Shown: positions 1 through 64,000 of the stretch, piece by piece
How the letters are laid out: every line of letters starts with the position of its first letter
How positions within the stretch are numbered: position 1 is the stretch's first letter
DNA from: an uncultured Spirochaetota bacterium
GTDB lineage: Bacteria; Spirochaetota; UBA4802; UBA5550
Reading direction: 5' to 3'
Assembly (NCBI GenBank): GCA_963732395.1
Contig: CAVSZF010000007.1
Coordinates: 761,571-825,570, forward strand
Length of the DNA stretch: 64,000 nt
Program-made: the position numbers and the translations under genes
The notes under the pieces: generated by a model
Databases searched by the model: none
Told to the model about the DNA's origin: nothing
The model's input: the letters and a program-made list of their open reading frames with translations, nothing else

Positions 1-31
1 CACAGTAAATTGGAAATAAAGGTGTCGTATA

Positions 32-1696
32 ATGGATAAGAGAAGTGTAATAGCGATCGTTCTTATTGCCGCGCTCTGGATGGTCTATTTTGTTGTATTC
101 AAACCGGACGAAACCGCCAGAAAGCAGGTCGTGAAGAAAGTTGAAGAACCCCGTAAGGATGCAGGGAAGCTCCGGAAGGAAGACCGCGCCCCGGTGGCAA
201 TAAGTGCGGTTACCAGGTCGGGTGATGAAAAGTTAATAAACATCCAAACGAAAAAGTTTGCCTTCAAGCTCTCGAACAGGGGTGCTGCCATTACGGCGTG
301 TAACTATATCGAGAGGAACATAGACCTGATCGTCGGTATGAACCCCTACGGTGCATCAGGGCCTCTGGATTTCGCACTACATTTCGATGATGAGGAGTTC
401 CTTTCGGGAAATGCTCTTCAAGAAACCCTGTGGAACTATCGCCAGGAAGGAAACCGTGTATTCTTCCAGACGGACTTCCGGATGAACGGCGTGCCGGTTC
501 GGCTGGAAAAAATTTACACATTCAAAGACGAAGGATACGGCTTTCATCTCGAGTATCGGATGAAGAATAACGGCAGGAACGCAGTCACCTTCGCCGATGG
601 TGCGGTCATTGTGTCGCCGGGTGAAATGATAGGGCCGGCGCTGAATTACAACAATACCTACAACCGACTGATGGGTGTGTATTCTATCGACGGAAAATTC
701 AAAAATGCCGACAAGGGCGGCGGGGGCTTTCTCTTCGGCTGCGGATCGTCATCAAACGGGGAGCCGCTTAAAAAGACGGCAGGCGCGGCGAACTGGGCCG
801 GAATAATGAGCCGCTACTTCCTTGCGATCATCATTCCGGAAGGAACGACCGGAAGCGGGGTGGTGCAGGATAGCAGGAAGCAACGAGGTTTCAGGACAGG
901 GATCCAGGTGGCGATGAAGGACCTCGCACCGGGTGGAAACGTGTCGAAGGGCTTCAAGGTCTACATCGGCGAGAAGGATAAGAAGATGCTCGCGTCCGTC
1001 GATGCGTCAATCGTGGACGCCGCGGACGTCAACAGGATCATCGAACCGATACGAAATTTCGTGCTGTGGTGCCTCATCACCATCAACAAGCTGGTGGGGA
1101 ACCTGGGCTGGGCCCTTGTACTATTTTCGATATTGACCAAGATCGTGTTCATGCCGCTCACCATAAAATCGACCGAATCAATGAAAAAGATGCAGCAGCT
1201 GACCCCCAAATTGAACGAGCTGAAGGCCAAATTCAAGGACAAGCCGGACCAGATGCAGAAGGAAATGATGAAGCTCTACCGGGAGAACAAGGTGAACCCG
1301 ATGGGCGGATGCTTTCCTCTCCTGCTCCAGATGCCTTTTTTCTTCGCACTCTACAGTGCCCTGATCAATTCCATCGATCTCTGGCAGGCTCCCTTCATTC
1401 TCTGGATGAAGGACCTTTCCATGCCTGATACGGTGTTCAGCTACTCCGGGTATGATCTCAACATACTGCCCATTCTCATGACCGCCTCGACGTTTATCCA
1501 GCAGAAATTGACGACCGTCGATACCGGAGGTCAGCAGAAGATGCTGATGATGATAATGCCCTTCATGTTCATTTTCATCTTCTGGAGTATGCCTTCCGGG
1601 CTGGTGCTCTACTGGGCTCTCCAGAATGTGTTCCAGATCCTGCAACAGTTGTTCATCAATTACAGGACGAAGAGAGCGAAAAACGTGAGTGCCTGA
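32..1696 (+). CDS. yidC: Membrane protein insertase YidC
   Basis: 554 aa. N-terminal TM segment and large periplasmic domain. C-terminal conserved YidC/Oxa1 core (KMQQLTPKLNELKAKFKDKPDQMQKEMMKLYRENKVNPMGGCFPLLLQMPFFFALY). Basic C-tail. RBS AAAGGTG upstream. Confidence 0.9.
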   Translation: MDKRSVIAIVLIAALWMVYFVVFKPDETARKQVVKKVEEPRKDAGKLRKEDRAPVAISAVTRSGDEKLINIQTKKFAFKLSNRGAAITACNYIERNIDLIVGMNPYGASGPLDFALHFDDEEFLSGNALQETLWNYRQEGNRVFFQTDFRMNGVPVRLEKIYTFKDEGYGFHLEYRMKNNGRNAVTFADGAVIVSPGEMIGPALNYNNTYNRLMGVYSIDGKFKNADKGGGGFLFGCGSSSNGEPLKKTAGAANWAGIMSRYFLAIIIPEGTTGSGVVQDSRKQRGFRTGIQVAMKDLAPGGNVSKGFKVYIGEKDKKMLASVDASIVDAADVNRIIEPIRNFVLWCLITINKLVGNLGWALVLFSILTKIVFMPLTIKSTESMKKMQQLTPKLNELKAKFKDKPDQMQKEMMKLYRENKVNPMGGCFPLLLQMPFFFALYSALINSIDLWQAPFILWMKDLSMPDTVFSYSGYDLNILPILMTASTFIQQKLTTVDTGGQQKMLMMIMPFMFIFIFWSMPSGLVLYWALQNVFQILQQLFINYRTKRAKNVSA

Positions 1697-1769
1697 GGGG
1701 TGTGATGTGCATGAAACCGCAGGTTTTCGGGATGAGAAATGATGCATGTAAATTATCAGGAGGCCAACC

Positions 1770-2408
1770 ATGAAGGTTATAGAGCTGGAGGGAAGGACCG
1801 TCGAGGACGCGACAAAGAAAGCGATGGCAGAGCTCGGTATCGCAGACGCCTCGAAAGTGAACATAGAGGTCATCGATGAGGGGAAGAGCGGCATCTTCGG
1901 TTTCGGTGTGTCCAGGCCCGCGAAAATCAGGCTCTTCTACAATGTCGATACTAAGGATATCGGGGACACCATAAAAGAGGTTATCGTTAACATATTCAAC
2001 AAGATGGAACTCGATTGTAAAATTGCCGATCTGAAGGAAGGGGAATCGAAGGTCTATGTGGAGTTGGAAAGCAAGAACAGTTCCGGCCTCGTTATCGGCA
2101 GAAAGGGGAAGACCCTGGAGTCCCTCCAGTTTATGGTGAACCTGATCGTGAATCACAAATGCGAAAGCGATAAAAAAATTATTCTGGATATCGAATCGTA
2201 CCGGGCCAAGCGAGAGCGGGCGCTCAGGAAGATGTCGAAGGACATTGCCTTCAAGGTGATCAAGTCGGGAAGGCCATGGACCCTTGAGCCGATGAACCCA
2301 TTCGAGCGGAGGCTGATACACCTCACACTCCAGAACGATTCGCGTGTGACGACCAAAAGCGAGGGGCAGGGAATTTACCGGAAAGTCACTATCATGCCAC
2401 GGCAGTGA
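1770..2408 (+). CDS. khpB: Jag/KhpB RNA-binding protein (KH + R3H domains)
   Basis: 212 aa. C-terminal R3H motif (RRLIHLTLQNDSRVTTKSEGQGIYRKVTI). Conserved position between yidC and mnmE. AGGAGG RBS 6 nt upstream of the ATG. Confidence 0.8.
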   Translation: MKVIELEGRTVEDATKKAMAELGIADASKVNIEVIDEGKSGIFGFGVSRPAKIRLFYNVDTKDIGDTIKEVIVNIFNKMELDCKIADLKEGESKVYVELESKNSSGLVIGRKGKTLESLQFMVNLIVNHKCESDKKIILDIESYRAKRERALRKMSKDIAFKVIKSGRPWTLEPMNPFERRLIHLTLQNDSRVTTKSEGQGIYRKVTIMPRQ

Positions 2409-2417
2409 CAGGGAACG

Positions 2418-3773
2418 GTGATGGACGACACCATCTGCGCTCCCTCAACCCCGCCTGTTCAATCCTCTATCGCAGTAATCCGCATCAGCGGCCCAGGTAC
2501 ACTAGGCGCCCTTGCTTCCATATTCAGCAGGGCGGAGGAACTGGAGCCGCGCCGCGCCGTATACGGAATTATTCACGACGGTGAAAAGCCGGTCGACGAT
2601 GTGGTGGTCGTATCCTACCGCACGCCGGCAAGTTATACAGGCGAGGATATGGCGGAACTGTCATGCCATGGCAATCCACTCATTGTGGGGGCCGTCATAC
2701 GGCTGTTGAACCGCCATGGCGTCAGGCTTGCGGAACCGGGAGAATTCACCCGGCGTGCCTTTCTGAACGGCAAGATCGACCTCACCGGCGCGGAAGCAAT
2801 CAATCATATCATTTCTGCGAAGAGCGAGTGGGAGATTGAGACCTCCCTCCGGCAGATGCACGGGTCACTGAGGGAAATCATTAACGGGATAAGGCGCCAG
2901 ATCACCGAATTGAAGGCGGACATCGAGGCCGCCATTGATTTTCCCGGGGAAGAGATCGACGGGATATTCACCGGAAAAGCCCTCCGCGAATCTGCGGGCA
3001 TCCTTACGGCTCTTGAGGATCTCCTGGGCAGGTGCCGATCGGGCGAGCGCCTTTGCCGCGGAATCGATATCACCATCACTGGCAGGCCGAACGTAGGAAA
3101 ATCGAGCATATTGAATCTACTCCTCAATCGGGAGCGGGCTATCGTAACCGGGATACCGGGGACCACCAGGGACGTGATTCGAGAAACCTTCCAGATCGCC
3201 GGCGTTCATGTCAACCTGATCGATACCGCCGGTATCGACACGCCGGGTGACGAGATCGAGAGGATCGGCATTGACCTGAGTAATCGCCATATCGAGTCCT
3301 CGCACTATATCATCCTCGTCCTCGATGTACAGGCGGGCCTGCTTGATGCCGACCGGGCGCTCCTTGAAAAGACGAAGAACAAGAGCAGGGTTATCCTCAT
3401 CAACAAGATCGACATCGCGGGGGCCGGCGACGTTGAACGCATTCGGGAAGCCCTGTCCGAGGATGCGATATCTTTCTCCGCAAAAAAAGGCCTGGGGCTG
3501 AGCGAATTGAAAGAAACGCTCGGGCGCAAAATACGGGAAGAGTTTTCCGCGGCGGAGGACAGCTTCATCGCCGATGTCCGTATCACCGGTCTTCTTGAAG
3601 AGGCGGTACAAGCGGCATCCCGGGCGGGTCGTCTTATCGGGGATGAAGGGCCTGCAGAGATCATCGCCTTTGAACTTCAATCGCTTATGGAAGCTTTATC
3701 GGAAATAACAGGGGAAATAACGCCTGATGACGTGTTGCATTCGATATTCAGCAGGTTCTGTATTGGCAAATAG
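2418..3773 (+). CDS. mnmE: tRNA modification GTPase MnmE (TrmE)
   Basis: 451 aa. G-domain motifs (GRPNVGKSSILN, DTAGI, NKID). C-terminal FCIGK tetrahydrofolate/Cys motif typical of MnmE. Confidence 0.9.
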   Translation: MMDDTICAPSTPPVQSSIAVIRISGPGTLGALASIFSRAEELEPRRAVYGIIHDGEKPVDDVVVVSYRTPASYTGEDMAELSCHGNPLIVGAVIRLLNRHGVRLAEPGEFTRRAFLNGKIDLTGAEAINHIISAKSEWEIETSLRQMHGSLREIINGIRRQITELKADIEAAIDFPGEEIDGIFTGKALRESAGILTALEDLLGRCRSGERLCRGIDITITGRPNVGKSSILNLLLNRERAIVTGIPGTTRDVIRETFQIAGVHVNLIDTAGIDTPGDEIERIGIDLSNRHIESSHYIILVLDVQAGLLDADRALLEKTKNKSRVILINKIDIAGAGDVERIREALSEDAISFSAKKGLGLSELKETLGRKIREEFSAAEDSFIADVRITGLLEEAVQAASRAGRLIGDEGPAEIIAFELQSLMEALSEITGEITPDDVLHSIFSRFCIGK

Positions 3774-3836
3774 GGATGGGGACAAACAATTCGTTGACGT
3801 ACTGGATAATTTTATTATCTTGTAAGTGCAATAAGA

Positions 3837-3865
3837 TTGACATTTCATCGGCGAATGATGATACT
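3837..3865 (+). promoter_or_regulatory. Sigma70-like promoter: TTGACA, 17 bp spacer, GATACT
   Basis: TTGACA at 3837-3842, 17-bp spacer, GATACT at 3860-3865, about 30 bp upstream of ATG 3897. The track's TTG start at 3837 coincides with the -35 hexamer, which argues for the 3897 start. Confidence 0.4.
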
Positions 3866-3896
3866 TATCTGCCTCCTGCAGGCATGGGTTATTCAT

Positions 3897-5690
3897 ATGG
3901 ATAAAGACAAACTCGACAAAACCAAGAAGAATATCGGTGTGACGAATATGGACGAGCAGACCAGAAAGAATCTGTTCGAAAAATTTGTGGACGGCGGGGG
4001 AAAAGTGATCGATGAAAAGGCCGCACGAAAGCGGCTTACAATCGATCGTGAAAAACAGAAACAGTTTCTCAAGAAAGCGGAGATCCATGCGAACAGGGGA
4101 AGAAGGGTAGAAAAACAGAGACAGGTCGATCAGAAGCAGGTCGTACAGCAGCGTCCCCCCGCGACTGGCGACATTGGCCCACTGGCCCTCTTCTTCAACA
4201 GGTTGAAACTCAGAATAAAGCTGAAGACTTCCGGTGTGGCAGGCTTCAACGGCTATTTTTTCGATGCACGGTTTTTCAAGAAATTCAATAACACTTACAA
4301 GCCCGCAATGATGGAGTTGCAGATACTTTTTCTCGAGATATTCAGAAAAAGTCCCGCCACAGGAAGGGAGATTACGTCCCGACTTGACAAGATCAAGCCG
4401 CTCTATTATGAGCTGATCGAGATGATCGGAAATCTTTTTGACAAAATCATGGCCGATCAGATCGTCGAGCAGTACATCAATTTCCCGGAAGTCCCGAAAA
4501 AAACAGGAGAGTTGAAGGGACAGATATTGCTTCTGTATAAAAAGCTGCATCTCCTGAGCCGGTATGAGCATTCAATTCTTTCTGCATTCGAAATGGCCAT
4601 CGATCTCTACCTGAAGAAAGGTGAAAAATCATCGGATTCGTTTTCATCCATGAGGAAAAGTGCCCGCAACGATCTATTCGTGGTGTTTCATAAATTATAT
4701 CCGCGTCTCCACCTGCTTTTTTGTCTATATCAGTGGAGACTATACCCTCAGTCTGATCCCGCTATAGACGGGATTCTCGGCGTATTGGACGAAGAAAAAC
4801 CGGGGAACAGGCAGCTGGAGCGGTATTTTGAGGAGAGTTCAGTAACGGTAACGGGACCGGAGAATACTGAGGCGGACGAGGAATTGGAAAAGCCTGATGA
4901 CGCAAGGGCGAAGGCCTTGCGAAAGGGATTGGAATTGATGTCCATGATTGATTTTGCCAGGCTTAGAAAGGAGTATGACCGGACGCGCCTTTTCGAAAAT
5001 GTGGGTGAAGGAGACAAGGTGTTTCTCACTTACCTTCTGTTCAACGAATTCGACAGAGAATACTCGTTCATACTGACCACGAGTAAAATTAAGTTCAGGA
5101 CTGATTTTATCGCACGCACAAAGATTGATTTCAGATCGAGGCTCAACGTCCTGTACGATAGAATGAAAAAGAGCAGTGACGGCCTCAAGGAATACGCGGA
5201 AGAGCTGGGGAGCTATGAAAAGGCCCGCCGGGAAAAACCCTCGAGCAACGCCCAGTACATCGAGTTTACGAAGAGGATGGAATCCTTCGAGAAAAAAAAG
5301 ACCGCGGCGGGGAAAAACGCCCTTGCAATGGTACGCCAATATATGACCGAGGTGGCTGAAGAGCTCGCGTTGCTAATGGATGACATGGACGGTAATCAGA
5401 TATATGTCGAGAATCCCCAGGAGGAGATCGTATTCGATACCCTTATCGAAGGGGAGAAAAAGCTGAACGGGAAGAAGGTATTTGAGGCCATCCATATCGC
5501 TTATTCGTATGCCTTCGCCTTCGCAAGCCGCTTGAGTCAGGGAGGAGACCTTTCCGGCGATCTTGAATTTAAGAAAGAGGAGCTGGATGAGCTCAGGAAG
5601 CGGATGGAAGAACAGGCCGCTATGGCGCGTGAGGAATCCGAGCGTGAAGAAAAAAAATCGGTACTGGAAGAACTTGACGATATGCTGTAA
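3897..5690 (+). CDS. Hypothetical protein, highly charged (K/E/R-rich), coiled-coil-like, no recognisable domain
   Basis: Long ORF with a consistent coding look and no motif I can name. Start moved from the track's TTG (3837) to ATG 3897 because of the promoter call. It occupies the slot after mnmE where mnmG/rsmG are often found. Confidence 0.6.
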   Translation: MDKDKLDKTKKNIGVTNMDEQTRKNLFEKFVDGGGKVIDEKAARKRLTIDREKQKQFLKKAEIHANRGRRVEKQRQVDQKQVVQQRPPATGDIGPLALFFNRLKLRIKLKTSGVAGFNGYFFDARFFKKFNNTYKPAMMELQILFLEIFRKSPATGREITSRLDKIKPLYYELIEMIGNLFDKIMADQIVEQYINFPEVPKKTGELKGQILLLYKKLHLLSRYEHSILSAFEMAIDLYLKKGEKSSDSFSSMRKSARNDLFVVFHKLYPRLHLLFCLYQWRLYPQSDPAIDGILGVLDEEKPGNRQLERYFEESSVTVTGPENTEADEELEKPDDARAKALRKGLELMSMIDFARLRKEYDRTRLFENVGEGDKVFLTYLLFNEFDREYSFILTTSKIKFRTDFIARTKIDFRSRLNVLYDRMKKSSDGLKEYAEELGSYEKARREKPSSNAQYIEFTKRMESFEKKKTAAGKNALAMVRQYMTEVAEELALLMDDMDGNQIYVENPQEEIVFDTLIEGEKKLNGKKVFEAIHIAYSYAFAFASRLSQGGDLSGDLEFKKEELDELRKRMEEQAAMAREESEREEKKSVLEELDDML

Positions 5691-5704
5691 ACGGGTCCCT
5701 GCTG

Positions 5705-6541
5705 TCACACCTGATTGATCTCATCAGACTTCCGAACGAGAATTGCATCCCTGCGATGTTTCAAAATAGATTCCCTGTCCGCTGAAAGGAGTTGGTCCCG
5801 ATAGGGTATTGACTTGCGATTGGCACGGAGAACGGCATGTTCGGAATCCGTAAAGGGAGTGATCGATCCTCCCTTTGATGCAACCGTTCCCTCACGTTTG
5901 CCACCCACCGACGGGCCCCTTCCGACCATGAGCCCCGCATCGAGCATGGCGGTGCGGACGTGATCCGCGCTTGAATAGGTGGTAAGGACCCCCTTCTCGT
6001 CCATTACCCGGGATATCTCCCTCAGGAAATCGGTTGACCACAGCTCGGGATTGCGGGCAGGAGAAAAGGGATCAAAAAAAACCGCCTGGAAAGAGCCTGC
6101 CTCGAGACCTTTCACCGATTTACGGGCATCTCCCCAATGCACACGTATTGAAATGTCGCCCCATCGGGCGTATCCATCTTCATAGGCATGGCGGACAAAG
6201 CGGTACGCGGTATCACGGCCGTCATTGAATGAAATGGCCCTGAGGGCGTGGTGAAGGGCCCGCTCCTTTTCAAGGGAAACGATGGAGAGGGTGGCATGCC
6301 GTTTCAGGCGGATAAATTCCACGATCATCGCGAGAATGTTGTACCCCAGGCCGAAACCGACATCAAGAACGGAAAGTGAGTTGTCTTCCCGTTCCAGGAT
6401 GCGAGAGGGTTGGATATGCTTTCGAAGGGCCTCTTCATAGGCGCCGGAGAGGGAGTGCATCCCTTCGCCGTATTCGGAGAGGACGATGGTTGATGATCCG
6501 TCTCCGGTTGAAACGAAGGAAAAATGAGGGCTGTCAATCAT
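5705..6541 (-). CDS. Stand-alone MnmC-type SAM-dependent methyltransferase domain protein (tRNA mnm5U34 methyltransferase-like, MnmC2/DUF752)
   Basis: 278 aa. DVGFGLGYN SAM-binding motif. FFDPFSPARNPELWSTDFL matches the MnmC N-terminal methyltransferase signature (DGFAPAKNPDMW in E. coli). No FAD-oxidase domain is fused. Confidence 0.7.
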   Translation of the reverse strand: MIDSPHFSFVSTGDGSSTIVLSEYGEGMHSLSGAYEEALRKHIQPSRILEREDNSLSVLDVGFGLGYNILAMIVEFIRLKRHATLSIVSLEKERALHHALRAISFNDGRDTAYRFVRHAYEDGYARWGDISIRVHWGDARKSVKGLEAGSFQAVFFDPFSPARNPELWSTDFLREISRVMDEKGVLTTYSSADHVRTAMLDAGLMVGRGPSVGGKREGTVASKGGSITPFTDSEHAVLRANRKSIPYRDQLLSADRESILKHRRDAILVRKSDEINQV

Positions 6542-6999
6542 TGCTCTTTCCCGTTTCTATAAACAGACTGGTCGTCATCATGGGAGGTCGACCCGCCGAT
6601 GCATATTCCAGGATCGTAATCTACATAGGCGGTGCAGTACAACTCGCCGCAGCGACGATGATGGAGGCTTCCGCCGCGGATGATGACTGGGAGAGATTCC
6701 CTGCATGCTGCGGCCAGGCCCGGATCGTCGATATTTATACGCACATTGGTAGTGAGAATAAGGGTGGCGCGAAGACCGGCCGCCGCTATAAGGGCCTCCT
6801 GCATTTCACCGGAGCTCCGGTTGAGGCCGTCCTCGCCGGGAATGTCGATCCTCACATAGACCCGGAGAATACGGCGGCTGATTCCCTCCCATGCGTACTC
6901 CCTGACAGTTGATCCTGTGCATGAGCATGCGATCATGAGCATTAATAGTAGCCCATTTGATGCATGGCGCGGATTGTGCAGAGGGGTGTAGAATGCCAT
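6538..6999 (-). CDS. Putative lipoprotein, unknown function
   Basis: Start chosen at MAFYTPLHNPRHASNGLLLMLMIACSCTGS (hydrophobic h-region plus Cys lipobox). Its stop overlaps the start of the downstream MnmC-like gene in an ATGA arrangement, suggesting translational coupling. Confidence 0.5.
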   Translation of the reverse strand: MAFYTPLHNPRHASNGLLLMLMIACSCTGSTVREYAWEGISRRILRVYVRIDIPGEDGLNRSSGEMQEALIAAAGLRATLILTTNVRINIDDPGLAAACRESLPVIIRGGSLHHRRCGELYCTAYVDYDPGICIGGSTSHDDDQSVYRNGKEQ

Positions 7000-7321
7000 G
7001 GGGCATTTCTCCCTACGAAGATTCACTCGCGGGGTGCTCATTGTACCCTTGTCCCGAGAGGGAAAAGGGTATACTAGTAGGAAAGCAGACTATTTTTGCA
7101 ACCATTTCATAAAATAATGGTCATTTCTTAATTGTGCGAATTGGGCCGGAGCATTTAGGTTCATATGGCGGTTTTCCTTTTTCACATGTTATAAGTCAGC
7201 TATTCATGCAATAAATTTTTTCAACACTCACCTATCTATGGACAGCGGATAGCTTCAGCCTGGGAGAATTGCGGCCTCATATACGGAAACATCACACGGT
7301 GTAGCTTTTCAGGAGTGCAAC

Positions 7322-8728
7322 ATGAAAAAAATAGTATTTATTGAGCCGAAGCCACCGGGGGGACACATTTTCAGCAAGTTCGGATTGCCACGGATTGGCA
7401 TTTTTATCCTCGCCACGATGATGAGAGACCGGGGATGGGATGCGGAAGTGATGGTAGAAGAGATGCAGAGGATTGATTATAAGGTCCTTTCTGGGGCGGA
7501 TATCGTCGGTATATCGACCATTACACCAACTGCGATCAATGCCTATGACATAGCGGACAGAGTAAGGAGTATGGGAGTAACGGTCGTCATGGGGGGGCCC
7601 CACGTGACGTTTTTACCGGAAGAAGCCCTCGGTCATGCAGACTACGTCATCAGGGGTGAGGGGGAAATTCCCCTGATGCGGTTTATCGATGAATGGGAGG
7701 GCGGTGGTTGCTATAAAGAAGTCCCGAACCTCTCGTTCATGTCGGATGGAACTCCTGTTCATAATACGATTAGGGAGTTCGAAAATGACCTTGATCGCTT
7801 TCCCGCGGCAGATTTTTCCCTTATGAAGATCGACAGGCCCCTCAAGGTGATACCGATGCAGACCTCCCGGGGCTGTCCCTATGACTGCTCGTTTTGCTCC
7901 GTCACGGGGATGTTCGGGAAAAAGTACCGCTACCGCTCGACTGAACACATCATGGAAGAGCTCAGAAAGTACCGGGACTCGGGGCGGATGATATTTTTCT
8001 ATGACGATCATTTCGCTGCGAATAAAAAACGGGCGAAGGAACTCCTCCTGGCCATGATTGACGAGGGGTTTCGTTTCAAGTGGTCGACCCAGGTCCGTGC
8101 CGATATTGTGAAGGACCTGGAATTGATGGACCTGATGAAGCGAAGCGGATGCCATACCCTCTTCATCGGCTTCGAATCGTTCAACCCGGAGAGCCTCAAA
8201 GAGATGAAGAAGAAGCAGACGGTCGATGATATCATACATGCAGTCAAGGTGATTCATTCCTACGGTATACATATTCACGGCATGTTCGTACACGGATTCG
8301 ACAGCGATACGATGGATTCGGTCGCCATGACCGTGCGCTATGCGAAAAAAATGAGAATAACTTCCGCACAGTTTCTTCTCCTGACCCCCTTCCCGGGCTC
8401 AGAATTCTATGATTGTGTCAATGACAGGATCCTTTTCAATGACTGGTCGATGTATGATGCCCACCATGTTGTGTACCAGCCCAGGAATTTCTCACCCCAT
8501 TCCCTCCAGCTGTCGCAGGTATACAGTCATGAAAAATTTTACTCGGTCCCGGAAATCTTCAGGAAGCTGATAGGCAGAAGGTGGATCGCATCCGGCATCG
8601 GAATCTATGCGCGCCTTATCAATAGAAAATGGAAGAAGGAGAACAAGGAGTATCTCCGTCTGCTTCAGGAGATCTCAGGCGGGGCAGGCCCGATTGGCTG
8701 GTTACTCAAAGAAGAGACAAGGGTCTGA
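7322..8728 (+). CDS. B12-binding domain radical SAM protein (class B rSAM)
   Basis: N-terminal cobalamin-binding Rossmann-like region. Radical SAM CxxxCxxC motif (SRGCPYDCSFCSV). 468 aa, typical for this family. AT-rich 280-bp leader upstream. Confidence 0.8.
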   Translation: MKKIVFIEPKPPGGHIFSKFGLPRIGIFILATMMRDRGWDAEVMVEEMQRIDYKVLSGADIVGISTITPTAINAYDIADRVRSMGVTVVMGGPHVTFLPEEALGHADYVIRGEGEIPLMRFIDEWEGGGCYKEVPNLSFMSDGTPVHNTIREFENDLDRFPAADFSLMKIDRPLKVIPMQTSRGCPYDCSFCSVTGMFGKKYRYRSTEHIMEELRKYRDSGRMIFFYDDHFAANKKRAKELLLAMIDEGFRFKWSTQVRADIVKDLELMDLMKRSGCHTLFIGFESFNPESLKEMKKKQTVDDIIHAVKVIHSYGIHIHGMFVHGFDSDTMDSVAMTVRYAKKMRITSAQFLLLTPFPGSEFYDCVNDRILFNDWSMYDAHHVVYQPRNFSPHSLQLSQVYSHEKFYSVPEIFRKLIGRRWIASGIGIYARLINRKWKKENKEYLRLLQEISGGAGPIGWLLKEETRV

Positions 8729-8821
8729 TGTGGCATAGGCAGGCCACATGAAAAATTCTTGCGGATTATCCCCTGCCGGATTATGATCTTCACCGACCAC
8801 TTTAATAGTTGAGGGGCGGGA

Positions 8822-9106
8822 GTGATGGGTATGGCAAAGAAGCTGATTCTCCATGGCAGGGTGCAGGGGGTCTTCTGCCGCGCCTTTTGTGCCCATTACG
8901 CAAGAAAACACCGGATACGCGGTACGGCCTCCAATCTTTCCGATGGAACCGTCAGGGTCCTTCTCGACACAAATGACCCGGACCTGACAGGCCGCTACGT
9001 ATGCGATATCCGAAGCAACCCCGAGGGGTACGCCTTTTACGGCAGGATCGATTCTGTTAATGTGGAAAATCATGACGGTCCCCTGACCGGTGAGTATTCC
9101 TTTTAG
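8822..9106 (+). CDS. acyP: Acylphosphatase
   Basis: 94 aa. Acylphosphatase signatures HGRVQGVFCRAF and GTASNLSDGTVRV. The start could instead be one of the following Met codons (8828 or 8834). Confidence 0.75.
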   Translation: MMGMAKKLILHGRVQGVFCRAFCAHYARKHRIRGTASNLSDGTVRVLLDTNDPDLTGRYVCDIRSNPEGYAFYGRIDSVNVENHDGPLTGEYSF

Positions 9107-10164
9107 TGTTCCCGTCGGTTGGCGCCGGGCCGAATCAATTCGCTCAGCCAGGATCCGGCTATTTCAGCCGCAACCATGCTTCCGTACAGGTTCCAGTGGG
9201 GATCGTTACGCTGATTGAAGATGCGACGATCGAAGCGCTGTCTTTTCTTGAACCCATCCAGAAGGTTGAGAAAGGGGATCCCCATGCCTGATAGTTCCTC
9301 ATGAAGCATTCCGTTCAAGGTATAAAAATCGTACTCGTCTGGATTCCCGCCACGTCGCGCAATCGCATTGTGCCGCGCTTCCGGATAAAGTTGCACATCC
9401 GCCGGGCACGCTACGACGACCAGTGCGACACCCCTGGCATTGCATATCTCCCTCATCCTCCGGACAATTGAAAGGGAGCTTTCAACGTCCCTCCTGAAAC
9501 CGTGGTTTCCTTTGTGGAATAGATTCAATTGAGTATCGACGAGAAAGTGAATGTAGGCGTCATTATTCCGGATGAGTGTGTCATCGCGATAGGTGCCGGT
9601 GCCAAAAACTTTTCCGTCTGGTTCGATGCGGTTGACGATGAAGGCGTGCAGGAATGTGGCGGCCGCCGAGCCGTAGTGAAGACGTTTGCGCGTCCCGCCC
9701 CTGTTGAAATCGTCGCCGAGGAATAGAGTCAGAAGCACCATGTCCGGATGTAAACGTAACCCTTCGTTGATCAGTATCGAGAGATAGTCGATGGGGGCCG
9801 CGGAGGGCACGCCGAGGTTATAGATCTCGACATCCGGAACTGACCGGCGGATTTCCTTCCCGAGAAGGAATACATAGGTGCGTTGATAGGGGACGGCTCC
9901 GTATGTCTGTGAATCGCCGATGGCGATGATCCTGAAAACATCCGGAGGTTTTATTTCATTGAACTCGACGTCCTTGAATCCGCGGGAGTTGAGCCTGAAG
10001 CCGTTGAATTCGAGCGAATTCGGTCTACCCCGGTATTTGAGGTAGGTGCCGTCAGGCATGATGGCGAATCCTGGATTGCAGCGTCCGTAGATGCGAAGTG
10101 ACAGTTCTAGCACGGCGAGGCAGATGATTGGGATGAGAAGGGCGATAACTACGTGTTTTTTCAT
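9103..10164 (-). CDS. SGNH/GDSL-family hydrolase (AlgX/AlgJ-like), secreted or membrane-anchored
   Basis: N-terminal TM/signal sequence. GDS-type catalytic block IIAIGDSQTYG. C-terminal DPHWN block. Start set at the second Met (MKKHVV), which has a GGAG RBS 6 nt upstream. Confidence 0.7.
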   Translation of the reverse strand: MKKHVVIALLIPIICLAVLELSLRIYGRCNPGFAIMPDGTYLKYRGRPNSLEFNGFRLNSRGFKDVEFNEIKPPDVFRIIAIGDSQTYGAVPYQRTYVFLLGKEIRRSVPDVEIYNLGVPSAAPIDYLSILINEGLRLHPDMVLLTLFLGDDFNRGGTRKRLHYGSAAATFLHAFIVNRIEPDGKVFGTGTYRDDTLIRNNDAYIHFLVDTQLNLFHKGNHGFRRDVESSLSIVRRMREICNARGVALVVVACPADVQLYPEARHNAIARRGGNPDEYDFYTLNGMLHEELSGMGIPFLNLLDGFKKRQRFDRRIFNQRNDPHWNLYGSMVAAEIAGSWLSELIRPGANRREH

Positions 10165-10629
10165 TTTTGGCTCCATGAAACGAGGTAAATGTCGAGTGAT
10201 TGATAGTGGAGCAACGTATAAACCGGTTTGCGGGAATACGGTTTTAAAAATTGTGACGCATGATCATCGTACAATCGCCATTAATCCGAATTTCTTCCCT
10301 CCGTTGCTTTCCTTGTCAGGTCTACAAGGGTGGAAAGCTTCGATGGCGGAGGGCTGCACATCGCGTGTCGTTCTTCAGCGTTGTAATTATCTGCGAGGTA
10401 TGCCTCGATATCAATGCGTTCATGCCAACAATCGGATATAGTGCGGCAGGGGAGCGGATCGTTGAGCATGCGGCAATAGCTGAAAGGGACATAGTGGCCG
10501 AGGGTTCTGCAGTAACCTTTTTCATTGTCATACCGATTCTTCATGCCGTGTGTCCCGTTACCTGAACGATAACGCGGACGGGATAACGAACAATAGTAGA
10601 CATTTTTTATTCCGCCCGCGTTTATGATC

Positions 10630-12018
10630 CTACCACTTGCCGGTCTTGGAAAGTGAGGGCTTCGGGAGGCCCTTCAACTCCTCAAGTGCGGTGTCGACTT
10701 CGTCCTGGTGAAGTTCATGGTCCATAAGCTTGTCATGGAGGAAGAGGTCGTAGCCGTAGAGGTCCATGAGGCCGTGGCCACTCAGGTTGAAGATGATGAC
10801 TTTCTCCTTGCCCTCTTCCCTGGCCTGGTTGGCCTTGCGGATGGTCGCGGCGATGGCGTGGCTTGTTTCCGGCGCCACGATCAGACCCTCTGTTTGTGCG
10901 AAAAGCATTGCGGCCTTATAACACTCGATCTGCGCGATCGCCATCGGGGTAAAGAGGCCCTCCACGACACCCTGGGAAACAAGAGGGGCCATACCGTGAT
11001 AACGCAGGCCCCCGGCATGGATTGCGTCAGGGACAAAGCTGTGCCCGAGTGAATACATGGGGAGAAGGGGGGTCATCTTCGCGATATCGCCGTGATCGTA
11101 GATAAACGGGCCCTTGGTAAGGGTGGGACAGGATGTGGGCTCCACCGGAATGATCTCGATTTGAGCGCCATTGATCTTGTCTGAAGCGTAGGGGAAGGCG
11201 AGGCCTGCGAAGTTGCTCCCACCACCCGCACATCCGATAACCACGTCGACTTTTTTCTCACCGAAGATTTCCATCTGTTTTTTTGTTTCAAGACCGATGA
11301 TCGTCTGGTGAAGAAGAACATGGTTCAGGACGCTTCCAAGGGAATATCGCGTCTGGCCGGTTTCGTCAGTGACCGCGGCCTCGATCGCCTCGCTTATCGC
11401 AATACCCAGGCTACCCGGGGTATCGGGGTGCTCTTTGAGGACCGCCCTTCCCGCGTTGGTTTCCGTACTAGGGCTCGGTATGCAGGTGCCTCCCCATGTC
11501 TGCATCATTGTTTTACGCATGGGCTTCTGATCGAAGCTGATCCTGACCATGAATACCTTGCACTCCATTCCTAGGAGGGAGCAGGCGAAGGAGAGGGCGC
11601 TTCCCCATTGCCCGGCACCTGTTTCCGTGGTCAGTTTTTTGATGCCGAATTCCCTGTTGTACCAGGCCTGTGCAACGGCAGTGTTTGGTTTGTGGCTACC
11701 CGCCGGCGAGACGCTTTCATTCTTGTAGTAAATCCTTGCGGGGGTGTTCAACGCCTTTTCGAGAAACCGGGCGCGATGTAGCGGAGAAGGCCGCCACCGG
11801 TAGAGAAGATCCAGGATGCCTTCGGGTATGTCGATCCAGCGATCCTGGGACATTTCCTGCTCAATGAGGTTCATCGGAAACACCGGTGCCAGCATATCGG
11901 GCGAGATCGGTTTTCCGTCAGGCCCGAGTGGCGGTTGAAGTGGAGTGGGAAGATCGGCCGCGATATTATACCACTGGCGAGGGATATCCTTTTCTGAAAG
12001 AAACACTTTGGTCTGCAT
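10630..12018 (-). CDS. trpB2: TrpB2-type tryptophan synthase beta-like PLP enzyme
   Basis: 462 aa long-form TrpB. PLP-lysine region [24 protein letters not shown] glycine loop. The N-terminal extension is typical of TrpB2. No trpA or other trp genes nearby. Confidence 0.85.
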
Positions 12019-12083
12019 AAAGTTCTCCTTGATTGTAAAATTGCCGGTTCGCGCCGGTGATTGGAACGCGCGCTGATCGGTTG

Positions 12084-12362
12084 TTAACTGTGAATCTCTT
12101 TGTGCCGTTCGATCATGGTTCTAAAAGGTGAACGGGTTTTTTTCAGTTCTTTAGAGCCCCTCGTTATTTTGCAGAGGCTCAAGCCGAGTTTTTCTGCTAT
12201 TTTGCGCTGGCTCATGCCGTCATAGAGAAGTTTTACCAGTTCCCACCGGGACGATATTTCGGCAATCTCGTTTCCGGTAAGGATGCTCCTCAAGAAGGAT
12301 TCGATTTTTTCCGCGTCGTCGGTATCTGCAAGAACCCGCGCGATTTCCTTTAACTTATTCAT
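12084..12362 (-). CDS. yerC: TrpR-related YerC/YecD family DNA-binding protein
   Basis: 92 aa. Helix-turn-helix [23 protein letters not shown] resembles the TrpR/YerC family. GAGG RBS upstream. Sits 65 bp upstream of trpB2 on the same strand. Confidence 0.75.
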
Positions 12363-12378
12363 AGCCTCATGTTAAATA

Positions 12379-12414
12379 GTTTCTATTGGTAGAAACGATT
12401 CTATTAATAGAAAC
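12379..12414 (-). promoter_or_regulatory. Two abutting 18-bp palindromic operator-like sites
   Basis: The two sites are GTTTCTAttggTAGAAAC and GATTCTATTAATAGAAAC, the second containing a perfect 14-bp palindrome TTCTATTAATAGAA. They lie 17-52 bp upstream of the yerC start codon. Confidence 0.45.
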
Positions 12415-12469
12415 ATATTTCGCATCGGCTTTCTGTGTCAAGGGTTTTTTCAGGCATGGGAGCGTTTTT

Positions 12470-13066
12470 TCAGACGGGCCCTACAGGCAAGGGTTTGGGA
12501 TTTTTCATCCGGATGCCTGTAACGGCCCGGTAGCGACGATAAAGGACATGTGTATTCATGCTCAGGAATTCGAAATGAGCCGAGGTGTGTGCATAGGGAA
12601 TAAATGCCCGCAGTTCGGGGGAAAAGAGGGTTTCAAAATGGCGTTTGGAATGGCCATGGGCGGCTTTAACCGCCCCCATTCGACGAATATCACCATCGAA
12701 ACGGGGACTGATATGAAAGAGCTCGTGGAAAAGGACGCCGAGCTTTCCCTCCCATGACAGATCGAAAAAACGAGGCATGTAGAAATAAAGCATGTAAAGA
12801 CAGGTTCTGCCGTTGTGGGATATTTCGGGTATGGCGTATGTCCGGCCGCGGTGGAGCAGGCGAGGGGAGCCGTTTTTAAACCGGAGGGGAATAAGCTTTC
12901 CGTAAAGGCCGCCCCTCCTCCCCTTCCGATTTGAGCCGACGCATACAAGAATCCGTTCGACATCAATGTGAGCAAGAGAGGGGGTGCGGGACACAATTTC
13001 GGAAATGATCGCGGTTAACGTGCTGGAAAGATCGATTTCATCCTGAGGGATTGATTCGTTCTGCAT
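12470..13066 (-). CDS. Putative zincin-like metallopeptidase (HExxH...HxxxF; DUF45/YgjP-like or SprT-like)
   Basis: HELFH followed by HGHSKRHFETL. Start set to the internal Met (MQNESIP). It still overlaps the recN 3' end by ~28 bp. Same strand as nadK-recN. Confidence 0.55.
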   Translation of the reverse strand: MQNESIPQDEIDLSSTLTAIISEIVSRTPSLAHIDVERILVCVGSNRKGRRGGLYGKLIPLRFKNGSPRLLHRGRTYAIPEISHNGRTCLYMLYFYMPRFFDLSWEGKLGVLFHELFHISPRFDGDIRRMGAVKAAHGHSKRHFETLFSPELRAFIPYAHTSAHFEFLSMNTHVLYRRYRAVTGIRMKNPKPLPVGPV

Positions 13067-14756
13067 TGCGTACCATTTCCTCGGCGTGTTTGACGGATAT
13101 GTCGGTGATAGTTTCACCTGCCAGCATACGGGCGATTTCCCGTATTTTTTCCTTTACCCCCAATTGTTTAACCAGGGTGGTGATTCGCTCCCCTGCCTTC
13201 GATTTCTGTACGGTGAAGTGACTGTCGGCCATGGCGGCTATCTGGGGCAGGTGGGTAACGACAAGGACCTGCCTGTCACCAGCAAGGGACTTGAGTTTCC
13301 GGCCGACGATTTCTGCGACCTTTCCTCCAATGCCCGCATCGACCTCATCGAAGACAAGGCTTTCCACGATGTCTGCGGAAAGTATGACATTTTTGATGGC
13401 GAGCATTATGCGCGACATTTCCCCACCGGAGGCCACTTTGCGGAGCTGGCGCAGGTCTTCCCCGGCGTTTGCCGAAAGAAGGAATTCGACCCGGTCGAGA
13501 CCGTGTGGGTAGAGCATGTACCGCTTGTTATCAGCCTCTATCTCTCCCTGGGGATCTACTTCCCGATTGATGGAAACCCGGAATTGGGTGCCCGACATGC
13601 CTAGGTCACCGAGCTCCTTCATGACCATGGTTTCGAGGCGCCGCGCCGTGGATTTGCGTTTCTCGGATAGGGAAAGGGCCACCTCTTTCGCTTCCCGGAC
13701 CGCCTGCCGGTATTCCGTCTTAATACGCTCAAGTTCCTCGGCGCCGGAGTTTATGGCATCGAGCTCACTCCGGGCCGTCTCCGCGTAGTCGAGGACGGTC
13801 CGGATGGTGTCTCCGTACTTTTTTTTCAGGTTCGATATAAGCGAGAGCCGTTCCTCAACCTGGTTGGTGCGCTCGGGGGAAAAGTCGATATGGCCCTCGT
13901 AATCGCGGAGGTACACCGCGGCGTCCTCGAGGGAATAGAGAGACTGTCGGATGGTGTCGAGAAGGCCGGCGATTTCCGGGTCATATTCCGATATTTTCGA
14001 AAGGCTTTGCTCGGCGCGTTTCAGGTTCTGGAGTGCGCCGCCTTCCCCGTTGATGAGGCGGGAGGAGGCGTTTATCTCTTTGAACAGTTTTTCCGAGTTA
14101 GCCAGGAGCAGCGACTCGTTTTTGAGTTCCTCGTCTTCACCCTCCTTGAGGGTTGCCGCCTCGATTTCCCTGACTGCGAAGGTGTTATATTCGATACGGC
14201 GGGCTTTTTCACGTTCATCGATTTCGAAGGAGCTGAGGCTGTTTTTCAGAGACTGTAGGCGGTCATGGATCCCGCGGATACGGGAGACGTCGTCTTCAAG
14301 ACCGCCGAAACTATCGAGAAGTTCACGATGGCGCGATACTTTGACGATGCTCTGGTGCTCGTGCTGGCCATGGATGTCGATTAGGTGATCTGATAGTTCC
14401 TTGAGCTTCGATGCGGGGACCTGGACCGCATTGACAAAGGAGCGGCCCTTGCCGCTGGAATAGAGTTCTCGTCTCAGGACCAGCGTGTCGTCATCCGAGT
14501 CGATTCCCGCCTTATCAAGGATTTTTTTGATCGCTGGGGCGGAAGAGATATCAAAACTGGCTTCAAGTGTCGATTTTTCGAACCCGGTCCGGATCATGTC
14601 CGTGGTCATTTTATCGCCCATGACGCCGGAGAGGGCGTCGATCAGGATCGACTTTCCTGCGCCCGTTTCACCGGTCAGGATGTTGAGACCCTTGCCGAAG
14701 GAGATTGCCAGGTCTTCAATTATGACGAAATTTTTTATTTTAAGTTCGTTCAGCAT
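13038..14756 (-). CDS. recN: DNA repair protein RecN
   Basis: 572 aa SMC-like protein. N-terminal Walker A NILTGETGAGKS. Coiled-coil middle. C-terminal signature/Walker B (LVFDEVDAGIGG). Confidence 0.9.
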   Translation of the reverse strand: MLNELKIKNFVIIEDLAISFGKGLNILTGETGAGKSILIDALSGVMGDKMTTDMIRTGFEKSTLEASFDISSAPAIKKILDKAGIDSDDDTLVLRRELYSSGKGRSFVNAVQVPASKLKELSDHLIDIHGQHEHQSIVKVSRHRELLDSFGGLEDDVSRIRGIHDRLQSLKNSLSSFEIDEREKARRIEYNTFAVREIEAATLKEGEDEELKNESLLLANSEKLFKEINASSRLINGEGGALQNLKRAEQSLSKISEYDPEIAGLLDTIRQSLYSLEDAAVYLRDYEGHIDFSPERTNQVEERLSLISNLKKKYGDTIRTVLDYAETARSELDAINSGAEELERIKTEYRQAVREAKEVALSLSEKRKSTARRLETMVMKELGDLGMSGTQFRVSINREVDPQGEIEADNKRYMLYPHGLDRVEFLLSANAGEDLRQLRKVASGGEMSRIMLAIKNVILSADIVESLVFDEVDAGIGGKVAEIVGRKLKSLAGDRQVLVVTHLPQIAAMADSHFTVQKSKAGERITTLVKQLGVKEKIREIARMLAGETITDISVKHAEEMVRNAERINPSG

Positions 14757-14774
14757 GGCGATGCATCGGTTCCA

Positions 14775-15635
14775 TCATCCCCACCCGAGCTTTTCGCGCA
14801 GGATGGAGTAGTAGTTTTTTTCCGGGTGTGTGATTGACTTTATGTTGCTTTCCGACCTGCGAATGAGGACCTCGTCGTTCCCGTTGATTTCAATCCCTTC
14901 TTGCCCGTCGATTGTCAATAATAAATTTTCATAATCCGACATCACCCTGGCGCAGAAGCGAGAGCTTGCCGGAATAATCACCGGACGCATGGCAAGGCTG
15001 TGGGGGCATATGGGGCTCAGGAGAAAAATGCTGGTTTCGACCGGGTTGATGATCGGACCTCCCGCCGAGAGGGAGTAGGCGGTGGAGCCGGTGGGTGTGG
15101 ACATGATAAGCCCATCGCCGGTGAAGGAGCTGAGAAAATTTCCATCGATTTCAAGGTCAAGTCTGATGGGACGCATAAGGGCTCCCTTGTGAATCACCGC
15201 ATCGTTCAGGAAACTCATGCTCTCGGTCTCTTTGCCGTTTCTGAAGATGGCTGCTTCAAGGACGAGGCGCTCAACGGCCGAGTATTCGCCTCTGAGAACT
15301 CCAGACAGATATGGCTCGTACTCGTCAGGGCTGAATTCCGTGAGGAACCCGAGGCGCCCACGGTTGATTCCGAAAAGTGGGCATCCGGTCTCCCGAAATA
15401 TACGGGCGGTGCGGAGAAAGGTACCGTCACCGCCTATTACAATGACAAGATCTGCGGAATTCACGAATCGGTCAAAGGGAACAGCAAGACGGTAACATTC
15501 ATCGTTTCTGATGATATCGTATTCCGGGAGCAGGACCGTTATGCCCTCACCCTCGAGAAACTGAACAAGGCGTGTGAGCATCAGGGCGCAGATGCCGTCG
15601 TCAGGGCGGAAATTTATCGACACGGTTCGAATCAT
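14775..15635 (-). CDS. nadK: NAD(+) kinase
   Basis: GGDGT motif (VIVIGGDGTFLRTAR). NE/D short motif. 286 aa. Immediately upstream of recN, a common arrangement. Confidence 0.9.
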   Translation of the reverse strand: MIRTVSINFRPDDGICALMLTRLVQFLEGEGITVLLPEYDIIRNDECYRLAVPFDRFVNSADLVIVIGGDGTFLRTARIFRETGCPLFGINRGRLGFLTEFSPDEYEPYLSGVLRGEYSAVERLVLEAAIFRNGKETESMSFLNDAVIHKGALMRPIRLDLEIDGNFLSSFTGDGLIMSTPTGSTAYSLSAGGPIINPVETSIFLLSPICPHSLAMRPVIIPASSRFCARVMSDYENLLLTIDGQEGIEINGNDEVLIRRSESNIKSITHPEKNYYSILREKLGWG

Positions 15636-15892
15636 GCACTACCCCCGTCTGGTTGCCCACTATATGAACAGGAGACAACCCGAGTCAATTAAAAAAGGGG
15701 GGTGTAAGTTAATCCCACACACCCGGAAGTACTACTACGAACGGGGACATAAAAAAGGAAAAACAATATCGCCCGGGGGGAAGCGGGAACGTCAATTATC
15801 CCTTGACAGGAGGGGGGTGCAGGCGATCATGCGGAGGGTGCTACAGTTTGCAGGATACCCGGCCTTTTATCGCAGCGCTGCAGGGAGGCGTG

Positions 15893-16249
15893 ATGGAAGC
15901 AGAAAAGCATATCAATAAACGGTCCCTCAAGGAAAGGCTTGATGGTAACTATGATCTTTTCCGTGAGCTTGCGGAGATGTTTATTGCCAACAGCGCGGAA
16001 CTACTTTCTTCACTTGAAAAGGCGATCAGGGAGCGGGACGCCGCCGCTATCGGCAAGGCGGCCCATACGATCAAGGGCGCGGTGGCGAATTTTTCGGCCG
16101 ATGGGGCCTTCGCCGCGGCCTATGAGATTGAAAAAATTGGAAAAAGCGGTGAACTCAACAGTGTCGATACAGCAATGGAAAGCCTTGTTAATGAATTGAA
16201 GGGCATGACGAGGGCCCTGAACCATCTACTTGAGAAAAAAGGTTTCTGA
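15893..16249 (+). CDS. Hpt (histidine phosphotransfer) domain protein
   Basis: Four-helix-bundle Hpt signature AAHTIKGAVANFSA with the phospho-accepting His. Start set to the ATG after a GGGAGG RBS. The 5' extension in the track lacks a sensible start context. Confidence 0.7.
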   Translation: MEAEKHINKRSLKERLDGNYDLFRELAEMFIANSAELLSSLEKAIRERDAAAIGKAAHTIKGAVANFSADGAFAAAYEIEKIGKSGELNSVDTAMESLVNELKGMTRALNHLLEKKGF

Positions 16250-16273
16250 ACCCCACTCATTCCCCGGACCGGA

Positions 16274-18466
16274 TCAGGACCGGCCCTTTCCCCGCAGAGA
16301 TAGGACATAGGCATAACCGCATCCTGCCGCAATGAGGATTGTGCCGAGCCATACGAGCCATATCAACCTTTTTCTTGTGACCGTGATGATGACCGTATCG
16401 GGGGGTGTGACGATATTTTTGCCTGGGGCCACGTAGAGAAGGATCTGTTTGCTGGTTGCGTTGATCTCTCGGACTGAAAGTGAGCGGTCCGTTCCCGGGA
16501 TGGGGCAATCGAGGTGTCGCATTCTCCCATCTGCAAACGCGATTCCCGGAGAGACACGCTGCCCGTTAACCTCCATATCGGCATAGGTAGTCGGCTCACC
16601 GGAGGTCATATGCTCGGTCCTGAACCCCATGAATTTCATCCGCATTCCCCCGAATTCTTTCACTTCGCCCCTTCCAATTACAAGGAGAGTTAATGATTCG
16701 GCTCCTGACACATAGTCATCCGGGGCGATATAGACATCATCAAGCAGGCCGGGAATGATATACGGTTCCTTGAAAATGGATTCGGTTTTCTGATCGAAAT
16801 AATAGGCGATATTCACAACGCGCGTATGTGAGTCCATTTTGACCGAAAATCGAAGGTACGGCTCTTTCCCTTCATGGTGGTCCAGGAATGTCATCTGAAC
16901 ACCGTTGATAGCATATCCCGCGCCCTGGACCATTTTCTGGCGACCAGAGGTGGTATGGAAGCCGGATGTGACTATGCCGAGGGCGAGAATCCCAATCCCG
17001 ATATGGGTGAGACGTGAGGGAAGGGTCAGGCGGGCACGCGTCTTTGCGAGATCGATAACGGCCCGGGCAATCAGGAAAATCGATATAATCGAAAACATGA
17101 TGGCCGCGGGGCTTTTGGTAAAACCGATGTTGATTACAACCCCGAGGGCCGAAGAAGCGGCCAGGGCGATGATGTTTTCCCTACTCGAGAGTGTCTTCGG
17201 TGTTTCCACGATGCGGGTCGTGGCGGCAATCATGAGGAGCAGGATAAGCATACCAAAGGGCCGTGTGAAGTTGTTATAAAACGACTCCGTTACGTTCGCA
17301 GGATGTTCCATGAACAGGCTGGTGATGATCGGCATTGCCGTACCCGTCAGGATGACCAAGGCATACACGAGAATCACTATGATGCCGTAGAGGGTGAGCA
17401 TGTCCCAATTGAACCCCTCCGCAACGATTTTTTCCCCACTGGAATCACTGAATCGGACAATGAAAAGGACCACCGAGGCAATTGAGATAATAATGATAAA
17501 TGCGAGAAGATAGTTGGCGATCCCCGAGGATGAGAATGAGTGAACAGAAAAATTTGCAAGGGCCCCGCCCCTCGTAAACCAGGTGCTGAGAAAGATCAGT
17601 ACAAAGTAGATAATCGCCATGAAGGCATTGATCCTCTTGAGGGCATTGCGACGCATTTGGAGAAAAAAGCCATGGACCAGGGCCACCGAAACCAACCAGG
17701 GTATGAGTGACGAATTTTCAACCGGGTCCCATCCCCAGTATCCGCCCCACCCGAGTACGGTATAGGCCCAGTAGCCACCAAGGAAGATGCCTATGCCGAG
17801 GGAGACGGTGCTGAAGAGGAGCCAGGGGCGGGCGTCCCGTATCCACCCCCCCAAATCCTTTTTTATAAGAGCTGAGATCGCGTATCCAAAGGGAATGGTT
17901 GCCGAGGCATATCCTAAAAAGAGCACCGGGGGATGGGTGATCATCCACGGGTCTCTCAGAAGAGGGTTCAGGCCGGCGCCGTCCCCGGGATAGAGTCCAG
18001 GGCTAAAATGTTCAGGGTACATTTCCCAGACACGGAGATAGGGGCTCTCGATGATGAGCAGGGCCAGGATGAATACCTGTGTCATGAGCACGACAGTGGT
18101 GACTATTCTGGCGTGCTCACTTTTCGAATGGAGGGGAAAAAACCCGATGATATTAATGAAGAAGAGCCATATGAGAAAACTTCCCTCCTTGCCGGCCCAC
18201 ATGGCGGCGATGCGGTAGGGAAGAGCCAGATCCCGGGATGAGTTGTTGTATACGTAGATGAAGCGAAAATCTGATGCGATGAAGTAATAAAGAAGAAGCA
18301 ATACAGAAAAGCCTATGCCAAGGGCCGCGATGAGATAAAGCCTTCTCGACTTATCCCAGAAGAAATCCCTACCGGCCGCAGCCGCCAGGCTCGATCCCAA
18401 GGCGGCCAGGGAGATCACAAGAGAGAAGATGAGTAAGAGGTTTCCCCAGTTCACTGCTGCGCTCAT
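16274..18466 (-). CDS. ccmF: Cytochrome c-type biogenesis protein CcmF (heme lyase component)
   Basis: WWD domain WGGYWGWDPVENSSL. Many TM helices. Start trimmed to MSAAVNW (ATG 18464-18466), which follows the ccmE stop by 1 nt. The long N-terminal extension in the track overlaps ccmE. Confidence 0.85.
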   Translation of the reverse strand: MSAAVNWGNLLLIFSLVISLAALGSSLAAAAGRDFFWDKSRRLYLIAALGIGFSVLLLLYYFIASDFRFIYVYNNSSRDLALPYRIAAMWAGKEGSFLIWLFFINIIGFFPLHSKSEHARIVTTVVLMTQVFILALLIIESPYLRVWEMYPEHFSPGLYPGDGAGLNPLLRDPWMITHPPVLFLGYASATIPFGYAISALIKKDLGGWIRDARPWLLFSTVSLGIGIFLGGYWAYTVLGWGGYWGWDPVENSSLIPWLVSVALVHGFFLQMRRNALKRINAFMAIIYFVLIFLSTWFTRGGALANFSVHSFSSSGIANYLLAFIIIISIASVVLFIVRFSDSSGEKIVAEGFNWDMLTLYGIIVILVYALVILTGTAMPIITSLFMEHPANVTESFYNNFTRPFGMLILLLMIAATTRIVETPKTLSSRENIIALAASSALGVVINIGFTKSPAAIMFSIISIFLIARAVIDLAKTRARLTLPSRLTHIGIGILALGIVTSGFHTTSGRQKMVQGAGYAINGVQMTFLDHHEGKEPYLRFSVKMDSHTRVVNIAYYFDQKTESIFKEPYIIPGLLDDVYIAPDDYVSGAESLTLLVIGRGEVKEFGGMRMKFMGFRTEHMTSGEPTTYADMEVNGQRVSPGIAFADGRMRHLDCPIPGTDRSLSVREINATSKQILLYVAPGKNIVTPPDTVIITVTRKRLIWLVWLGTILIAAGCGYAYVLSLRGKGRS

Positions 18467-18467
18467 G

Positions 18468-18842
18468 TCAGCGGGTGCTCCTGTATTTTGATGGGCACTT
18501 GACCAGCACCTTTTCTGCCTCAAAGATGCCCCGGTCGGAATTGAATGCGCCGAGAAGCACCACCTGTTCAGCGTGCTCGAAGTTCTGCGGTACGGGGCCA
18601 CCATGTTCGACATCCATTGTTGCGCCGTTTGCATCGACGAGTCGAAATGAAAATTTCCCGTCATCGTGAACGATCCGGACGGATCTGTCGAAGGTGCCTA
18701 TGATTTGCACATAGGAGCCTGCCCGGGCGCGGGCGGTATCTAAAGGGACATAAGGGGAAAGGATGTTTTTGCTCAACGAGAGGACGGCGATCACCAGGAA
18801 GACGAGTCCCAGAGCGGGAATCAGTATGACACGGTATTTCAT
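18468..18842 (-). CDS. ccmE: Cytochrome c-type biogenesis heme chaperone CcmE
   Basis: 124 aa. N-terminal TM anchor and OB-fold region. Size and position between ccmD/ccmC and ccmF. Confidence 0.85.
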   Translation of the reverse strand: MKYRVILIPALGLVFLVIAVLSLSKNILSPYVPLDTARARAGSYVQIIGTFDRSVRIVHDDGKFSFRLVDANGATMDVEHGGPVPQNFEHAEQVVLLGAFNSDRGIFEAEKVLVKCPSKYRSTR

Positions 18843-19144
18843 TGACCGCCCTCCCGGGACCGATCGATCGACTTTATCTCCCCTTCGAGCTTCGAGACCT
18901 TACGATCGAGCATGAAGAGAAAAAGGGCGATTCCGGACCATATAAACAGGATAACCCCCGCGACCAGGTAGAGCGAGGATGGATCGCATTCGCCGGGTAA
19001 CGGTCCGCGTTCCTTCGCGTGGGGTTTTTCCGCATTGAGTAATGTCTTGCGCAGGGGCGTCATGTCTGCCGTGAAAGAGGCCGTGCCCCAGGGGGCAACA
19101 AGGGCCAGGGAGAGAAGGATGGCTCTAATCGTACGCATGATCAT
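18839..19144 (-). CDS. ccmD: Small membrane protein, possible CcmD (heme exporter protein D)
   Basis: 101 aa with a signal/TM segment, a second TM (LYLVAGVILFIWSGIALFLFML) and a charged tail. Sits in the ccmC-ccmE slot. Longer than typical CcmD, hence low confidence. Confidence 0.4.
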   Translation of the reverse strand: MIMRTIRAILLSLALVAPWGTASFTADMTPLRKTLLNAEKPHAKERGPLPGECDPSSLYLVAGVILFIWSGIALFLFMLDRKVSKLEGEIKSIDRSREGGQ

Positions 19145-19871
19145 GTTCCTCGATTGATCTTTTCAATGCGGTAATTCTGTTCATAAGCTGAAGGAGAAAG
19201 GCATAGAGTGTGGTAAAGGCGACGAGAGCGGTGCTGAGGGCCGTTAGCATGAGCCCGTCCATTTGGATCTTGCGTTCGGTGTTGATTATTGTATCGGGAT
19301 GGAGCGAATCGGTAATGCGTGGCACGAGAAAAATAAAAAAAGGTACGGTCATCATCGCTACCACCAGGTATGATGAGCCAATGCTCGCCCTGCCGGGACC
19401 GTCGGGAAGGGCGCCCCGAAGGCAAAAATAGGCGATATAAATGAGAAGGATGAAGACAATTGAGGTCTGGCGCGGGTCCCAGTTCCAGAAGGAGCCCCAG
19501 CTCAGTCTGGCCCAAAGAGATCCGCTGATTACGCTAAAGATAGTGAAGGCCAGACCCACCGCAGCCGAGTTGGCGGCCCGGTCGGCGAGGTGCAGGCTTT
19601 CTTTTTTCCAGCCCGTGAGATGGACAATCGAGAGGAAGCCGGATACGGAAAAGGCAAGGACCGATACCCAGGCGAGGGGGACGTGGAAAAAGACAATACG
19701 ACTGTAGTCGCCAAGGATCTCGGCGGACGGAGCGAGAAAAAACGCCATGATAATCGTGACCGGCATCAGCAGGTACACGCTTCGTGTGATGACCCTTGTA
19801 ATTTTCATGTACGCAACAGTGTATGTAAAATATAAGCCGCCGTGATGCTCCTGCGGGACGGGCGGAGGCAT
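19125..19871 (-). CDS. ccmC: Heme exporter protein CcmC
   Basis: 248 aa polytopic membrane protein with WWD motif WGSFWNWDPRQTSIVFILL. Confidence 0.85.
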   Translation of the reverse strand: MPPPVPQEHHGGLYFTYTVAYMKITRVITRSVYLLMPVTIIMAFFLAPSAEILGDYSRIVFFHVPLAWVSVLAFSVSGFLSIVHLTGWKKESLHLADRAANSAAVGLAFTIFSVISGSLWARLSWGSFWNWDPRQTSIVFILLIYIAYFCLRGALPDGPGRASIGSSYLVVAMMTVPFFIFLVPRITDSLHPDTIINTERKIQMDGLMLTALSTALVAFTTLYAFLLQLMNRITALKRSIEEHDHAYD

Positions 19872-20636
19872 TTATTCATCGGTCCATACGAACCTGAACA
19901 GTAAGAAGGATATAACCGTAATAAAACCGGAAAAAGCAAGCAAAAAAACCGGCCCACTCCCTTGGGGGGGCATCGCTTCAAGCGTTGCGGATGTGAAAGA
20001 GATCGAGACCCAGAGCACGGGGAGGAGTACGGGAAACGATAGAATGGTAAATAGAGATCCCCTGCCTCCCGATTTAGCGACCATGGCTGCGAGAATGGTC
20101 GTGGTGGCGGCAATGGCTGCGCCACCGGAGAAGAGAACGGCGGCGAATTGACCGACATGGCGCGGGGCCATCCCGACAAAAAAGATAAAGAGGGGGGCGA
20201 CGATGATGAGGACCAGAGCCATGAAGGCCTGGTTGTAAATGAATTTTGAAATGAAAATCGAATCCACCGGTACGGTGACGCGTAAGAAGAGGGCTGTGCC
20301 CTGGTCAGTTTCCCTGACGAAAATATGGGAGAGGCCGTTCATGGCGCTAAAAAAAACAATTACCCAGAGAAGGATAGATTGCGCCAGCGGTGGGAAGGGA
20401 ATACCGCCCGCGGTCAGGCCTATGGCGGTGGTGACGATGATGGCGAAGGCGGCGGATACGTTCAGGGCGAATCGGCTTCTTAATTCGACCCGGGCGTCCT
20501 TTATGAGATTGCGGAGAACGTCATGAACCAAGACGAAGGCCTCCCGAGCAGAGTCCTTCTTCCGCGGGATCGTTTGTCGCAATGATGATGATCTTTCCCG
20601 ACCGCGAGGAATTGATATAGTCACCGAGGGCTTCAT
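19872..20636 (-). CDS. ccmB: Heme exporter permease CcmB
   Basis: Six-TM ABC-2-type permease in the ccmA-ccmC slot. The ATG at 20636 overlaps ccmA by 116 bp. An in-frame TTG at 20531 would reduce the overlap to 11 bp. The start is therefore uncertain. Confidence 0.75.
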   Translation of the reverse strand: MKPSVTISIPRGRERSSSLRQTIPRKKDSAREAFVLVHDVLRNLIKDARVELRSRFALNVSAAFAIIVTTAIGLTAGGIPFPPLAQSILLWVIVFFSAMNGLSHIFVRETDQGTALFLRVTVPVDSIFISKFIYNQAFMALVLIIVAPLFIFFVGMAPRHVGQFAAVLFSGGAAIAATTTILAAMVAKSGGRGSLFTILSFPVLLPVLWVSISFTSATLEAMPPQGSGPVFLLAFSGFITVISFLLFRFVWTDE

Positions 20637-21135
20637 TACCGGCCGCGTCGAGGCCGGTACTCGGTTCGTCGAAGATAAGGACAGGCGGATCGTTCAGGGC
20701 CGCCAGTACGATCTTCAGGCGCTGTTTCATGCCGGTTGAGTAGTTCCCGACCTTCGTATTTCCGTGGCGCTCAAGGCCGAAACGATCCAGAAGGGAATCC
20801 GCGGTCCCCATGTCCTGAATGTTCAGTGCAAATTGAATGTTTTCAATTGCCGTGAGTTCGTCATAGGGATTGACGAGGGGGCCGGTGTAGCCAGTGTGGA
20901 GGGACCACTCCGCGCGGGGGATATCCTCCCCGGCCCCGTGCGAAATAACGCCGCTGGAGGGCGCCTGGAGTCCGGCAAGAATTCGAAGCAACGTAGATTT
21001 TCCGGACCCGTTAGGACCCGTCACGCAGATCGAATCGCCGGTTGAAAGGGAGATGCTGATATTTTTGAAGAGAGGGGCCCGGGTGAATTTTTTCGAAATG
21101 GCCCTTGCCTCGATTCTGTATCGGATCGGTGTCAT
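20521..21135 (-). CDS. ccmA: Cytochrome c biogenesis ABC transporter ATP-binding protein CcmA
   Basis: Walker A GPNGSGKSTLLRILAG. ABC signature YSTGMKQRL. Walker B LIFDEP. 204 aa. Confidence 0.85.
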   Translation of the reverse strand: MTPIRYRIEARAISKKFTRAPLFKNISISLSTGDSICVTGPNGSGKSTLLRILAGLQAPSSGVISHGAGEDIPRAEWSLHTGYTGPLVNPYDELTAIENIQFALNIQDMGTADSLLDRFGLERHGNTKVGNYSTGMKQRLKIVLAALNDPPVLIFDEPSTGLDAAGNEALGDYINSSRSGKIIIIATNDPAEEGLCSGGLRLGS

Positions 21136-21193
21136 GCCTTCAGTGGACGGTAACGGGCAACCGGTGTTTTCAATAACGTCATGAAAACCAGGT

Positions 21194-22459
21194 TCAACGC
21201 CCGCCCTGGATACGGGCGTTGATGGTGACCCTGTTTGGAAAATTTTCCGGTATATCGATCGCGAAACCGAAGCGCTCGGATTTTGCCTTCAGTTCGTCGA
21301 TGAATTCATTGGTCGTTCCGGCGAAAAGAACCTCGATCCGGGCCGCCTTTCCGATCCTTCCCTTGTCCAGGACCTGCTGAACGCCCCGGACCCGGTTGGA
21401 CACCTGATCCCTGAATTTCTTCAACCCGTCATAATCGAGGCCGCTGATGAAAAGGGTAATCTGCCGATGCGTTGCTGACCTGACGAACTGCCTGACGATC
21501 TCGTTCATGAACGGGCCTGTTTTGAATTTTCCGGTCTGTTCATCCTGGACGCCCAGGATCATCCTGATTGCATTTTCTATAGCCTTCTTGGAGGCGGTGT
21601 CCGACTGGATATGCACGCCGGGTGCGTCTTTGCTGATGGCGGCCAGAGTTCTTCCGGAGTAGACATCCACGGCCTTGAGGCGCAGAATGGCAGATTTAGA
21701 TTTCATGTTCGCAGAGTAGGCGCGCATCGCACCGCTCTGGTCCTTGGTCTGGGCGGTGCCGATTATCAGCACCTCAGCGCCTACGTCGTTCAGGAGAAGG
21801 TTCTGCACGTCTTCCCCGATCTGCCCCGCCATGGCACGGCTCATCCGGGTGTACTGGCGTTTCATAAGGTTCTGTACGATCTGCGCATCGACGAAATCGA
21901 ATCCCGCGCTTATCATGCGCTCCTGCATTAGTATCTCGGTTTCCGTCAGGCCCGGGCGGTTCATGGTTCCTTCAAAGGTCTCGTTGATCAGGATCATAAA
22001 CTTCGGCCTGCCGTAACGATTGAGGGCGTCGGCAATCGCGTCCTCGATCACCGCGGGTTCCACCGTGCCTTCAATTTCGATACTATACATGCTTCCGTCG
22101 GAACCCTCCTCGATTATTTTCTCTTTTTTCACCAGACCGTAGGATCGTGCTTCGACCAGCATCGATACAAGCTCATAGTCCTTCATGATGCTCTGGCCGG
22201 ATATGGTGGAGCCGAGCATCTTTTCCACGAGTTTGTTTCTCGCGTCGTTAATGGCGCGATCGCGCGCGAGTGCAGTATCGTCATCGAAAATCGCGGCAAC
22301 TCCCTTTGCACTCCCCCTGAGGGGAGCGCCGGGATCCTGTTTTTCATCTAAGGAAAAGGTGTCACCCCTCTTTTCATCGGTCCTTGATCCCCCGGTTCCC
22401 GCGCAGGACAGAAAGGCAAATATAATCATGGAGAATAGCAGCGCCATAGACTTTTTCAT
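21194..22459 (-). CDS. Putative lipoprotein, unknown function, first gene of the ccm transcription unit
   Basis: Start set at MKKSMALLFSMIIFAFLSCAG (lipobox LSC) with a GGAGGGA RBS. The track's upstream extension lacks an RBS. 58 bp upstream of ccmA on the same strand. Confidence 0.6.
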   Translation of the reverse strand: MKKSMALLFSMIIFAFLSCAGTGGSRTDEKRGDTFSLDEKQDPGAPLRGSAKGVAAIFDDDTALARDRAINDARNKLVEKMLGSTISGQSIMKDYELVSMLVEARSYGLVKKEKIIEEGSDGSMYSIEIEGTVEPAVIEDAIADALNRYGRPKFMILINETFEGTMNRPGLTETEILMQERMISAGFDFVDAQIVQNLMKRQYTRMSRAMAGQIGEDVQNLLLNDVGAEVLIIGTAQTKDQSGAMRAYSANMKSKSAILRLKAVDVYSGRTLAAISKDAPGVHIQSDTASKKAIENAIRMILGVQDEQTGKFKTGPFMNEIVRQFVRSATHRQITLFISGLDYDGLKKFRDQVSNRVRGVQQVLDKGRIGKAARIEVLFAGTTNEFIDELKAKSERFGFAIDIPENFPNRVTINARIQGGR

Positions 22460-22855
22460 AATGGTCCCTCCTGATCCATATGCCGGTCGATGGGTTTGCC
22501 GCACGGCCGCGCACATACTGGTGTGAGAGCGCTCCCCTAGTCGAAAGCATCGACCTTTCTCCGGTAAGTATAGTTCCCGTCGGTAATTCGTCAATTGGTT
22601 TTTGGAGGGCCTGGCCATACGGATGCGGACCCTTGGTGTCACATATGGCCCAATGACCAGGCCTGGAGAGGAATGGCTAAAAAAAGCCGCAGGTAGTCAG
22701 GGTGCCGCATGAAAAGGAACCCGCACAAATGTTAATTTTTTATATGAAAGATCAAATTAATCGATATTTTTCATTGACAGGAAAAGACCCATATATATTT
22801 TTAATCTTCCGGTTTTTCAGGCAATTTTTCACATAATTTTAAAAAAGAGAAGATC

Positions 22856-23296
22856 ATGAAAGGGATTCAAAAAACATATTCGATGAAGGCGTCTGAAATC
22901 AGTAAAAAATGGTATGTCATCGATGCCGAAGGAAAGGTGCTGGGAAGGCTCGCGACTCAAATAGCCATGATTCTGAGGGGCAAGAACAAGCCGACTTTCA
23001 CACCCTATCTTGATATGGGCGATAATGTCATCGTAATCAACGCAGAAAAGATTGTGCTGACCGGAAGCAAGGCCGATGATAAAGAATATTTCAGGCACTC
23101 GCAGTATCCGGGCGGTATCAAGTTCGTGAATATCAAGAAAATGTGGAAGGAACGGCCCCAGTTCATCATCGAGCACGCCGTGAAGTCGATGCTTCCGAAA
23201 AACAGGCTGGGAAGAAAAATCTTCGGGAATCTCAAGGTTTACAAAGGAGCCGACCATCCTCACCAGGCCCAGACGCCGGAACCGCTTGAGATTTAA
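22856..23296 (+). CDS. rplM: 50S ribosomal protein L13
   Basis: 146 aa. The characteristic N-terminus (KWYVIDAEGKVLGRLATQIA) is L13. Confidence 0.95.
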   Translation: MKGIQKTYSMKASEISKKWYVIDAEGKVLGRLATQIAMILRGKNKPTFTPYLDMGDNVIVINAEKIVLTGSKADDKEYFRHSQYPGGIKFVNIKKMWKERPQFIIEHAVKSMLPKNRLGRKIFGNLKVYKGADHPHQAQTPEPLEI

Positions 23297-23321
23297 TTGA
23301 ATTTCGTATAGAGGAAACATT

Positions 23322-23711
23322 ATGTCCGATCGTTATTATGCAACCGGCAGAAGAAAGACTTCGGTCGCCCGAGTGTGGCTCACTCCCGGATCAGGTAAAA
23401 TCGTCATTAACAAGATGCCGATCAATGAATATTTCAGACGACAGACCCTGGAGCTGATTGTACGGCAGCCCCTCGAGCATGTGGGGATGATAGGGCGGTT
23501 TGACATCAATGCGAATGTCGATGGCGGCGGATGGTCCGGTCAGGCCGGCGCGGTCAAGATGGGCATAGCGCGTTGCCTTGTCGGTATGGACGAAAAGCTC
23601 CGGAAACAGCTGCGCGAGGGTGGATTTCTCACCAGGGACTCCAGAGAGGTAGAGAGGAAGAAGCCGGGGCAGAAAAAGGCGAGAAAGCGGTTCCAGTTCT
23701 CCAAACGCTAG
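23322..23711 (+). CDS. rpsI: 30S ribosomal protein S9
   Basis: 129 aa ending in [12 protein letters not shown], the invariant S9 C-terminus. Confidence 0.95.
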
Positions 23712-23734
23712 GAACCATTTATATCACTGGGATG

Positions 23735-23760
23735 AAAGGATGCAGGAATGCATCCTTTTT
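23735..23760 (+). terminator. Rho-independent terminator/attenuator hairpin after rpsI
   Basis: The 10-bp stem AAAGGATGCA / TGCATCCTTT with a GGAA loop is followed by a T-run. Confidence 0.5.
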
Positions 23761-23781
23761 CATTTGTGCCGGGTACGTACG

Positions 23782-24417
23782 ATGACTCTTATTGTAAAAA
23801 CGAAAAATTCAGGTGATTGTCTCCTCCTCGAGCTTGACAGCGGGGAATCGCTGAAAATTCCGCACAGGGTATCGGTACTCTACGCCCTGGAGGCGGGAAA
23901 GGTCCTCGGGTCCGAGGAATATGCTCAGCTTAAAATCGAGTCACAGCGCTACCGTTGTGCGAAGATGGCGCTCGATTACCTTGCAATATGCCCGCGTTCC
24001 GGGACAGAGATGGAACGCTATCTTGCCAGGAAGGGCTTCGACCATGATCTGCTCATGGAGGTTCTCATCAATCTACGGGAATCGGGATATCTCAACGATG
24101 CGGATTACGCCGCCCGTTACATCAGCAGCAGGCTGAGCAGAAAGCTGGTGGGAAAAAACCTGCTCGCGGGCGAGCTCCAGAGAAAAGGGGTTTCGCGGAG
24201 CGTCATCCGGCAGGCCCTGAAGGAATCAGAGGCCCTCCATGGCGACCCTGACGCCCTCTATGAGACCGCGGTGAAAAAATATGCATCAATAAAGCATAAA
24301 AGGAACCCGCTTCTCAAGCTTTCGATGTTTCTTCTCGGGAGGGGCTTTGACGGATCTGCAGTCACGGACGTCGTTGAGCGGATAAAGAGTGAAGAAAAGG
24401 ATCAGAGCGCTGAATGA
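23782..24417 (+). CDS. recX: Regulatory protein RecX
   Basis: Three-helix repeat protein. Motifs ALDYLA...RSEMERYL and RESGYLNDADYAARYI. Start set at MTLIVKT, downstream of the terminator hairpin. The track's upstream ATG lies inside the hairpin. Confidence 0.7.
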   Translation: MTLIVKTKNSGDCLLLELDSGESLKIPHRVSVLYALEAGKVLGSEEYAQLKIESQRYRCAKMALDYLAICPRSGTEMERYLARKGFDHDLLMEVLINLRESGYLNDADYAARYISSRLSRKLVGKNLLAGELQRKGVSRSVIRQALKESEALHGDPDALYETAVKKYASIKHKRNPLLKLSMFLLGRGFDGSAVTDVVERIKSEEKDQSAE

Positions 24418-24520
24418 CGGGACTTTTCCCGAATTATTTCCTTGAAAAATATATCATTGCTGTCTGGTATTGTTATCGCGGCCCCCTGAGGGCTATCATT
24501 CTGAGAGCCGGAGGCGGAAG

Positions 24521-27151
24521 ATGCTCACGGTAATGGATTTACGCACCTCCTTCATGGAATTCTTCAAGGAGCGGGGGCACCGGATCGTATCCTCGAGCTC
24601 GCTTTTGCCGAAGGACGACCCGACCCTTCTCTTCACCACGGCTGGCATGGTGCAGTTCAAGCCGATGTTTGCAGGGACCGTGGAGCTCGAATATACAAGG
24701 GCTGCCACAGTGCAGAAATGTCTTCGCACAAGCGACCTGGAGAACGTGGGCAAGACCAAGAGACACCTTACCTTTTTTGAAATGCTCGGGAACTTCTCCT
24801 TCGGGGATTACTTCAAGGCAGAGGCCATCGCTTTCGCCTGGGACTATTCGACCGGGGTGATCGGTTTTCCTGAAGAGCGCATATGGGTGTCGATCTACCA
24901 GGATGACGACGAGTCCTTCGACATCTGGAAAAACCGCATAGGAATGCCGGAGAAAAAAATAGTAAGGCTCGGGAGGGATGACAACTTCTGGGGTCCGGCG
25001 GGCGACACGGGGGCTTGTGGACCCTGTTCGGAACTCTATATCGACCGAGGGGACAGGTACGGATGCGGCAGGCCCGAGTGCAAGCCGGGGTGCGATTGTG
25101 AACGCTTCATGGAATACTGGAATCTTGTGTTCAATCAATTCAACCAGGACGCGGACGGCACGCTGGGCCCGCTTCCCCGCCCGGGGATCGATACCGGAAT
25201 GGGGCTCGAGCGCCTTGCGGCGTTAGTTCAGGACGTCGATTCAGTTTTCGATACCAACGAGTTCAGTCGCATTGGTGACTTCGTTCGTGAAGGGGCGAAG
25301 GCGGAGGTACGTGATGGGACGAGAATGCCGGTGAACATCATCGCCGAGCACGCGCGCGCCCTTACCTTTGCTATTGCAGACGGTGTTTATCCCTCCAACG
25401 AGGGAAGGGGATATGTCCTTCGCAGAATTCTCAGGCGTGCGATGCGCTTCAGTCGGCAGCTGGGGGTCACGGAGCCCTTCATATACAGAGTCGTCGATCC
25501 CATCGTTGACATTATGGGTGATTTTTATCCTGAACTGCGGGACTCGGCGGTGAACGTGAAAAAGGTTATCGAATCGGAAGAGAAGCGCTTTCTCGAAACG
25601 CTTGAAAACGGAATGGATCGGATCGAGGAGATCGTGAAAGGATGCCTGAAAAAGAAAAAGACGGTGATCTCCGGATCGGACGCCTTCCAGCTCCATGATA
25701 CGTTCGGCTTTCCCCTGGAAATGACGCGGGAAATTGCCCTGGAACATGGCATTGACGTTGACATTAAGGGCTATGAGGCGGAGATGGCGAAACAGCGCGA
25801 GCGTGGAAGGCAGAGCTGGAAGGCTGCCTCGGGGTGGCTGGAGGTTGCGAGCGAGGACATTGTCAAAAGGGCGGGCGACACGAATTTCCGGGGGTATGAG
25901 GAAGAAACGTTCCCTTCATCAGTGGAGTTTCTCCATGACGGCTCCGGGCCTGCGGAACGTCTTACCGAGGGACAGAGGGGACTTGTGATCCTGAAGGATA
26001 CCCCTTTTTACGGCGAGTCGGGCGGACAGGTGGGTGATATCGGCATTATTATCACCACCTCAGGGGCGGTGTTCAGGGTCGATGATACGAAAAAAATCAA
26101 CAGGACTATCATTCACGTCGGAGAGGTCACAGCGGGAGAGTTTTCCCTGACAGAGCCGGTGGTGGCTTCCATAGACGCGGTCAACAGGAACTTGATACGG
26201 GCAAACCATACTGTTACGCACCTCCTCCATACGGCGTTACGGAACGTGCTGGGGCCCCATGTGAGGCAATCCGGATCACTTGTATCCCCGGAACGCATGC
26301 GATTCGATTTCACCCATTTTGATGCCCTGAGAGAGGAAGAGATCGCTGAAGTCGAGGCAATCGTAAACGGGAAGATATGGGAGAACCGCTCCGTCACGAC
26401 CGAATCAATGAAATACGACGAGGCGGTCAAAACAGGCGCCATTGCGGTGTTCGATGAAAAATACGAGGACACGGTCAGAGTGGTGACGGTGAAGGATTTC
26501 AGCAGTGAGCTCTGCGGCGGCACCCATGTAATGAATACGGGCCAGATCGGTCTTTTCAAAATCATGCGCGAGGCTTCTCCCGGCGCGGGTATGCGGCGGA
26601 TAGAGGCGGTGACCCTGAAAGGGGTGCTCGACAGGTACAACAACATCGAAGAGACGCTTTCGGGTGTTATGAAGATCGTCAACGTGGCGGAGGCGGGGCT
26701 CCTCAGGCGGGTCGAGGAGATCGTGTGTCGCAGCCGGACCCTGGAAAAGGAACTCGAAAAATTGAGGAAGGACTCGCTATCGGGGGGCACGGACGACCTG
26801 ATCGCAAAGGCGCGGGAGGCCGGGGGAATCAAGATCATTTCCCATATGTTCAAGGACCGCGGGGTCGAGGATCTGCGTGAGCTTTCCGATGCGATTCGCT
26901 CCAGGGAGCAGAAATCGGTTGTCCTCTTCGGCGCTGAAAACGACGGTAGCGCCCTGCTCCTTTTCGCGGCGACGAACGCTGCGGTGATGGCCGGTATCGA
27001 TTGCGGGGCGGTAATACGGGACGCTGCAAAACTGGTTGGTGGAGGCGGTGGGGGCCGGAAGGATATGGCCCAGGCGGGAGGAAAAAAACCGGAGGGACTC
27101 TCTGAGGCGATCAGTCTGGCCGTCACCAGGGCCGAAGGAATGATCCATTAA
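24521..27151 (+). CDS. alaS: Alanine--tRNA ligase
   Basis: Class II aminoacyl-tRNA synthetase motifs. Editing-domain HxxxH...CGGTH (TVTHLLHTA, CGGTHV). C-terminal DHHA1-like region. Start at ATG 24521 after a GGAGG RBS. Confidence 0.95.
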   Translation: MLTVMDLRTSFMEFFKERGHRIVSSSSLLPKDDPTLLFTTAGMVQFKPMFAGTVELEYTRAATVQKCLRTSDLENVGKTKRHLTFFEMLGNFSFGDYFKAEAIAFAWDYSTGVIGFPEERIWVSIYQDDDESFDIWKNRIGMPEKKIVRLGRDDNFWGPAGDTGACGPCSELYIDRGDRYGCGRPECKPGCDCERFMEYWNLVFNQFNQDADGTLGPLPRPGIDTGMGLERLAALVQDVDSVFDTNEFSRIGDFVREGAKAEVRDGTRMPVNIIAEHARALTFAIADGVYPSNEGRGYVLRRILRRAMRFSRQLGVTEPFIYRVVDPIVDIMGDFYPELRDSAVNVKKVIESEEKRFLETLENGMDRIEEIVKGCLKKKKTVISGSDAFQLHDTFGFPLEMTREIALEHGIDVDIKGYEAEMAKQRERGRQSWKAASGWLEVASEDIVKRAGDTNFRGYEEETFPSSVEFLHDGSGPAERLTEGQRGLVILKDTPFYGESGGQVGDIGIIITTSGAVFRVDDTKKINRTIIHVGEVTAGEFSLTEPVVASIDAVNRNLIRANHTVTHLLHTALRNVLGPHVRQSGSLVSPERMRFDFTHFDALREEEIAEVEAIVNGKIWENRSVTTESMKYDEAVKTGAIAVFDEKYEDTVRVVTVKDFSSELCGGTHVMNTGQIGLFKIMREASPGAGMRRIEAVTLKGVLDRYNNIEETLSGVMKIVNVAEAGLLRRVEEIVCRSRTLEKELEKLRKDSLSGGTDDLIAKAREAGGIKIISHMFKDRGVEDLRELSDAIRSREQKSVVLFGAENDGSALLLFAATNAAVMAGIDCGAVIRDAAKLVGGGGGGRKDMAQAGGKKPEGLSEAISLAVTRAEGMIH

Positions 27152-27313
27152 GAAGAGGTCCGGCTAGAAACGATCCCGTTGCCCCGGTCATTTTATGCGA
27201 CATAACATGATAAAAATATTGACAGGTAGATTTTTCCGGTTTTATCTGTTCACGGACCATACGGTACACCTTCCTGGTCCGGCATGAGTTCCGTCAGCGG
27301 ATGAGGTGGTGGA

Positions 27314-27772
27314 ATGAGCAACTATGACCGATACTCGATATACCTGGTGAGGTCAGTTAGCCATATATTCAAGCATTTCCTTGATGATGTATCAGTGGAG
27401 GAAGTGTACGAATCCCAGTCGGAGGAAAAGGATCCGCTGGTGTCTGTAGAGATCGCCGGCACGATGGTCGGCGAGATCATCATCAATCTTCCGAAGAAAA
27501 CCCTCGACCAGATCACCATGAAATTCATAAACTCGAAGGACATCAGGGCGATCCGCAAGAGCCACGGAGACGTGGCCGGTGAACTGGCCAACCTGATCAC
27601 CGGAACCTTCGCGAATCAGATGCAGTACATGGCGCATGATATAAGGCTCAACGCCCCGGAATTCAATGACGATGCGATCGGGATGAAAACCCTTTATGAG
27701 AACATTAACCTTTCGTTCAACTCGAAATATGGTGGTTTCGACATTGATTTTTATTACAAAGAAAAGCACTGA
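27314..27772 (+). CDS. CheX/CheC-family chemotaxis phosphatase-like protein
   Basis: 152 aa. The GELANLITGTFAN block matches the conserved E..N...G active-site motif of CheX. No other che genes nearby. Confidence 0.6.
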   Translation: MSNYDRYSIYLVRSVSHIFKHFLDDVSVEEVYESQSEEKDPLVSVEIAGTMVGEIIINLPKKTLDQITMKFINSKDIRAIRKSHGDVAGELANLITGTFANQMQYMAHDIRLNAPEFNDDAIGMKTLYENINLSFNSKYGGFDIDFYYKEKH

Positions 27773-27792
27773 CACATAGGTGGAATGATCGC

Positions 27793-29619
27793 ATGTCGTC
27801 TGAAGCCTCCCTCGCACATATAGACATACTCCTCATCATCCTCTATTTCATTCTAAGCATAGTAATCGCCCTGGTGATGCGCAAACGAGCGGGTGGGAGC
27901 ACGGAGGAATTTTTCCTGTCGGGGAGGAAACTCCCCTGGTGGCTGGCCGGTACGGCGATGGTGGCCACCACCTTCGCTGCCGACACGCCCCTTGCGGTAA
28001 CCGAACTTGTTGCGAAAAACGGGATCGCGGGGAACTGGCTATGGTGGAACATGGTGGCAGGGAGCATGCTCACGGTCTTTTTTTTCGCGAAGCTGTGGCG
28101 ACGGGCCAACATACTCACTGACGTGGAATTTATTGAGCTCAGGTATTCGGGACGGTCGGCAGCTTTTCTGCGGGGTTTCAAGGCGATCTACCTCGGTGTG
28201 TTCATGAATGTCATCATTATGGGATGGGTCAATCTCGCACTGGCGTCGATATTAAAAGTGATATTCGGGATCGATGATGACCGGGTCATTCTGTATATCA
28301 TTGGCGCCATGGCCTTTGTCGGCGTCTATTCCGCGATTTCCGGACTCTGGGGCGTAGCCCTTACCGACGTGTTTCAGTTTGTTATCGCCATGGCGGGGTG
28401 TATCTTCCTCGCACACGCGGTGCTCGGCCTGCCTGAAATTGGTGGAATAAATGGCCTAATGGAAAAATTGCCGGAAGATCTTTTCCGGTTTTTCCCCACC
28501 GTCAGCGGGGTGCCCGCAGCGGCGACAGGCGTACTGACCATATCGGCCTCAGCATTTTTCGCACATATCGCCATTCAGTGGTGGTCGTCATGGTATCCGG
28601 GGAACGAGCCCGGGGGAGGTGGATACGTAGCACAGAGGATGATGTCCGCGAAAAACGAGCGGCACTCACTTCTGGCCACACTCTGGTTTGCCATAGCCCA
28701 TTACGCTCTACGTCCCTGGCCCTGGATCATCGTTGCCCTTGCGTCACTTGTTCTCTACCCGGGACTCGAACACCCGCGCGAGGGATACATTTACGCCATC
28801 AGGGATCATCTCCCCCCCGGGGCGCGCGGCTTCCTGATAGCCGCATTTCTTGCCGCCTATATGTCGACCATCGCAACGCACCTGAACTGGGGAAGCTCCT
28901 ACATAATCAACGACCTGTACCGCAGATTCGTCAGGAAGGACGCGACGGAAAGACATTATGTGCTGATTTCCCGCATCGCGACCATTGTACTTGTTGTTAT
29001 TTCGAGCCTGATGATAAAGGCAATGAGCAGCATAACCGGTGCCTGGGAATTCATTATTGAATGCGGCGCGGGCCTGGGGCTGGTGCTGATACTTCGCTGG
29101 TACTGGTGGCGACTCAATGCCTGGTCGGAGATAACGGCGATGATCGTTCCGATCATCGCGTACGGGAGTCCCCGGATCATCGCGGCGTTTATCAATCCCG
29201 GCGGGGAGTATGTCCCCTTCGTCCGTTTCCCCGAGAGTCTCTTTTTCATCGCCGGGATAACAACACTATCATGGATCATCATGACCTTTATAACCGCTCC
29301 GGTGGAGAGGGAGAAGCTGCTCCGTTTTTATGAGCACGTGAGACCCGGGGGCCCTGGATGGAAGGGGTTCACCGGGGCGGCAACGGGCGGTGCTGCGGAG
29401 GACACGGAGCCCCTCACCAGGCACCTTGTCGACTGGTTTCTCGGTATAGGCGTGGTGTACAGCGCCCTCTTTTCCATTGGGAAACTCCTTCTTCGGGACC
29501 TCGGTCATGGATTCACCCTTCTTGCGATTGCGGTAACCCTTTTTATCGTCCTCGCCTGGAGATTGAAGGAAACACCGGATCCCGCAAAAAGGATGCCGGG
29601 GGGCAAAAAAAAGGGTTGA
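27793..29619 (+). CDS. Sodium:solute symporter family (SSF) transporter
   Basis: 608 aa with about 13-14 TM helices. N-terminal SSF signature region (FFLSGRKLPWWLAGTAMVATTFAADTPL). Confidence 0.85.
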   Translation: MSSEASLAHIDILLIILYFILSIVIALVMRKRAGGSTEEFFLSGRKLPWWLAGTAMVATTFAADTPLAVTELVAKNGIAGNWLWWNMVAGSMLTVFFFAKLWRRANILTDVEFIELRYSGRSAAFLRGFKAIYLGVFMNVIIMGWVNLALASILKVIFGIDDDRVILYIIGAMAFVGVYSAISGLWGVALTDVFQFVIAMAGCIFLAHAVLGLPEIGGINGLMEKLPEDLFRFFPTVSGVPAAATGVLTISASAFFAHIAIQWWSSWYPGNEPGGGGYVAQRMMSAKNERHSLLATLWFAIAHYALRPWPWIIVALASLVLYPGLEHPREGYIYAIRDHLPPGARGFLIAAFLAAYMSTIATHLNWGSSYIINDLYRRFVRKDATERHYVLISRIATIVLVVISSLMIKAMSSITGAWEFIIECGAGLGLVLILRWYWWRLNAWSEITAMIVPIIAYGSPRIIAAFINPGGEYVPFVRFPESLFFIAGITTLSWIIMTFITAPVEREKLLRFYEHVRPGGPGWKGFTGAATGGAAEDTEPLTRHLVDWFLGIGVVYSALFSIGKLLLRDLGHGFTLLAIAVTLFIVLAWRLKETPDPAKRMPGGKKKG

Positions 29620-29816
29620 TGATGATTGCCGGATCACCGTTCGGGTTGTATTTTTAGGAAGAAAACCGCAAAAAATAAAACCAAGATGTTTTCGTGTTGG
29701 CAGAAAAGCGGAAAAAAAATGATTTTTCAATCTTTGGATTTCAGAAAGTTCATATTTTTCAAGGTGACAATAAACAGAACCTATGGGATTACTGGGGAGA
29801 GCCGAGGGATGAGGTG

Positions 29817-31163
29817 ATGGCCGGCACTGAACAGACAATGCGTGACCTTAAAGCGATCTACACCGCAGCCATACGGGCGGTGGACCCGGCGGTTGCCGTT
29901 GCTTCACATCTGAAGAGGCGCGGTGATACTCTCCACCTTATTTCTGAAAATACACGTGCCAGTGAATACGATCTCGCCAGGTATAACCGGGTCCTGTTGG
30001 TCGGCGCGGGTAAGGCCACCGCTCCGATGGCCCGGGCGGTGGAGACTCTGCTTGGCGGAAGACTCGACGCGGGCTGCATATGCGTGAAAGACGGATATTC
30101 CGACACACTGTCGAAAACGGAGATCATCGAGGCCTCCCATCCCGTACCGGATGAAAGGGGTGCAGGCGCTGCACGAAGAATGCTCGAAATGCTCGAGGGC
30201 GCAGGCGAAGGCGACCTGGTGATTTCCCTCATATCGGGCGGCGGTTCCGCTCTCCTGCCCCTTCCCCCCGATCCGATCACACTGGAAGAGAAACGGCACA
30301 CCACCGAACTTCTGCTTAAAAGCGGGGCCTCCATTCATGAAATGAATGCGGTCAGAAAGCACCTTTCCCTTGTAAAGGGCGGTAATATGGCAAAGGCTGC
30401 CCGGCGCGCGACAGTGATCAACCTGATGATTTCCGATGTGGTGGGTGATGACATCGATATCATCGCCTCGGGTCCCTTCGCTCCTGATGGTTCGACCTTC
30501 GATGACGCATTGCGCATCCTCAAGCAATATGGCATCGATGGGAGGGTTCCCTCCTCCGTTTCCGAAAGAATAGGGGCGGGAACCAGGGGAGAGATCGAGG
30601 AGAACCCGCATGAAGGGAGCCCCGTCTTCGACCGTGTCGCAAACCTCGTCGTGGCATCCAATATCATTGCCCTCAGAGCTGCGAAGGAAGAATCGTCGCG
30701 CTTGGGCTACAATGCCCTCATTCTCTCGTCGATGATCGAGGGCGATACCCGTGAGGCCGCCTTCTGGCATTCCCGCATTGCGAGGGAGGAGGCGTCGACA
30801 TCGAATCCGGTGGCAAAGCCTGCCTGTATAGTCAGTGGGGGAGAAACAACGGTAGCGGTCGCCGGCGACGGACTGGGAGGAAGAAACATGGAATTCGCCA
30901 TGCAGGCGGCGCGATTCATAGACGGGCTTGACGGGGTCACAATCGCGAGTGTAGGAACGGACGGCACGGACGGTCCCACGGACGCGGCAGGCGCCGTGGT
31001 CGATGGAACCACAATGAGTGTATCGAGGGACAGGGGAGTGAATATCGAGGACTACATGAATCGGAACGACTCATATCATTTTCATCAAAAAACAGGGGGT
31101 CTGATCATTACGGGACCGACAAAAACCAACGTCATGGATATACGGATCATGCTGATCGTCTGA
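29817..31163 (+). CDS. Glycerate 2-kinase, MOFRL family (GckA/TtuD-like)
   Basis: GAGKATAPMARAVE glycine-rich loop. MOFRL C-terminal block. Start set at ATG 29817 after a GAGG RBS. The upstream extension in the track is low-complexity. Confidence 0.8.
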   Translation: MAGTEQTMRDLKAIYTAAIRAVDPAVAVASHLKRRGDTLHLISENTRASEYDLARYNRVLLVGAGKATAPMARAVETLLGGRLDAGCICVKDGYSDTLSKTEIIEASHPVPDERGAGAARRMLEMLEGAGEGDLVISLISGGGSALLPLPPDPITLEEKRHTTELLLKSGASIHEMNAVRKHLSLVKGGNMAKAARRATVINLMISDVVGDDIDIIASGPFAPDGSTFDDALRILKQYGIDGRVPSSVSERIGAGTRGEIEENPHEGSPVFDRVANLVVASNIIALRAAKEESSRLGYNALILSSMIEGDTREAAFWHSRIAREEASTSNPVAKPACIVSGGETTVAVAGDGLGGRNMEFAMQAARFIDGLDGVTIASVGTDGTDGPTDAAGAVVDGTTMSVSRDRGVNIEDYMNRNDSYHFHQKTGGLIITGPTKTNVMDIRIMLIV

Positions 31164-31360
31164 TCAAACCCCGGAAGCAGTAGCGCTAGGACCGTGTGCC
31201 GTATCGAAGTCATCCGGAAATTAATGCACCATGTAAAAAAAAGGTTGATAATTATTATTTCTTTATCAGTATATGCAAACAGTATATGCAGGAATGTATC
31301 GGTTGTATATGATGCTTCGATGTGTGAAGCCATTACAGCATACCAGTGAGGAGCAATGAC

Positions 31361-32116
31361 ATGATGAAAAAGCATTTCAAGGTTATGTCGCTTGTTATAG
31401 CAGGCGTTTTCATGATCACCCTGGCAACGGCGCAGGAGCAGAAAAAGGACGACGGCATCACGAAAATGCCGGACGGTTCGTATCGCAGCAAGGACCATGA
31501 CGAATCCAGCAGACCCGATGACAGCTACCTCGCGAAGTTTCACGCGATGGACGCAGTCGACAGGTTGATAAAAAGAAACCTGGAAGATATATATCTGCTG
31601 AGGGTCCTGACTTCGAATAATCCCGGGAAAGCAGACTGGGAAGCGAAATACAAGGCTGTGTATGAAGGCTACAAGGACGGGCTTGAGCAGTATTACAAGA
31701 GGAACATCATTTACGCAAGGGACAGGCTGGAAAAGAACAAGACAGACATTAGTGAATTCTTTAAAATAGTCCTAGCGGATTACCAGAAGCAGTGCGAGGA
31801 TCTGCTCAATGAGTGCGCAGGCAAGGTGCTGATGCTTCACCTGGATGTCAGCGCCCGCATCGACCCGGACAGGTTTGATCAGGTCAGCCAAAATCATCTG
31901 AGGCTAAAAGTGGCATACGGCCGCCTTGATGAGGCACAGTCCGCAACCATCGCCCATTATTATTCCGGGGCCATCTATCACCTTCGCATGGCCAGGGCCT
32001 ACAGTATCGCGATACTCGAAGACCTGGCAAAAGACGAAAACGAGAGGAAGAGCCTTCAGGACAAGTATAGAGTCCAGAAAGCTGATAATCTCAACAGGGT
32101 TTTCAAAAAGGAGTAG
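31361..32116 (+). CDS. Secreted hypothetical protein
   Basis: Start at MMKKHFKVMSLVIAGVFMITLATAQEQ, a Sec signal peptide. GAGGAG RBS 7 nt upstream. The track used an upstream GTG. Confidence 0.6.
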   Translation: MMKKHFKVMSLVIAGVFMITLATAQEQKKDDGITKMPDGSYRSKDHDESSRPDDSYLAKFHAMDAVDRLIKRNLEDIYLLRVLTSNNPGKADWEAKYKAVYEGYKDGLEQYYKRNIIYARDRLEKNKTDISEFFKIVLADYQKQCEDLLNECAGKVLMLHLDVSARIDPDRFDQVSQNHLRLKVAYGRLDEAQSATIAHYYSGAIYHLRMARAYSIAILEDLAKDENERKSLQDKYRVQKADNLNRVFKKE

Positions 32117-32146
32117 CAGAAGCAGCAAGTGAAATGAAATCACCGG

Positions 32147-32174
32147 AAAAAGGGGAGGCCATCCCCTTTTTTTT
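32147..32174 (+). terminator. Rho-independent terminator (bidirectional-looking)
   Basis: The stem AAAAGGGGA / TCCCCTTTT with loop GGCCA is followed by TTTTTTTT. It lies 31 bp after the stop of the secreted-protein gene. Confidence 0.7.
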
Positions 32175-32236
32175 ATTTGCGTAATAATATTATTGCATTA
32201 AAGGCACGAAGCAACGAGTATTCGACACGATAAAAA

Positions 32237-33661
32237 ATGAAGGCAGCAATAACAAAAAAGGAAATCCTGACGTATCATGCCATCGAGTTTTATTATTTCA
32301 CACTGAATCTTCTCCTGGACCGGCGGATCCTCGTCCCCCTTGTCGTGGTGTTCGTCCTCCTGTTCCCGTCCATGATTGTAGAATACGAGGTTCCCACTTA
32401 CAGGGTGATGCTCGACCCGGGGCACGGTGGTATTGCCAAACACCCGATGTCAGTTCATGGCGATCGGTATGATACGCTTCGGGGCAGGTACCTCGAGACC
32501 TTCAAGGAAGGGGCGTCACGGGGGAGGCTTTACGAGCACCTGATCGTATATGATATTGCGAAAAAAGTGGAACGGCTGCTGAAACACCTCGCCCCAGGGG
32601 AGGATAGCGAAAGATTTTACCGGATACTGAAAAAATATACCGATCTTACGCCGCGCAGGATCTATATCGAAACGGGGATGAGCAGGGGCAGGTCGATCAC
32701 AGAAAGAGAGGCCGACATCGCCGAAGATCCGAACGCGTCGTTTCGTCTCTTCGATTATCCCGATTACTCCGGGGCGATGCTGAAGGGACGTATTTCACGC
32801 ATCAATGAAAGAAAACCGCATCTGGTCGTTTCCCTCCATATGGCCGCCGCGGGCCCGCGGGACTATGAGGGGATGAACCCTGTTATTACGCCTCCCTATG
32901 ATTTCCTGCATGGCGCCCTCGAGTATCTTCGTGATGATTCGATCGGCACCGGCTTTTTTCATAGAAGTCCTTACCGGGACTGGTTCGTGGAAAACACCTC
33001 ACGCACTGATTTCAGCTGGTTTCTCAATGACGCATCGATCTACTTTACCGGATTTCCCCTGCAGCAAAAAAGGAAAGTTGCCATGAACCGTTTCAGAGGG
33101 TACCGGTACAACATGGTGGATTGGGCCTACGCCGACGATCCCGGATGGGAGCACCCGGCCAGGCATCGCATACGATCGAGCCGGTATGCGCCCCGGCTCG
33201 AGCATTTTATACCTGAAGGAAGGTTCTGGGAGCGTGAACGCTCGAAATATGAAAAGTATCGACGGGGAGGCGGCGAGGAAGGATTCGGAGGTGACAACGC
33301 CTACGCAGCTTATGAAATCATCAGATATATCGGTTATTCCCTCAACTTACATGGCGATGATCATCCTTCCCAGAAACCAGGGAAGAGCTACGTATCGGTA
33401 TGGATCATGCCGCTCCATGTCAACGCGATCAACGCATTCATCGAACTGGGGTACTTCAACCGGAAGAGGGACCGACATATATTCACCAAGAAGCAGAACG
33501 AAATCGCCGAGGGAATAGCCGTGGGGATTTACTCACTTTGTGCGGGGATGGAGCTGAAAAAAAAGGAATACAAATATGCTCCGAGGGGGAAAAACATTGA
33601 TTTCAGCAAGTACCGGATGCCGGACGGGTCAAGCTATTTTGACGCGGTCACTTCTGATTAG
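32237..33661 (+). CDS. N-acetylmuramoyl-L-alanine amidase family protein (Amidase_3-like), divergent
   Basis: The block VMLDPGHGG is the zinc-binding N-terminal motif of MurNAc-LAA amidases. It follows a TM segment. There is a long insertion relative to AmiC-type enzymes. The start is uncertain. Confidence 0.6.
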   Translation: MKAAITKKEILTYHAIEFYYFTLNLLLDRRILVPLVVVFVLLFPSMIVEYEVPTYRVMLDPGHGGIAKHPMSVHGDRYDTLRGRYLETFKEGASRGRLYEHLIVYDIAKKVERLLKHLAPGEDSERFYRILKKYTDLTPRRIYIETGMSRGRSITEREADIAEDPNASFRLFDYPDYSGAMLKGRISRINERKPHLVVSLHMAAAGPRDYEGMNPVITPPYDFLHGALEYLRDDSIGTGFFHRSPYRDWFVENTSRTDFSWFLNDASIYFTGFPLQQKRKVAMNRFRGYRYNMVDWAYADDPGWEHPARHRIRSSRYAPRLEHFIPEGRFWERERSKYEKYRRGGGEEGFGGDNAYAAYEIIRYIGYSLNLHGDDHPSQKPGKSYVSVWIMPLHVNAINAFIELGYFNRKRDRHIFTKKQNEIAEGIAVGIYSLCAGMELKKKEYKYAPRGKNIDFSKYRMPDGSSYFDAVTSD

Positions 33662-34916
33662 TCTCGCAACTGCCGTTCTCCTCGTGACCTCCACGGCCGA
33701 AGCGGATGACTTCAACGAAAACTTCATTCGCGCCGCGGGAAAAGTGAAGAATTCCGTGGTGAGCATCTCCATCTATGAGCGCAGGGGCGGGGGAAAACCT
33801 GTCTACAGCAAGGTCTCATACGGCTCCGGGACCGTCATAGAGGGTGGATATATCGTAACGAATTATCATGTTGTCATGAAGGGTGAACTGTGTCAGGTAC
33901 ATTCGGGAGATGGCGTTTCGGTCGAGATTGAACGGTTCGAGAAAGGTGCCTATTATCTTGCGGATCCGAAGACCGACCTCGCGTTGTTGAAAATAAGGGA
34001 TCCGGGCCGTCACTCACTTGCGCCGGTCGCTTTTGACGATTCGAGCAATCTGTCGGAGGGCGAATGGGTTCTCGCGGTTGGAAACCCGTACGGACTCCGT
34101 CAGACGATCACAAGTGGAATAGTATCATCGAAGGGAAGGGATAACATAGGGTTCGCGGACATCGAGGATTTCATCCAGACCGATGTCTCCATAAATCCAG
34201 GCAACTCCGGGGGTCCTCTTATAAATCTCAGGGGCATGCTCGTGGGTATCAATACGGCCATACGGAGCGATTCCGGTACCTTCCAGGGGATCAGCTTTGC
34301 GATCCCCTCAAATCAGGTACGCCAGGTTTGCAAGGAACTCATCAGCTACGGAAGGGTACGTCGGGGCTGGATAGGTTTCATGGTGAAGGAAAAGCGGTCG
34401 GGAATCGGGGAGGAGAAACGGCGTCTTGAGGTCATTTCCGTGATAAAAAATTCTCCCGCGGAATCTGCGGGACTCAGGGCGGGGGACATCATTCGGAAGG
34501 TGAACGGGGAAACTGTCTCCTCTCTGGGAAAGCTCATCCGTTTGGTGGGCAACAAGTCCGTGGGCACGAAAATTGATATCATCGCGTCGCGGGAGGGGCG
34601 TCTTGTAAGGGCGAAATTGATCCTCAGGGAAAGAACGGTGTATAGAAAAATTCGCACAGCCATGAACAGGCTTTTCCTGTATTACGGTATAGAAATAGAT
34701 GAAAATTCTAAAAGCGGCGAGGTGGTGATATCCTACGTGTCGCCCAAGAGCATCATATACAACCTTGTCAAGGGAGACACCGTGCTCGCGATCAATGGAA
34801 GGGACATCGTTTCGCTCGATGACTTTGCGCGTGTATATGAGCGGAGCGGCTACCGCATTAACGGCATGACGGTCAATCGTGACCAGAGGGCCCTCAGGAT
34901 CGAAATATCAGATTAG
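33576..34916 (+). CDS. htrA: HtrA/DegP-family periplasmic serine protease with PDZ domains
   Basis: Catalytic triad context GTVIEGGYIVTNYHVV and GNSGGPLINLRGMLVGINTAI. Signal peptide present. Two PDZ-like regions. Overlaps the preceding gene by 86 bp. Confidence 0.85.
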   Translation: MLRGGKTLISASTGCRTGQAILTRSLLISLATAVLLVTSTAEADDFNENFIRAAGKVKNSVVSISIYERRGGGKPVYSKVSYGSGTVIEGGYIVTNYHVVMKGELCQVHSGDGVSVEIERFEKGAYYLADPKTDLALLKIRDPGRHSLAPVAFDDSSNLSEGEWVLAVGNPYGLRQTITSGIVSSKGRDNIGFADIEDFIQTDVSINPGNSGGPLINLRGMLVGINTAIRSDSGTFQGISFAIPSNQVRQVCKELISYGRVRRGWIGFMVKEKRSGIGEEKRRLEVISVIKNSPAESAGLRAGDIIRKVNGETVSSLGKLIRLVGNKSVGTKIDIIASREGRLVRAKLILRERTVYRKIRTAMNRLFLYYGIEIDENSKSGEVVISYVSPKSIIYNLVKGDTVLAINGRDIVSLDDFARVYERSGYRINGMTVNRDQRALRIEISD

Positions 34917-34925
34917 GGAGAAGTC

Positions 34926-35387
34926 ATGAAAACGAGTAGAGCCCGGGTATTCGCTGTGATTGCATTAATCGGGTTCGCGCTGATGTATCCCGGGAGGGGT
35001 GGTGCAGACGGGCGGGCAGGCAGGATCTTCCTTGACAAGCATTTCTTCACCCAGTTGCGACGCACGCCGCCGATTATGAGGGATGCCTTTATTGAGGAGA
35101 GGCTTAACGCCATCATTCAGGCGAGGGGCGTTGTCGTATCGATTAATACATGCCCGAAATACGAAAGGAATTACCGGATCGTCCTTGAGGACAGGGATGC
35201 CAAAGTGCAGAATATGAAGATAACCTATTACCTCTATGCGGAGAGCCGGGAATCAATCGCCATGATTGCAGAAAAGGGGCTGATCGATTTCAGCGGTCAA
35301 CTTGTCGCGTACACGCCTGTCACTGCGAAACGGTCCTCCTATATTTTTGATATCGTACTGGAAAAGGGGGCGATGTTGATTGAATAA
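34926..35387 (+). CDS. Secreted hypothetical protein (153 aa)
   Basis: N-terminal signal peptide MKTSRARVFAVIALIGFALM. Sits 9 bp after htrA and overlaps the next gene's start. Confidence 0.5.
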   Translation: MKTSRARVFAVIALIGFALMYPGRGGADGRAGRIFLDKHFFTQLRRTPPIMRDAFIEERLNAIIQARGVVVSINTCPKYERNYRIVLEDRDAKVQNMKITYYLYAESRESIAMIAEKGLIDFSGQLVAYTPVTAKRSSYIFDIVLEKGAMLIE

Positions 35388-35397
35388 GCGGGGCGAA

Positions 35398-38300
35398 ATG
35401 ATCGACCGTGGAAGGAGGAAAAAAGTGGCATGGAGAACCCTTCTCCTGATCGCCGCCCTTTTCGCATGCCTTGCCCATACCCTTCCGACTGCTGCGAAGA
35501 CCACGCCTGAAGGGTATGAGCTGAAGATGATCAGGGGTTTCACCGAAGGCGATTACCCGGCAGTATATGCCTCTTTTCGAATGATGCTCGCGACCTACCC
35601 CGACCATCCCCTGTCCCGCATCTACTATAGCAGGCTTCTTGAAATGGCTGACCTCTTCGGAACCACGGCCGTGGAGGAACTCGTGTTGAAAATGAAAAAA
35701 ACCATCAAAGCCCGTGGCGGTCGTAACGCCAATGCCTGCCTGATTGCCCTGGACTGCGTACATGAGGCCCTCCTCTACAGGTATGATGCTGAAAAGGCGA
35801 AAAGAATCACCGATGAATTGAAACCGGTCAGGGAATGGGCTCTTATAGGGCCCTTCCGCCGATACGGATCCGGTGATATGGAGTATCGATTCATGTCTGA
35901 ACTGGTATCTGATGGGGAAGGAAATGAGCGCGAAAAACGGATCAGTATCGAAGAATATGATGGAAGGTTGAGGCCAGGCAGGTTTGTCGGACCCGGGGAG
36001 GGCGTGGTCTACGCACGGGCCTCCTTTGTGACAGAGGACGAGGTGATGGTTCGCGTATATTGTCGCGGGGACTACCATGCCATGATCAACGGCCGATATG
36101 TAGGAGGAAACGTACCGGGACGGCGGAGGAACCTCAGGATATTCAGCGTCCGCGACACCCGCCGTGTTACGCTTCTACTCAAGCTTCATCTCGGGGACGG
36201 CGAGGAAGGTGTAAGGGTGCTGATTACCGACAAAAGGGATGCCGTACAAAGCCCCTCCATCGACAATGAAAGCTCCTTCACGGAGGAGTGCGCCGTGTCC
36301 GAGGAAGATGAGTTCCCCCATGCCCATTTCATTGAAATGGCCCGCCGTGATCCCGCATTCGCATACGCCAGGCTTGGTATCCGACTCGACGGCCTTCAAA
36401 GCGAAGAGGCCGTCGAGTATTACCGGAAATCTCTCAATGCGAAGCAGGATATATTGATCTCATATCTCCTCGCTGCTTCCTTACTCGCAGGAAAGGACAA
36501 AGACATTGAGCCAGCGGGACATAGCGAGGGGTGGCGTCTGATCGAGGAAATATATGACGAACGCCCGGGATTCGCACCCGCCGCCCTGAAAAGGCTGGAT
36601 CGGCTGATTGAAGGCAGAGAGAACAGAAGGGCCCTTCTCGAGGGAGAACTCCTTGTCCTGTCATCGCCCCGATTCCCCTATGCCCGGCTTGCGCTTCTTC
36701 AACTCTTGGACAAGACCGGCAGTGACCGGGAGTTTCTTGCGGCTACGATAAAATTAAGAAAAGATTTTCCGGACTCCCACCTGGTGACAGAGGCGGAGGC
36801 TGAATATTACCGGGACCGGAACAGCACCAGGTACCTCGAATCATGCATTGCCCTTGCCGGAAGAGCCTATACGCCGCGGCGTGGACGAATTGCGGCAGCG
36901 GAGCTTGTTTCGCGGGGGGAGTATGGCGCCGCTCGAGAATTGATACAGCGCCTCAATTTCAACAACGATCTGGTACGGGAGATGGTAGTAGCGGCCATCA
37001 GGACCGGGGATTTTCCGACTGCAAGGAACATTATATTCGGCGCGATACTTCGAAGGGAGGATCCGTGGTTCTATGAGGCCCTTGGACGAATGGATATGGT
37101 GCGCGGGGACGATCCATCGATGTATCTCTACAAACTTTTAAGTATGGACCCTTCCCGTTTTGAGGTGGCCGATTATCTTCGTTATCTCGATACCGGTGAT
37201 ATTACGGGCCCGCCGGGGATCTTTCTGGATCAGGACGCAGTCACGGGCAGGCTTCGGACCGCTCCTGCCGATGGCCGCCATTCATCAACGATCCTCTATC
37301 GGGGAAGGACGTTTCTGCTGCAGAATGATGGGAGCAGCAGGGCCTTCTGCGAGGATATCATTCACCTGTCGGATGCAAAGGGGGTATGGCGTTATGGAGA
37401 GATCAGGATCCCCTGCCGGGGGCGTTTCAACCCTGTCAGGGTAAGGGTATATAATAAACAGGGTATCGTCGCTAATTCCTATACCTTCCGGAAGGAAGGT
37501 GACGAGGTATGCGTGAATATCGCCTCCCTCGGGAGAAACTCAATCATTCATCTCGCGTATAGTATCGACAATGCGGTTTTCACACCCGGGGGCGGACGCC
37601 TCTTTTCATACCCCCCGGAGTATCTCCAGGGATATAATGAACCGGCAGTCGCCATTTTAATTAAGGTAATAACTCCTGAGGAAATGGAAGTCGATTTCCG
37701 TTTCAGGGATGAGATACCCGTAGAGTCGATCGCCTCTGACGGGTTTCGGTACCATACAATAAGAATGGGGGGGCTTTCGTCAGTTGAAAAAGAGCGATTA
37801 TCCGGTGACCGGGGCAATTCCCTCGCTTTTTATTCTTTTTCAACGATGAACGGGTTCGAGGATTTTTCGGCATTGCGCAAGGGTAGTATCGGGGTGGGGG
37901 AAAATGGTACGGCGGAAAAGGCGACATCATTGAAGAAAGAGGGGCTGGAGAAGACGGTTGCCGCTGTGTATGATTTCGTCTCAAGGGGCATCGATCTCGA
38001 TGAGCGTGAGTCAGGATTGACGAGATCCCCTGAAAACATCCTCAACGAGAGGCACGGCACCGCGGAGGAGAAGGCCATGCTCGCCCGGGCATTGCTCGAT
38101 CGCCTCGGAATCAGGTCGTATCTCGCCTTTGGGAGGGACCGTTTACAGCCGGTAATGACCGGCTATATGTTTCATGAATACTATACCGATTGTCTGCTCT
38201 TTGTGCCCCTTGACAGGGAGAACTCACTCTGGCTCGATTTTTCCAGCCGAAATTTCGCCTGCGGCACCGTTTCGGGCCGTATCGACGGAACGGAGGCCTC

Positions 38301-38985
38301 CGTCATGATAAACGGCTCGCATCATATGCGAAGCGTTCGGAGCAGTGTGGCTACCCTGGTCGGAGGAGAGTACCGCCTGCGGATCAAGGAGGACGGCGGG
38401 GTGCAATGCGCGATCAAGATTTCCTTCAACGGATCGAGCGCCGATGCGCGCTCCTCCTTCAGGGATACCCAGAGGGATTCACACCGTGCGGAGGAAACGG
38501 CGCACCTCTACGTGGAAAAGGCACTGCCGGGTTTCAGCATGGACGGTTATAGGGTGCGCAACCTGGATGATTGCGAAAAACCGCTGGTTCTCGAAGTGGA
38601 GGGGGCCGGGATTGGCGCGTTAATCGAAGCTGAGCGTCTAATCTTCAGACCGGTGCTGAGGGGGAGCGCGATTAATGGTTATGTCAGCTATCCACGACGA
38701 TCGAGCCCTCTGGTGATCGAGACAGGGGTGCATGAATCAGATCGTTACCGATGGACCCTTCCCGAATCGTTCAGGGGTGCTGAATTGAATAAAAGGAGGG
38801 CGGTGCGGGGAAGGTTCGGTAACGCTTCGATCATCATCAGGAAAAAAAAAGGGTCAGTGTCGCTGTATGCGAAAAAAACCGTACATATCGACGCCGCGGT
38901 GATAGGGCCCGATGAATATCCCGATTTCCTTGATTTCTGTCGTGAACTTCAGCGTCTCGAAGGAGAGACGATAATCTTGGAATGA
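35398..38985 (+). CDS. Large secreted DUF3857/DUF3858-type protein with transglutaminase-like core
   Basis: About 1195 aa. Signal peptide (RGRRKKVAWRTLLLIAALFAC). TPR-like helical N-terminal third. TGase-like block (NERHGTAEEKAMLARALLDRLGIRSYLAF) in which the expected Cys is not present. Start set to ATG 35398. The track used TTG 35380. Confidence 0.7.
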   Translation: MIDRGRRKKVAWRTLLLIAALFACLAHTLPTAAKTTPEGYELKMIRGFTEGDYPAVYASFRMMLATYPDHPLSRIYYSRLLEMADLFGTTAVEELVLKMKKTIKARGGRNANACLIALDCVHEALLYRYDAEKAKRITDELKPVREWALIGPFRRYGSGDMEYRFMSELVSDGEGNEREKRISIEEYDGRLRPGRFVGPGEGVVYARASFVTEDEVMVRVYCRGDYHAMINGRYVGGNVPGRRRNLRIFSVRDTRRVTLLLKLHLGDGEEGVRVLITDKRDAVQSPSIDNESSFTEECAVSEEDEFPHAHFIEMARRDPAFAYARLGIRLDGLQSEEAVEYYRKSLNAKQDILISYLLAASLLAGKDKDIEPAGHSEGWRLIEEIYDERPGFAPAALKRLDRLIEGRENRRALLEGELLVLSSPRFPYARLALLQLLDKTGSDREFLAATIKLRKDFPDSHLVTEAEAEYYRDRNSTRYLESCIALAGRAYTPRRGRIAAAELVSRGEYGAARELIQRLNFNNDLVREMVVAAIRTGDFPTARNIIFGAILRREDPWFYEALGRMDMVRGDDPSMYLYKLLSMDPSRFEVADYLRYLDTGDITGPPGIFLDQDAVTGRLRTAPADGRHSSTILYRGRTFLLQNDGSSRAFCEDIIHLSDAKGVWRYGEIRIPCRGRFNPVRVRVYNKQGIVANSYTFRKEGDEVCVNIASLGRNSIIHLAYSIDNAVFTPGGGRLFSYPPEYLQGYNEPAVAILIKVITPEEMEVDFRFRDEIPVESIASDGFRYHTIRMGGLSSVEKERLSGDRGNSLAFYSFSTMNGFEDFSALRKGSIGVGENGTAEKATSLKKEGLEKTVAAVYDFVSRGIDLDERESGLTRSPENILNERHGTAEEKAMLARALLDRLGIRSYLAFGRDRLQPVMTGYMFHEYYTDCLLFVPLDRENSLWLDFSSRNFACGTVSGRIDGTEASVMINGSHHMRSVRSSVATLVGGEYRLRIKEDGGVQCAIKISFNGSSADARSSFRDTQRDSHRAEETAHLYVEKALPGFSMDGYRVRNLDDCEKPLVLEVEGAGIGALIEAERLIFRPVLRGSAINGYVSYPRRSSPLVIETGVHESDRYRWTLPESFRGAELNKRRAVRGRFGNASIIIRKKKGSVSLYAKKTVHIDAAVIGPDEYPDFLDFCRELQRLEGETIILE

Positions 38986-39009
38986 TATAAGGCCGCGGGG
39001 CAGTGATAC

Positions 39010-39111
39010 TCAGTATTTCTTCAGTATTTTTTCCCTCAAAAGCTTCTTTTTTCTCTTCAGGCGCCGCTTTGCCCTCTGGCGTTTTTCTCTCGCATTGTAC
39101 TGTTTTGCCAT
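39010..39111 (-). CDS. Small highly basic protein (33 aa), not in the ORF track
   Basis: Sequence MAKQYNAREKRQRAKRRLKRKKKLLREKILKKY, confirmed by manual translation. Perfect AGGAGG Shine-Dalgarno (39118-39123) 6 nt from the ATG. Confidence 0.4.
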   Translation of the reverse strand: MAKQYNAREKRQRAKRRLKRKKKLLREKILKKY

Positions 39112-39433
39112 CAGGTTCCTCCTATGTGTTTTTTATATCAAAAAAATGCCTCTACTGCTTCCTGTCAACATAAAAAAACGAGGATAGCTTTCCATTTCCT
39201 TCCGGTTTGTTGCATTCGATGGCGGCTACTGGTCCAGTCGTGTATCACGGGTTATTCAATGCAGGAAGGGTCTTCCAACAAGGAGATATCGATACCCCCG
39301 CTGCTGAAATAATTATAGTTGCAAATTTTAGAGAAAAAAAAGTAGTATGGGTTATCCGATAAAGCCGTCGGTTTAATGGCAAGCCGGGCGCTTTTCAACA
39401 GGTTGAGACGTCTCTCGCCAATGGAGGTGCGAA

Positions 39434-40309
39434 ATGAAGTTGAACAACGAAGCCAAGGTGGGGCTGATGATCGCTATCTGCTTCACCCTGTTCATCGTCC
39501 TTGTGGCGCTGCTGGCGAAAATAAACGTATCACGCTCGGGTTACACCTTGCGGGTCTATTATGGGTTTTTAAACGATCTTCGCATAGGGGCGCCGGTCAA
39601 GATCGCGGGGGGCATCCGTATCGGACACGTCAAGTCGATCGCCCAGACAGGGGAAAAGACGGAGGTCACCGTCTGGATTGAAAAGAAATATTCATTGGTC
39701 AAGACGACGAAATTCGCCATTTTTACATCCGGTCTGATCGGGGAAAAGTATGTCAATGTCTTTGTGCCGCCATCAAGCGATGTTGAAGAATTCCTCATGG
39801 ACGGGGACAAGATTTACGGGCTCGACCCGGCCAGTTTCGACCAGATGATGATGACCTTCCAGTCCTTCATGCATGATGAAAGCGGGGGGCAGGTTCTTGC
39901 GGAGATTTTCCAGAATTCGAAGAAATTTGTGGGAAACCTGAACAAAATCACAGACGAAAACCGATATGATATCCGCCACTCCATAGTAATGGCGAAGCAG
40001 ATGATCGCGAGCCTCAATTTCCAGTCGAAAATCATGATGGATAACGTCAACCGTTTCTCGAAAAACATGGCGGACCTGTCCGAGAAAAACAAGGACGACA
40101 TCAACATCACCCTCCGGAACATGTCGGAAATATCGTCGAATATGAACAAAATCGTTTTCAGGATCGAGAAAGGACGAGGAACACTGGGAAGGCTCCTGCA
40201 GGAGGAGGAGATTTACAACAATCTTCGGGATGCATCGATATCCGCAAAGGATCTGTTTCGGCAGCTGAAGCAGGACCCGTCCAAGCTTTTCTTCCGAACG
40301 CAGAAGTGA
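39434..40309 (+). CDS. MlaD/MCE-family protein
   Basis: N-terminal TM anchor, MCE domain (GAPVKIAGGIRIGHVKSI) and extended helical C-terminus. GGAGG RBS. Confidence 0.8.
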   Translation: MKLNNEAKVGLMIAICFTLFIVLVALLAKINVSRSGYTLRVYYGFLNDLRIGAPVKIAGGIRIGHVKSIAQTGEKTEVTVWIEKKYSLVKTTKFAIFTSGLIGEKYVNVFVPPSSDVEEFLMDGDKIYGLDPASFDQMMMTFQSFMHDESGGQVLAEIFQNSKKFVGNLNKITDENRYDIRHSIVMAKQMIASLNFQSKIMMDNVNRFSKNMADLSEKNKDDINITLRNMSEISSNMNKIVFRIEKGRGTLGRLLQEEEIYNNLRDASISAKDLFRQLKQDPSKLFFRTQK

Positions 40310-40311
40310 CA

Positions 40312-41643
40312 ATGGCGCGTAACAGAAAATCATTCGTCTGTGGTGCCTGCGGGTCGGATTTTCCGAAATGGCAGGGAAGATGTTCCATTTGCGGCGAATG
40401 GAATACCATAGCAGAAGAGGCCACTCACGGAGGGACGAAACAGGCCCCTGGCGCAGAGATCATGCACCTCGCCGATGTTCCGACAGGCGGCTTCGATCGA
40501 ATACAGACCGGAATAGCCGAATTCAACCTGGTGTGCGGCGGCGGGGTGGTCCCCGGATCAGTTATACTGATTGGCGGCGAGCCCGGTATCGGGAAATCAA
40601 CCCTTGCCCTCCAGGTGGGGGGATTTTTTCAGACGCTCTATATTTCCGGGGAGGAGTCCCCTTCGCAGATACGCATGAGGGCGGAGCGTATCGGTTGCCG
40701 CCTGGAAGCCATTCAGCTCTCGACCGCCACATCGGTGGATCAGATAATTGGGCTTGCTGAATCCGTCGCACCCCAATGCATCATCATAGACTCCATTCAG
40801 ACCCTCTATACCCCGGAGATACCGGGCCTCAAGGGATCGGTAAGCCAGGTACGTGAGTCCGCGTCGCGTCTCGCCGAAGCTGCGAAGCGACTGCAGTTTG
40901 TACTTATTTTGATAGGACATATCACGAAGGAGGGCTCAATCGCGGGGCCGAAGCTCCTTGAACATCTGGTCGATACAGTTCTTTACTTCGAGGGGAATTT
41001 TTCCAGGGAGTACCGGGTCCTTCGTGCCTTCAAAAACCGTTATGGTTCGGTAAATGAAATCGGGCTCTTCCGTATGGAGGAGCGCGGCCTTGTTGAGGTT
41101 ACGGACAAGAACAGGATATTTCTTAATCCGTATCTCTCCGATGCGGCGGGCAATGCGGTCTCGGCGGCGGTGGAGGGGAGCCGGATACTACTCTTCGAAG
41201 TCCAGTCCCTTGTGACATTTTCTTCCTTTCCCAATCCCCGCCGCATGGCGGACGGTTTCGATCTGAATCGCCTCATCCTTATTACGGCTGTCCTGGAAAA
41301 ACATGCGGGACTCAAGCTCAATTCCTTCGACGTATTCATCAACGTATCGGGGGGGTTCCAGATAAATGACACTGCTGCGGACCTCGCGGTGGCGGTGTCG
41401 ATAGCTTCAAGCCTGAAAAACATGGCCGTGCCCAGGGGGTTCGGCTTCCTGGGTGAAATCTCCCTTTCGGGTGAGATCCGTCCGGTATCCCTCTGCGCGA
41501 GGAGGGTACAGGAATTCAAACACTCCGGTTACAGCACACTCGTGGTGCCGGAAGCAGAGGCCGGTGAGGCGAAGGCCGCGGGTTTCGAGGGTAGCATCGT
41601 GGGGATTCGCACCATTCAGGATGCAATGGACCGAATATTTTAA
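40312..41643 (+). CDS. radA: DNA repair protein RadA/Sms
   Basis: N-terminal C4 zinc finger (CGACGSDFPKWQGRCSICGEWNT). RecA-like Walker A GGEPGIGKSTLALQ. KNRYG motif. Lon-protease-like C-terminal domain. Start at ATG 40312, 2 nt after the MlaD-like stop. Confidence 0.9.
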   Translation: MARNRKSFVCGACGSDFPKWQGRCSICGEWNTIAEEATHGGTKQAPGAEIMHLADVPTGGFDRIQTGIAEFNLVCGGGVVPGSVILIGGEPGIGKSTLALQVGGFFQTLYISGEESPSQIRMRAERIGCRLEAIQLSTATSVDQIIGLAESVAPQCIIIDSIQTLYTPEIPGLKGSVSQVRESASRLAEAAKRLQFVLILIGHITKEGSIAGPKLLEHLVDTVLYFEGNFSREYRVLRAFKNRYGSVNEIGLFRMEERGLVEVTDKNRIFLNPYLSDAAGNAVSAAVEGSRILLFEVQSLVTFSSFPNPRRMADGFDLNRLILITAVLEKHAGLKLNSFDVFINVSGGFQINDTAADLAVAVSIASSLKNMAVPRGFGFLGEISLSGEIRPVSLCARRVQEFKHSGYSTLVVPEAEAGEAKAAGFEGSIVGIRTIQDAMDRIF

Positions 41644-41795
41644 TGTCACACAATGAGTGTTGTGTTTGAATCTGCGTTACACGTTTGTAACGAATAAATT
41701 TTACATCCAGTTAATATTCATGCGAGTAAAACAATTTACATATACGTCAGTTCAGGTGGAGTCGAGATAACCAACGAGAATAATGGAGGAAGAAA

Positions 41796-42797
41796 ATGAA
41801 AACAGCCATTTTTATCGCCTCGGCCATTATCCTGTTTGGAGTCTCATCGTGGGCTCAGGACGGGAAGATGGAAACAACCGGCGAAGAGCGCAAATCCGCG
41901 GGGGTGACTATCGGCGTTGATTATTACAGCAACTACCTCTGGCGGGGCACGAGGTTTTATGACAATGACGGGGCCTTCATTCCCGCCCTTTCATGGGATG
42001 TTGCGGGAAGCGGACTTATCCTTGGCGTCGCCATGGAACTTTCAACGAGCTATTTCTTCGAGGGCTTTCAGCGGAAGCCGAAAGAATTTTATTTTAGTAA
42101 AGAGGATTTCACGCCCTACCGGAAAAAGCTGAAAATGGTCAACAGCGGGTATGTGAACCATAGCCTTGATTTTGGCGTGGATTATTCCCATACCTTCGCT
42201 GAGGTGGTCACTTTCGGAATCAGCGTCTGGTACTGGTGGTATTTTAACCATCGAACGGCCAGGGATCTGGCGATTCCAATCATCAAGGAGTTGAATACCG
42301 GATATGTGCTTCGTGATAAGACGGTCGATCTGAGCTTCCTCTCCACGGTTCTCACGATAGGTTTTGATTTTGTGCCCTTTCTCATGCCGGAGATATCATT
42401 CAGCCACGATTGGTACACTATGGAGAAGAAAGCCGGGGATTTCTATGTGCAGCTCTCGCTCGGGCATGATTTCGAGCTGACAAAGGAGGTGACAATCGGC
42501 ATCGGCTCATCGGCGGGGTATTACTATTACCGGACCGGGGAAATGACTCGTTTCTATATCGACTTTGATCCGACGACAATCAGCTTTGTTAATCCGAGTA
42601 AACTGGATCAGCGGATGCGTATCCCGATAATCAAAGGCGTGAGCGACATTACGACAAAGATAGAACTCGCCTTCTCGAAGGGCCCCATCTCCCTCAACGG
42701 AGGGTTCTACTGGGTCGCTGTTCCCGCGAAGTCATGGTACAAGGGTGACACCGTGCATCGTTATTTCGCGAAGGTCGGTGTTTCCTGTTCCCTGTAG
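41796..42797 (+). CDS. Secreted/outer-membrane hypothetical protein
   Basis: Signal peptide MKTAIFIASAIILFGVSSWAQDG. Alternating aromatic/hydrophobic pattern compatible with a beta-barrel. GGAGG RBS. Confidence 0.6.
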   Translation: MKTAIFIASAIILFGVSSWAQDGKMETTGEERKSAGVTIGVDYYSNYLWRGTRFYDNDGAFIPALSWDVAGSGLILGVAMELSTSYFFEGFQRKPKEFYFSKEDFTPYRKKLKMVNSGYVNHSLDFGVDYSHTFAEVVTFGISVWYWWYFNHRTARDLAIPIIKELNTGYVLRDKTVDLSFLSTVLTIGFDFVPFLMPEISFSHDWYTMEKKAGDFYVQLSLGHDFELTKEVTIGIGSSAGYYYYRTGEMTRFYIDFDPTTISFVNPSKLDQRMRIPIIKGVSDITTKIELAFSKGPISLNGGFYWVAVPAKSWYKGDTVHRYFAKVGVSCSL

Positions 42798-42856
42798 GAT
42801 GGCCGCCGTTATATCAATTCACCGGCATCCCTTTGTATGCCCTGATCCGGGGCGGG

Positions 42857-42886
42857 CCGGGGGGGCCTCCCCCCGGCGGTGTTTTT
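42857..42886 (+). terminator. GC-rich hairpin plus T-run, likely intrinsic terminator
   Basis: The 8-bp stem CCGGGGGG / CCCCCCGG with loop GCCT is followed, after CGGTG, by TTTTT. It lies 60 bp after the stop of the OM-protein gene. Confidence 0.5.
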
Positions 42887-42902
42887 CGGAGTAACATGAC
42901 GG

Positions 42903-43643
42903 ATGAAGGAGAACATGGTGGTTAAACTCGTCTATATCATTTATGGCGAATTGTCAGAACCCGCGTCCTCTTTCAGCGATCGTGTTCTACGGGGGCTGGT
43001 GCCACGTCTTCTCGGGCAAGATCCGTCTCGCCTAAAAATCTCAATGACGGCGATGAATCCTCCCCTATTCTCCGTAATACCATACAGGCGTAAGCGGATT
43101 GCCCTTATCTCGCTATGGATCGGGGAAGGGGTTGGTCAGACCGTCGAGGGATGGTCACGACTCGTCGCCGGGGCGTGGGGGGGAGGGTGCTTTGGATATC
43201 GCGTAGAAGAATCAAGGCCCGTAGCCTATAAGCGGTCATGGCCGGATTTTACACGAACACCGGGCCTTGGATTGCTCACCCTTTTCAGGCCGCGGCGCGG
43301 CATCGCTCATGAAGAATTCATCAGAAGATGGCACCATGGCCATACCCCACTTGCCCTGAGGATTCATCCACTCTGGAATTATGTAAGGAACGTGGTGAGG
43401 GAGTGCATTATTCCGGGTTCACCGTCTTTTGCCGGGATCGTGGAGGAACAGTGCCGGGCCGTAGAGGAGATTTTAAAGCCGACACGCTTCTTCGGGGGGT
43501 TGCTTCCCATGCTACCCAACATGATCCGCATCGCCCTGGACATACGTAAATGGATGGATTTTCGAAGTATTGAGAACCACCTCGTGCACGAGTACTGGAT
43601 CCGCGACATCACCCATGCCCCGGAAAGCCCCTTTGATCTATGA
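42903..43643 (+). CDS. Hypothetical protein (246 aa)
   Basis: ORF with no recognisable motif. An alternative start at ATG 42915 has a better AAGGAG RBS. Confidence 0.55.
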   Translation: MKENMVVKLVYIIYGELSEPASSFSDRVLRGLVPRLLGQDPSRLKISMTAMNPPLFSVIPYRRKRIALISLWIGEGVGQTVEGWSRLVAGAWGGGCFGYRVEESRPVAYKRSWPDFTRTPGLGLLTLFRPRRGIAHEEFIRRWHHGHTPLALRIHPLWNYVRNVVRECIIPGSPSFAGIVEEQCRAVEEILKPTRFFGGLLPMLPNMIRIALDIRKWMDFRSIENHLVHEYWIRDITHAPESPFDL

Positions 43644-43908
43644 AAGGCCGGTAGGCAAATCCGCGTGGAATGATTTTTCGGCCACTTCTAGGAAAAGTTT
43701 AAAATTGCTTGTTTTTTTTCCGGTGATGGGATAATCATAATACTATTGCTTTTCCCCTGTGGTTCAGTGTGGGGCGATTTCGGGCCACTGAAGTGGAATA
43801 CCTCTGCTATCGAGCGTTTTTACCGGGGTAAAGATAGAAAAACCCCGGGTGTCGTGCATTGCATGAGGGATGTGTCGTGTTGAAACCAATGAAACGGGTG
43901 TGGTGCTT

Positions 43909-44232
43909 ATGGATATAAAATTGAGGACGCGGGGAGATCACCGGATCGTTGAAATTGACGGTGATATTGATTACTTCAGCATCAGCGAATTGAAGAACAA
44001 CATCTTCGCTCTGATCAACGATAAGGCACGGAGTATAATACTCGACCTTAAAGACGTGGAATACATGGATTCCTCGGGAATCGGGCTGATTGTAACCGCC
44101 TACAAGGTAATGAACGGTTATGGCGGAAAAATTGCCCTCCTGCACGTTCATGAGGATATCCTGGCGCTTCTCAGACTCGCCACAGTGGACACTATCATGA
44201 AAATTTTCGACAGTGAAAACGATATTAAATGA
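43909..44232 (+). CDS. STAS-domain anti-sigma factor antagonist (SpoIIAA/RsbV-like)
   Basis: About 107 aa. The YMDSSGIGLIV block contains the conserved phosphorylatable Ser context (DSSG). Start set at MDIKLRT. Confidence 0.75.
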   Translation: MDIKLRTRGDHRIVEIDGDIDYFSISELKNNIFALINDKARSIILDLKDVEYMDSSGIGLIVTAYKVMNGYGGKIALLHVHEDILALLRLATVDTIMKIFDSENDIK

Positions 44233-44446
44233 AAAAGGCCCCATGATCGATGAGCACAAATACAGAGCATGGCGCGTCTGTTGATTTGCTATTTCCGGTA
44301 CTCTTTCCGACCGGATGGCGTCGTGCGGTTTATTCACTGAATGCCTCACGCAGGAAAAAGCGCAGACCTTCCAGGCCGCGAAGAGTAATCGCGGAAAAAC
44401 AACTTCATGAAGCACCTGCGCGAAGATAAGCCTGCCGCAAGGGGAT

Positions 44447-47230
44447 ATGATGAAGCTCAAGTATAAACTGGCGATGATGTTTGTATTGATTATCCTCTTC
44501 GCGGCACTTCCGCTCTCCTTCTTCGTACTCAGAAAGCAGGAACAGGAAAAACTGAATTCGATCATGCAAAAGGGATCGGTTTTCACCACGATACTGGCCC
44601 AATCGGTCCTGAATATAATACTTGCAAACGGCGGAGATGTCAGGGCGACGCAGATAGATGCGAAGGAAATGATGTCAGTCCTTGAAACTCTGGAGGATGA
44701 GGGCCTGGTCTATGCGGATGCACTGCTTGTATCCTCAAAAGAAAGATATAACGGAATCGTGATGGCGTCGTTTCATACGGTGGATGTCGATTTTCCCGGT
44801 TTCGAGAGAGGGGGGCGCATTTCCCACGACGAGATTGCGCGCCTCATCGTACAGAAAACAAGCAGGGAAATCACAAAGCCCCGGACCGGAGAAATATTTT
44901 ATGAGTTTGTCGCGACGGGAAACCCGGCCGGCAGAAAGCCCCTGTGCGTGGCAAGGTTGGTTTTTTCGAAATCGGTCATCCTGGCGCCAATAAATAAATT
45001 GCATCGCATGATTTACGGAGCGACGGCAGGCGCGATCATACTCGCGGGGATACTGGGACTGCTTTTCAGCCGCATCATCTCGACGCCCATCGGCGAGCTT
45101 ACGGATGCGGCGATTAGAATCGAGGAAGGGGATCTCGGACAGCGTATAGCCGTACGGTCCCATGACGAAATCGGGCGTCTTTCCCAGACCTTCAACCATA
45201 TGCTGGTGATGATTAACCAGAAGATAGAAGAGCTCGAAGGAAGCAACCGCCGGCTCCTGCAGATGGACAGCCTCAAGGACGAGTTCATCGCGAATATATC
45301 ACATGAATTGCGAACCCCCCTCTCGGGCATCATCGGCATAACCGATTCTCTCATCCTGGGGGCCACTGGTGACCTCGGCAATGACACCATCCATGATCTC
45401 GGGCTCATATCCGCGAGCGGAAAACGTCTCGCCGCGCTCATAAACGACATAATTGATTTTTCAAAACTGAGGCATCATGATATTATCCTGAACATGGAAC
45501 CCGTCGATATGCATGATGCGGTTCAGCTCATCATTTCCATAACGCGGCCACTCTACAGCGGAAAGTCCGTTACGGTGGAAAATCGGATCACACCGGGGGC
45601 CGCTGTGGTGAAAGGAGACGAGGACAGGATACAGCAGGTCATGCTCAACCTCCTGAGCAACGCGATAAAGTTTACAGAACGGGGAAGCATCGTCATAACG
45701 GCCCGTGCTTACGAGGGGAAACGGGGCATGGTGGCGGTAACGGTCGCCGATACCGGTATCGGTATCGCAAAGGAAGACATGGAGCGCATATTCAAATCCT
45801 TTGAACAGGTCGACGGATCTGCGTCCCGATCAAGGGGTGGCACCGGTCTCGGGCTTGCGATAACCAGGAAGTTGGTCGAACTGCATGGCGGAAAGATCTG
45901 GGTGGAATCAAGCCCCGAAAGGGGATCACGTTTTACCTTTACGTGCTTCGCCTATACCGACCCGCTTCCGGTTGCGGGTATCGCAGGATGGAAAGAAGAC
46001 ACGCTGCCGAAGATGATCTATGCCGAGACCGGTGAAGTGCGAAGGGCCGAAACGGTCGGGAGCGTTCGGACAGGGCAAAAAAAAAGGATCATGGTGGTGG
46101 ACGACGAGCCTGTGAATCTCCAGGTCATCATCAACCATCTGACCCTCGAGGGGTATGAGGTCATGACCGCGGATAGCGGGGATGGACTTTTCGCGGCGCT
46201 GGAAAAGGGTGAAATGCCGGACCTGGTGCTTCTGGATGTCATGCTTCCCAGGATGTCTGGATACGATGTGTGTAAAAAGGTGAGGGAGCGCCACCCGCCC
46301 CACGAGCTTCCGATAATCATGATAACGGCAAGGAGCAACAGGGGGGATATCGTAAGCGGTATTTCAGCAGGGGCCAACGATTACATTACCAAGCCGGTGA
46401 ACATTGATGAAATGATGGCGCGCGTGGAAGGTCTGATTCTGATGAAGGAATCTGCCGCGGTGAAAAGTAAATACCTGGTTATGGAAAACGAGCTCGAAAT
46501 CGCCCGGGATATACAGAAAGCCCTCATCCCGAGGGTCCCTCCCGGCGCGAAAAATATCCTCTTTGCCGTGCGCTGTGAGACCTCGACGCACGTGGGGGGA
46601 GATTATTACGACTTTCACGTGATTCGCGACACCAAAATCGGCGTACTGGTGGCAGACGTAGCGGGCCATGGTGTTCCCGCAGCCATGGTCGCGGCGATGA
46701 TGCAGGTGGCCTATACCTTTTATAAAACGGAGTTTGATGACCAATCGATGCTTTTTGAAAAAATCAACACGATCATGGAGCAATATCCACACGGGCTGTT
46801 TCTCACGGCCTGCACCGTGTATATTGATACGGAAAGCAAAAAATTGTATCATTCAAACGCAGGCCATCGGCCCATTATGATATGGCGCGGGAGTGAGGGC
46901 CGGCTGATCTGGGACAAGGTTTACGACCGACCCATCGGGTTATTCCCGGATTCACGTTATTCCATCAACGAGATCGACATCGAATTCGGAGACCGTATCG
47001 TCATGTATACCGATGGAATCATTGAGGCGAGGAACCGTGAAAGAGAGCTTTTTGGAGAGGAGAGGCTTGGCGAACTCGCCCGGGAATTTCGGGATGTCGA
47101 TTGCGAGGCATTCGCCAGCAGGGTAGTCGAAACGGTCAGGAAATGGGCCGGCGTTCGGGAGGGTGAAACGATGGCTGATGACATAACCCTCCTTGTGATG
47201 GACATCGTTCCTGACCGTACCGGGGTCTGA
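44447..47230 (+). CDS. Hybrid sensor histidine kinase / response-regulator receiver / PP2C (SpoIIE-RsbU-type) phosphatase
   Basis: 927 aa. N-terminal TM plus periplasmic region. HAMP. HisKA (ISHELRTPLSGI). HATPase_c (GTGLGLAI). REC domain (MVVDDEPVNLQ...DLVLLDVMLP). C-terminal PP2C/SpoIIE block (GGDYYDF, VADVAGHG). Confidence 0.85.
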   Translation: MMKLKYKLAMMFVLIILFAALPLSFFVLRKQEQEKLNSIMQKGSVFTTILAQSVLNIILANGGDVRATQIDAKEMMSVLETLEDEGLVYADALLVSSKERYNGIVMASFHTVDVDFPGFERGGRISHDEIARLIVQKTSREITKPRTGEIFYEFVATGNPAGRKPLCVARLVFSKSVILAPINKLHRMIYGATAGAIILAGILGLLFSRIISTPIGELTDAAIRIEEGDLGQRIAVRSHDEIGRLSQTFNHMLVMINQKIEELEGSNRRLLQMDSLKDEFIANISHELRTPLSGIIGITDSLILGATGDLGNDTIHDLGLISASGKRLAALINDIIDFSKLRHHDIILNMEPVDMHDAVQLIISITRPLYSGKSVTVENRITPGAAVVKGDEDRIQQVMLNLLSNAIKFTERGSIVITARAYEGKRGMVAVTVADTGIGIAKEDMERIFKSFEQVDGSASRSRGGTGLGLAITRKLVELHGGKIWVESSPERGSRFTFTCFAYTDPLPVAGIAGWKEDTLPKMIYAETGEVRRAETVGSVRTGQKKRIMVVDDEPVNLQVIINHLTLEGYEVMTADSGDGLFAALEKGEMPDLVLLDVMLPRMSGYDVCKKVRERHPPHELPIIMITARSNRGDIVSGISAGANDYITKPVNIDEMMARVEGLILMKESAAVKSKYLVMENELEIARDIQKALIPRVPPGAKNILFAVRCETSTHVGGDYYDFHVIRDTKIGVLVADVAGHGVPAAMVAAMMQVAYTFYKTEFDDQSMLFEKINTIMEQYPHGLFLTACTVYIDTESKKLYHSNAGHRPIMIWRGSEGRLIWDKVYDRPIGLFPDSRYSINEIDIEFGDRIVMYTDGIIEARNRERELFGEERLGELAREFRDVDCEAFASRVVETVRKWAGVREGETMADDITLLVMDIVPDRTGV

Positions 47231-47241
47231 TCGGCCGCGGA

Positions 47242-48729
47242 TTATACGGGAACGGGAAATCGAATCGAGAACTGGGTCCCGTTTTTGTCGGACTGGATGT
47301 CGACGGAAGCGTTATGATCTTTCAATATTTTGCTGGATATCGAAAGTCCGATGCCGGTGCCATGATCGCGTTTCTTCGTGGTGAAAAAGGGAGACCATAT
47401 CTTGTGCATGATCGTGTCGGAAATACCGCTTCCGTTATCGGCTATGACCATCGACACGTTGTCATCTGATGAAAATGTAGAGATTCTGACCGTCCCGTTT
47501 TCCTCAATGGACTCGAAGCCCTTCTCCATTATCGCGTCTTTCGAGTTAAGTATGATATTCACGATCAATTGCTCGATGGATATCTTGTCGCCATATATCT
47601 TCGGTATGGCCTCGTCGAGAACGAACATGAGATCGATGCTGTTTTTCTTCAACTGCAGATTGATCAAATCTATCGCCTCAAGAATGACCTTGTTCAGGTC
47701 GATCAAATTTTTCCCCGTAGTTCTCTTTTTTGAGAAGTTTCTGATATGGTTGATGATGTTCGACGACTTGTCGACGAGGGCGCAGATTCGCATCAGTTCG
47801 GAAACGGCCTGAAGATTTTCGAATTCCTCCATGTTGATATCGTCGATCATGTTCTGTGCGATGCCCTTGATCCCCGTCAGTGGCTGGGATAGCTCATGGG
47901 CGATTCCGGTGGTAAGTTCGGCCAGGCTCGCGTGACGCGCCATCTGATAGAGTTCCAGGTCCTTCTCGAGAATTATTCGACGGCTTGATTCGATGCTTTT
48001 CTTCATACGGGAAATGCGCTGATTCAGGGTGTTGTTGAGCTCGTTGACCGCCTTGAAATGGACAAGCAGCCCCGATATCCTGTTGCGGAGACCGTAACCG
48101 AGGAGGAGCGAGAGTATGATGCTCATGGCACCTGCCGAGTAAAGATAATGCACGGGACCAAGAACGGTGAAGGCGACAATGACATAGAGCATTATGAGGA
48201 TGATAGCCGCCATGAGCAGTGTCGTGACGGGATCCCTCCAGGCGGGAGAGACAGTGTAAAGCATGGATGCGTAGAGGACGAGATGAAGGACGAGGAGAAT
48301 AGGGGCCTGAAGCCGGGGGAAAAGGGCCCAGAGCGGTAGGGAGAGTAGGGAAAGCACATAGACGGGTACTGATGCGTTTCTGCCGTAATGGGCGTAGTGG
48401 TGACGGACCATCAGCGACGAGGTGACGGGGTAGAGAGAGAGTCCGATGGCCGTCAGGGTCGGGAAACCGGATACATCGGCCGAAGAGAGGTGTGCGAAAA
48501 AATAGGGTGCGGTCGCGAGAAGGACGGAGCTTGAATTGAGAATGATTCGTTTGGAGAGGGCGATGAAAAAAAACATGGCGCCCAGCGCCGTAAGAATGAA
48601 CATCGTGTAAAAAAGGAAATGGATGGCGGCAGTATGTACGCTGTCCATAGCGGCCCCGGGGACGGCGATGTGTGCGAAGTAATGGGCCGGCATCAATAGT
48701 GCAGTCAGGTTATCCTCCCGTATATCCAC
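47242..48729 (-). CDS. Sensor histidine kinase with polytopic (7TM-like) N-terminal sensor
   Basis: About 7 predicted TM helices. HisKA (AHELSQPLTGIKGIAQNM). HATPase_c (DNGSGI...GTGIGLSI). Convergent with the hybrid kinase. The two stops are 11 bp apart. Confidence 0.85.
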   Translation of the reverse strand: MDIREDNLTALLMPAHYFAHIAVPGAAMDSVHTAAIHFLFYTMFILTALGAMFFFIALSKRIILNSSSVLLATAPYFFAHLSSADVSGFPTLTAIGLSLYPVTSSLMVRHHYAHYGRNASVPVYVLSLLSLPLWALFPRLQAPILLVLHLVLYASMLYTVSPAWRDPVTTLLMAAIILIMLYVIVAFTVLGPVHYLYSAGAMSIILSLLLGYGLRNRISGLLVHFKAVNELNNTLNQRISRMKKSIESSRRIILEKDLELYQMARHASLAELTTGIAHELSQPLTGIKGIAQNMIDDINMEEFENLQAVSELMRICALVDKSSNIINHIRNFSKKRTTGKNLIDLNKVILEAIDLINLQLKKNSIDLMFVLDEAIPKIYGDKISIEQLIVNIILNSKDAIMEKGFESIEENGTVRISTFSSDDNVSMVIADNGSGISDTIMHKIWSPFFTTKKRDHGTGIGLSISSKILKDHNASVDIQSDKNGTQFSIRFPVPV

Positions 48730-48796
48730 ATCGAAATACCCGCGGCGTACGCAGGGGTAGACCGTAGATTATTACTCATATCGCAGATAACTTCAA

Positions 48797-48825
48797 TTGA
48801 CATTAGAGCAAAAAAAAATTACCAT
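48797..48825 (+). promoter_or_regulatory. Candidate sigma70-like promoter for ychF
   Basis: TTGACA at 48797-48802, 17-bp spacer, TACCAT at 48820-48825. Confidence 0.35.
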
Positions 48826-48900
48826 GTCAACGTTAATTCATATTTCTGTTGACCCCTTTACGCGTACGGCGACTTGCGGGTCGGTCAGGAGGAGCCTGTC

Positions 48901-49986
48901 ATGGAATTCAGATGCGGGATAATAGGCCTGCCCAATGTGGGGAAATCCACGATTTTCAACGCCCTCTCCGGCGCGGGTGCCCAGATGGCGAATTATCCTT
49001 TCTGCACTATCGAGCCGAACAGGGGGATCGTACCTGTCCCGGACGACCGGCTTGCGAAAATAGGGGAATTTTTGCACAAGGAGCACCCGATACCCGCCAG
49101 GATCGAATTCATCGATGTCGCAGGCCTCGTGGCCGGGGCATCGAAGGGCGAAGGTCTGGGGAACAGATTTCTCGGTCACATACGCAACGTGGAGGCGTTG
49201 ATACATGTCGTTCGGTGCTTTTCTGATGAAAACGTGGTGCATGTCACTGGAGAGCCGGACCCGGTCCGTGATATCGGCATAATAAACACGGAACTGGCCC
49301 TGGCGGACATGGAGGTGCTGGACCGTGCCCGGGAGAAGGAGCTGAAGCTTGCAAAAAGCGGGGATAAAAGGGCGGGGATGAAGGCGGAGGCCATAGGCGG
49401 GATCATTGCCCATCTTGACCGGGGTGATGCGCTCAGGTCCCTTCCCCTTAATGATGAGGAGCGTGAATTTGTATCGGAATACGGGGTGATCACGAACAAG
49501 CCGGTTATCTATGTTGCGAACGCGGACGAGGGGGGCGGCTCCCGGGAGGCCCTTGACGCGGTTGCCGGGTACGCCGAGGCACAGGGGGCGGGGTATATGC
49601 GAATCGTTGGAACGATCGAGGAGGAGATTTCAAGGCTTCCGGCGGGTGAGAAGCAGGAGTACCTCGAGGCAATGGGCCTTTCCGAGTCGGGGCTCGACCG
49701 ACTCGTACGTTCGGCCTACCGGATCCTGGAACTGATCACCTACTATACCGCTGCGACAGAACTCCAGGCGTGGACCCTCAAAAGCGGCACGACTGCTGAG
49801 CGCGCTGCTGGAAAGATCCACACCGATTTCGAAAGGGGTTTTATTCGCGCCGAGGTCTACGGGTATGACGATCTTGTCGATCGAGGCTCGGAGAAGGCGG
49901 TGAGGGAACAGGGACTGTTGCGCTCCGAGGGGCGGGACTACGTGGTGAAGGAGGGGGACATCGTAAAGTATCTCTTTAACGTATGA
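48901..49986 (+). CDS. ychF: Ribosome-binding ATPase YchF (Obg-family)
   Basis: G1 GLPNVGKST. TGS domain at the C-terminus. Start at ATG 48901 after an AGGAGG RBS. The track used an upstream start. Confidence 0.9.
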   Translation: MEFRCGIIGLPNVGKSTIFNALSGAGAQMANYPFCTIEPNRGIVPVPDDRLAKIGEFLHKEHPIPARIEFIDVAGLVAGASKGEGLGNRFLGHIRNVEALIHVVRCFSDENVVHVTGEPDPVRDIGIINTELALADMEVLDRAREKELKLAKSGDKRAGMKAEAIGGIIAHLDRGDALRSLPLNDEEREFVSEYGVITNKPVIYVANADEGGGSREALDAVAGYAEAQGAGYMRIVGTIEEEISRLPAGEKQEYLEAMGLSESGLDRLVRSAYRILELITYYTAATELQAWTLKSGTTAERAAGKIHTDFERGFIRAEVYGYDDLVDRGSEKAVREQGLLRSEGRDYVVKEGDIVKYLFNV

Positions 49987-50162
49987 GGAAAAACTCAACG
50001 AGTCGAGCATGTGATGCACGGAGCCTCAAAAGGCTTGACTGATGAGAGACCCGGTGCGATTTTTATTCTGTGACGTTTATCGGCCGGGCGTAATCGCGGG
50101 GTATCTGCGATCAGGAGCATGCGCCGTTAGTGTGTTTTACAATCAAGGAAAGGTAAAGGGTC

Positions 50163-50927
50163 ATGACTGAATACCAGATATATCGTATCGTTCTCTTTTC
50201 GTTTTTCGGAGTGGCGGCGCTCACCTTCGGTTCCCTCCTTTTTATAACGGCCCCGTATGGCCGGCACGCAAAAAAAGGATGGGGGCCCCTCGTCCCGAAC
50301 AGGGCGGCCTGGGTCATCATGGAGGCCCCCGCGTCTCTCCTCTTTCTCCTCTATTTCTTCATCGGGGGACGGGAAATAACCGCGGCCCTTATTGTGCTCC
50401 AGATCATTTGGCAGATCCACTACTTTCACCGGTCATTCATATTTCCCTTCATGCTTAAGAGCAATGAAACCGTATCGCTGTCGATAATCATCTTCGGCAT
50501 GATATTCAATTCCATCAACACCTATATACAGGGGCGATGGGTCTATACATTCTCTCCGGAAACGCTCTACACCTCCGCGTGGCTCGCGGACCCGAGATTT
50601 ATCGCCGGGGTGCTCATCTTTGCTGCGGGGTTTTTCATAAACAAGCAATCGGATGCCATTACCAGGAGGCTCTGGGACCCGACGAACCCTGGATATAAAA
50701 TACCCCATGGCGGGTTGTTTCGCTATGTATCATGCCCCAATTATCTCGGTGAGATCGTTACCTGGATCGGCTGGGCGGTAATGACATGGTCAATTGCGGG
50801 GGTATTCTTCGTGGTCTGGACGGCTGCGAACCTGGTCCCGCGGGCTCTGACAAACCACCGGTGGTACCTCGACGGGTTTCCCGACTATCCGCAGGATCGG
50901 AAGGCGATTATACCGTTCCTGCTCTAG
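50163..50927 (+). CDS. 3-oxo-5-alpha-steroid 4-dehydrogenase / DUF1295-family membrane protein
   Basis: Multi-TM protein whose C-terminal block YVSCPNYLGEIVTWIGWAV matches the steroid 5-alpha-reductase/ICMT-like family. Confidence 0.75.
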   Translation: MTEYQIYRIVLFSFFGVAALTFGSLLFITAPYGRHAKKGWGPLVPNRAAWVIMEAPASLLFLLYFFIGGREITAALIVLQIIWQIHYFHRSFIFPFMLKSNETVSLSIIIFGMIFNSINTYIQGRWVYTFSPETLYTSAWLADPRFIAGVLIFAAGFFINKQSDAITRRLWDPTNPGYKIPHGGLFRYVSCPNYLGEIVTWIGWAVMTWSIAGVFFVVWTAANLVPRALTNHRWYLDGFPDYPQDRKAIIPFLL

Positions 50928-51503
50928 TCAGGGGGGCCACAGGCCACAAAGAGTCCCGGGGATCTTTCCCCGATCAGCGGTCTCCGGGACCGCCCTCCGG
51001 GGGGTAATAATCAGTGACTCAAGCTCCTTCCTGGAGCTTCGCGGGGATTCAGCCGGGCTCCCAAGGGCAATGAGCGCCATCAACTCGAAGTCCTGTTTCG
51101 CTCCCAGCAGAAGGCCGGCCTCCACCTTTCGGATCAGGATTTCCCCGAGCCATACCGTACCCACACCGAGTGAGTGAGCGGCAAGTAGCATGTTCTGAAT
51201 ACAGGCGCCGATGGCCATGACGTCCTTGTCCCGATCATATCCTTCCATGCGGTCGTAAAAGACGGCAATACAAAGGGTGCTTTCGCGAACGATGCGGTTA
51301 TACTTCGTGAGGTTCGAAAGTCCCTTCTTCGTTTCACTGTCAGCGATGATCATGAATCTCCACGGCTGGTTGTTCAGGCCCGAGGGGGCCCACCGGCCCG
51401 CATCAAGGATCAACCGGATCGTTTCATCGTCGATCTTGCGGGTTTCATATTTACGTATCGATCTCCTTGCCTTTATGGCCGTGATCACTTCATTCTCTTT
51501 CAT
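50928..51503 (-). CDS. Nitroreductase-family protein
   Basis: RRSIRKY and PSGLNNQPWRF flavin-nitroreductase motifs. Start at the internal Met, which has a GAGGGGGG RBS. The stop abuts the upstream convergent gene. Confidence 0.8.
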   Translation of the reverse strand: MKENEVITAIKARRSIRKYETRKIDDETIRLILDAGRWAPSGLNNQPWRFMIIADSETKKGLSNLTKYNRIVRESTLCIAVFYDRMEGYDRDKDVMAIGACIQNMLLAAHSLGVGTVWLGEILIRKVEAGLLLGAKQDFELMALIALGSPAESPRSSRKELESLIITPRRAVPETADRGKIPGTLCGLWPP

Positions 51504-51717
51504 GGCAATAACCCCCCTCTCAATTTGAAGGGACAGAGGACCAGAAATCAAGCGGAATTTCCGCCGGGCTGACCTGAAAGCAAAATGAAACCAACAATTA
51601 ATTAATGATTGATTCCCTCGTACGGACCGGTTACGATATGCGGAGCCGATCCGCGAGATCGGGCGGCGACGGCCCGAAGGAAAATCGATCGGTCACTCGA
51701 TATAAAAGGAGACACAG

Positions 51718-52941
51718 ATGAAGATAACCGCCATCGAACTCTATCATGTATCGGTTCCTCTCAGAAAGACCTTCTGGCCGACCTGGATACCGGGGTATCC
51801 GCAAACCCATAACAGGTTCACGCTCATAAAGATCGTCACGGACGAGGGGATAGAGGGATACTCCGCGGGATCTGCAATGGGTCGCGAGCGTCAGGGCCTC
51901 GGTGACCTCCTGGGTGGCTACCTTATCGGCGCGGACCCCACGGACATCGACCGTGTGCAATCGCTTTTAAAGCAGGCCGGGTACCTTGGATGGAGGAACT
52001 TCTGGATCGAGCCGGCCTGCTGGGACATTATCGGGAAAAAAGAGGGGAAGCCGGTCTACGAGCTTCTGGGCGGAAGTGCGAGGCCGGTCGAGGTATACTG
52101 CTCTACAGGGGAGATGCATGAACCGGAGCGTCGGGTAGACGAGCTTCTCGCCATGAGGGAGCGGGGCTTTCGGACGGCAAAACTAAGGGTCAAGAACGCG
52201 AGTCTCAAGGATGATATACGGCATGTCCGCATGGTGAGAAAGGGACTGGGCGCGAAGATGGCGCTCGGTGTCGACGCGAACCAGGGATGGCTCGTGTCCA
52301 TAGTCGATCGGCCCCCCGCATGGGATCTGAAGAGGGCGAAGGAGTTCGCCAGTGCATGTTATGATAACAGGATAGACTGGATCGAGGAGCCACTGGATTC
52401 CAGGGATTTCGACGGAAACGCGGCCTTGAGGCGCGCTTCCAAAGTAAAGATTTCCGGTGCGGAGCTGAATTACGGATGGGATGAAATCAAAATTATGCTG
52501 GAGAAGGACTGCTTCGACGTGTATCAGCCGGATGCGACCTTCGCAGGAGGGATTGCCCAGGTCGCGCAGGTGATGGAGGCGTGCAGAAAGAAGAAGCGCC
52601 TGTTTTCGCCTCATACCTGGACAAACGGTATAGGCTTTTATGTTAACTGGAACATGGTGCTGGCAGACCCGAAGAATACCCTGCCCCTCGAATATCCCCT
52701 CGAGGAGCCCTCGTGGGTACCTGAGCAGAGGGAGGGAATCATAGAACCGATACTTCACGTACAGGGAAGACTTGAGCCCTTTACCAGGCCGGGCCTCGGC
52801 TTCGAGATCGATCGGAGGCTTCTTCGGAAATATGGGACGCGCTTCTTCAGGCTGACCGAGACAGGGTTGAAGATAAAAGTCATAAGGGAAAAGGGGCTCA
52901 GGGAGGCGCTCGCACTGAAAAAGAAAAAAGAGGCGGGATAG
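51718..52941 (+). CDS. Enolase-superfamily enzyme (mandelate racemase / muconate lactonizing enzyme family)
   Basis: 407 aa. Metal-ligand context ALGVDANQGW and IDWIEEP. N-terminal capping domain. Substrate not inferable. Confidence 0.8.
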   Translation: MKITAIELYHVSVPLRKTFWPTWIPGYPQTHNRFTLIKIVTDEGIEGYSAGSAMGRERQGLGDLLGGYLIGADPTDIDRVQSLLKQAGYLGWRNFWIEPACWDIIGKKEGKPVYELLGGSARPVEVYCSTGEMHEPERRVDELLAMRERGFRTAKLRVKNASLKDDIRHVRMVRKGLGAKMALGVDANQGWLVSIVDRPPAWDLKRAKEFASACYDNRIDWIEEPLDSRDFDGNAALRRASKVKISGAELNYGWDEIKIMLEKDCFDVYQPDATFAGGIAQVAQVMEACRKKKRLFSPHTWTNGIGFYVNWNMVLADPKNTLPLEYPLEEPSWVPEQREGIIEPILHVQGRLEPFTRPGLGFEIDRRLLRKYGTRFFRLTETGLKIKVIREKGLREALALKKKKEAG

Positions 52942-52957
52942 TACAATTGACCGGGGG

Positions 52958-53653
52958 CTATTTGCCCCCGTAAGCCCCCTTCAGTTCGGCGAGCTTACGC
53001 TTTTTTGCCTGTATGCCCCCCAGATAACCGGAGATTATTTTACCAAAATCCGTTTCACCGGTTATGACCTTTTTCCTTTCTGTTTCGATATAGCCCAGAT
53101 CGGTGGTGACCCGTATGCTGCTGGCCTTTCTCGCATACTCCCTGACTCGATCCCAGTAGGGAAGGGCTTCGCGGTAATGGGTATCGGCGATATCGAGGCT
53201 TTCGGATAGTTCCTCAGCGTAGTCCCAGTGGTAGAAACGGATATCCCTTTTGTCGTAACGGGCCGCGATTTTCAGGTAGTTTCTCATGATCAGCATGTTG
53301 ATATGCATGAACATGAGATTGCGGTATTTCAGATATTCCTCCTCCGATTCTACTTTAACGAGCGCCATGGAGGGATGGCGAAACCTGCAGTTGAGGGAGG
53401 TTTTCAGACGCGCGATGTTCATCCGCAATGAGTTCTCATTGTAATACTGCTTCATTCCATAGAGCTGGTAGTAGTCTTCGAGATAATGGGGCACGGTCTG
53501 GTAGTGAAGGCGTACGCGAGGAATGTAATCGGAAAAGGGGACATGCTTCTCCTTTTCCTTTTTTTTACTGAAATAATCATATTCATAATCCTCCCCGTTC
53601 AGGGGCAGGATTATCGCGAGGAGCAGTGTGATTATCGTTGCGATTTTTTTCAT
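52958..53653 (-). CDS. Secreted hypothetical protein
   Basis: Start at MKKIATIITLLLAIILPLNG, a signal peptide. Tyr/Glu-rich mature part with no motif. Confidence 0.55.
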   Translation of the reverse strand: MKKIATIITLLLAIILPLNGEDYEYDYFSKKKEKEKHVPFSDYIPRVRLHYQTVPHYLEDYYQLYGMKQYYNENSLRMNIARLKTSLNCRFRHPSMALVKVESEEEYLKYRNLMFMHINMLIMRNYLKIAARYDKRDIRFYHWDYAEELSESLDIADTHYREALPYWDRVREYARKASSIRVTTDLGYIETERKKVITGETDFGKIISGYLGGIQAKKRKLAELKGAYGGK

Positions 53654-53806
53654 CGGGATCGGCTCTTTGTACGGTGCGGTGTCATGCGAAACCGCTATAG
53701 AATGATTATCGGCAGGAGGCACCGGTTTTTTGACGGTTTAACCCAGTGAATCGGCAGCATGCTCATTTTTTACGGTCCGGCGCAGGGAATAATGGTGAAA
53801 CTATTC

Positions 53807-54652
53807 TCACGGTCGGGTATAATCCGAGAAAAATAGCTCGATGTACTTGCGAAGGGATTGGACAAACTCGAGCTTGATGCCTGTCTCGACGGCCCAGGAG
53901 GATTTCGGGAATACCTTTAGATTCGCGGAAAATGTTTTTTCAGCCCGGATAAGATGTTCGTACGCCATGTCAAGCTTGAAGTATCCGCGATTGTGCCGAT
54001 CGTAAAAGATTTCCTTACCTGCGATCGTGAGGTCTTCATCGCCCTGCTTGTATATGCGGTATGCCTCAACGTCGTACTGATTGGCATATGAATCGATGAT
54101 GTTGAGGCATTCCGATGCCCTGTAAAAATTGATGAGCATGACGGTAAAGACCTCAAAATGCTCGATAAGCTCCGGGTCGTCGGTCAATCTGGCGAGACGA
54201 TGTATTGCGTGATATGATTTTCTGAGAGCGAACACGATTTTGTTGAAGATGGCTCGGTTCGCCACCTTTTCCCGAATCGTCAAGCGATAGAGGGAGTACT
54301 GATAATAACGGTAAAGGGAGTCCTTGGCGCCCTCGCGATGATTGATGAATTGTCCGGTAAGGACTTCAGAATCTACAACCGTTTTCCCGGCTTGGGGCGT
54401 GGTCTTCTTTTCCTCTGGCGGGGGCGGGCCCTCAGACGGGCGAATCGACTCGGTCCTGAAACGATGGCTCATTACCGCAGAGTAAGCGAGGTTGATCTGT
54501 GTCATCGCCTCAGTCGCCCATTCAACGCGGTGCGGGTTTTTATCAGGATGGTATCTGAGGGCAAGCTTTTTATACGCGGCGACGATTTCATCGTCGGTGG
54601 CTCCGCCGCCTATGCCAAGAAGGTTATAATGGCGCTCGATGTCAGTGATCAT
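53807..54652 (-). CDS. J-domain (DnaJ N-terminal domain) protein with unique C-terminal region
   Basis: N-terminal J domain with HPD motif (DDEIVAAYKKLALRYHPDKNPH), a Pro-rich linker, and no DnaJ zinc-finger or C-terminal domains. Confidence 0.7.
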   Translation of the reverse strand: MITDIERHYNLLGIGGGATDDEIVAAYKKLALRYHPDKNPHRVEWATEAMTQINLAYSAVMSHRFRTESIRPSEGPPPPEEKKTTPQAGKTVVDSEVLTGQFINHREGAKDSLYRYYQYSLYRLTIREKVANRAIFNKIVFALRKSYHAIHRLARLTDDPELIEHFEVFTVMLINFYRASECLNIIDSYANQYDVEAYRIYKQGDEDLTIAGKEIFYDRHNRGYFKLDMAYEHLIRAEKTFSANLKVFPKSSWAVETGIKLEFVQSLRKYIELFFSDYTRP

Positions 54653-54987
54653 TTCCGTACATTCCGATGCAGGTATAAAATAATGGGAAGCATGGGGGGG
54701 GTGTCAAGGAGGAAATTGCGTCTGGGATGAATGCGCGGACGTGCATGGCGTCAATCACTATGGGTTCGAACCTTTCATGATCATCCAGATGTCTGTGAGG
54801 TGAAATAAATTTGGATGAATCTCTTTTTAAGACATTAATTGATTGAAATTAATCCCCATGGATGGGTGTAATTGATCCCCGGATCGTACCGTCCTGGTCG
54901 AATTCTATTGATTGTGCCCTTATATCCGGGGCGGGTATTCAGTCTACCGCCCACTTTTTGCCAGCGGGATAAAATAATAAATTATTC

Positions 54988-55017
54988 TTGACATATATAC
55001 TAATGTATGCTTATTGT
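54988..55017 (+). promoter_or_regulatory. Candidate sigma70-like promoter of lexA
   Basis: TTGACA at 54988-54993, 18-bp spacer, TATTGT at 55012-55017. The spacer contains the ATACtaatGTAT short palindrome. I could not confidently identify a LexA box. Confidence 0.35.
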
Positions 55018-55052
55018 ATGTTTATATTGAGATAAGATTGGGGGTTGGTGAA

Positions 55053-55673
55053 ATGGCGCGGAAACAGACGGTAAGACAACTGACCACCAAGCAGGAAAAT
55101 ATTCTTGAGTTTATAAAGAAATCGATAAAAGGCGACGGGTTTCCCCCAACGGTCAGGGAAATCGGTGACAGATTCAACATTACGGTCAAGGGCGCCTATG
55201 ATCATGTCAAGGCCATCGAGAAAAAAGGCTTTATAAAAATGGAGCAGAATAAATCACGCGCCATTGTGATCTTGCATGAGGAAAATGAAACCCCGACGGA
55301 CGCAATCAATATTCCTCTCCTTGGAAGAATCGCAGCCGGATCTCCCATTCTCGCGGCTGAAAATGTCGAAGAGTATCTGAGTTTTCCGCGTACGATGTTT
55401 AAAAGCGGGGACTTTTTCGCCCTTCATGTAAAGGGCGATTCCATGATCGAAGGCGGAATCAATGACGGCGACATCGCCGTGATAAAAAAACAGAATACCG
55501 CTCAAAACGGCGACATAGTCGCCGCGCTTATCGAAGAGGAGGCCACTCTGAAACGGTTTAAAGCCGCGGGGGGAAAGGTCCACCTTATACCGGAGAACCC
55601 AGCGTATAAACCGATTATCACTACCGATGTGGCCATTCTGGGGAAGTTGACCGCCATATTCCGACGGTACTGA
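55053..55673 (+). CDS. lexA: LexA repressor
   Basis: N-terminal winged HTH. Ala-Gly autocleavage site (RIAAGSPILA). S24 peptidase Ser/Lys dyad (GDSM ... K). About 206 aa from ATG 55053. Confidence 0.9.
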   Translation: MARKQTVRQLTTKQENILEFIKKSIKGDGFPPTVREIGDRFNITVKGAYDHVKAIEKKGFIKMEQNKSRAIVILHEENETPTDAINIPLLGRIAAGSPILAAENVEEYLSFPRTMFKSGDFFALHVKGDSMIEGGINDGDIAVIKKQNTAQNGDIVAALIEEEATLKRFKAAGGKVHLIPENPAYKPIITTDVAILGKLTAIFRRY

Positions 55674-55724
55674 AACAATTCCTTCCGAAAATAAAAACTT
55701 ATCATACCAGTACTCATTTTATCA

Positions 55725-55753
55725 TTGTATCCTGGCGGCCCGTGCCGTATAAT
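55725..55753 (+). promoter_or_regulatory. Sigma70-like promoter upstream of the TPR-CHAT gene
   Basis: TTGTAT at 55725-55730, exact 17-bp spacer, perfect TATAAT at 55748-55753. About 130 bp upstream of ATG 55888. Confidence 0.45.
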
Positions 55754-55887
55754 TCAATAAGGGTGTGCGGTCATAATGGACCGACCCTTTACGGGCGCGC
55801 AAGGGGATACTGGACGGCGGCTGCGGGATAATCATGACGGATTGTCCGCACATCCCGCCCGTGGATGGCAAAAGGGGGGACAGGATA

Positions 55888-58782
55888 ATGGCAAAGAGAA
55901 TTCTCATGCCGGGCATATTGCTCCTTGCCTGTACGGTCGGTTTTTCCAATCAGTGGCATGATGAAGCCGATCGATTCTGGAACGAGGGCCAGAAGCTGAA
56001 GAAGGATTTGAAATACAGGGAGGCGATACAATTCCTGCGAAGGGCCGTGGCTGCGGAGATGAAAAACGAGAATCCCCGCGCTGATGAATTAATCGCTCAG
56101 TTCAACGAGCTCGGCATTCTATATGGCATGACAGGTTCCTTCGAGAGCTCTCTGCACTACCACCAGATGACCCTTAAGGCGGCCGAAAAATACGGGAGGG
56201 AAGATGATGAGGTGATGGCGCTCATCAATATCGGAAGGGTCAGCACCAACCTCGGGCGGCACCGGGAAGCCATTGACATCTATGGCCGGGCGCTGGAGAG
56301 GTCCAGGAAGTACGGCTTTGGGGACAAGGAGGTGCGTGTCCTGAACGATATGGCGGGAGCCCTGAGGGCAATGAATGATTTCGAAGGAGCCCTTGCGCGC
56401 TATACCGAAGCCCTCGATGCCGCGAAGAAGGCGGGGGGTGCGGTGCTGGAGGCGGCGATCATCAGCAATATCGGTACGCTCTATTTTTTCAGGGGGGATT
56501 TCGAGACCGCCCTGAAGGAATACGGTAGAGCTCTCGACATCGACAAGTCAAGGGGGGACGACATGGCCCTTTCCATAGGCATGAACAATATGGGAAGCGT
56601 GTATACAGCCATCGGAAAGTATGGGGAGGCCCTCAACTATTTTGAGAAATCGCTGGAAATCGACACCAGGCTGAAGAATGGCATCAACATCGCATCGCGT
56701 TTAAACAGGATAGGGGATATCTACTTCCGTGTCGGAGACGGCGCAAGCGCGATTGCGCATTTTAACCGATCTCTCGAAATCAACAACAGGATCAACAACA
56801 GGATCAACGTGGCGGTGCTGAACGCCAGCATCGGGCGTGTGTACGAGTCGATGGGCAGGTTCGAGGAATCCATTGATTATTACATAAAGGCACTCGCCCT
56901 AAACCGGGAGTTGGAAAAGGAAACCTATGTGGCCGAGCGATTGTCAGATATCGGTCTCCTTTACGAAATGCGTGGAAGGCACGGAGAGGCTGCCGATTAC
57001 TTTGCAAGGGCGCTGGAACGGGGAATCGGCACCGGAGGGAAGGAAAAGACAGCGGCGAACCTGAGCAACCTGGGACGTGTGATGACGGCGTTGAAGCGCT
57101 ATGATGTCGCGCTCGATTATTTTCGGCAGTCCCTGGAAATCTATCGAGAGACGAAGGATTCCATCTCGATTGCCGACGACCTGAAGAATTGCGGGATTGT
57201 CCACTACCATCGGAAGGAGTGGGACCTGGCGATCGACAGCCTTCTACGGGCGAGGGGCTCGATTGAGGGGACGCCCCGGACGATCTATCCGGTCAGGGAC
57301 GAGGTCGAAGGCGAGATGTACCGCTGGCTGGTCGCCGCGTATGTAATGTCTCAGAGACACGAGATGGCATTCGAGGCGAACGAACGGTTCTGCATTAACC
57401 GAATGTACTCGCCAGTTCATACCTGGAAACCGGCAGGGCCGGACCCTGCGGCCGGCTATGACAGGCTCAAGGACCGACTAGGGGCCAGCGGGGCGGCGGT
57501 GGTTTATTCGAATGTCTCCTGGGACGACCCACAGGTTGTCTGTATCAGGCGTGAAGGATCATCGGGCCATGTGCTGGACAAAGCCGCAACGGTGAAAACG
57601 ATATACAACCATTTTGGCCGCGAGATTGAACGCTTCATGGGGGAAAAAAAGACCGATATTATTTTCACAGTAGGACAGAGGTCGCGAAGCGATCATTATT
57701 ACATAGAGTTTGAAAAAATAATCAATTACTACCGGTATCTGGCCTCGAAAAAATATATCGGGAGCGATGAAAAGGATGCTTTGCGTCGCATCGGGAAGGC
57801 CCTCTACGACCTTCTTTTGGGAACAATCGGCCCGGCAATAAAAGGAAAGACGGAACTGATCATTCAGCCGGATGGCGTCCTTTCCACCCTGCCATTTGAA
57901 ACCCTGATCATGCCGGATGGAAGATTTCTCGTCGAGAAGTACATTATAACCTACGTGCACTCCCACACCATAAGCGCAGCCGCGGCGAAAAGAAAATACA
58001 ATGCCGGGAGGAAAGAACTGATGCTGATCGGCGGTGTCACCCATCCGTCAAAATCACTTCCCGGAGTCCTCGAATCGGTCCGGCACTATGAGCTCGTTAA
58101 ACAGAGAGCCGTCGATGCCATCATGAAAGGGAGGGACACCATCGGGCTGTACGGATTTTTCGGTATAGATGACATCGGTGGTCCCGGCGGCGACATAAAG
58201 GAAATCGAGTTACTGGATGGCGCCTGGAAGAACCATGACATACTCAGGGACGAGGACGTCACCGAGGGCGGGATACTGGGCGCCTCTCTCGCGGGGGCCT
58301 TTTCCGGGTACAGGATTCTGCATGTCGCCACGAGATCCGTCGTGGTTCCGGAGGCGCCGATTCTGAGCGCGCTGGTGCTCTCCAGCGAAAAGGGTGTTTC
58401 AGGTGGGAATGGCCTGCTGAATATCAGAAAAATCGCCTCTCTTAAGATAGCGGCCGATCTTGTGACCCTGTCGAACGTATTCCTGCCGCCTGCGCGTTAC
58501 AGCAAGGGGGAGGGAATATGGAGCCTCTGCGGTTCTTTCATGGATGCGGGAGCTCGGAACGTGGCGATATCGATCTGGCCTGTCGAGGGAGCGGTAAAGA
58601 TGGCACTCATAAAGCGGGCGTACCGCCTTGCACTGGAGGAGAAACTGCCCTACTGCAGTGCCTTTGCACGAGCGAAACGCGAGTTCATTACTCAAAAAGC
58701 CGATGACAGTTCCCCGGGTGGGAGTCCGGGGAACTATTCTTCCCCCTATTTCTGGGGATCTTTCATGCTGTATGGATACTAG
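55888..58782 (+). CDS. TPR-repeat / CHAT-domain (caspase-like) lipoprotein
   Basis: Start at MAKRILMPGILLLACT (lipobox). About 12 TPR-like repeats. C-terminal CHAT-like fold (LHVATRS...DLVTLSNVF...SLCGSFMDAGARNVAISIWPV) with the expected His-Gly and Cys positions apparently occupied by Arg-Ser and Asn. Confidence 0.8.
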   Translation: MAKRILMPGILLLACTVGFSNQWHDEADRFWNEGQKLKKDLKYREAIQFLRRAVAAEMKNENPRADELIAQFNELGILYGMTGSFESSLHYHQMTLKAAEKYGREDDEVMALINIGRVSTNLGRHREAIDIYGRALERSRKYGFGDKEVRVLNDMAGALRAMNDFEGALARYTEALDAAKKAGGAVLEAAIISNIGTLYFFRGDFETALKEYGRALDIDKSRGDDMALSIGMNNMGSVYTAIGKYGEALNYFEKSLEIDTRLKNGINIASRLNRIGDIYFRVGDGASAIAHFNRSLEINNRINNRINVAVLNASIGRVYESMGRFEESIDYYIKALALNRELEKETYVAERLSDIGLLYEMRGRHGEAADYFARALERGIGTGGKEKTAANLSNLGRVMTALKRYDVALDYFRQSLEIYRETKDSISIADDLKNCGIVHYHRKEWDLAIDSLLRARGSIEGTPRTIYPVRDEVEGEMYRWLVAAYVMSQRHEMAFEANERFCINRMYSPVHTWKPAGPDPAAGYDRLKDRLGASGAAVVYSNVSWDDPQVVCIRREGSSGHVLDKAATVKTIYNHFGREIERFMGEKKTDIIFTVGQRSRSDHYYIEFEKIINYYRYLASKKYIGSDEKDALRRIGKALYDLLLGTIGPAIKGKTELIIQPDGVLSTLPFETLIMPDGRFLVEKYIITYVHSHTISAAAAKRKYNAGRKELMLIGGVTHPSKSLPGVLESVRHYELVKQRAVDAIMKGRDTIGLYGFFGIDDIGGPGGDIKEIELLDGAWKNHDILRDEDVTEGGILGASLAGAFSGYRILHVATRSVVVPEAPILSALVLSSEKGVSGGNGLLNIRKIASLKIAADLVTLSNVFLPPARYSKGEGIWSLCGSFMDAGARNVAISIWPVEGAVKMALIKRAYRLALEEKLPYCSAFARAKREFITQKADDSSPGGSPGNYSSPYFWGSFMLYGY

Positions 58783-58784
58783 AA

Positions 58785-59306
58785 ATGGACAGGGCAATGA
58801 GAAGGACCGCCCTTGTCGATTCATCATCCGCCATAATTCTTTTCAAAGCGGGTCTCTTCGAATATACGGCGGAGTATTTCCGCATCGTAATCCCCGCCTC
58901 GGTTTTCGAAGAGCTGACAGTCGGGGGGCGCTCGGGGTCGGAGGAATTCGCGCGATACCGTGCGGACGGGAGCATCCAGGTCAGGGATACGGACCCGTTA
59001 TTGACGGTCGAAGGGGATATGGGCGGTCTTGACACAGGGGAGCGGGATACCATCCTCCTTTACGAAGCGGGATCGGGGGAAGTGATACTTCTCGACGACG
59101 GGAAGGGGGCCGCCATCTGCAGGCGCCGCCGCATACCCCATATCAACGCCCTGCTTGTTCCCAGGATATTTCGCCGGGCCGGCACTATCAACGTAGAGGA
59201 ATGCGAGCGACAGATGGCCACCATTATGATCCATGGCAGGTATTCCGATTGGGTGGTCGACTACGCCCGATCATGCCCGGATGACGACCTCGCGGATTTT
59301 GCGTGA
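58785..59306 (+). CDS. PIN-like nuclease-fold protein, DUF3368/COG2405 family
   Basis: N-terminal ALVDSSSAIILFKAG and central GERDTILLYEAGSGEVILLDDGKGAAICRRRRIPHINAL match the DUF3368 pattern (D...GE...LLDD). Starts 2 nt after the CHAT stop. Confidence 0.65.
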   Translation: MDRAMRRTALVDSSSAIILFKAGLFEYTAEYFRIVIPASVFEELTVGGRSGSEEFARYRADGSIQVRDTDPLLTVEGDMGGLDTGERDTILLYEAGSGEVILLDDGKGAAICRRRRIPHINALLVPRIFRRAGTINVEECERQMATIMIHGRYSDWVVDYARSCPDDDLADFA

Positions 59307-59327
59307 GGGAATGATCGGGGAAGGGTG

Positions 59328-61625
59328 TTATACGGCCTGAATGATCTCCGGGTGGATCTCACCAATCGACGCGCAGCCTGTCAGGATCATGGCCGTCTCA
59401 ATCTCTTTTTTTAAGTGATTCAGGTAGAAGGAAACACCCTCGGCGCCCATGCCGACCGCGGCGATGGCAATGGGCCTACCGATCAATACGGCGTGCGCTC
59501 CGAAGGCCAACGCTTTCAGAATGTCCACACCCTCACGAAATCCGCCATCGACAAGAATTATCAGGTCGTCCTTCACTTCTCTCGCGATCTCTCCGAGTAC
59601 GTCCATTGATCCCATCATTTCATCGAGGACCCGACCGCCGTGGTTTGAAACGATGATGCCCCTTGCCCCGAGACGTGCGGCTGCCTCTGCATCATGGACG
59701 TTCATGATACCTTTTAGAAAGAAGGGGAGGGAAGTCGATGAAATGATGTCCCTGAGATCGGAAAAGCTCTTCGGTCCTACCGATTGATTCTTCATCGCCA
59801 TGGTCTTGAATACCACGGCGTCGATGTCCATGCCGACGGCGAGAGCACCCGCTTCCTCGGCCGCCCTGACGCGGGTGATTATTTCATCATTGTCACTGCG
59901 GGGCTTGAAGATGGGAATGCCCCTGCCCCCGAATTCAGAGATCGCACGAAGGCCGATCCTGTACTTGTCGGGAGTAGCCCCGTCCCCCACAAGGGCCAGG
60001 GTCCCGGCCCGGGAGCAGCCGCCGACAACCGCACGGTTGTAATCGAGTTCGTCGATGGCGCCGCCCATGTTTGTTACGGTTCCCGTGATAGGCGCGGCCA
60101 GAACCGGGAGGGCCAGATTGATATCGAGGAGCGTCGAGGATGTATCGGGTCTGGTGACTTCATGGATGAGGCGTGTCCGAATTTTATATTGCTTGAGGGA
60201 TGCAATATTGCGGCGGAATGACTCGCCGGTACCGGCACCACCCATGCCGGGCACTCCCGTGGGGCAGTCACGACCGTCGCAGTTCTTGCACACATAACAG
60301 ATTTTTTTGAATTTCTCCTTGGCAGAGAAATTGATGGTTTCCAGGGATATCTCCGATTCCTCGATCATGTCGAATTCAAGAATACGACGGCATTCCTCAA
60401 CATGTGCCACCGCCTCATCGAGGGTTTGACCCACGGCAATGATATGACCGGCTTTCTCGACGTTGGAGCGGGGGAGGGAAACTCTGTCTCCCTGCCTGAC
60501 GTTGAGAAAAATTTCCTCTATGCCGGGGACCTTCAGCGCCTCCTCGAGACCGGTGATTTTTCTCACGATGCCGGGTCTTGTGATGATCGCGCGCTCGATG
60601 GCGACACGTTTCATGACCGGCTCAAGATTTCCGGGTTCCTGTCCGAGTGCGACCTCAATGGCCGCCTTCATCAGGTCAACCCCTGTGGAAAGCGGGTACG
60701 TGTAGGCCGACATGAAACCGCCGGAAAGTCGGGCCGCTATTTCGCCTACCATGGGGCCCTTTTCGGTTATCTTGATGTCCCCCTTCGCGGCTCCGATATC
60801 AATTCCGAGGGCCCGAATGCCCTGTTTCATCACCTCGCATGCCGCGGCCTGCACCTCGCGCGGCAGTGCGGAGGGCATGTCGTGCCCCGTTTCAATGAAG
60901 TAGGGGGGATATTCGATAATCCGGTCCGCGATTCCTGTGATGGTAATTTCATTCTGGTATATGATGGCATCGATGGACAGCTCCGCGCCCTCCATGTATT
61001 CTTCCATGATCAGCTCGCCGCTGGGAGAGGCATTTTTGGCGAACTTGAATGCGTCAGGGAGCTGGTTCAGATTATCGACACGCATGACGCCCCGAGCCCC
61101 CATGTTGTCCGATGGCTTGATGACTATGGGAAACTTTAAAATTTTTCCCGCTTTTTTTGCATCGGAAAGCGACCAAACGGGAAGAAAAAGGGGCGATGGT
61201 ACGCCATGCTCTTTCATACGCATTCTCATCTTGATCTTGTTGGTGGCGGCCTCGGCGTCGTCGAACTTTATGCCCGGGAGGTCGAGGGTGTTGGCCACGG
61301 CGGCGACCGCCATGGAGGCGTCGGTCCCGACGGTGAGAACTGCGCTAATGGGTGTAATCTCGTTCTGTTGCCGGGCAGCGCGTACGGAACCCTCAATGTC
61401 GCGGGTACTCATGATGATGGGAATATCGGCGTCCCTGATGCCTAGCACATCCGGGTTATAGTCGCTCACTATGACCTGGTACCCCATCTTTTTCGCAGTG
61501 AGGATCGCGGGAAGCTGGAGAAGCCCGCCGCCGATTATCATGATTGTCTTTTTCAATTCCGGCTCCTCGTCAGGGCGGCCCGACGGCGCGGTGCCTGGGG
61601 GTTGGTGTGCTGCCGTAAAGATCAT
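59328..61625 (-). CDS. Fusion protein: ATP-grasp ligase domain + Cx2Cx2Cx4C linker + FMN-dependent alpha-hydroxy-acid dehydrogenase/oxidase-like TIM barrel
   Basis: N-terminal ATP-grasp (KKMGYQVIVSDYNPD, FPIVIKPSDNMGARG, EEYMEGAELSIDAI). Cys cluster CYVCKNCDGRDC at 60264-60299. C-terminal FMN_dh motifs (IVSNHGGRVLD, ILVDGGFREGVDILKALAFGAHAVLIGRP). An alternative start at 61541 (MIIGGG) is possible. Confidence 0.8.
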   Translation of the reverse strand: MIFTAAHQPPGTAPSGRPDEEPELKKTIMIIGGGLLQLPAILTAKKMGYQVIVSDYNPDVLGIRDADIPIIMSTRDIEGSVRAARQQNEITPISAVLTVGTDASMAVAAVANTLDLPGIKFDDAEAATNKIKMRMRMKEHGVPSPLFLPVWSLSDAKKAGKILKFPIVIKPSDNMGARGVMRVDNLNQLPDAFKFAKNASPSGELIMEEYMEGAELSIDAIIYQNEITITGIADRIIEYPPYFIETGHDMPSALPREVQAAACEVMKQGIRALGIDIGAAKGDIKITEKGPMVGEIAARLSGGFMSAYTYPLSTGVDLMKAAIEVALGQEPGNLEPVMKRVAIERAIITRPGIVRKITGLEEALKVPGIEEIFLNVRQGDRVSLPRSNVEKAGHIIAVGQTLDEAVAHVEECRRILEFDMIEESEISLETINFSAKEKFKKICYVCKNCDGRDCPTGVPGMGGAGTGESFRRNIASLKQYKIRTRLIHEVTRPDTSSTLLDINLALPVLAAPITGTVTNMGGAIDELDYNRAVVGGCSRAGTLALVGDGATPDKYRIGLRAISEFGGRGIPIFKPRSDNDEIITRVRAAEEAGALAVGMDIDAVVFKTMAMKNQSVGPKSFSDLRDIISSTSLPFFLKGIMNVHDAEAAARLGARGIIVSNHGGRVLDEMMGSMDVLGEIAREVKDDLIILVDGGFREGVDILKALAFGAHAVLIGRPIAIAAVGMGAEGVSFYLNHLKKEIETAMILTGCASIGEIHPEIIQAV

Positions 61626-61787
61626 ATGATCTTTTTTTATGTCGCATTCTATACCCCTGGTTTGATCACGTCAATAATTAATTATGGACGGACATGAAGC
61701 GAATGAAAATGTCTTGAAAAACCTGATCGGCACCACTACTGTGCCAGAGGGCGGGCGCATCACGTCGCGACGCTTCTCGGAGGAAGA

Positions 61788-62738
61788 ATGGACCGATCCC
61801 TTACTATCGAAGCAGTCCGTCTGACAGAGGCCGCGGCCCTCTATGCAAGCCGGCATATGGGAAAAGGCGATGAAGAGATATCGTACCTTTCTGCGGCGGA
61901 GGCGATGGACAGGGTCCTTTCGGCGATGGATGTGGATGTGGAAGTTGTGATCGGGGCCGAGAGCAGGGACATGCCGCTCCACGACGGGGTGAGAATCGGA
62001 AACAGGAGCGGAGGGGCGGTCGATCTTGCGGTGAAACCCCTGGACGGGAAAATGACCTGCGCACGTGGCGGTCACAATGCGGTCTCCGCAATCGCGGTGG
62101 GAAGCAGGGGAACCTTCCTGGTGACCCCGTCGCTCCATATGGAAAAAATCGCGGTGGGTCCCGAGGTGAAGGGGGTGGTTGACATCAACCAGACGCCCGG
62201 GATCAATATAAAACGGGTGGCGCGGGCGAAGGGTAAATATATCGAGGATATCACTGTCTGTGTCCTCGACCGGGCGCGCAACGAGGGGCTCGTAAAGGAA
62301 ATAAGGAAAACCGGGGCCAAGATACAGTTTATCCAGGACGGGGATATAACAGGGGCCATCTCCACGGCTTTTCAGGAAAGTTCCATCGATATCCTGATGG
62401 GGATCGGAGGCGCCAAGGAGGCCGTTATTGCGGCAGCGGCGCTCAAGTGCATGGACGGGGATATGCAGGCCCGCTTCGTGGATATAAGCGGGAGGGAAAA
62501 GGAGCGGGTCCGGGACCTGGCGGCCGGGGACCCGGGAAAAATATTCACCATAGGCGATATGGTGCGGGGCGATGACGTGATCGTATCCCTCACGGGCGTC
62601 ACTGACGGCGTGCTCCTCCCCGGCGTGCAGTATGTGCCGGGCGGGGCCAAGACCAGTTCGCTGCTTTTAAGGCAGAAGACGCATACGGTCAGGCATATCA
62701 CTGCGGTACACCGGTTTGATTTCAAACCGATATTCTAA
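61788..62738 (+). CDS. glpX: Fructose-1,6-bisphosphatase class II (GlpX)
   Basis: 316 aa. N-terminal VRLTEAAALYASRHMGKGD block, metal-binding D/E residues and DGD...LKC C-terminal block typical of GlpX. Confidence 0.85.
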   Translation: MDRSLTIEAVRLTEAAALYASRHMGKGDEEISYLSAAEAMDRVLSAMDVDVEVVIGAESRDMPLHDGVRIGNRSGGAVDLAVKPLDGKMTCARGGHNAVSAIAVGSRGTFLVTPSLHMEKIAVGPEVKGVVDINQTPGINIKRVARAKGKYIEDITVCVLDRARNEGLVKEIRKTGAKIQFIQDGDITGAISTAFQESSIDILMGIGGAKEAVIAAAALKCMDGDMQARFVDISGREKERVRDLAAGDPGKIFTIGDMVRGDDVIVSLTGVTDGVLLPGVQYVPGGAKTSSLLLRQKTHTVRHITAVHRFDFKPIF

Positions 62739-62915
62739 CCAATCGAGCGTAATTACCCGCCGTCTTTCGGCCGCCTTCCGGGTACGGAAACGGCATGAGA
62801 CCTGCGACGATCCTGGAGGGTACCCATCTCACACGAAGTAGACATATCGGTTCTCAGGGCCATCAATGAAAAAATAAATTCCCGGCTGCCCCTGGCGGAC
62901 CTGCTGAAGGCAATC

Positions 62916-64000
62916 ATGGACACGGCAAGGGATCTCCTCGAGTCTGAGGGGTGCTCCCTTCTTCTGCATGATTCTCCCACGGGAGATCTTGTTTTTGACG
63001 TGGTAATCGGAGAGAAGGGAGACATCATCAGGGGCGAACGGGTTCCGCGCGGCAGGGGGATCGCGGGCATGGTGGCCGAGACGTGCGAACACGCCGTTAT
63101 AGACGACGCGCAACAGGACCGGCGTTGGTACGGGAACATCGACAAAAAATATGAGTTTCATACAAGGAATATCCTCTGCGTCCCCATGATAGTACAGGAC
63201 GAACTGGTAGGGGTTCTCGAGATCGTAAACTCGATCGGGAGAGAGCGATACGGCGACGGGGACATCGAGCAGGCGAAATACCTTGCGGGCCAGGCCGCCG
63301 TGGCTATCAACACAAGGAGGCTTCATGATGATCTCACGAACCGGATAGTTGAGATCACCGCGCTCTATGAAGTGGCGCAGTCGATATCCCTGGCGAATCC
63401 CGACGAAAACGTCATCGATGCAATATGCAGGTCCCTGGCAGGTTCGATCAGGGTGCGGAAGGCGTCCATACTCCTCTTCGACGAGGAAAAAAATCGGCTT
63501 CGCATTGAATCCACATGCGGGCTTCCCGAGACGATCCAGGAGGGAGGCGAAGTATCCATAACGGGAAGCATCGCAGGGCACGTTTTCAGGACTGGCGACC
63601 CCCTCATCGTGACCGATATCCGGAAGGAAATACCGGTTGAGCTCAGAGACGGTTATCGGCACTACCTTACCGATTCCTTTCTTTCGGTGCCGATCAGACT
63701 CAAGAACAAAACGGTGGGAGTGATATGCTGTGCTGATAAAATATCCGGCAGAGGATTCGATTCGTACGACCTGAGGATCGTTACGACCGTGAGCAGCCAG
63801 GTTTCGCAGGCGTATGGCAATATGATGGAACAGCGCGAGCAGGAACAGCGCCGGAGGCTCTCACACGAGATCGACGTGGCGGCCGAGATTCAGAGAAAAA
63901 TACTCCACGGCGTCCCGCACGCCGTAGGGCGTCACAGGCTGGCGACATTTAACAAGCCCGCGAAGGTCGTGGGGGGGGATTTTTACGATTATTACCGGAT
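62916..64000 (+). CDS. GAF-domain(s) + PP2C/SpoIIE-type phosphatase (partial, runs off 3' end)
   Basis: Found by manual translation. It is absent from the track because it has no in-window stop. Two GAF-like regions. Then EIDVAAEIQRKILHGVPH...GGDFYDYY matches the PP2C/SpoIIE N-terminal block. The frame is open from 62799, so the start may lie upstream of ATG 62916 at a non-ATG codon. Confidence 0.75.
   Translation, partial: MDTARDLLESEGCSLLLHDSPTGDLVFDVVIGEKGDIIRGERVPRGRGIAGMVAETCEHAVIDDAQQDRRWYGNIDKKYEFHTRNILCVPMIVQDELVGVLEIVNSIGRERYGDGDIEQAKYLAGQAAVAINTRRLHDDLTNRIVEITALYEVAQSISLANPDENVIDAICRSLAGSIRVRKASILLFDEEKNRLRIESTCGLPETIQEGGEVSITGSIAGHVFRTGDPLIVTDIRKEIPVELRDGYRHYLTDSFLSVPIRLKNKTVGVICCADKISGRGFDSYDLRIVTTVSSQVSQAYGNMMEQREQEQRRRLSHEIDVAAEIQRKILHGVPHAVGRHRLATFNKPAKVVGGDFYDYYR

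Follow-up and report, generated by a model that had tools for sequence, protein, structure and literature searches.

A solitary chromosomal branch of DUF3368/COG2405-related PIN-like proteins in a Spirochaetota genome and its relatives

Gene organization at the locus

The gene under study is located on the forward strand of a 64-kb stretch of DNA, hereafter the window, where it is the last of three co-directional genes and faces a convergent one. The features of the region are the following.

54988..55024, + strand: promoter of lexA, TTGACA-18-TATTGT, with a 10/12 match in the promoter scan
55014..55673, + strand: lexA (LexA_DNA_bind and Peptidase_S24 by Pfam), probable start at ATG 55053, 206 aa
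55834..58782, + strand: TPR-CHAT gene, an ORF of 982 aa with probable start M19 at 55888
58785..59306, + strand: solitary PIN-like gene (COG2405/DUF3368-related), 173 aa, from the ORF list and the sequence
58818-58820, 58911-58913, 59040-59042 and 59094-59099, + strand: PIN codons for D12, E43, E86 and D104-D105, respectively
59266..59319, strand not assigned: inverted repeat with 13-nt arms (92% complementary) and a 28-nt spacer, from the repeat search
59328..61625, − strand: fused ATP-grasp and FMN-dependent dehydrogenase, 765 aa, from the ORF list and the precomputed Pfam annotation of its orthologues

The stop codon of the TPR-CHAT gene (TAG) is followed by two bases (AA) and then by the ATG of the PIN gene at 58785. 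The original prediction, which placed a 2.9-kb TPR-CHAT gene upstream at a distance of 2 nt, was thus exact in its coordinates. The Pfam CHAT domain (1.3e-34) covers residues 652-981 of 982 and profile positions 2-288 of 289, it is preceded by seven TPR stretches (TPR_12, 6e-70), and nothing else of significance was found in this protein with Pfam or NCBIfam. As the CHAT match reaches residue 981 of 982, there is no intergenic space for another gene. An alternative start of the PIN gene, the ATG at 58797 (M5), would leave a gap of 14 nt to the TPR-CHAT gene and may be the true one because the homologues begin with MRR. On the other side, the ATP-grasp/FMN-dehydrogenase gene, with 70-87% identity across the clade, lies 21 nt downstream in convergent orientation, and therefore the PIN gene has no downstream co-directional partner. 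The inverted repeat at 59266..59319 spans the PIN stop codon and this 21-nt spacer and may form a 3' hairpin shared by both genes; it is not followed by a T-tract, and any terminator function is putative.

The lexA gene is encoded on the same strand as the CHAT and PIN genes. In a consensus scan its promoter was the sole strong promoter-like site ahead of the string of lexA, CHAT and PIN, and no terminator-like site was predicted on the + strand between lexA and CHAT. A block of about 40 nt upstream of lexA is conserved in 14 sequences (the window and 13 other loci). This block overlaps the promoter, contains the direct repeat TGTATG(C/T)TTA at 55004 and 55015 and is a candidate LexA operator on sequence grounds; no further copy was found elsewhere in the window.

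The PIN protein has 36 homologues with E values from 1e-19 to 1e-108. A search of 1.8 billion representatives with the family profile retrieved 238 clusters at 50% identity (E<=1e-30), a number which is a lower bound for the subfamily, and nearly all of their members are 165-200 aa long and match end to end. Domain fusions were sought in the longer members P0107, P0050, P0156, P0150 and P0096 and no extra domains were found, their extensions being low-complexity segments or mis-called starts. Judged by its homologues, the ORF 58785..59306 is a real gene. A pseudogene or chance ORF was discarded by the motif residues, conserved at 99-100% in 179 representatives, and a horizontally acquired island by the G+C content of the PIN region, which equals that of its flanks (0.56-0.58).

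Family assignment, fold and active site

The classification of the protein as a DUF3368 PIN-like one, made in the original prediction, held in substance, with a caveat on the direct domain match, for which two versions of the Pfam model differed. With a threshold as loose as E<=10, neither PF11848.13 nor the NCBIfam models matched the window PIN protein or any of the 36 relatives, and the same PF11848.13 model gave 45.5 bits on a canonical DUF3368 control (gathering score, 27.3 bits). The general Pfam PIN model (PF01850) did not match the window protein either, nor did PF20698 (PIN-TPR-GreABC; threshold, 27.8 bits), for which weak matches appeared in 2 of the 36 relatives (E 0.043) and in the canonical control (18 bits, E 0.004). 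The precomputed annotation, made with PF11848.14, does assign the DUF3368 domain to 33 of the 36 relatives. P0001, which is 99% identical, is one of them, and for P0002, P0004, P0009, P0012 and P0023 the domain stands unflagged, at E<=1e-5. The NCBI records name the members of the family merely as hypothetical proteins.

Because the PIN ORF had no direct match in Pfam or NCBIfam, we made our own profiles from eight annotated plasmid genes and their partners, for canonical DUF3368 and UPF0175, respectively. Comparison with hhalign of the family alignment with that of the eight plasmid sequences, annotated by PGAP as DUF3368 domain-containing proteins, yielded a probability of 98.3% (E 1.3e-14) over 155 columns. 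The canonical DUF3368 HMM recognized the window ORF (1.7e-10, 41.4 bits) as its sole match within the 64 kb, and outside these it recovered the family genes of the other loci and its own eight controls. The PDC-S70 models of PADLOC gave a weak but specific match to the window PIN protein (41.5 bits, 3.6e-11), with 28-41 bits for the family in comparison with 150-173 bits for canonical DUF3368 proteins. These profile comparisons place the window protein within the COG2405/DUF3368 lineage as a divergent member.

The family and the canonical proteins share their length class (157-175 aa), homology along about 155 columns, a C-terminal helical extension and several motifs, namely D-(T/S)-S after strand 1, V..EL, LD.GE..(A/T)I and (I/L)(D)(D/E).G. 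The divergence is centred on the 46-residue stretch modelled by PF11848, in which the canonical GL.VTG.LG.L, with its invariant TG.LG core, is replaced by IP.INALLVPR. This replacement is the reason for the failure of the PF11848.13 model, which gives 45 bits with the canonical protein and nothing with the family. DSSSAIIL.K, Cys112 and G-R-Y-S are also motifs of the family's own.

Searches of the PDB by sequence, with the protein, the family profile and the canonical consensus, gave chance-level matches only, and for this reason a structure comparison was needed. The AlphaFold2 model built on the family alignment (pLDDT 92.1, pTM 0.87) matched PIN, VapC, SMG6 and Nob1 structures with Foldseek and has a PIN-like alpha/beta/alpha fold. 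The best structural match was 2mdt, SSO1118 of Sulfolobus solfataricus, a minimal PIN protein of the COG2405 cluster with 12% identity to the window protein. SSO1118 has 119 residues and a questionable active site (Matelska 2017), whereas the window protein has 173 aa and all the core acids.

The acidic active-site positions were defined following Matelska 2017 and placed according to the secondary structure of the AlphaFold2 model. Strands 8-11 and 100-103 are followed by D12 and by D104-D105, respectively, and E86 stands at the beginning of helix 84-94. Among the 179 family representatives, drawn largely from the clusters at 50% identity, D12 is present in all and E43, E86, D104 and D105 in 178 each. 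Other highly conserved residues are G85 (179/179), Y153 (178/179), C112 (174/179) and N121 (172/179). The position after the fifth strand is occupied by Asn (N121) and not by Asp, unlike the textbook four-acid site of VapC. Loss of the acidic residues, raised in the original prediction as a point against it, was not observed, since D12, E43, E86, D104 and D105 each reach a conservation of 99% or more. From this conservation and the modelled positions, the acidic active site of the PIN protein appears to be intact. COG2405 proteins are described as having 2-5 active-site residues, some members being probably inactive (Matelska 2017).

Antitoxin search and genomic contexts

UPF0175 is found exclusively with COG2405 (Matelska 2017). 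In the eight canonical plasmid DUF3368 loci the UPF0175 gene was always immediately upstream, often overlapping, and both data bear out that a DUF3368 gene is normally the second one after UPF0175, as had been assumed for this locus. The UPF0175 HMM, built from eight sequences only, was run with --max, all filters off and E<=10 on six-frame translations of the 64-kb window, of 88 family loci and of the eight control loci, so that the search for an antitoxin extended over 64 kb here and over +/-6 kb in the other genomes. It recovered just the eight positive controls (92-119 bits) and none in the window or in the 88 family loci. The partner gene present in 8/8 canonical loci is thus found in 0/88 of the PIN family, and the orphan status of the gene proposed beforehand was upheld.

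A hidden antitoxin ORF overlapping the 3' end of the CHAT gene was looked for in all frames and none was found; seven of the alternative-frame ORFs between 58089 and 59053 had no relevant Pfam match at E<=10. Across the loci there was no small upstream ORF family common to different contexts. Those small ORFs that recur are, by their position, apparent frame shadows of the CHAT or cysK-like genes, and those directly upstream in nine loci were unrelated or spurious and not antitoxin-like as judged by eye only. An antitoxin of the VapB type (RHH, AbrB, HTH or Phd) is absent upstream of the PIN gene, and the search for an RNA antitoxin yielded no Rfam match and no repeat array. All these results confirmed that the PIN gene has no linked UPF0175-type antitoxin in the 64-kb window or in the family loci within +/-6 kb.

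When one genome from each of 185,579 species was scanned with a pattern, the PIN family was detected in 116 species, from which 80 species-level loci were kept; genes in these comparison loci were called with a crude longest-ORF heuristic. The hosts are Spirochaetota/'Leptospirales' MAGs, many Desulfobacterales (Desulfobacterota), among them Desulfonema magnum, Desulfosarcina variabilis and Desulfospira joergensenii, and SAR324. No family member was identified by tblastn among 72,556 plasmids. The only two weak plasmid matches (E 0.09 and 0.9) correspond to canonical DUF3368 genes, a finding that may be taken as a small confirmation of kinship.

In the Spirochaetota clade of the window the gene block consists of DnaJ (reverse), lexA, CHAT and PIN (forward), the ATP-grasp/FMN-dehydrogenase gene (reverse) and glpX (forward). 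This synteny, from DnaJ and lexA to PIN, ATP-grasp and glpX, is maintained in 12 species-level loci of Spirochaetota and persists while the identity of the PIN protein drops from 62% to 36%. A full-length CHAT gene was detected by tblastn upstream of PIN in only 8 of the 80 species-level loci, all of them from this one clade. The more persistent upstream neighbour in the clade is lexA, which is on the same strand in 12 of the 80 loci. The four of these that do not carry CHAT are L012, L059, L075 and L078, all with the same block. The gaps between lexA and PIN are 28 nt in L059, 9 nt in L075 and 436 nt in L078. In L012 the gap is 435 nt and includes a TPR fragment of 75 aa, with 44% identity to CHAT residues 136-208, apparently left over from a deletion. 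Counted from the ATG at 58797, the 14-nt gap between CHAT and PIN in the window resembles that of 12 nt in its nearest relatives (L001, L003 and L009).

Neither lexA nor CHAT is found in five further Spirochaetota loci or in any of the Desulfobacterota and SAR324 loci. About ten Desulfobacterales loci show a recurrent cysE/cysK-PIN-ubiA context, in which a hexapeptide acetyltransferase-like gene and a cysteine-synthase (cysK)-like PALP gene precede the PIN gene and ubiA follows it. Elsewhere the upstream gene is PRPP-synthetase-like or of other kinds, with gaps often between -4 and +44 nt; the names of neighbours outside the clade come from reading of the sequences and precomputed Pfam annotation. 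Canonical DUF3368 genes are located on plasmids, near integrases and IS elements, whereas those of the PIN family are chromosomal and lie among housekeeping genes. The patchy, mobile-element-linked distribution typical of toxin-antitoxin and defence genes was not observed in the subfamily, which, as far as its genomic contexts indicate, is vertically inherited, chromosomal and always solitary in the loci examined.

The N-terminus of the CHAT protein was also compared. In 11 of 11 orthologues it has a basic segment, a hydrophobic stretch with a Cys and then the conserved motif (A/S/T)(N/D)Q(W/Y/F)HDEADR, for example NQWHDEADR. By inspection this resembles a signal peptide or lipoprotein signal, so that export of the CHAT protein is probable. 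No such segment is present in the PIN protein, whose first element is strand 1, and the two products should therefore be found, probably, in different compartments. A defence context for the TPR-CHAT protein, such as that of the Craspase of CRISPR type III-E, was discarded, as PADLOC yielded generic TPR matches only and the N-terminus is signal-peptide-like. Taking these results as a whole, the adjacency of CHAT and PIN is a lineage-specific gene order, in which the PIN gene outlives the loss of CHAT.

Interpretation and significance

The reading that we favour, with a probability of about 0.6, is that the product of this gene is a catalytically competent PIN-domain nuclease working alone, no longer tied to a toxin-antitoxin lifestyle and retained in the chromosome as one gene in the last position of an operon. 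According to it, the subfamily would have descended from the COG2405 toxin lineage before abandoning that lifestyle, and its protein would not be toxic and would need no protein antitoxin. It would be expressed as the distal gene of whichever housekeeping operon hosts it, which in the Spirochaetota clade would be lexA-(TPR-CHAT)-PIN, co-transcribed with the genes upstream. The CHAT gene would then be a lineage-specific neighbour coding for an exported protein and not for a neutralizing partner. By analogy with the VapC group, the enzyme is most likely a Mg2+/Mn2+-dependent endoribonuclease. The original prediction had offered two readings for the orphan gene, and of these the one of a non-toxin function fits the comparative data and is favoured, while that of CHAT as the partner is not sustained.

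Unlike VapC of the type II VapBC systems, the PIN protein has no VapB-type gene, is not multi-copy, is not on mobile DNA and has no match to the Pfam PIN model. It is like Nob1, Utp24/Fcf1, SMG6 and the HARP RNase P in being a single-gene, antitoxin-free PIN nuclease of vertical descent, but it is not a sequence-level member of any of them. Some PIN subfamilies were already placed in genomic contexts other than toxin-antitoxin ones (Matelska 2017), and since solitary PIN subfamilies are known, the finding should be of limited surprise to specialists.

An alternative is that the PIN protein continues to act as a toxin that arrests growth, either encoded by the last gene of a LexA-repressed unit and released by DNA damage, or held by an unlinked or unrecognized antitoxin. 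We consider this unlikely. It is in agreement with an intact active site, with the co-directional lexA upstream in 12 of the 80 loci, with the short lexA-PIN gaps of L059 and L075, with the conserved promoter/operator block being the only strong promoter-like site upstream and with the lack of a + strand terminator-like site between lexA and CHAT. However, most members, which are those of Desulfobacterota, SAR324 and the five Spirochaetota loci mentioned above, conserve the same residues without lexA, and the linkage could reflect nothing more than gene order, as the synteny of DnaJ, ATP-grasp and glpX is just as well conserved. In addition, the lexA block has no other operator-like copy in the window, and co-transcription is deduced from consensus scans only. 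HTH-protease-PIN three-component systems have been noted for COG2405 (Matelska 2017), and a LexA-controlled PIN would be analogous to them.

A variant of this idea is that, within the clade, a former toxin-type nuclease was wired into the lexA unit, repression by the self-cleaving LexA replacing the antitoxin, and, more widely, that the subfamily is a toxin-antitoxin or defence nuclease domesticated into a regulated housekeeping or stress RNase. In this combined form the idea is quite improbable in our estimation. If it were true, the LexA-wired PIN would be a nuclease released by DNA damage.

Little credence is likewise given to a catalytically silent PIN-like fold acting as an RNA- or protein-binding module, neither toxin nor enzyme. 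The active site of COG2405 was scored as '+/-' with 2mdt, our best structural match, as the example (Matelska 2017), and both the substitution of the TG.LG motif by INALLVP and the Asn at position 121 would be in accordance with this explanation. Against it, the five acids at canonical positions are conserved at 99-100% in the 179 representatives, which would be difficult to account for if these residues served neither catalysis nor metal binding.

Finally, it is very improbable that TPR-CHAT replaced UPF0175 as a neutralizing or activating partner in a two-gene protease-nuclease module: the close spacing (gaps of 2 nt here and 12 nt in L001, L003 and L009, and an 11-nt overlap in L004 and L006), an adjacency kept down to 30% CHAT identity (L042) and weak matches to PF20698 (TPR-GreAB-C-PIN) in two members and the canonical control (E 0.04 and 0.004) speak for it, but CHAT is upstream in 8 of the 80 loci only, four relatives with the same block keep PIN without it, all 11 CHAT orthologues have a signal-peptide- or lipobox-like N-terminus that PIN does not have and the products should occupy different compartments, PADLOC gives only generic TPR matches for CHAT, and the PF20698 matches are far below threshold and common to canonical DUF3368.

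Returning to the favoured reading of a stand-alone nuclease, the results are of consequence for annotation. The pair UPF0175-COG2405 is the candidate defence system PDC-S70 of PADLOC, whose second-component model is matched by one UPF0175 protein, and PDC-S70 is referred to in a 2026 survey (PMC12988326) as an unvalidated PIN-nuclease candidate. Pipelines and finders of toxin-antitoxin or defence systems tend to treat any DUF3368/COG2405 match as a toxin or defence candidate, and neither toxin nor PDC-S70 system is an appropriate name for the branch described here. The motifs DSSSAIIL.K, IP.INALLVPR and GRYS separate this solitary branch from the true toxin-antitoxin members, and the cultured species Desulfonema magnum, Desulfosarcina variabilis and Desulfospira joergensenii are available as hosts for experiments. 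The comparative result removes the reading of a protease-nuclease module and leaves what is apparently a solitary, domesticated branch of a family of toxin-antitoxin and defence-candidate nucleases, and thus a tractable case of such domestication.

Annotation and genomic context of the PIN subfamily

The assignment of this PIN-like subfamily to DUF3368 depends on the version of the Pfam model PF11848. While the precomputed domain table, which uses PF11848.14, labels the subfamily as DUF3368, the local model (PF11848.13) matched none of its 37 members, that is, the window protein and its 36 relatives.

In Desulfobacterales the gene order recurrently consisted of genes encoding a sigma54 activator, a hexapeptide (cysE-like) protein, a PALP (cysK-like) protein, the PIN protein and a ubiA-like prenyltransferase, the string being ended by a methyltransferase gene on the opposite strand. 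This string was found at the retained loci L007/L045, L022, L024, L028, L038 and L049 as well as at other Desulfobacterales loci, and the distance from the cysK-like gene to the PIN gene was often between −4 and +44 nt (negative values indicating overlap).

In the L012 genome, which has no CHAT gene, the 435-nt spacer between lexA and the PIN gene contains a TPR fragment of 75 aa (L012 positions 5673-5897) sharing 44% identity with the window CHAT protein over residues 136-208 of the latter. This fragment is apparently a deletion remnant.

The 3′ side of the PIN gene

Two features were located at this end of the gene:
59266-59319, inverted repeat of 13 nt (CCCGATCATGCCC / GGGAATGATCGGG) with a 28-nt spacer, spanning the PIN stop codon
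59328-61625, minus strand, ATP-grasp ligase and FMN-dependent dehydrogenase fusion of 765 aa (ATP-grasp_3/4, LAL_C2)

The inverted repeat reaches from the stop codon into the short spacer before the convergent fusion gene, and may form a putative 3′ hairpin common to both genes; no T-tract follows it. The fusion protein, whose gene is followed by glpX, shows 70–87% identity across the clade of Spirochaetota genomes having this syntenic block, and its joining of an ATP-grasp ligase to an FMN-dependent dehydrogenase domain is an unusual architecture.

The lexA region and the TPR-CHAT N-terminus

Upstream of the PIN gene the following features were identified:
53807-54652, minus strand, DnaJ-domain protein of 281 aa, divergent from lexA
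54988-55024, plus strand, conserved block of about 40 nt (cTTGACATATAtACTAATGTATGCTTATtgTATGTTTAGAT) 5′ of lexA
55834-55960, plus strand, TPR-CHAT N-terminus with a signal-peptide or lipobox-like segment

The DnaJ-domain gene is syntenic in all clade members; its J domain is confined to the N-terminus and the remaining part has no annotation.

The block 5′ of lexA was kept in all 14 sequences compared (the window and 13 Spirochaetota loci), and no second copy was found elsewhere in the 64-kb window. Within the block lie a promoter of the form TTGACA-18-TATTGT, two direct copies of TGTATG(C/T)TTA (55004 and 55015) and the near-palindromic sequence CATATAT-N4-ATGTATG. The block looks like a candidate LexA operator of this clade; it is not known to match the published Leptospira box (TTTG-N5-CAAA). 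The ATG at 55053 probably serves as the true start of lexA.

Immediately behind lexA lies the TPR-CHAT gene, with M19 (55888) as its probable start. Comparison of the window protein with its orthologues at L001, L003, L004, L006, L009, L011, L013, L018, L021 and L042 revealed that all of them open with a segment resembling a signal peptide or lipobox, after which comes a conserved NQWHDEADR motif. Because this N-terminus is present in every orthologue, TPR-CHAT is probably an exported or periplasmic protease.

Follow-up and report, generated by a model that had tools for sequence, protein, structure and literature searches.

What does a single protein do that joins an ATP-grasp ligase to a flavin-dependent hydroxy-acid dehydrogenase? 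The gene that raises this question lies at 59328..61625 on the minus strand of the window (the whole stretch of spirochaete DNA analysed, 64,000 nucleotides), as an open reading frame of 765 aa starting from an ATG at 61625. An earlier note, made from the sequence alone, had described it as an unusual fusion of three parts that could make and oxidise an amide-linked metabolite. The reading frame is present as described, and it encodes one protein made of two modules, an ATP-grasp N-terminal half and an FMN-dependent dehydrogenase (FMN_dh) C-terminal half. The coding sequence is probably shorter than the reading frame. The relevant features are:

59328..61556, minus strand: most likely coding sequence of the fusion, 742 aa, with a TTG start at codon 24 of the reading frame and the stop codon at 59328-59330
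61563..61568, minus strand: Shine-Dalgarno sequence GAGGAG, 6 nt 5′ of the TTG start
61646..61674, minus strand: sigma-70-like promoter TTGACG-17-TAGAAT, 10 of 12 positions, a consensus match only

The TTG at 61556 is preferred because of the GAGGAG upstream of it, because a database copy with 100% identity (P0001) has a length of 742 aa, and because the orthologues begin with MKKTIMIIGGG. The true protein is therefore most likely of 742 rather than 765 aa. Residues are numbered here on the 765-aa frame.

The N-terminal half contains the following:

60366..61556, minus strand: ATP-grasp carboxylate-amine ligase half of the L-amino-acid-ligase type (residues 24-420), with K170, E208, D283, E295 and R299
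60372..60584, minus strand: LAL_C2 domain (residues 348-418; PF18603, Pfam E 5.9e-18)

That this half is an ATP-grasp carboxylate-amine ligase, as had been proposed, was borne out. In Pfam, ATP-grasp_4 was matched over residues 164-304 (E 1.9e-14), ATP-grasp_3 was also matched, and the sequence of this half matched 3vot with an E of 4e-29. A Foldseek search with its predicted structure returned 3vot (TM 0.87), RizA (0.76) and BacD (0.72). The five residues listed above, which we take to be the ATP-binding Lys, the hinge Glu, the two acidic Mg ligands and the catalytic Arg, are conserved to at least 96% among 48 fused and 117 unfused members of the clade, and conservation of the pocket residues does not differ between the fused and the unfused ones. 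Residues and domains identify the N-terminal half as an ATP-grasp enzyme of the L-amino-acid-ligase type with its catalytic residues intact. The L-amino-acid ligases (BL00235/3VOT, RizA/4WD3, BacD-YwfE/3VMM) have the same fold including LAL_C2, and their ATP/Mg residues and E-x-A-x-R-x-S-G-G motif are found here as well, but identity to them is only 18-25%, and none of the cut-offs of the named equivalogs was reached (DdaF 42 versus 840 bits, BacD 29 versus 850, PylC 37 versus 248). They also differ from the N-terminal half in that the latter is joined to a flavoenzyme.

The closest unfused relatives of this half are found in sugar or nonulosonic-acid operons, rather than in dipeptide-antibiotic clusters. 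One of them (P0144, 53% identical) adjoins genes for NeuB, a CMP-sugar cytidylyltransferase and glycosyltransferases. Spirochaete paralogues of ~550 aa, 43-48% identical to the N-terminal half and sharing its pocket residues, belong to a conserved operon with radical-SAM, cytidylyltransferase, methyltransferase, ATP-grasp, amidase and FlaA genes; where the fusion has its flavoenzyme, they have an unrelated C-terminal extension of ~140 aa. The uncharacterised genes of that operon gave no family or PDB match. In T. denticola, the flagellin sugar bears an amide-linked 2-methoxy-4,5,6-trihydroxy-hexanoyl group (PMC13439194). In Shewanella, the ATP-grasp_4 ligase SfmE belongs to a flagellin-modification operon with NeuB and methyltransferase genes, and the flagellin modification loses mass when sfmE is deleted (PMC3765264). 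SfmE (SO_3265 of Shewanella oneidensis) and the FlaA-linked paralogues are both ATP-grasp_4 carboxylate-amine ligases next to NeuB-like, cytidylyltransferase and methyltransferase genes, a likeness of family and operon description. The context of these relatives suggests that the substrate of the ATP-grasp half is not an amino acid. The fusion gene itself lies outside such an operon: it was never found in a sugar or nonulosonic-acid cluster among the loci inspected, and no nonulosonic-acid or flagellar gene was present among the 17 of 51 window ORFs that were scanned, all within 41.8-64 kb.

The cysteine cluster had been counted as a third part of the protein. It is preceded by a short junction:

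60300..60365, minus strand: junction (residues 421-442), a helix that corresponds to the N-terminal helix of standalone Cys4-FMN_dh proteins
60264..60299, minus strand: Cx2Cx2Cx4C motif CYVCKNCDGRDC (residues 443-454; C443, C446, C449 and C454), a presumed metal or Fe-S site

Two modules were found rather than three, as standalone FMN_dh relatives of ~340 aa begin with the same Cys4 motif. None of the four cysteines varies among 69 fusion orthologues of two phyla, and 66 of ~70 standalone relatives have them too, which argues that they are not there by chance. By these alignments the Cys4 motif is part of the FMN_dh half and marks the N-terminus of a distinct FMN_dh subfamily, most of whose members are standalone proteins. 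The junction between the halves is only a few residues long, and A435 within it is conserved in fused and standalone forms. Since its helix matches the N-terminal helix of the standalone proteins, the two modules would abut almost directly. The predicted full-length structure has a pTM of 0.64, at which the arrangement of the two domains is uncertain.

The features of the C-terminal half are:

59331..60263, minus strand: FMN-dependent dehydrogenase TIM barrel (residues 455-765; TM ~0.77 to mandelate oxidase)
60207..60257, minus strand: GVPGMGG-G-G-SF-RN (residues 457-473), invariant, in place of the canonical Tyr24 region
59898..59906, minus strand: K574-P575-R576 at the end of beta-3, where canonical enzymes have Gln127 and Tyr129
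59769..59810, minus strand: lid FKTMAMKNQSVGPK (residues 606-619), fusion-specific and invariant, replacing a longer loop 4 and without an Arg164 equivalent
59631..59648, minus strand: SNHGGR (residues 660-665), in which His is catalytic and Arg binds the substrate (His254 and Arg257 in GOX)
59535..59549, minus strand: DGGFR (residues 693-697), FMN phosphate-binding motif

The earlier description of this half as a glycolate/lactate-oxidase-like FMN barrel held: FMN_dh (PF01070, Pfam; cut-off 24.9 bits) was matched with an E of 3.4e-65 and 220.8 bits, the His-Arg and FMN-phosphate motifs of canonical members are present, and the Cys4, SNHGGR and DGGFR motifs lie where they had been placed. Across 69 fused and 66 standalone sequences there is no variation at H662, R665, K638, D602, D693-G-G-F-R697 and R717, the first four being the equivalents of the catalytic His254, Arg257, Lys230 and Asp157 of glycolate oxidase. 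The barrel, the catalytic residues and the FMN-phosphate motifs are therefore common to the fusion and the FMN 2-hydroxy-acid oxidases (glycolate oxidase, HAO1-3, lactate oxidase, Hmo, LldD), whereas the canonical enzymes lack the N-terminal Cys4 motif. Curated cut-offs were missed for LldD (131 versus 550 bits), lactate oxidase (106 versus 646) and PRK11197 (146 versus 376). The fusion and 66 standalone sequences have in common the Cys4 motif followed by (V/I)PG(M/F)GG, K574/P575 (K574 being invariant across the whole subfamily), G547-D548, D600 and a short loop 4. These sequence traits place the C-terminal half among the FMN-dependent (S)-2-hydroxy-acid dehydrogenases, in a distinct “Cys4” subfamily, which was delineated in this analysis and for which no curated model exists.

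The substrate pocket departs further from the canonical one. The substrate ligands Tyr24, Tyr129 and Arg164 are absent from the aligned segments, with a register uncertain by ~2 residues between two alignments. In their place stand Cys4/GVPGMGG for Tyr24, K574-P-R576 for Gln127/Tyr129 and FKTMAMKNQ for Arg164; Trp108 is replaced by Gly in the fusion, and loop 4 is ~35 residues shorter than the canonical loop. The pocket of the fusion has extra cationic residues, R576, K607 and K612. R576 and the lid residues FKTM..K.Q are invariant in the fusions only, Trp occupying the R576 position in 76% of standalone proteins. In a nearest-neighbour test the fused flavin halves grouped together, apart from the standalone members; in a neighbour-joining test of their most recent common ancestor, that ancestor came to span the whole tree on account of a handful of fragments and a single odd fusion (P0249). 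The fused flavin half is, as far as these comparisons tell, a sub-clade of its own with an altered, more cationic pocket. The loss of the three ligands together with the cationic pocket is in keeping with a substrate that is not a simple free 2-hydroxy acid.

The word unusual does not suit the fusion. Orthologues amount to >120 clusters in Spirochaetota, at 69-88% identity, and >120 clusters in Nitrospinota, at ~53% identity. At the 50% level, ~25 clusters were counted, down to ~37% identity in Leptospirales; Turneriella and Leptonema have the fusion. Within each phylum, identity is ~70-90%. The pattern indicates an old, strongly conserved orthologue group of both phyla, filed in databases under the generic names “alpha-hydroxy-acid oxidizing protein”, “glycolate oxidase” and “L-lactate dehydrogenase”. 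No characterised enzyme with this architecture was found in PDB, NCBIfam or the literature searched, as had been supposed, and no literature was found on the fusion or on FMN_dh proteins with the Cys motif. Standalone Cys4-FMN_dh proteins occur in many anaerobic phyla, mostly in anaerobes, and are common in Clostridia, Desulfobacterota and gut Firmicutes; some carry Tat signals.

The genomic neighbourhood was then considered. The fusion gene is monocistronic, with flanking gaps of 21 and ~230 nt. The divergent gene upstream is glpX, as annotated before (PF03320, E 2.8e-105). The other neighbour, named earlier as a PIN gene, is indeed convergent. Pfam gave no match for it, even at E = 5; a DUF3368 match was precomputed for its L001 orthologue, and the gene itself matches PADLOC family PDC-S70. 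PADLOC gave no match for the fusion, and a defence-system role was rejected for it. Neighbours of the fusion vary between lineages, and the linkage with glpX is lost in more distant spirochaetes. In Nitrospinota, the fusion gene is directly upstream of the ATP-citrate-lyase genes. A gene for an HpcH/HpaI-like protein of ~265 aa lies 3′ of the fusion in 4 of 5 Nitrospinota contexts (L013, L083, L084 and L085, not L021), and an ORF matching this protein is also found 3′ of the fusion in L016. In three of the four contexts, the two genes either overlap (by up to 4 nt) or are separated by no more than 29 nt. The HpcH/HpaI-like protein keeps both metal ligands of the 2-keto-3-deoxy-acid aldolases; all 254 matches with a source name were from Nitrospinota, and none was found in the 64-kb spirochaete window. 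The candidate role of missing citryl-CoA lyase was rejected for this partner, since AclA carries its own lyase domain. Around 80 loci, no neighbour recurred in more than ~10% of the loci, the largest cluster being an antisense artefact.

Taken together with precedents from known systems, a tentative reading, to which we give a little under an even chance, is that the fusion is a self-contained bifunctional small-molecule enzyme whose two halves act in turn on the same metabolite. The flavin site would interconvert a 2-oxo acid and a 2-hydroxy acid, or oxidise a 2-hydroxyacyl group after ligation. The ATP-grasp half would convert the carboxylate of that acid into an acyl phosphate and then join it to an amine, yielding an N-(2-hydroxyacyl) or N-(2-oxoacyl) amide. 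Both orders are known for pairs of an ATP-grasp enzyme and a dehydrogenase working on one small molecule: in VanH/VanA a 2-oxo acid is reduced and then ligated, and in PylC/PylD ligation precedes oxidation. These dehydrogenases use NAD(P) and are separate proteins, whereas the fusion has FMN and Cys4 in cis, so that the likeness is one of analogy and not of homology of the redox partner. The Cys4 motif would hold an Fe-S cluster (probably; structural Zn is less likely) and may connect FMN with an external electron carrier rather than with O2, in the manner of the N-terminal haem domain of flavocytochrome b2. That enzyme, the yeast L-lactate:cytochrome c oxidoreductase, which the fusion matches with an E of ~1e-26, has its electron-accepting module immediately before the FMN_dh barrel, where the Tyr143/Tyr24 region makes contact with the acceptor; the module is a cytochrome b5 domain there, compared with a 12-residue Cys4 loop here, whose role as a relay we infer. 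More speculatively, the 2-oxo or 2-hydroxy acid could derive from a sugar, a 3-deoxy-aldonate for example, and a surface glycan could provide the amine, in the form of an amino sugar or a nonulosonic acid. The earlier proposal that the fusion makes and oxidises an amide-linked metabolite stays the most reasonable one, with a small molecule more likely than a peptide. Its fullest version is a distinctly doubtful extension: a two-step amide route in which a new class of FMN/iron-sulfur oxidoreductase, linked to ferredoxin and not to O2 or NAD, hands its product directly to the ATP-grasp ligase for attachment to an amino sugar, nonulosonic acid or other amine; in Nitrospinota a dedicated class II aldolase would supply the 2-oxo acid from pyruvate and an aldehyde.

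Alternatively, the two halves may have independent activities, an anaerobic dehydrogenase for L-lactate, glycolate or another 2-hydroxy acid and a dipeptide-forming L-amino-acid ligase, fused for co-expression only. The wide occurrence of standalone Cys4-FMN_dh proteins without an ATP-grasp partner would agree with it, as would the members of the ATP-grasp clade found alone or with other C-terminal partners. Among 70 loci from named genomes, no ATP-grasp gene was within 10 kb of a standalone Cys4-FMN_dh gene, so that coupling has no split-gene support. DVU2784 of Desulfovibrio, an “FMN-dependent family” dehydrogenase by name, is expressed on lactate (PMC4481167), which would count for this alternative if the protein is of the Cys4 subfamily. 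We nevertheless consider independent activities unlikely: the fusion has been kept very long in two phyla with almost no linker, its flavin half lacks Tyr24 and Arg164, the canonical ligands of the carboxylate, and the pocket and lid residues invariant in the fusions only suggest co-adaptation of the halves.

A second alternative concerns the electron-relay part only, namely that the Cys4 motif binds a structural zinc and that the flavin half is an ordinary oxidase, using O2 and making H2O2. The spacing of the cysteines does depart from the ferredoxin consensus, with a last spacer of 4 residues compared to CxxCxxCxxxCP and a following Pro conserved only in spirochaetes, and a small subgroup (L048, L057, L082) manages with three Cys. 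A contiguous CxxCxxC is on the other hand more typical of Fe-S than of Zn sites, and the Tat signals on some members imply export after insertion of the cofactor. The low pLDDT of the Cys4 loop in the predicted structure, unlike that of typical zinc knuckles, may weakly point the same way. Nitrospinota are aerobes (PMC3578206), as an oxidase would need, but the subfamily is overwhelmingly found in strict anaerobes, where an oxidase would be left without an acceptor. A zinc site with oxidase activity thus seems rather improbable.

The neighbours could also suggest a place in central carbon metabolism, with an ATP-dependent step, for example on malate, oxaloacetate or another dicarboxylic hydroxy acid, that in Nitrospinota would be linked to the reductive TCA cycle and in spirochaetes to gluconeogenesis. 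The position upstream of the ATP-citrate-lyase genes, the divergence from glpX and the extra cationic residues of the pocket would fit. This is very unlikely, as the ACL alpha subunit, with its own citryl-CoA-lyase domain, needs no extra partner and the glpX linkage does not extend to distant spirochaetes; to our knowledge, fermentative spirochaetes do not run a reductive TCA cycle, and we know of no LAL-type ligase in either pathway.

Finally, the earlier note had drawn on precedents from peptide (RiPP) tailoring, on which view the ATP-grasp half would make a peptide or lactam/lactone bond on a ribosomal peptide and an MftD-like domain would oxidise it. ATP-grasp ligases and MftD-type FMN oxidases are both known from RiPP pathways, and MftD, the pre-mycofactocin synthase, belongs to the FMN_dh family and works on a substrate held in an amide or peptide, not on a free 2-hydroxy acid, giving an alpha-keto amide; the loss of the free-carboxylate ligands would suit such a substrate. 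The proposal is hardly credible all the same, for the fusion scored 108 bits with the MftD model TIGR03966 against a cut-off of 470.85, its ATP-grasp half is LAL/PurK-like with LAL_C2 and not of the graspetide type, no precursor peptide, small ORF, radical-SAM, protease or exporter/transporter gene is near it in the window, no mft-type cluster gene lies within 6-10 kb in the window and nine related fusion loci inspected gene by gene, its neighbours differ by lineage, and its identity within each phylum is more typical of core than of secondary metabolism.

We conclude that both halves come from well-studied families, while their combination and the Cys4 subfamily, although present in hundreds of genomes, are without an assigned function. 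Conservation of the fused form is very strong among free-living spirochaetes and the main marine nitrite oxidisers. Because three canonical substrate-binding residues are missing, the current database names are probably wrong in detail. The fusion is a solid target for enzyme discovery rather than a new kind of biological system. Knowing its reaction would correct a widespread annotation, might define a new class of FMN/Fe-S hydroxy-acid dehydrogenases, and could expose an unrecognised amide-linked metabolite or glycan decoration. If the two-step amide route were true, it would indicate the origin of the 2-O-methyl-3-deoxy-hexonoyl side chain on spirochaete flagellin sugars, and the flavoenzyme subfamily, which is common among anaerobes of the gut and of sediments, would have its first assigned function.

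The fusion is encoded on the minus strand as an ORF of 765 codons, to which all residue numbers refer. Its features are as follows.

59328..61625, minus strand: fusion ORF, 765 aa (ORF call)
Residues 164-304: ATP-grasp_4 (Pfam)
Residues 348-418: LAL_C2 (Pfam, E 5.9e-18)
C-terminal half: FMN_dh (Pfam, E 3.4e-65, 220.8 bits)
Residues 443-454: Cys4 motif CYVCKNCDGRDC
Residues 660-665: SNHGGR
Residues 693-697: DGGFR

Searches of PDB sequences agreed with Pfam on both halves. The N-half matched BL00235, an L-amino-acid ligase (3vot, E 4e-29), and the C-half matched lactate, glycolate, hydroxy-acid and mandelate oxidases (E 1e-26 to 1e-36). The domain reading of an earlier note, made from the sequence alone, was thus right, and its placement of the three motifs was correct. 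No NCBIfam model reached its cut-off (LldD 131 vs 550, MftD 108 vs 471, lactate oxidase 106 vs 646, DdaF 42 vs 840), and nothing on an ATP-grasp/FMN_dh architecture was found in the literature searched. The true start is probably a TTG at codon 24 (base 61556); GAGGAG sits 6 nt 5′ of this TTG, a database copy 100% identical to the fusion has 742 aa, and the N-terminus of orthologues reads MKKTIMIIGGG. A sigma-70-like promoter match, TTGACG-17-TAGAAT, was found 5′ of the gene at 61674-61646.

A first homology search with the fusion gave over 120 clusters (728-767 aa, 69-88% identical to it). Those with source names were nearly all from Spirochaetes/Spirochaetota and had generic annotations only. 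Exhaustive searching at the level of 50%-identity representatives gave ∼25 distinct full-fusion clusters, with identity down to ∼37%, the named ones belonging to Spirochaetales, Spirochaetaceae and Turneriella. A genome scan added Leptonema, Leptospiraceae and, unexpectedly, Nitrospinota. When a Nitrospinota copy was used as query, more than 120 further clusters were obtained (74-94% identity), including Nitrohelix and Nitronauta; the Nitrospinota proteins are ∼53% identical to the fusion of the window. Alignment columns were on average 79% identical among the spirochaetes and 70% identical when the two phyla were taken together. The fusion, first taken to be unusual, is thus ancient, widespread and uncharacterised.

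In the ligase half, K170, E208, D283, E295 and R299 are essentially invariant, as are the clade-specific residues D102, K130, R134, E215, D219, R235, E245 and H248. Since both sets are equally kept in 48 fused and 117 unfused members of the clade, this half is expected to be active. The flavin half was aligned with spinach glycolate oxidase, in a numbering that reproduces the known catalytic positions. It keeps K230/K638, H254/H662, R257/R665 and D157/D602 (glycolate oxidase/fusion numbering), together with the FMN-phosphate motifs DGG-x-R and G-R-P. The protein is thus a two-module enzyme in which, by sequence, an LAL-type ligase and an FMN_dh catalytic core are both intact.

The substrate side of the flavin half is different. 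Canonical enzymes grip the carboxylate and hydroxyl of the substrate with three residues that the fusion lacks. The place of Tyr24 is taken by the Cys4/GVPGMGG region; K574-P-R576 stands at that of Gln127/Tyr129, with a two-residue register shift between two alignments and a Tyr in neither; and the segment after beta-4 has no Arg equivalent to Arg164. Loop 4 is ∼35 residues shorter, and Trp108 is replaced by a Gly inside an invariant G-D-G. R576 is invariant in fusions and a Trp in 76% of the standalone proteins (unfused relatives of the flavin half, ∼340 aa), and the invariance of the lid F606-K-T-M..K612.Q614 is confined to fusions. Of 82 ‘unfused’ C-halves in a nearest-neighbour test, only 4 had a fused one as nearest neighbour, and each of these was a truncated fusion. 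The fused flavin domain therefore forms a sub-clade apart, with a more cationic pocket of its own.

The standalone relatives start with C-x2-C-x2-C-x4-C-x2-G-(V/I)-P-G-(M/F)-G-G, as found in the fusion. One genome per species was scanned with an alignment of Cys4-FMN_dh proteins, and 80 loci were kept; the canonical motif lay near residue 18 in 66 of ∼70 standalone genes. The Cys4 stretch, which the earlier note had counted as a separate module in a three-part protein, is thus the N-terminal hallmark of an FMN_dh subfamily and belongs to the flavin half. Moreover, residues 428-441 of the fusion, a helix on the N-terminal side of the motif, are the counterpart of the N-terminal helix of standalone proteins, so that hardly any linker, a few residues at most, separates the two modules. 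The subfamily is carried mostly by anaerobes (Clostridia, Desulfobacterota, Negativicutes, Synergistota, Thermodesulfovibrio and Asgard archaea). Most simply, the Cys4 site would be an electron relay, probably Fe-S, used in place of O2 in anaerobes, by analogy with flavocytochrome b2, which has a haem domain at its N-terminus. Alternatively, the site may hold a structural Zn.

Some standalone proteins (loci L023, L076 and L079, the last from Shewanella phaeophyticola, and protein match P0224) carry clear twin-arginine signal peptides, which implies periplasmic, cofactor-loaded versions of the flavoenzyme. Cysteine spacing differs in the Shewanella copy. Three other loci, L048 (Spirochaetia) and L057 and L082 (Asgard archaea), have a three-Cys motif, CGVYKECDGDPSRLC, in place of Cx2Cx2Cx4C. 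The N-termini of this subgroup are nearly identical between a spirochaete and Heimdall-/Hod-archaeal MAGs, which suggests lateral transfer of these standalone homologues.

An AlphaFold2 model of the fusion, built from the two-phylum alignment, was confident overall (mean pLDDT 88.1, pTM 0.64). Confidence was lowest at the junction and the Cys4 loop, where block means fell to 54-74 and secondary structure was absent. Foldseek against the PDB matched the N-half to L-amino-acid ligases (3vot, TM 0.87; RizA, 0.76; BacD, 0.72) and the C-half to mandelate oxidase (TM ∼0.77), and returned no solved protein with both halves so arranged. Pyruvate carboxylase resembles the fusion only as ‘ATP-grasp plus a TIM barrel’ (∼25 Å rmsd).

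Among the best 149 representatives of the ATP-grasp clade, the domain stands alone in 37, carries a ∼140-aa unrelated C-terminal extension in 73, is doubled in 6 and is fused to the flavoenzyme in 25. Tandem ATP-grasp units were seen in P0213, P0216 and P0269. Another match, P0249 (722 aa), has a Cys4-type FMN_dh fused to an ATP-grasp that is of a different kind and matches weakly; its flavin part is nearest to the standalone proteins, so P0249 is probably an independent fusion. The gene for P0144, 53% identical to the fused N-half, is flanked by glycosyltransferases, a CMP-sugar cytidylyltransferase, NeuB and a GFO/IDH/MocA oxidoreductase. A ∼550-aa form, 43-48% identical to the fused N-half, was found on these spirochaete contigs.

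L087, 8001-9656: ∼550-aa paralogue
L088, 8001-9656: ∼550-aa paralogue
L089, 8001-9680: ∼550-aa paralogue
L090, 5452-7098: ∼550-aa paralogue

Its operon, common to three independent spirochaete contigs, comprises radical-SAM/SPASM, a ∼320-aa unknown, CMP-sugar cytidylyltransferase, a large methyltransferase, the ATP-grasp, Amidase_3, Germane and FlaA, with cheA and cheW next after the FlaA end. The ∼140-aa extension of this form ends in (F/L)W..(F/L)LRGG.QGG....ID and has no Pfam match. Spirochaete FlaB is O-glycosylated, in T. denticola with a nonulosonic acid to which a 2-methoxy-4,5,6-trihydroxy-hexanoyl group is joined by an amide bond (PMC13439194), and PseI (TDE0960) is needed there (PMC9862357). 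In Shewanella oneidensis, the ATP-grasp_4 protein SfmE, from a NeuB/methyltransferase flagellin-modification operon, adds to the modification mass (PMC3765264). The operons of the relatives, the T. denticola sugar and SfmE together suggest that ligases of the clade may couple acyl groups of the hydroxy-acid type to amino sugars. The ∼550-aa paralogue is a plausible candidate ligase for the 2-methoxy-trihydroxy-hexanoyl group on spirochaete flagellin nonulosonic acid.

In four of five Nitrospinota contexts (all except L021), a ∼265-aa gene lies 3′ of the fusion.

L013, 5517-6302: HpcH-like partner
L084, 11288-12085: HpcH-like partner
L085, 11289-12101: HpcH-like partner
L083, 11485-12276: HpcH-like partner

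An ORF matching it likewise lies 3′ of the fusion in L016. In three contexts the fusion and partner genes overlap by 4 nt or lie up to 29 nt apart, and in L083 the gap is 235 nt; the two genes appear to share a transcript and may even be translationally coupled. The partner is a highly divergent HpcH/HpaI-family member, found in Nitrospinota only, in which the two acidic metal ligands known from the 2-keto-3-deoxy-acid aldolases YfaU and HpaI are retained.

We tentatively favour, at a little short of an even chance, a reading in which the ligase and flavin halves work on a single small metabolite. A 2-oxo acid and a 2-hydroxy acid would be interconverted by the flavin half, which might instead oxidise a 2-hydroxyacyl amide; the ligase half would carry out an ATP-dependent amide ligation. 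This reading rests on the long survival of a fusion that lacks a linker, on a pocket specific to fusions and on the loss of the free-carboxylate ligands, as well as on the aldolase-like partner and the sugar-acid-acyl chemistry around the paralogues. That two unrelated activities were fused for co-expression is rather unlikely, if still a serious alternative.

ATP-citrate-lyase (ACL) genes follow the partner in Nitrospinota, and AclA there has its own citryl-CoA-lyase domain; a role of the fusion in central carbon metabolism is very unlikely. This ACL alpha subunit (aclA in L083, L084, L085 and L013; e.g. L085 13707-16421) has 904 aa, canonical AclA being shorter at ∼600 aa. Its N-terminal part resembles succinyl-CoA-ligase alpha, residues 622-897 weakly resemble citryl-CoA lyase, and ∼300 residues between them have no assigned match. 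The N. gracilis genome paper reported ACL genes with very low similarity to known ACLs.

Gene order in the window and a close relative is DnaJ, LexA, TPR-CHAT, PIN-like, fusion (convergent), glpX (divergent) and GAF-SpoIIE, which bears out the divergent arrangement with glpX, on the upstream side of the fusion. The ‘PIN’ gene is indeed convergent, on the downstream side. It had no Pfam match even at E = 5; for its orthologue in a relative, a DUF3368 hit is listed among precomputed ones. In a more distant spirochaete only GAF-SpoIIE and an HI0933-like gene are kept, and in Leptospirales the neighbours are instead mnmA, a GTPase and GDPD. The gaps flanking the fusion gene are 21 and ∼230 nt. Its neighbours include no small ORF resembling a precursor, no radical-SAM gene, no protease and no exporter, and it is outside any RiPP or other biosynthetic cluster, so that the RiPP tailoring role once proposed is very unlikely. 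No ATP-grasp of the fusion's clade was found within 10 kb at any of ∼70 standalone Cys4-FMN_dh loci, nor did any neighbour recur in more than ∼10% of loci. The 17 of 51 window ORFs scanned (41.8-64 kb) included no nonulosonic-acid or flagellar genes.

Two other features of the window were recorded. The 982-aa TPR-CHAT gene (55834-58782, plus strand) is followed after 2 nt by the 173-aa PIN-like ORF (58785-59306, plus strand), which matches the PADLOC candidate defence family PDC-S70 (E 3.6e-11). This pair, also kept in the relative L001, has no relation to the fusion and may be a defence or toxin module of two genes. An enolase-superfamily gene (MR_MLE_N, MR_MLE_C; 51718-52941, plus strand) lies between a nitroreductase gene and a 254-aa unknown gene, and is missing at that place in the syntenic L001. 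Acid-sugar dehydratases and dipeptide epimerases are among the members of that superfamily.

The fusion had looked exceptional for its rarity, its three-part layout and a link to RiPPs, and none of these holds up. It is a variant of known enzyme kinds, and a good, tractable target for enzyme discovery.
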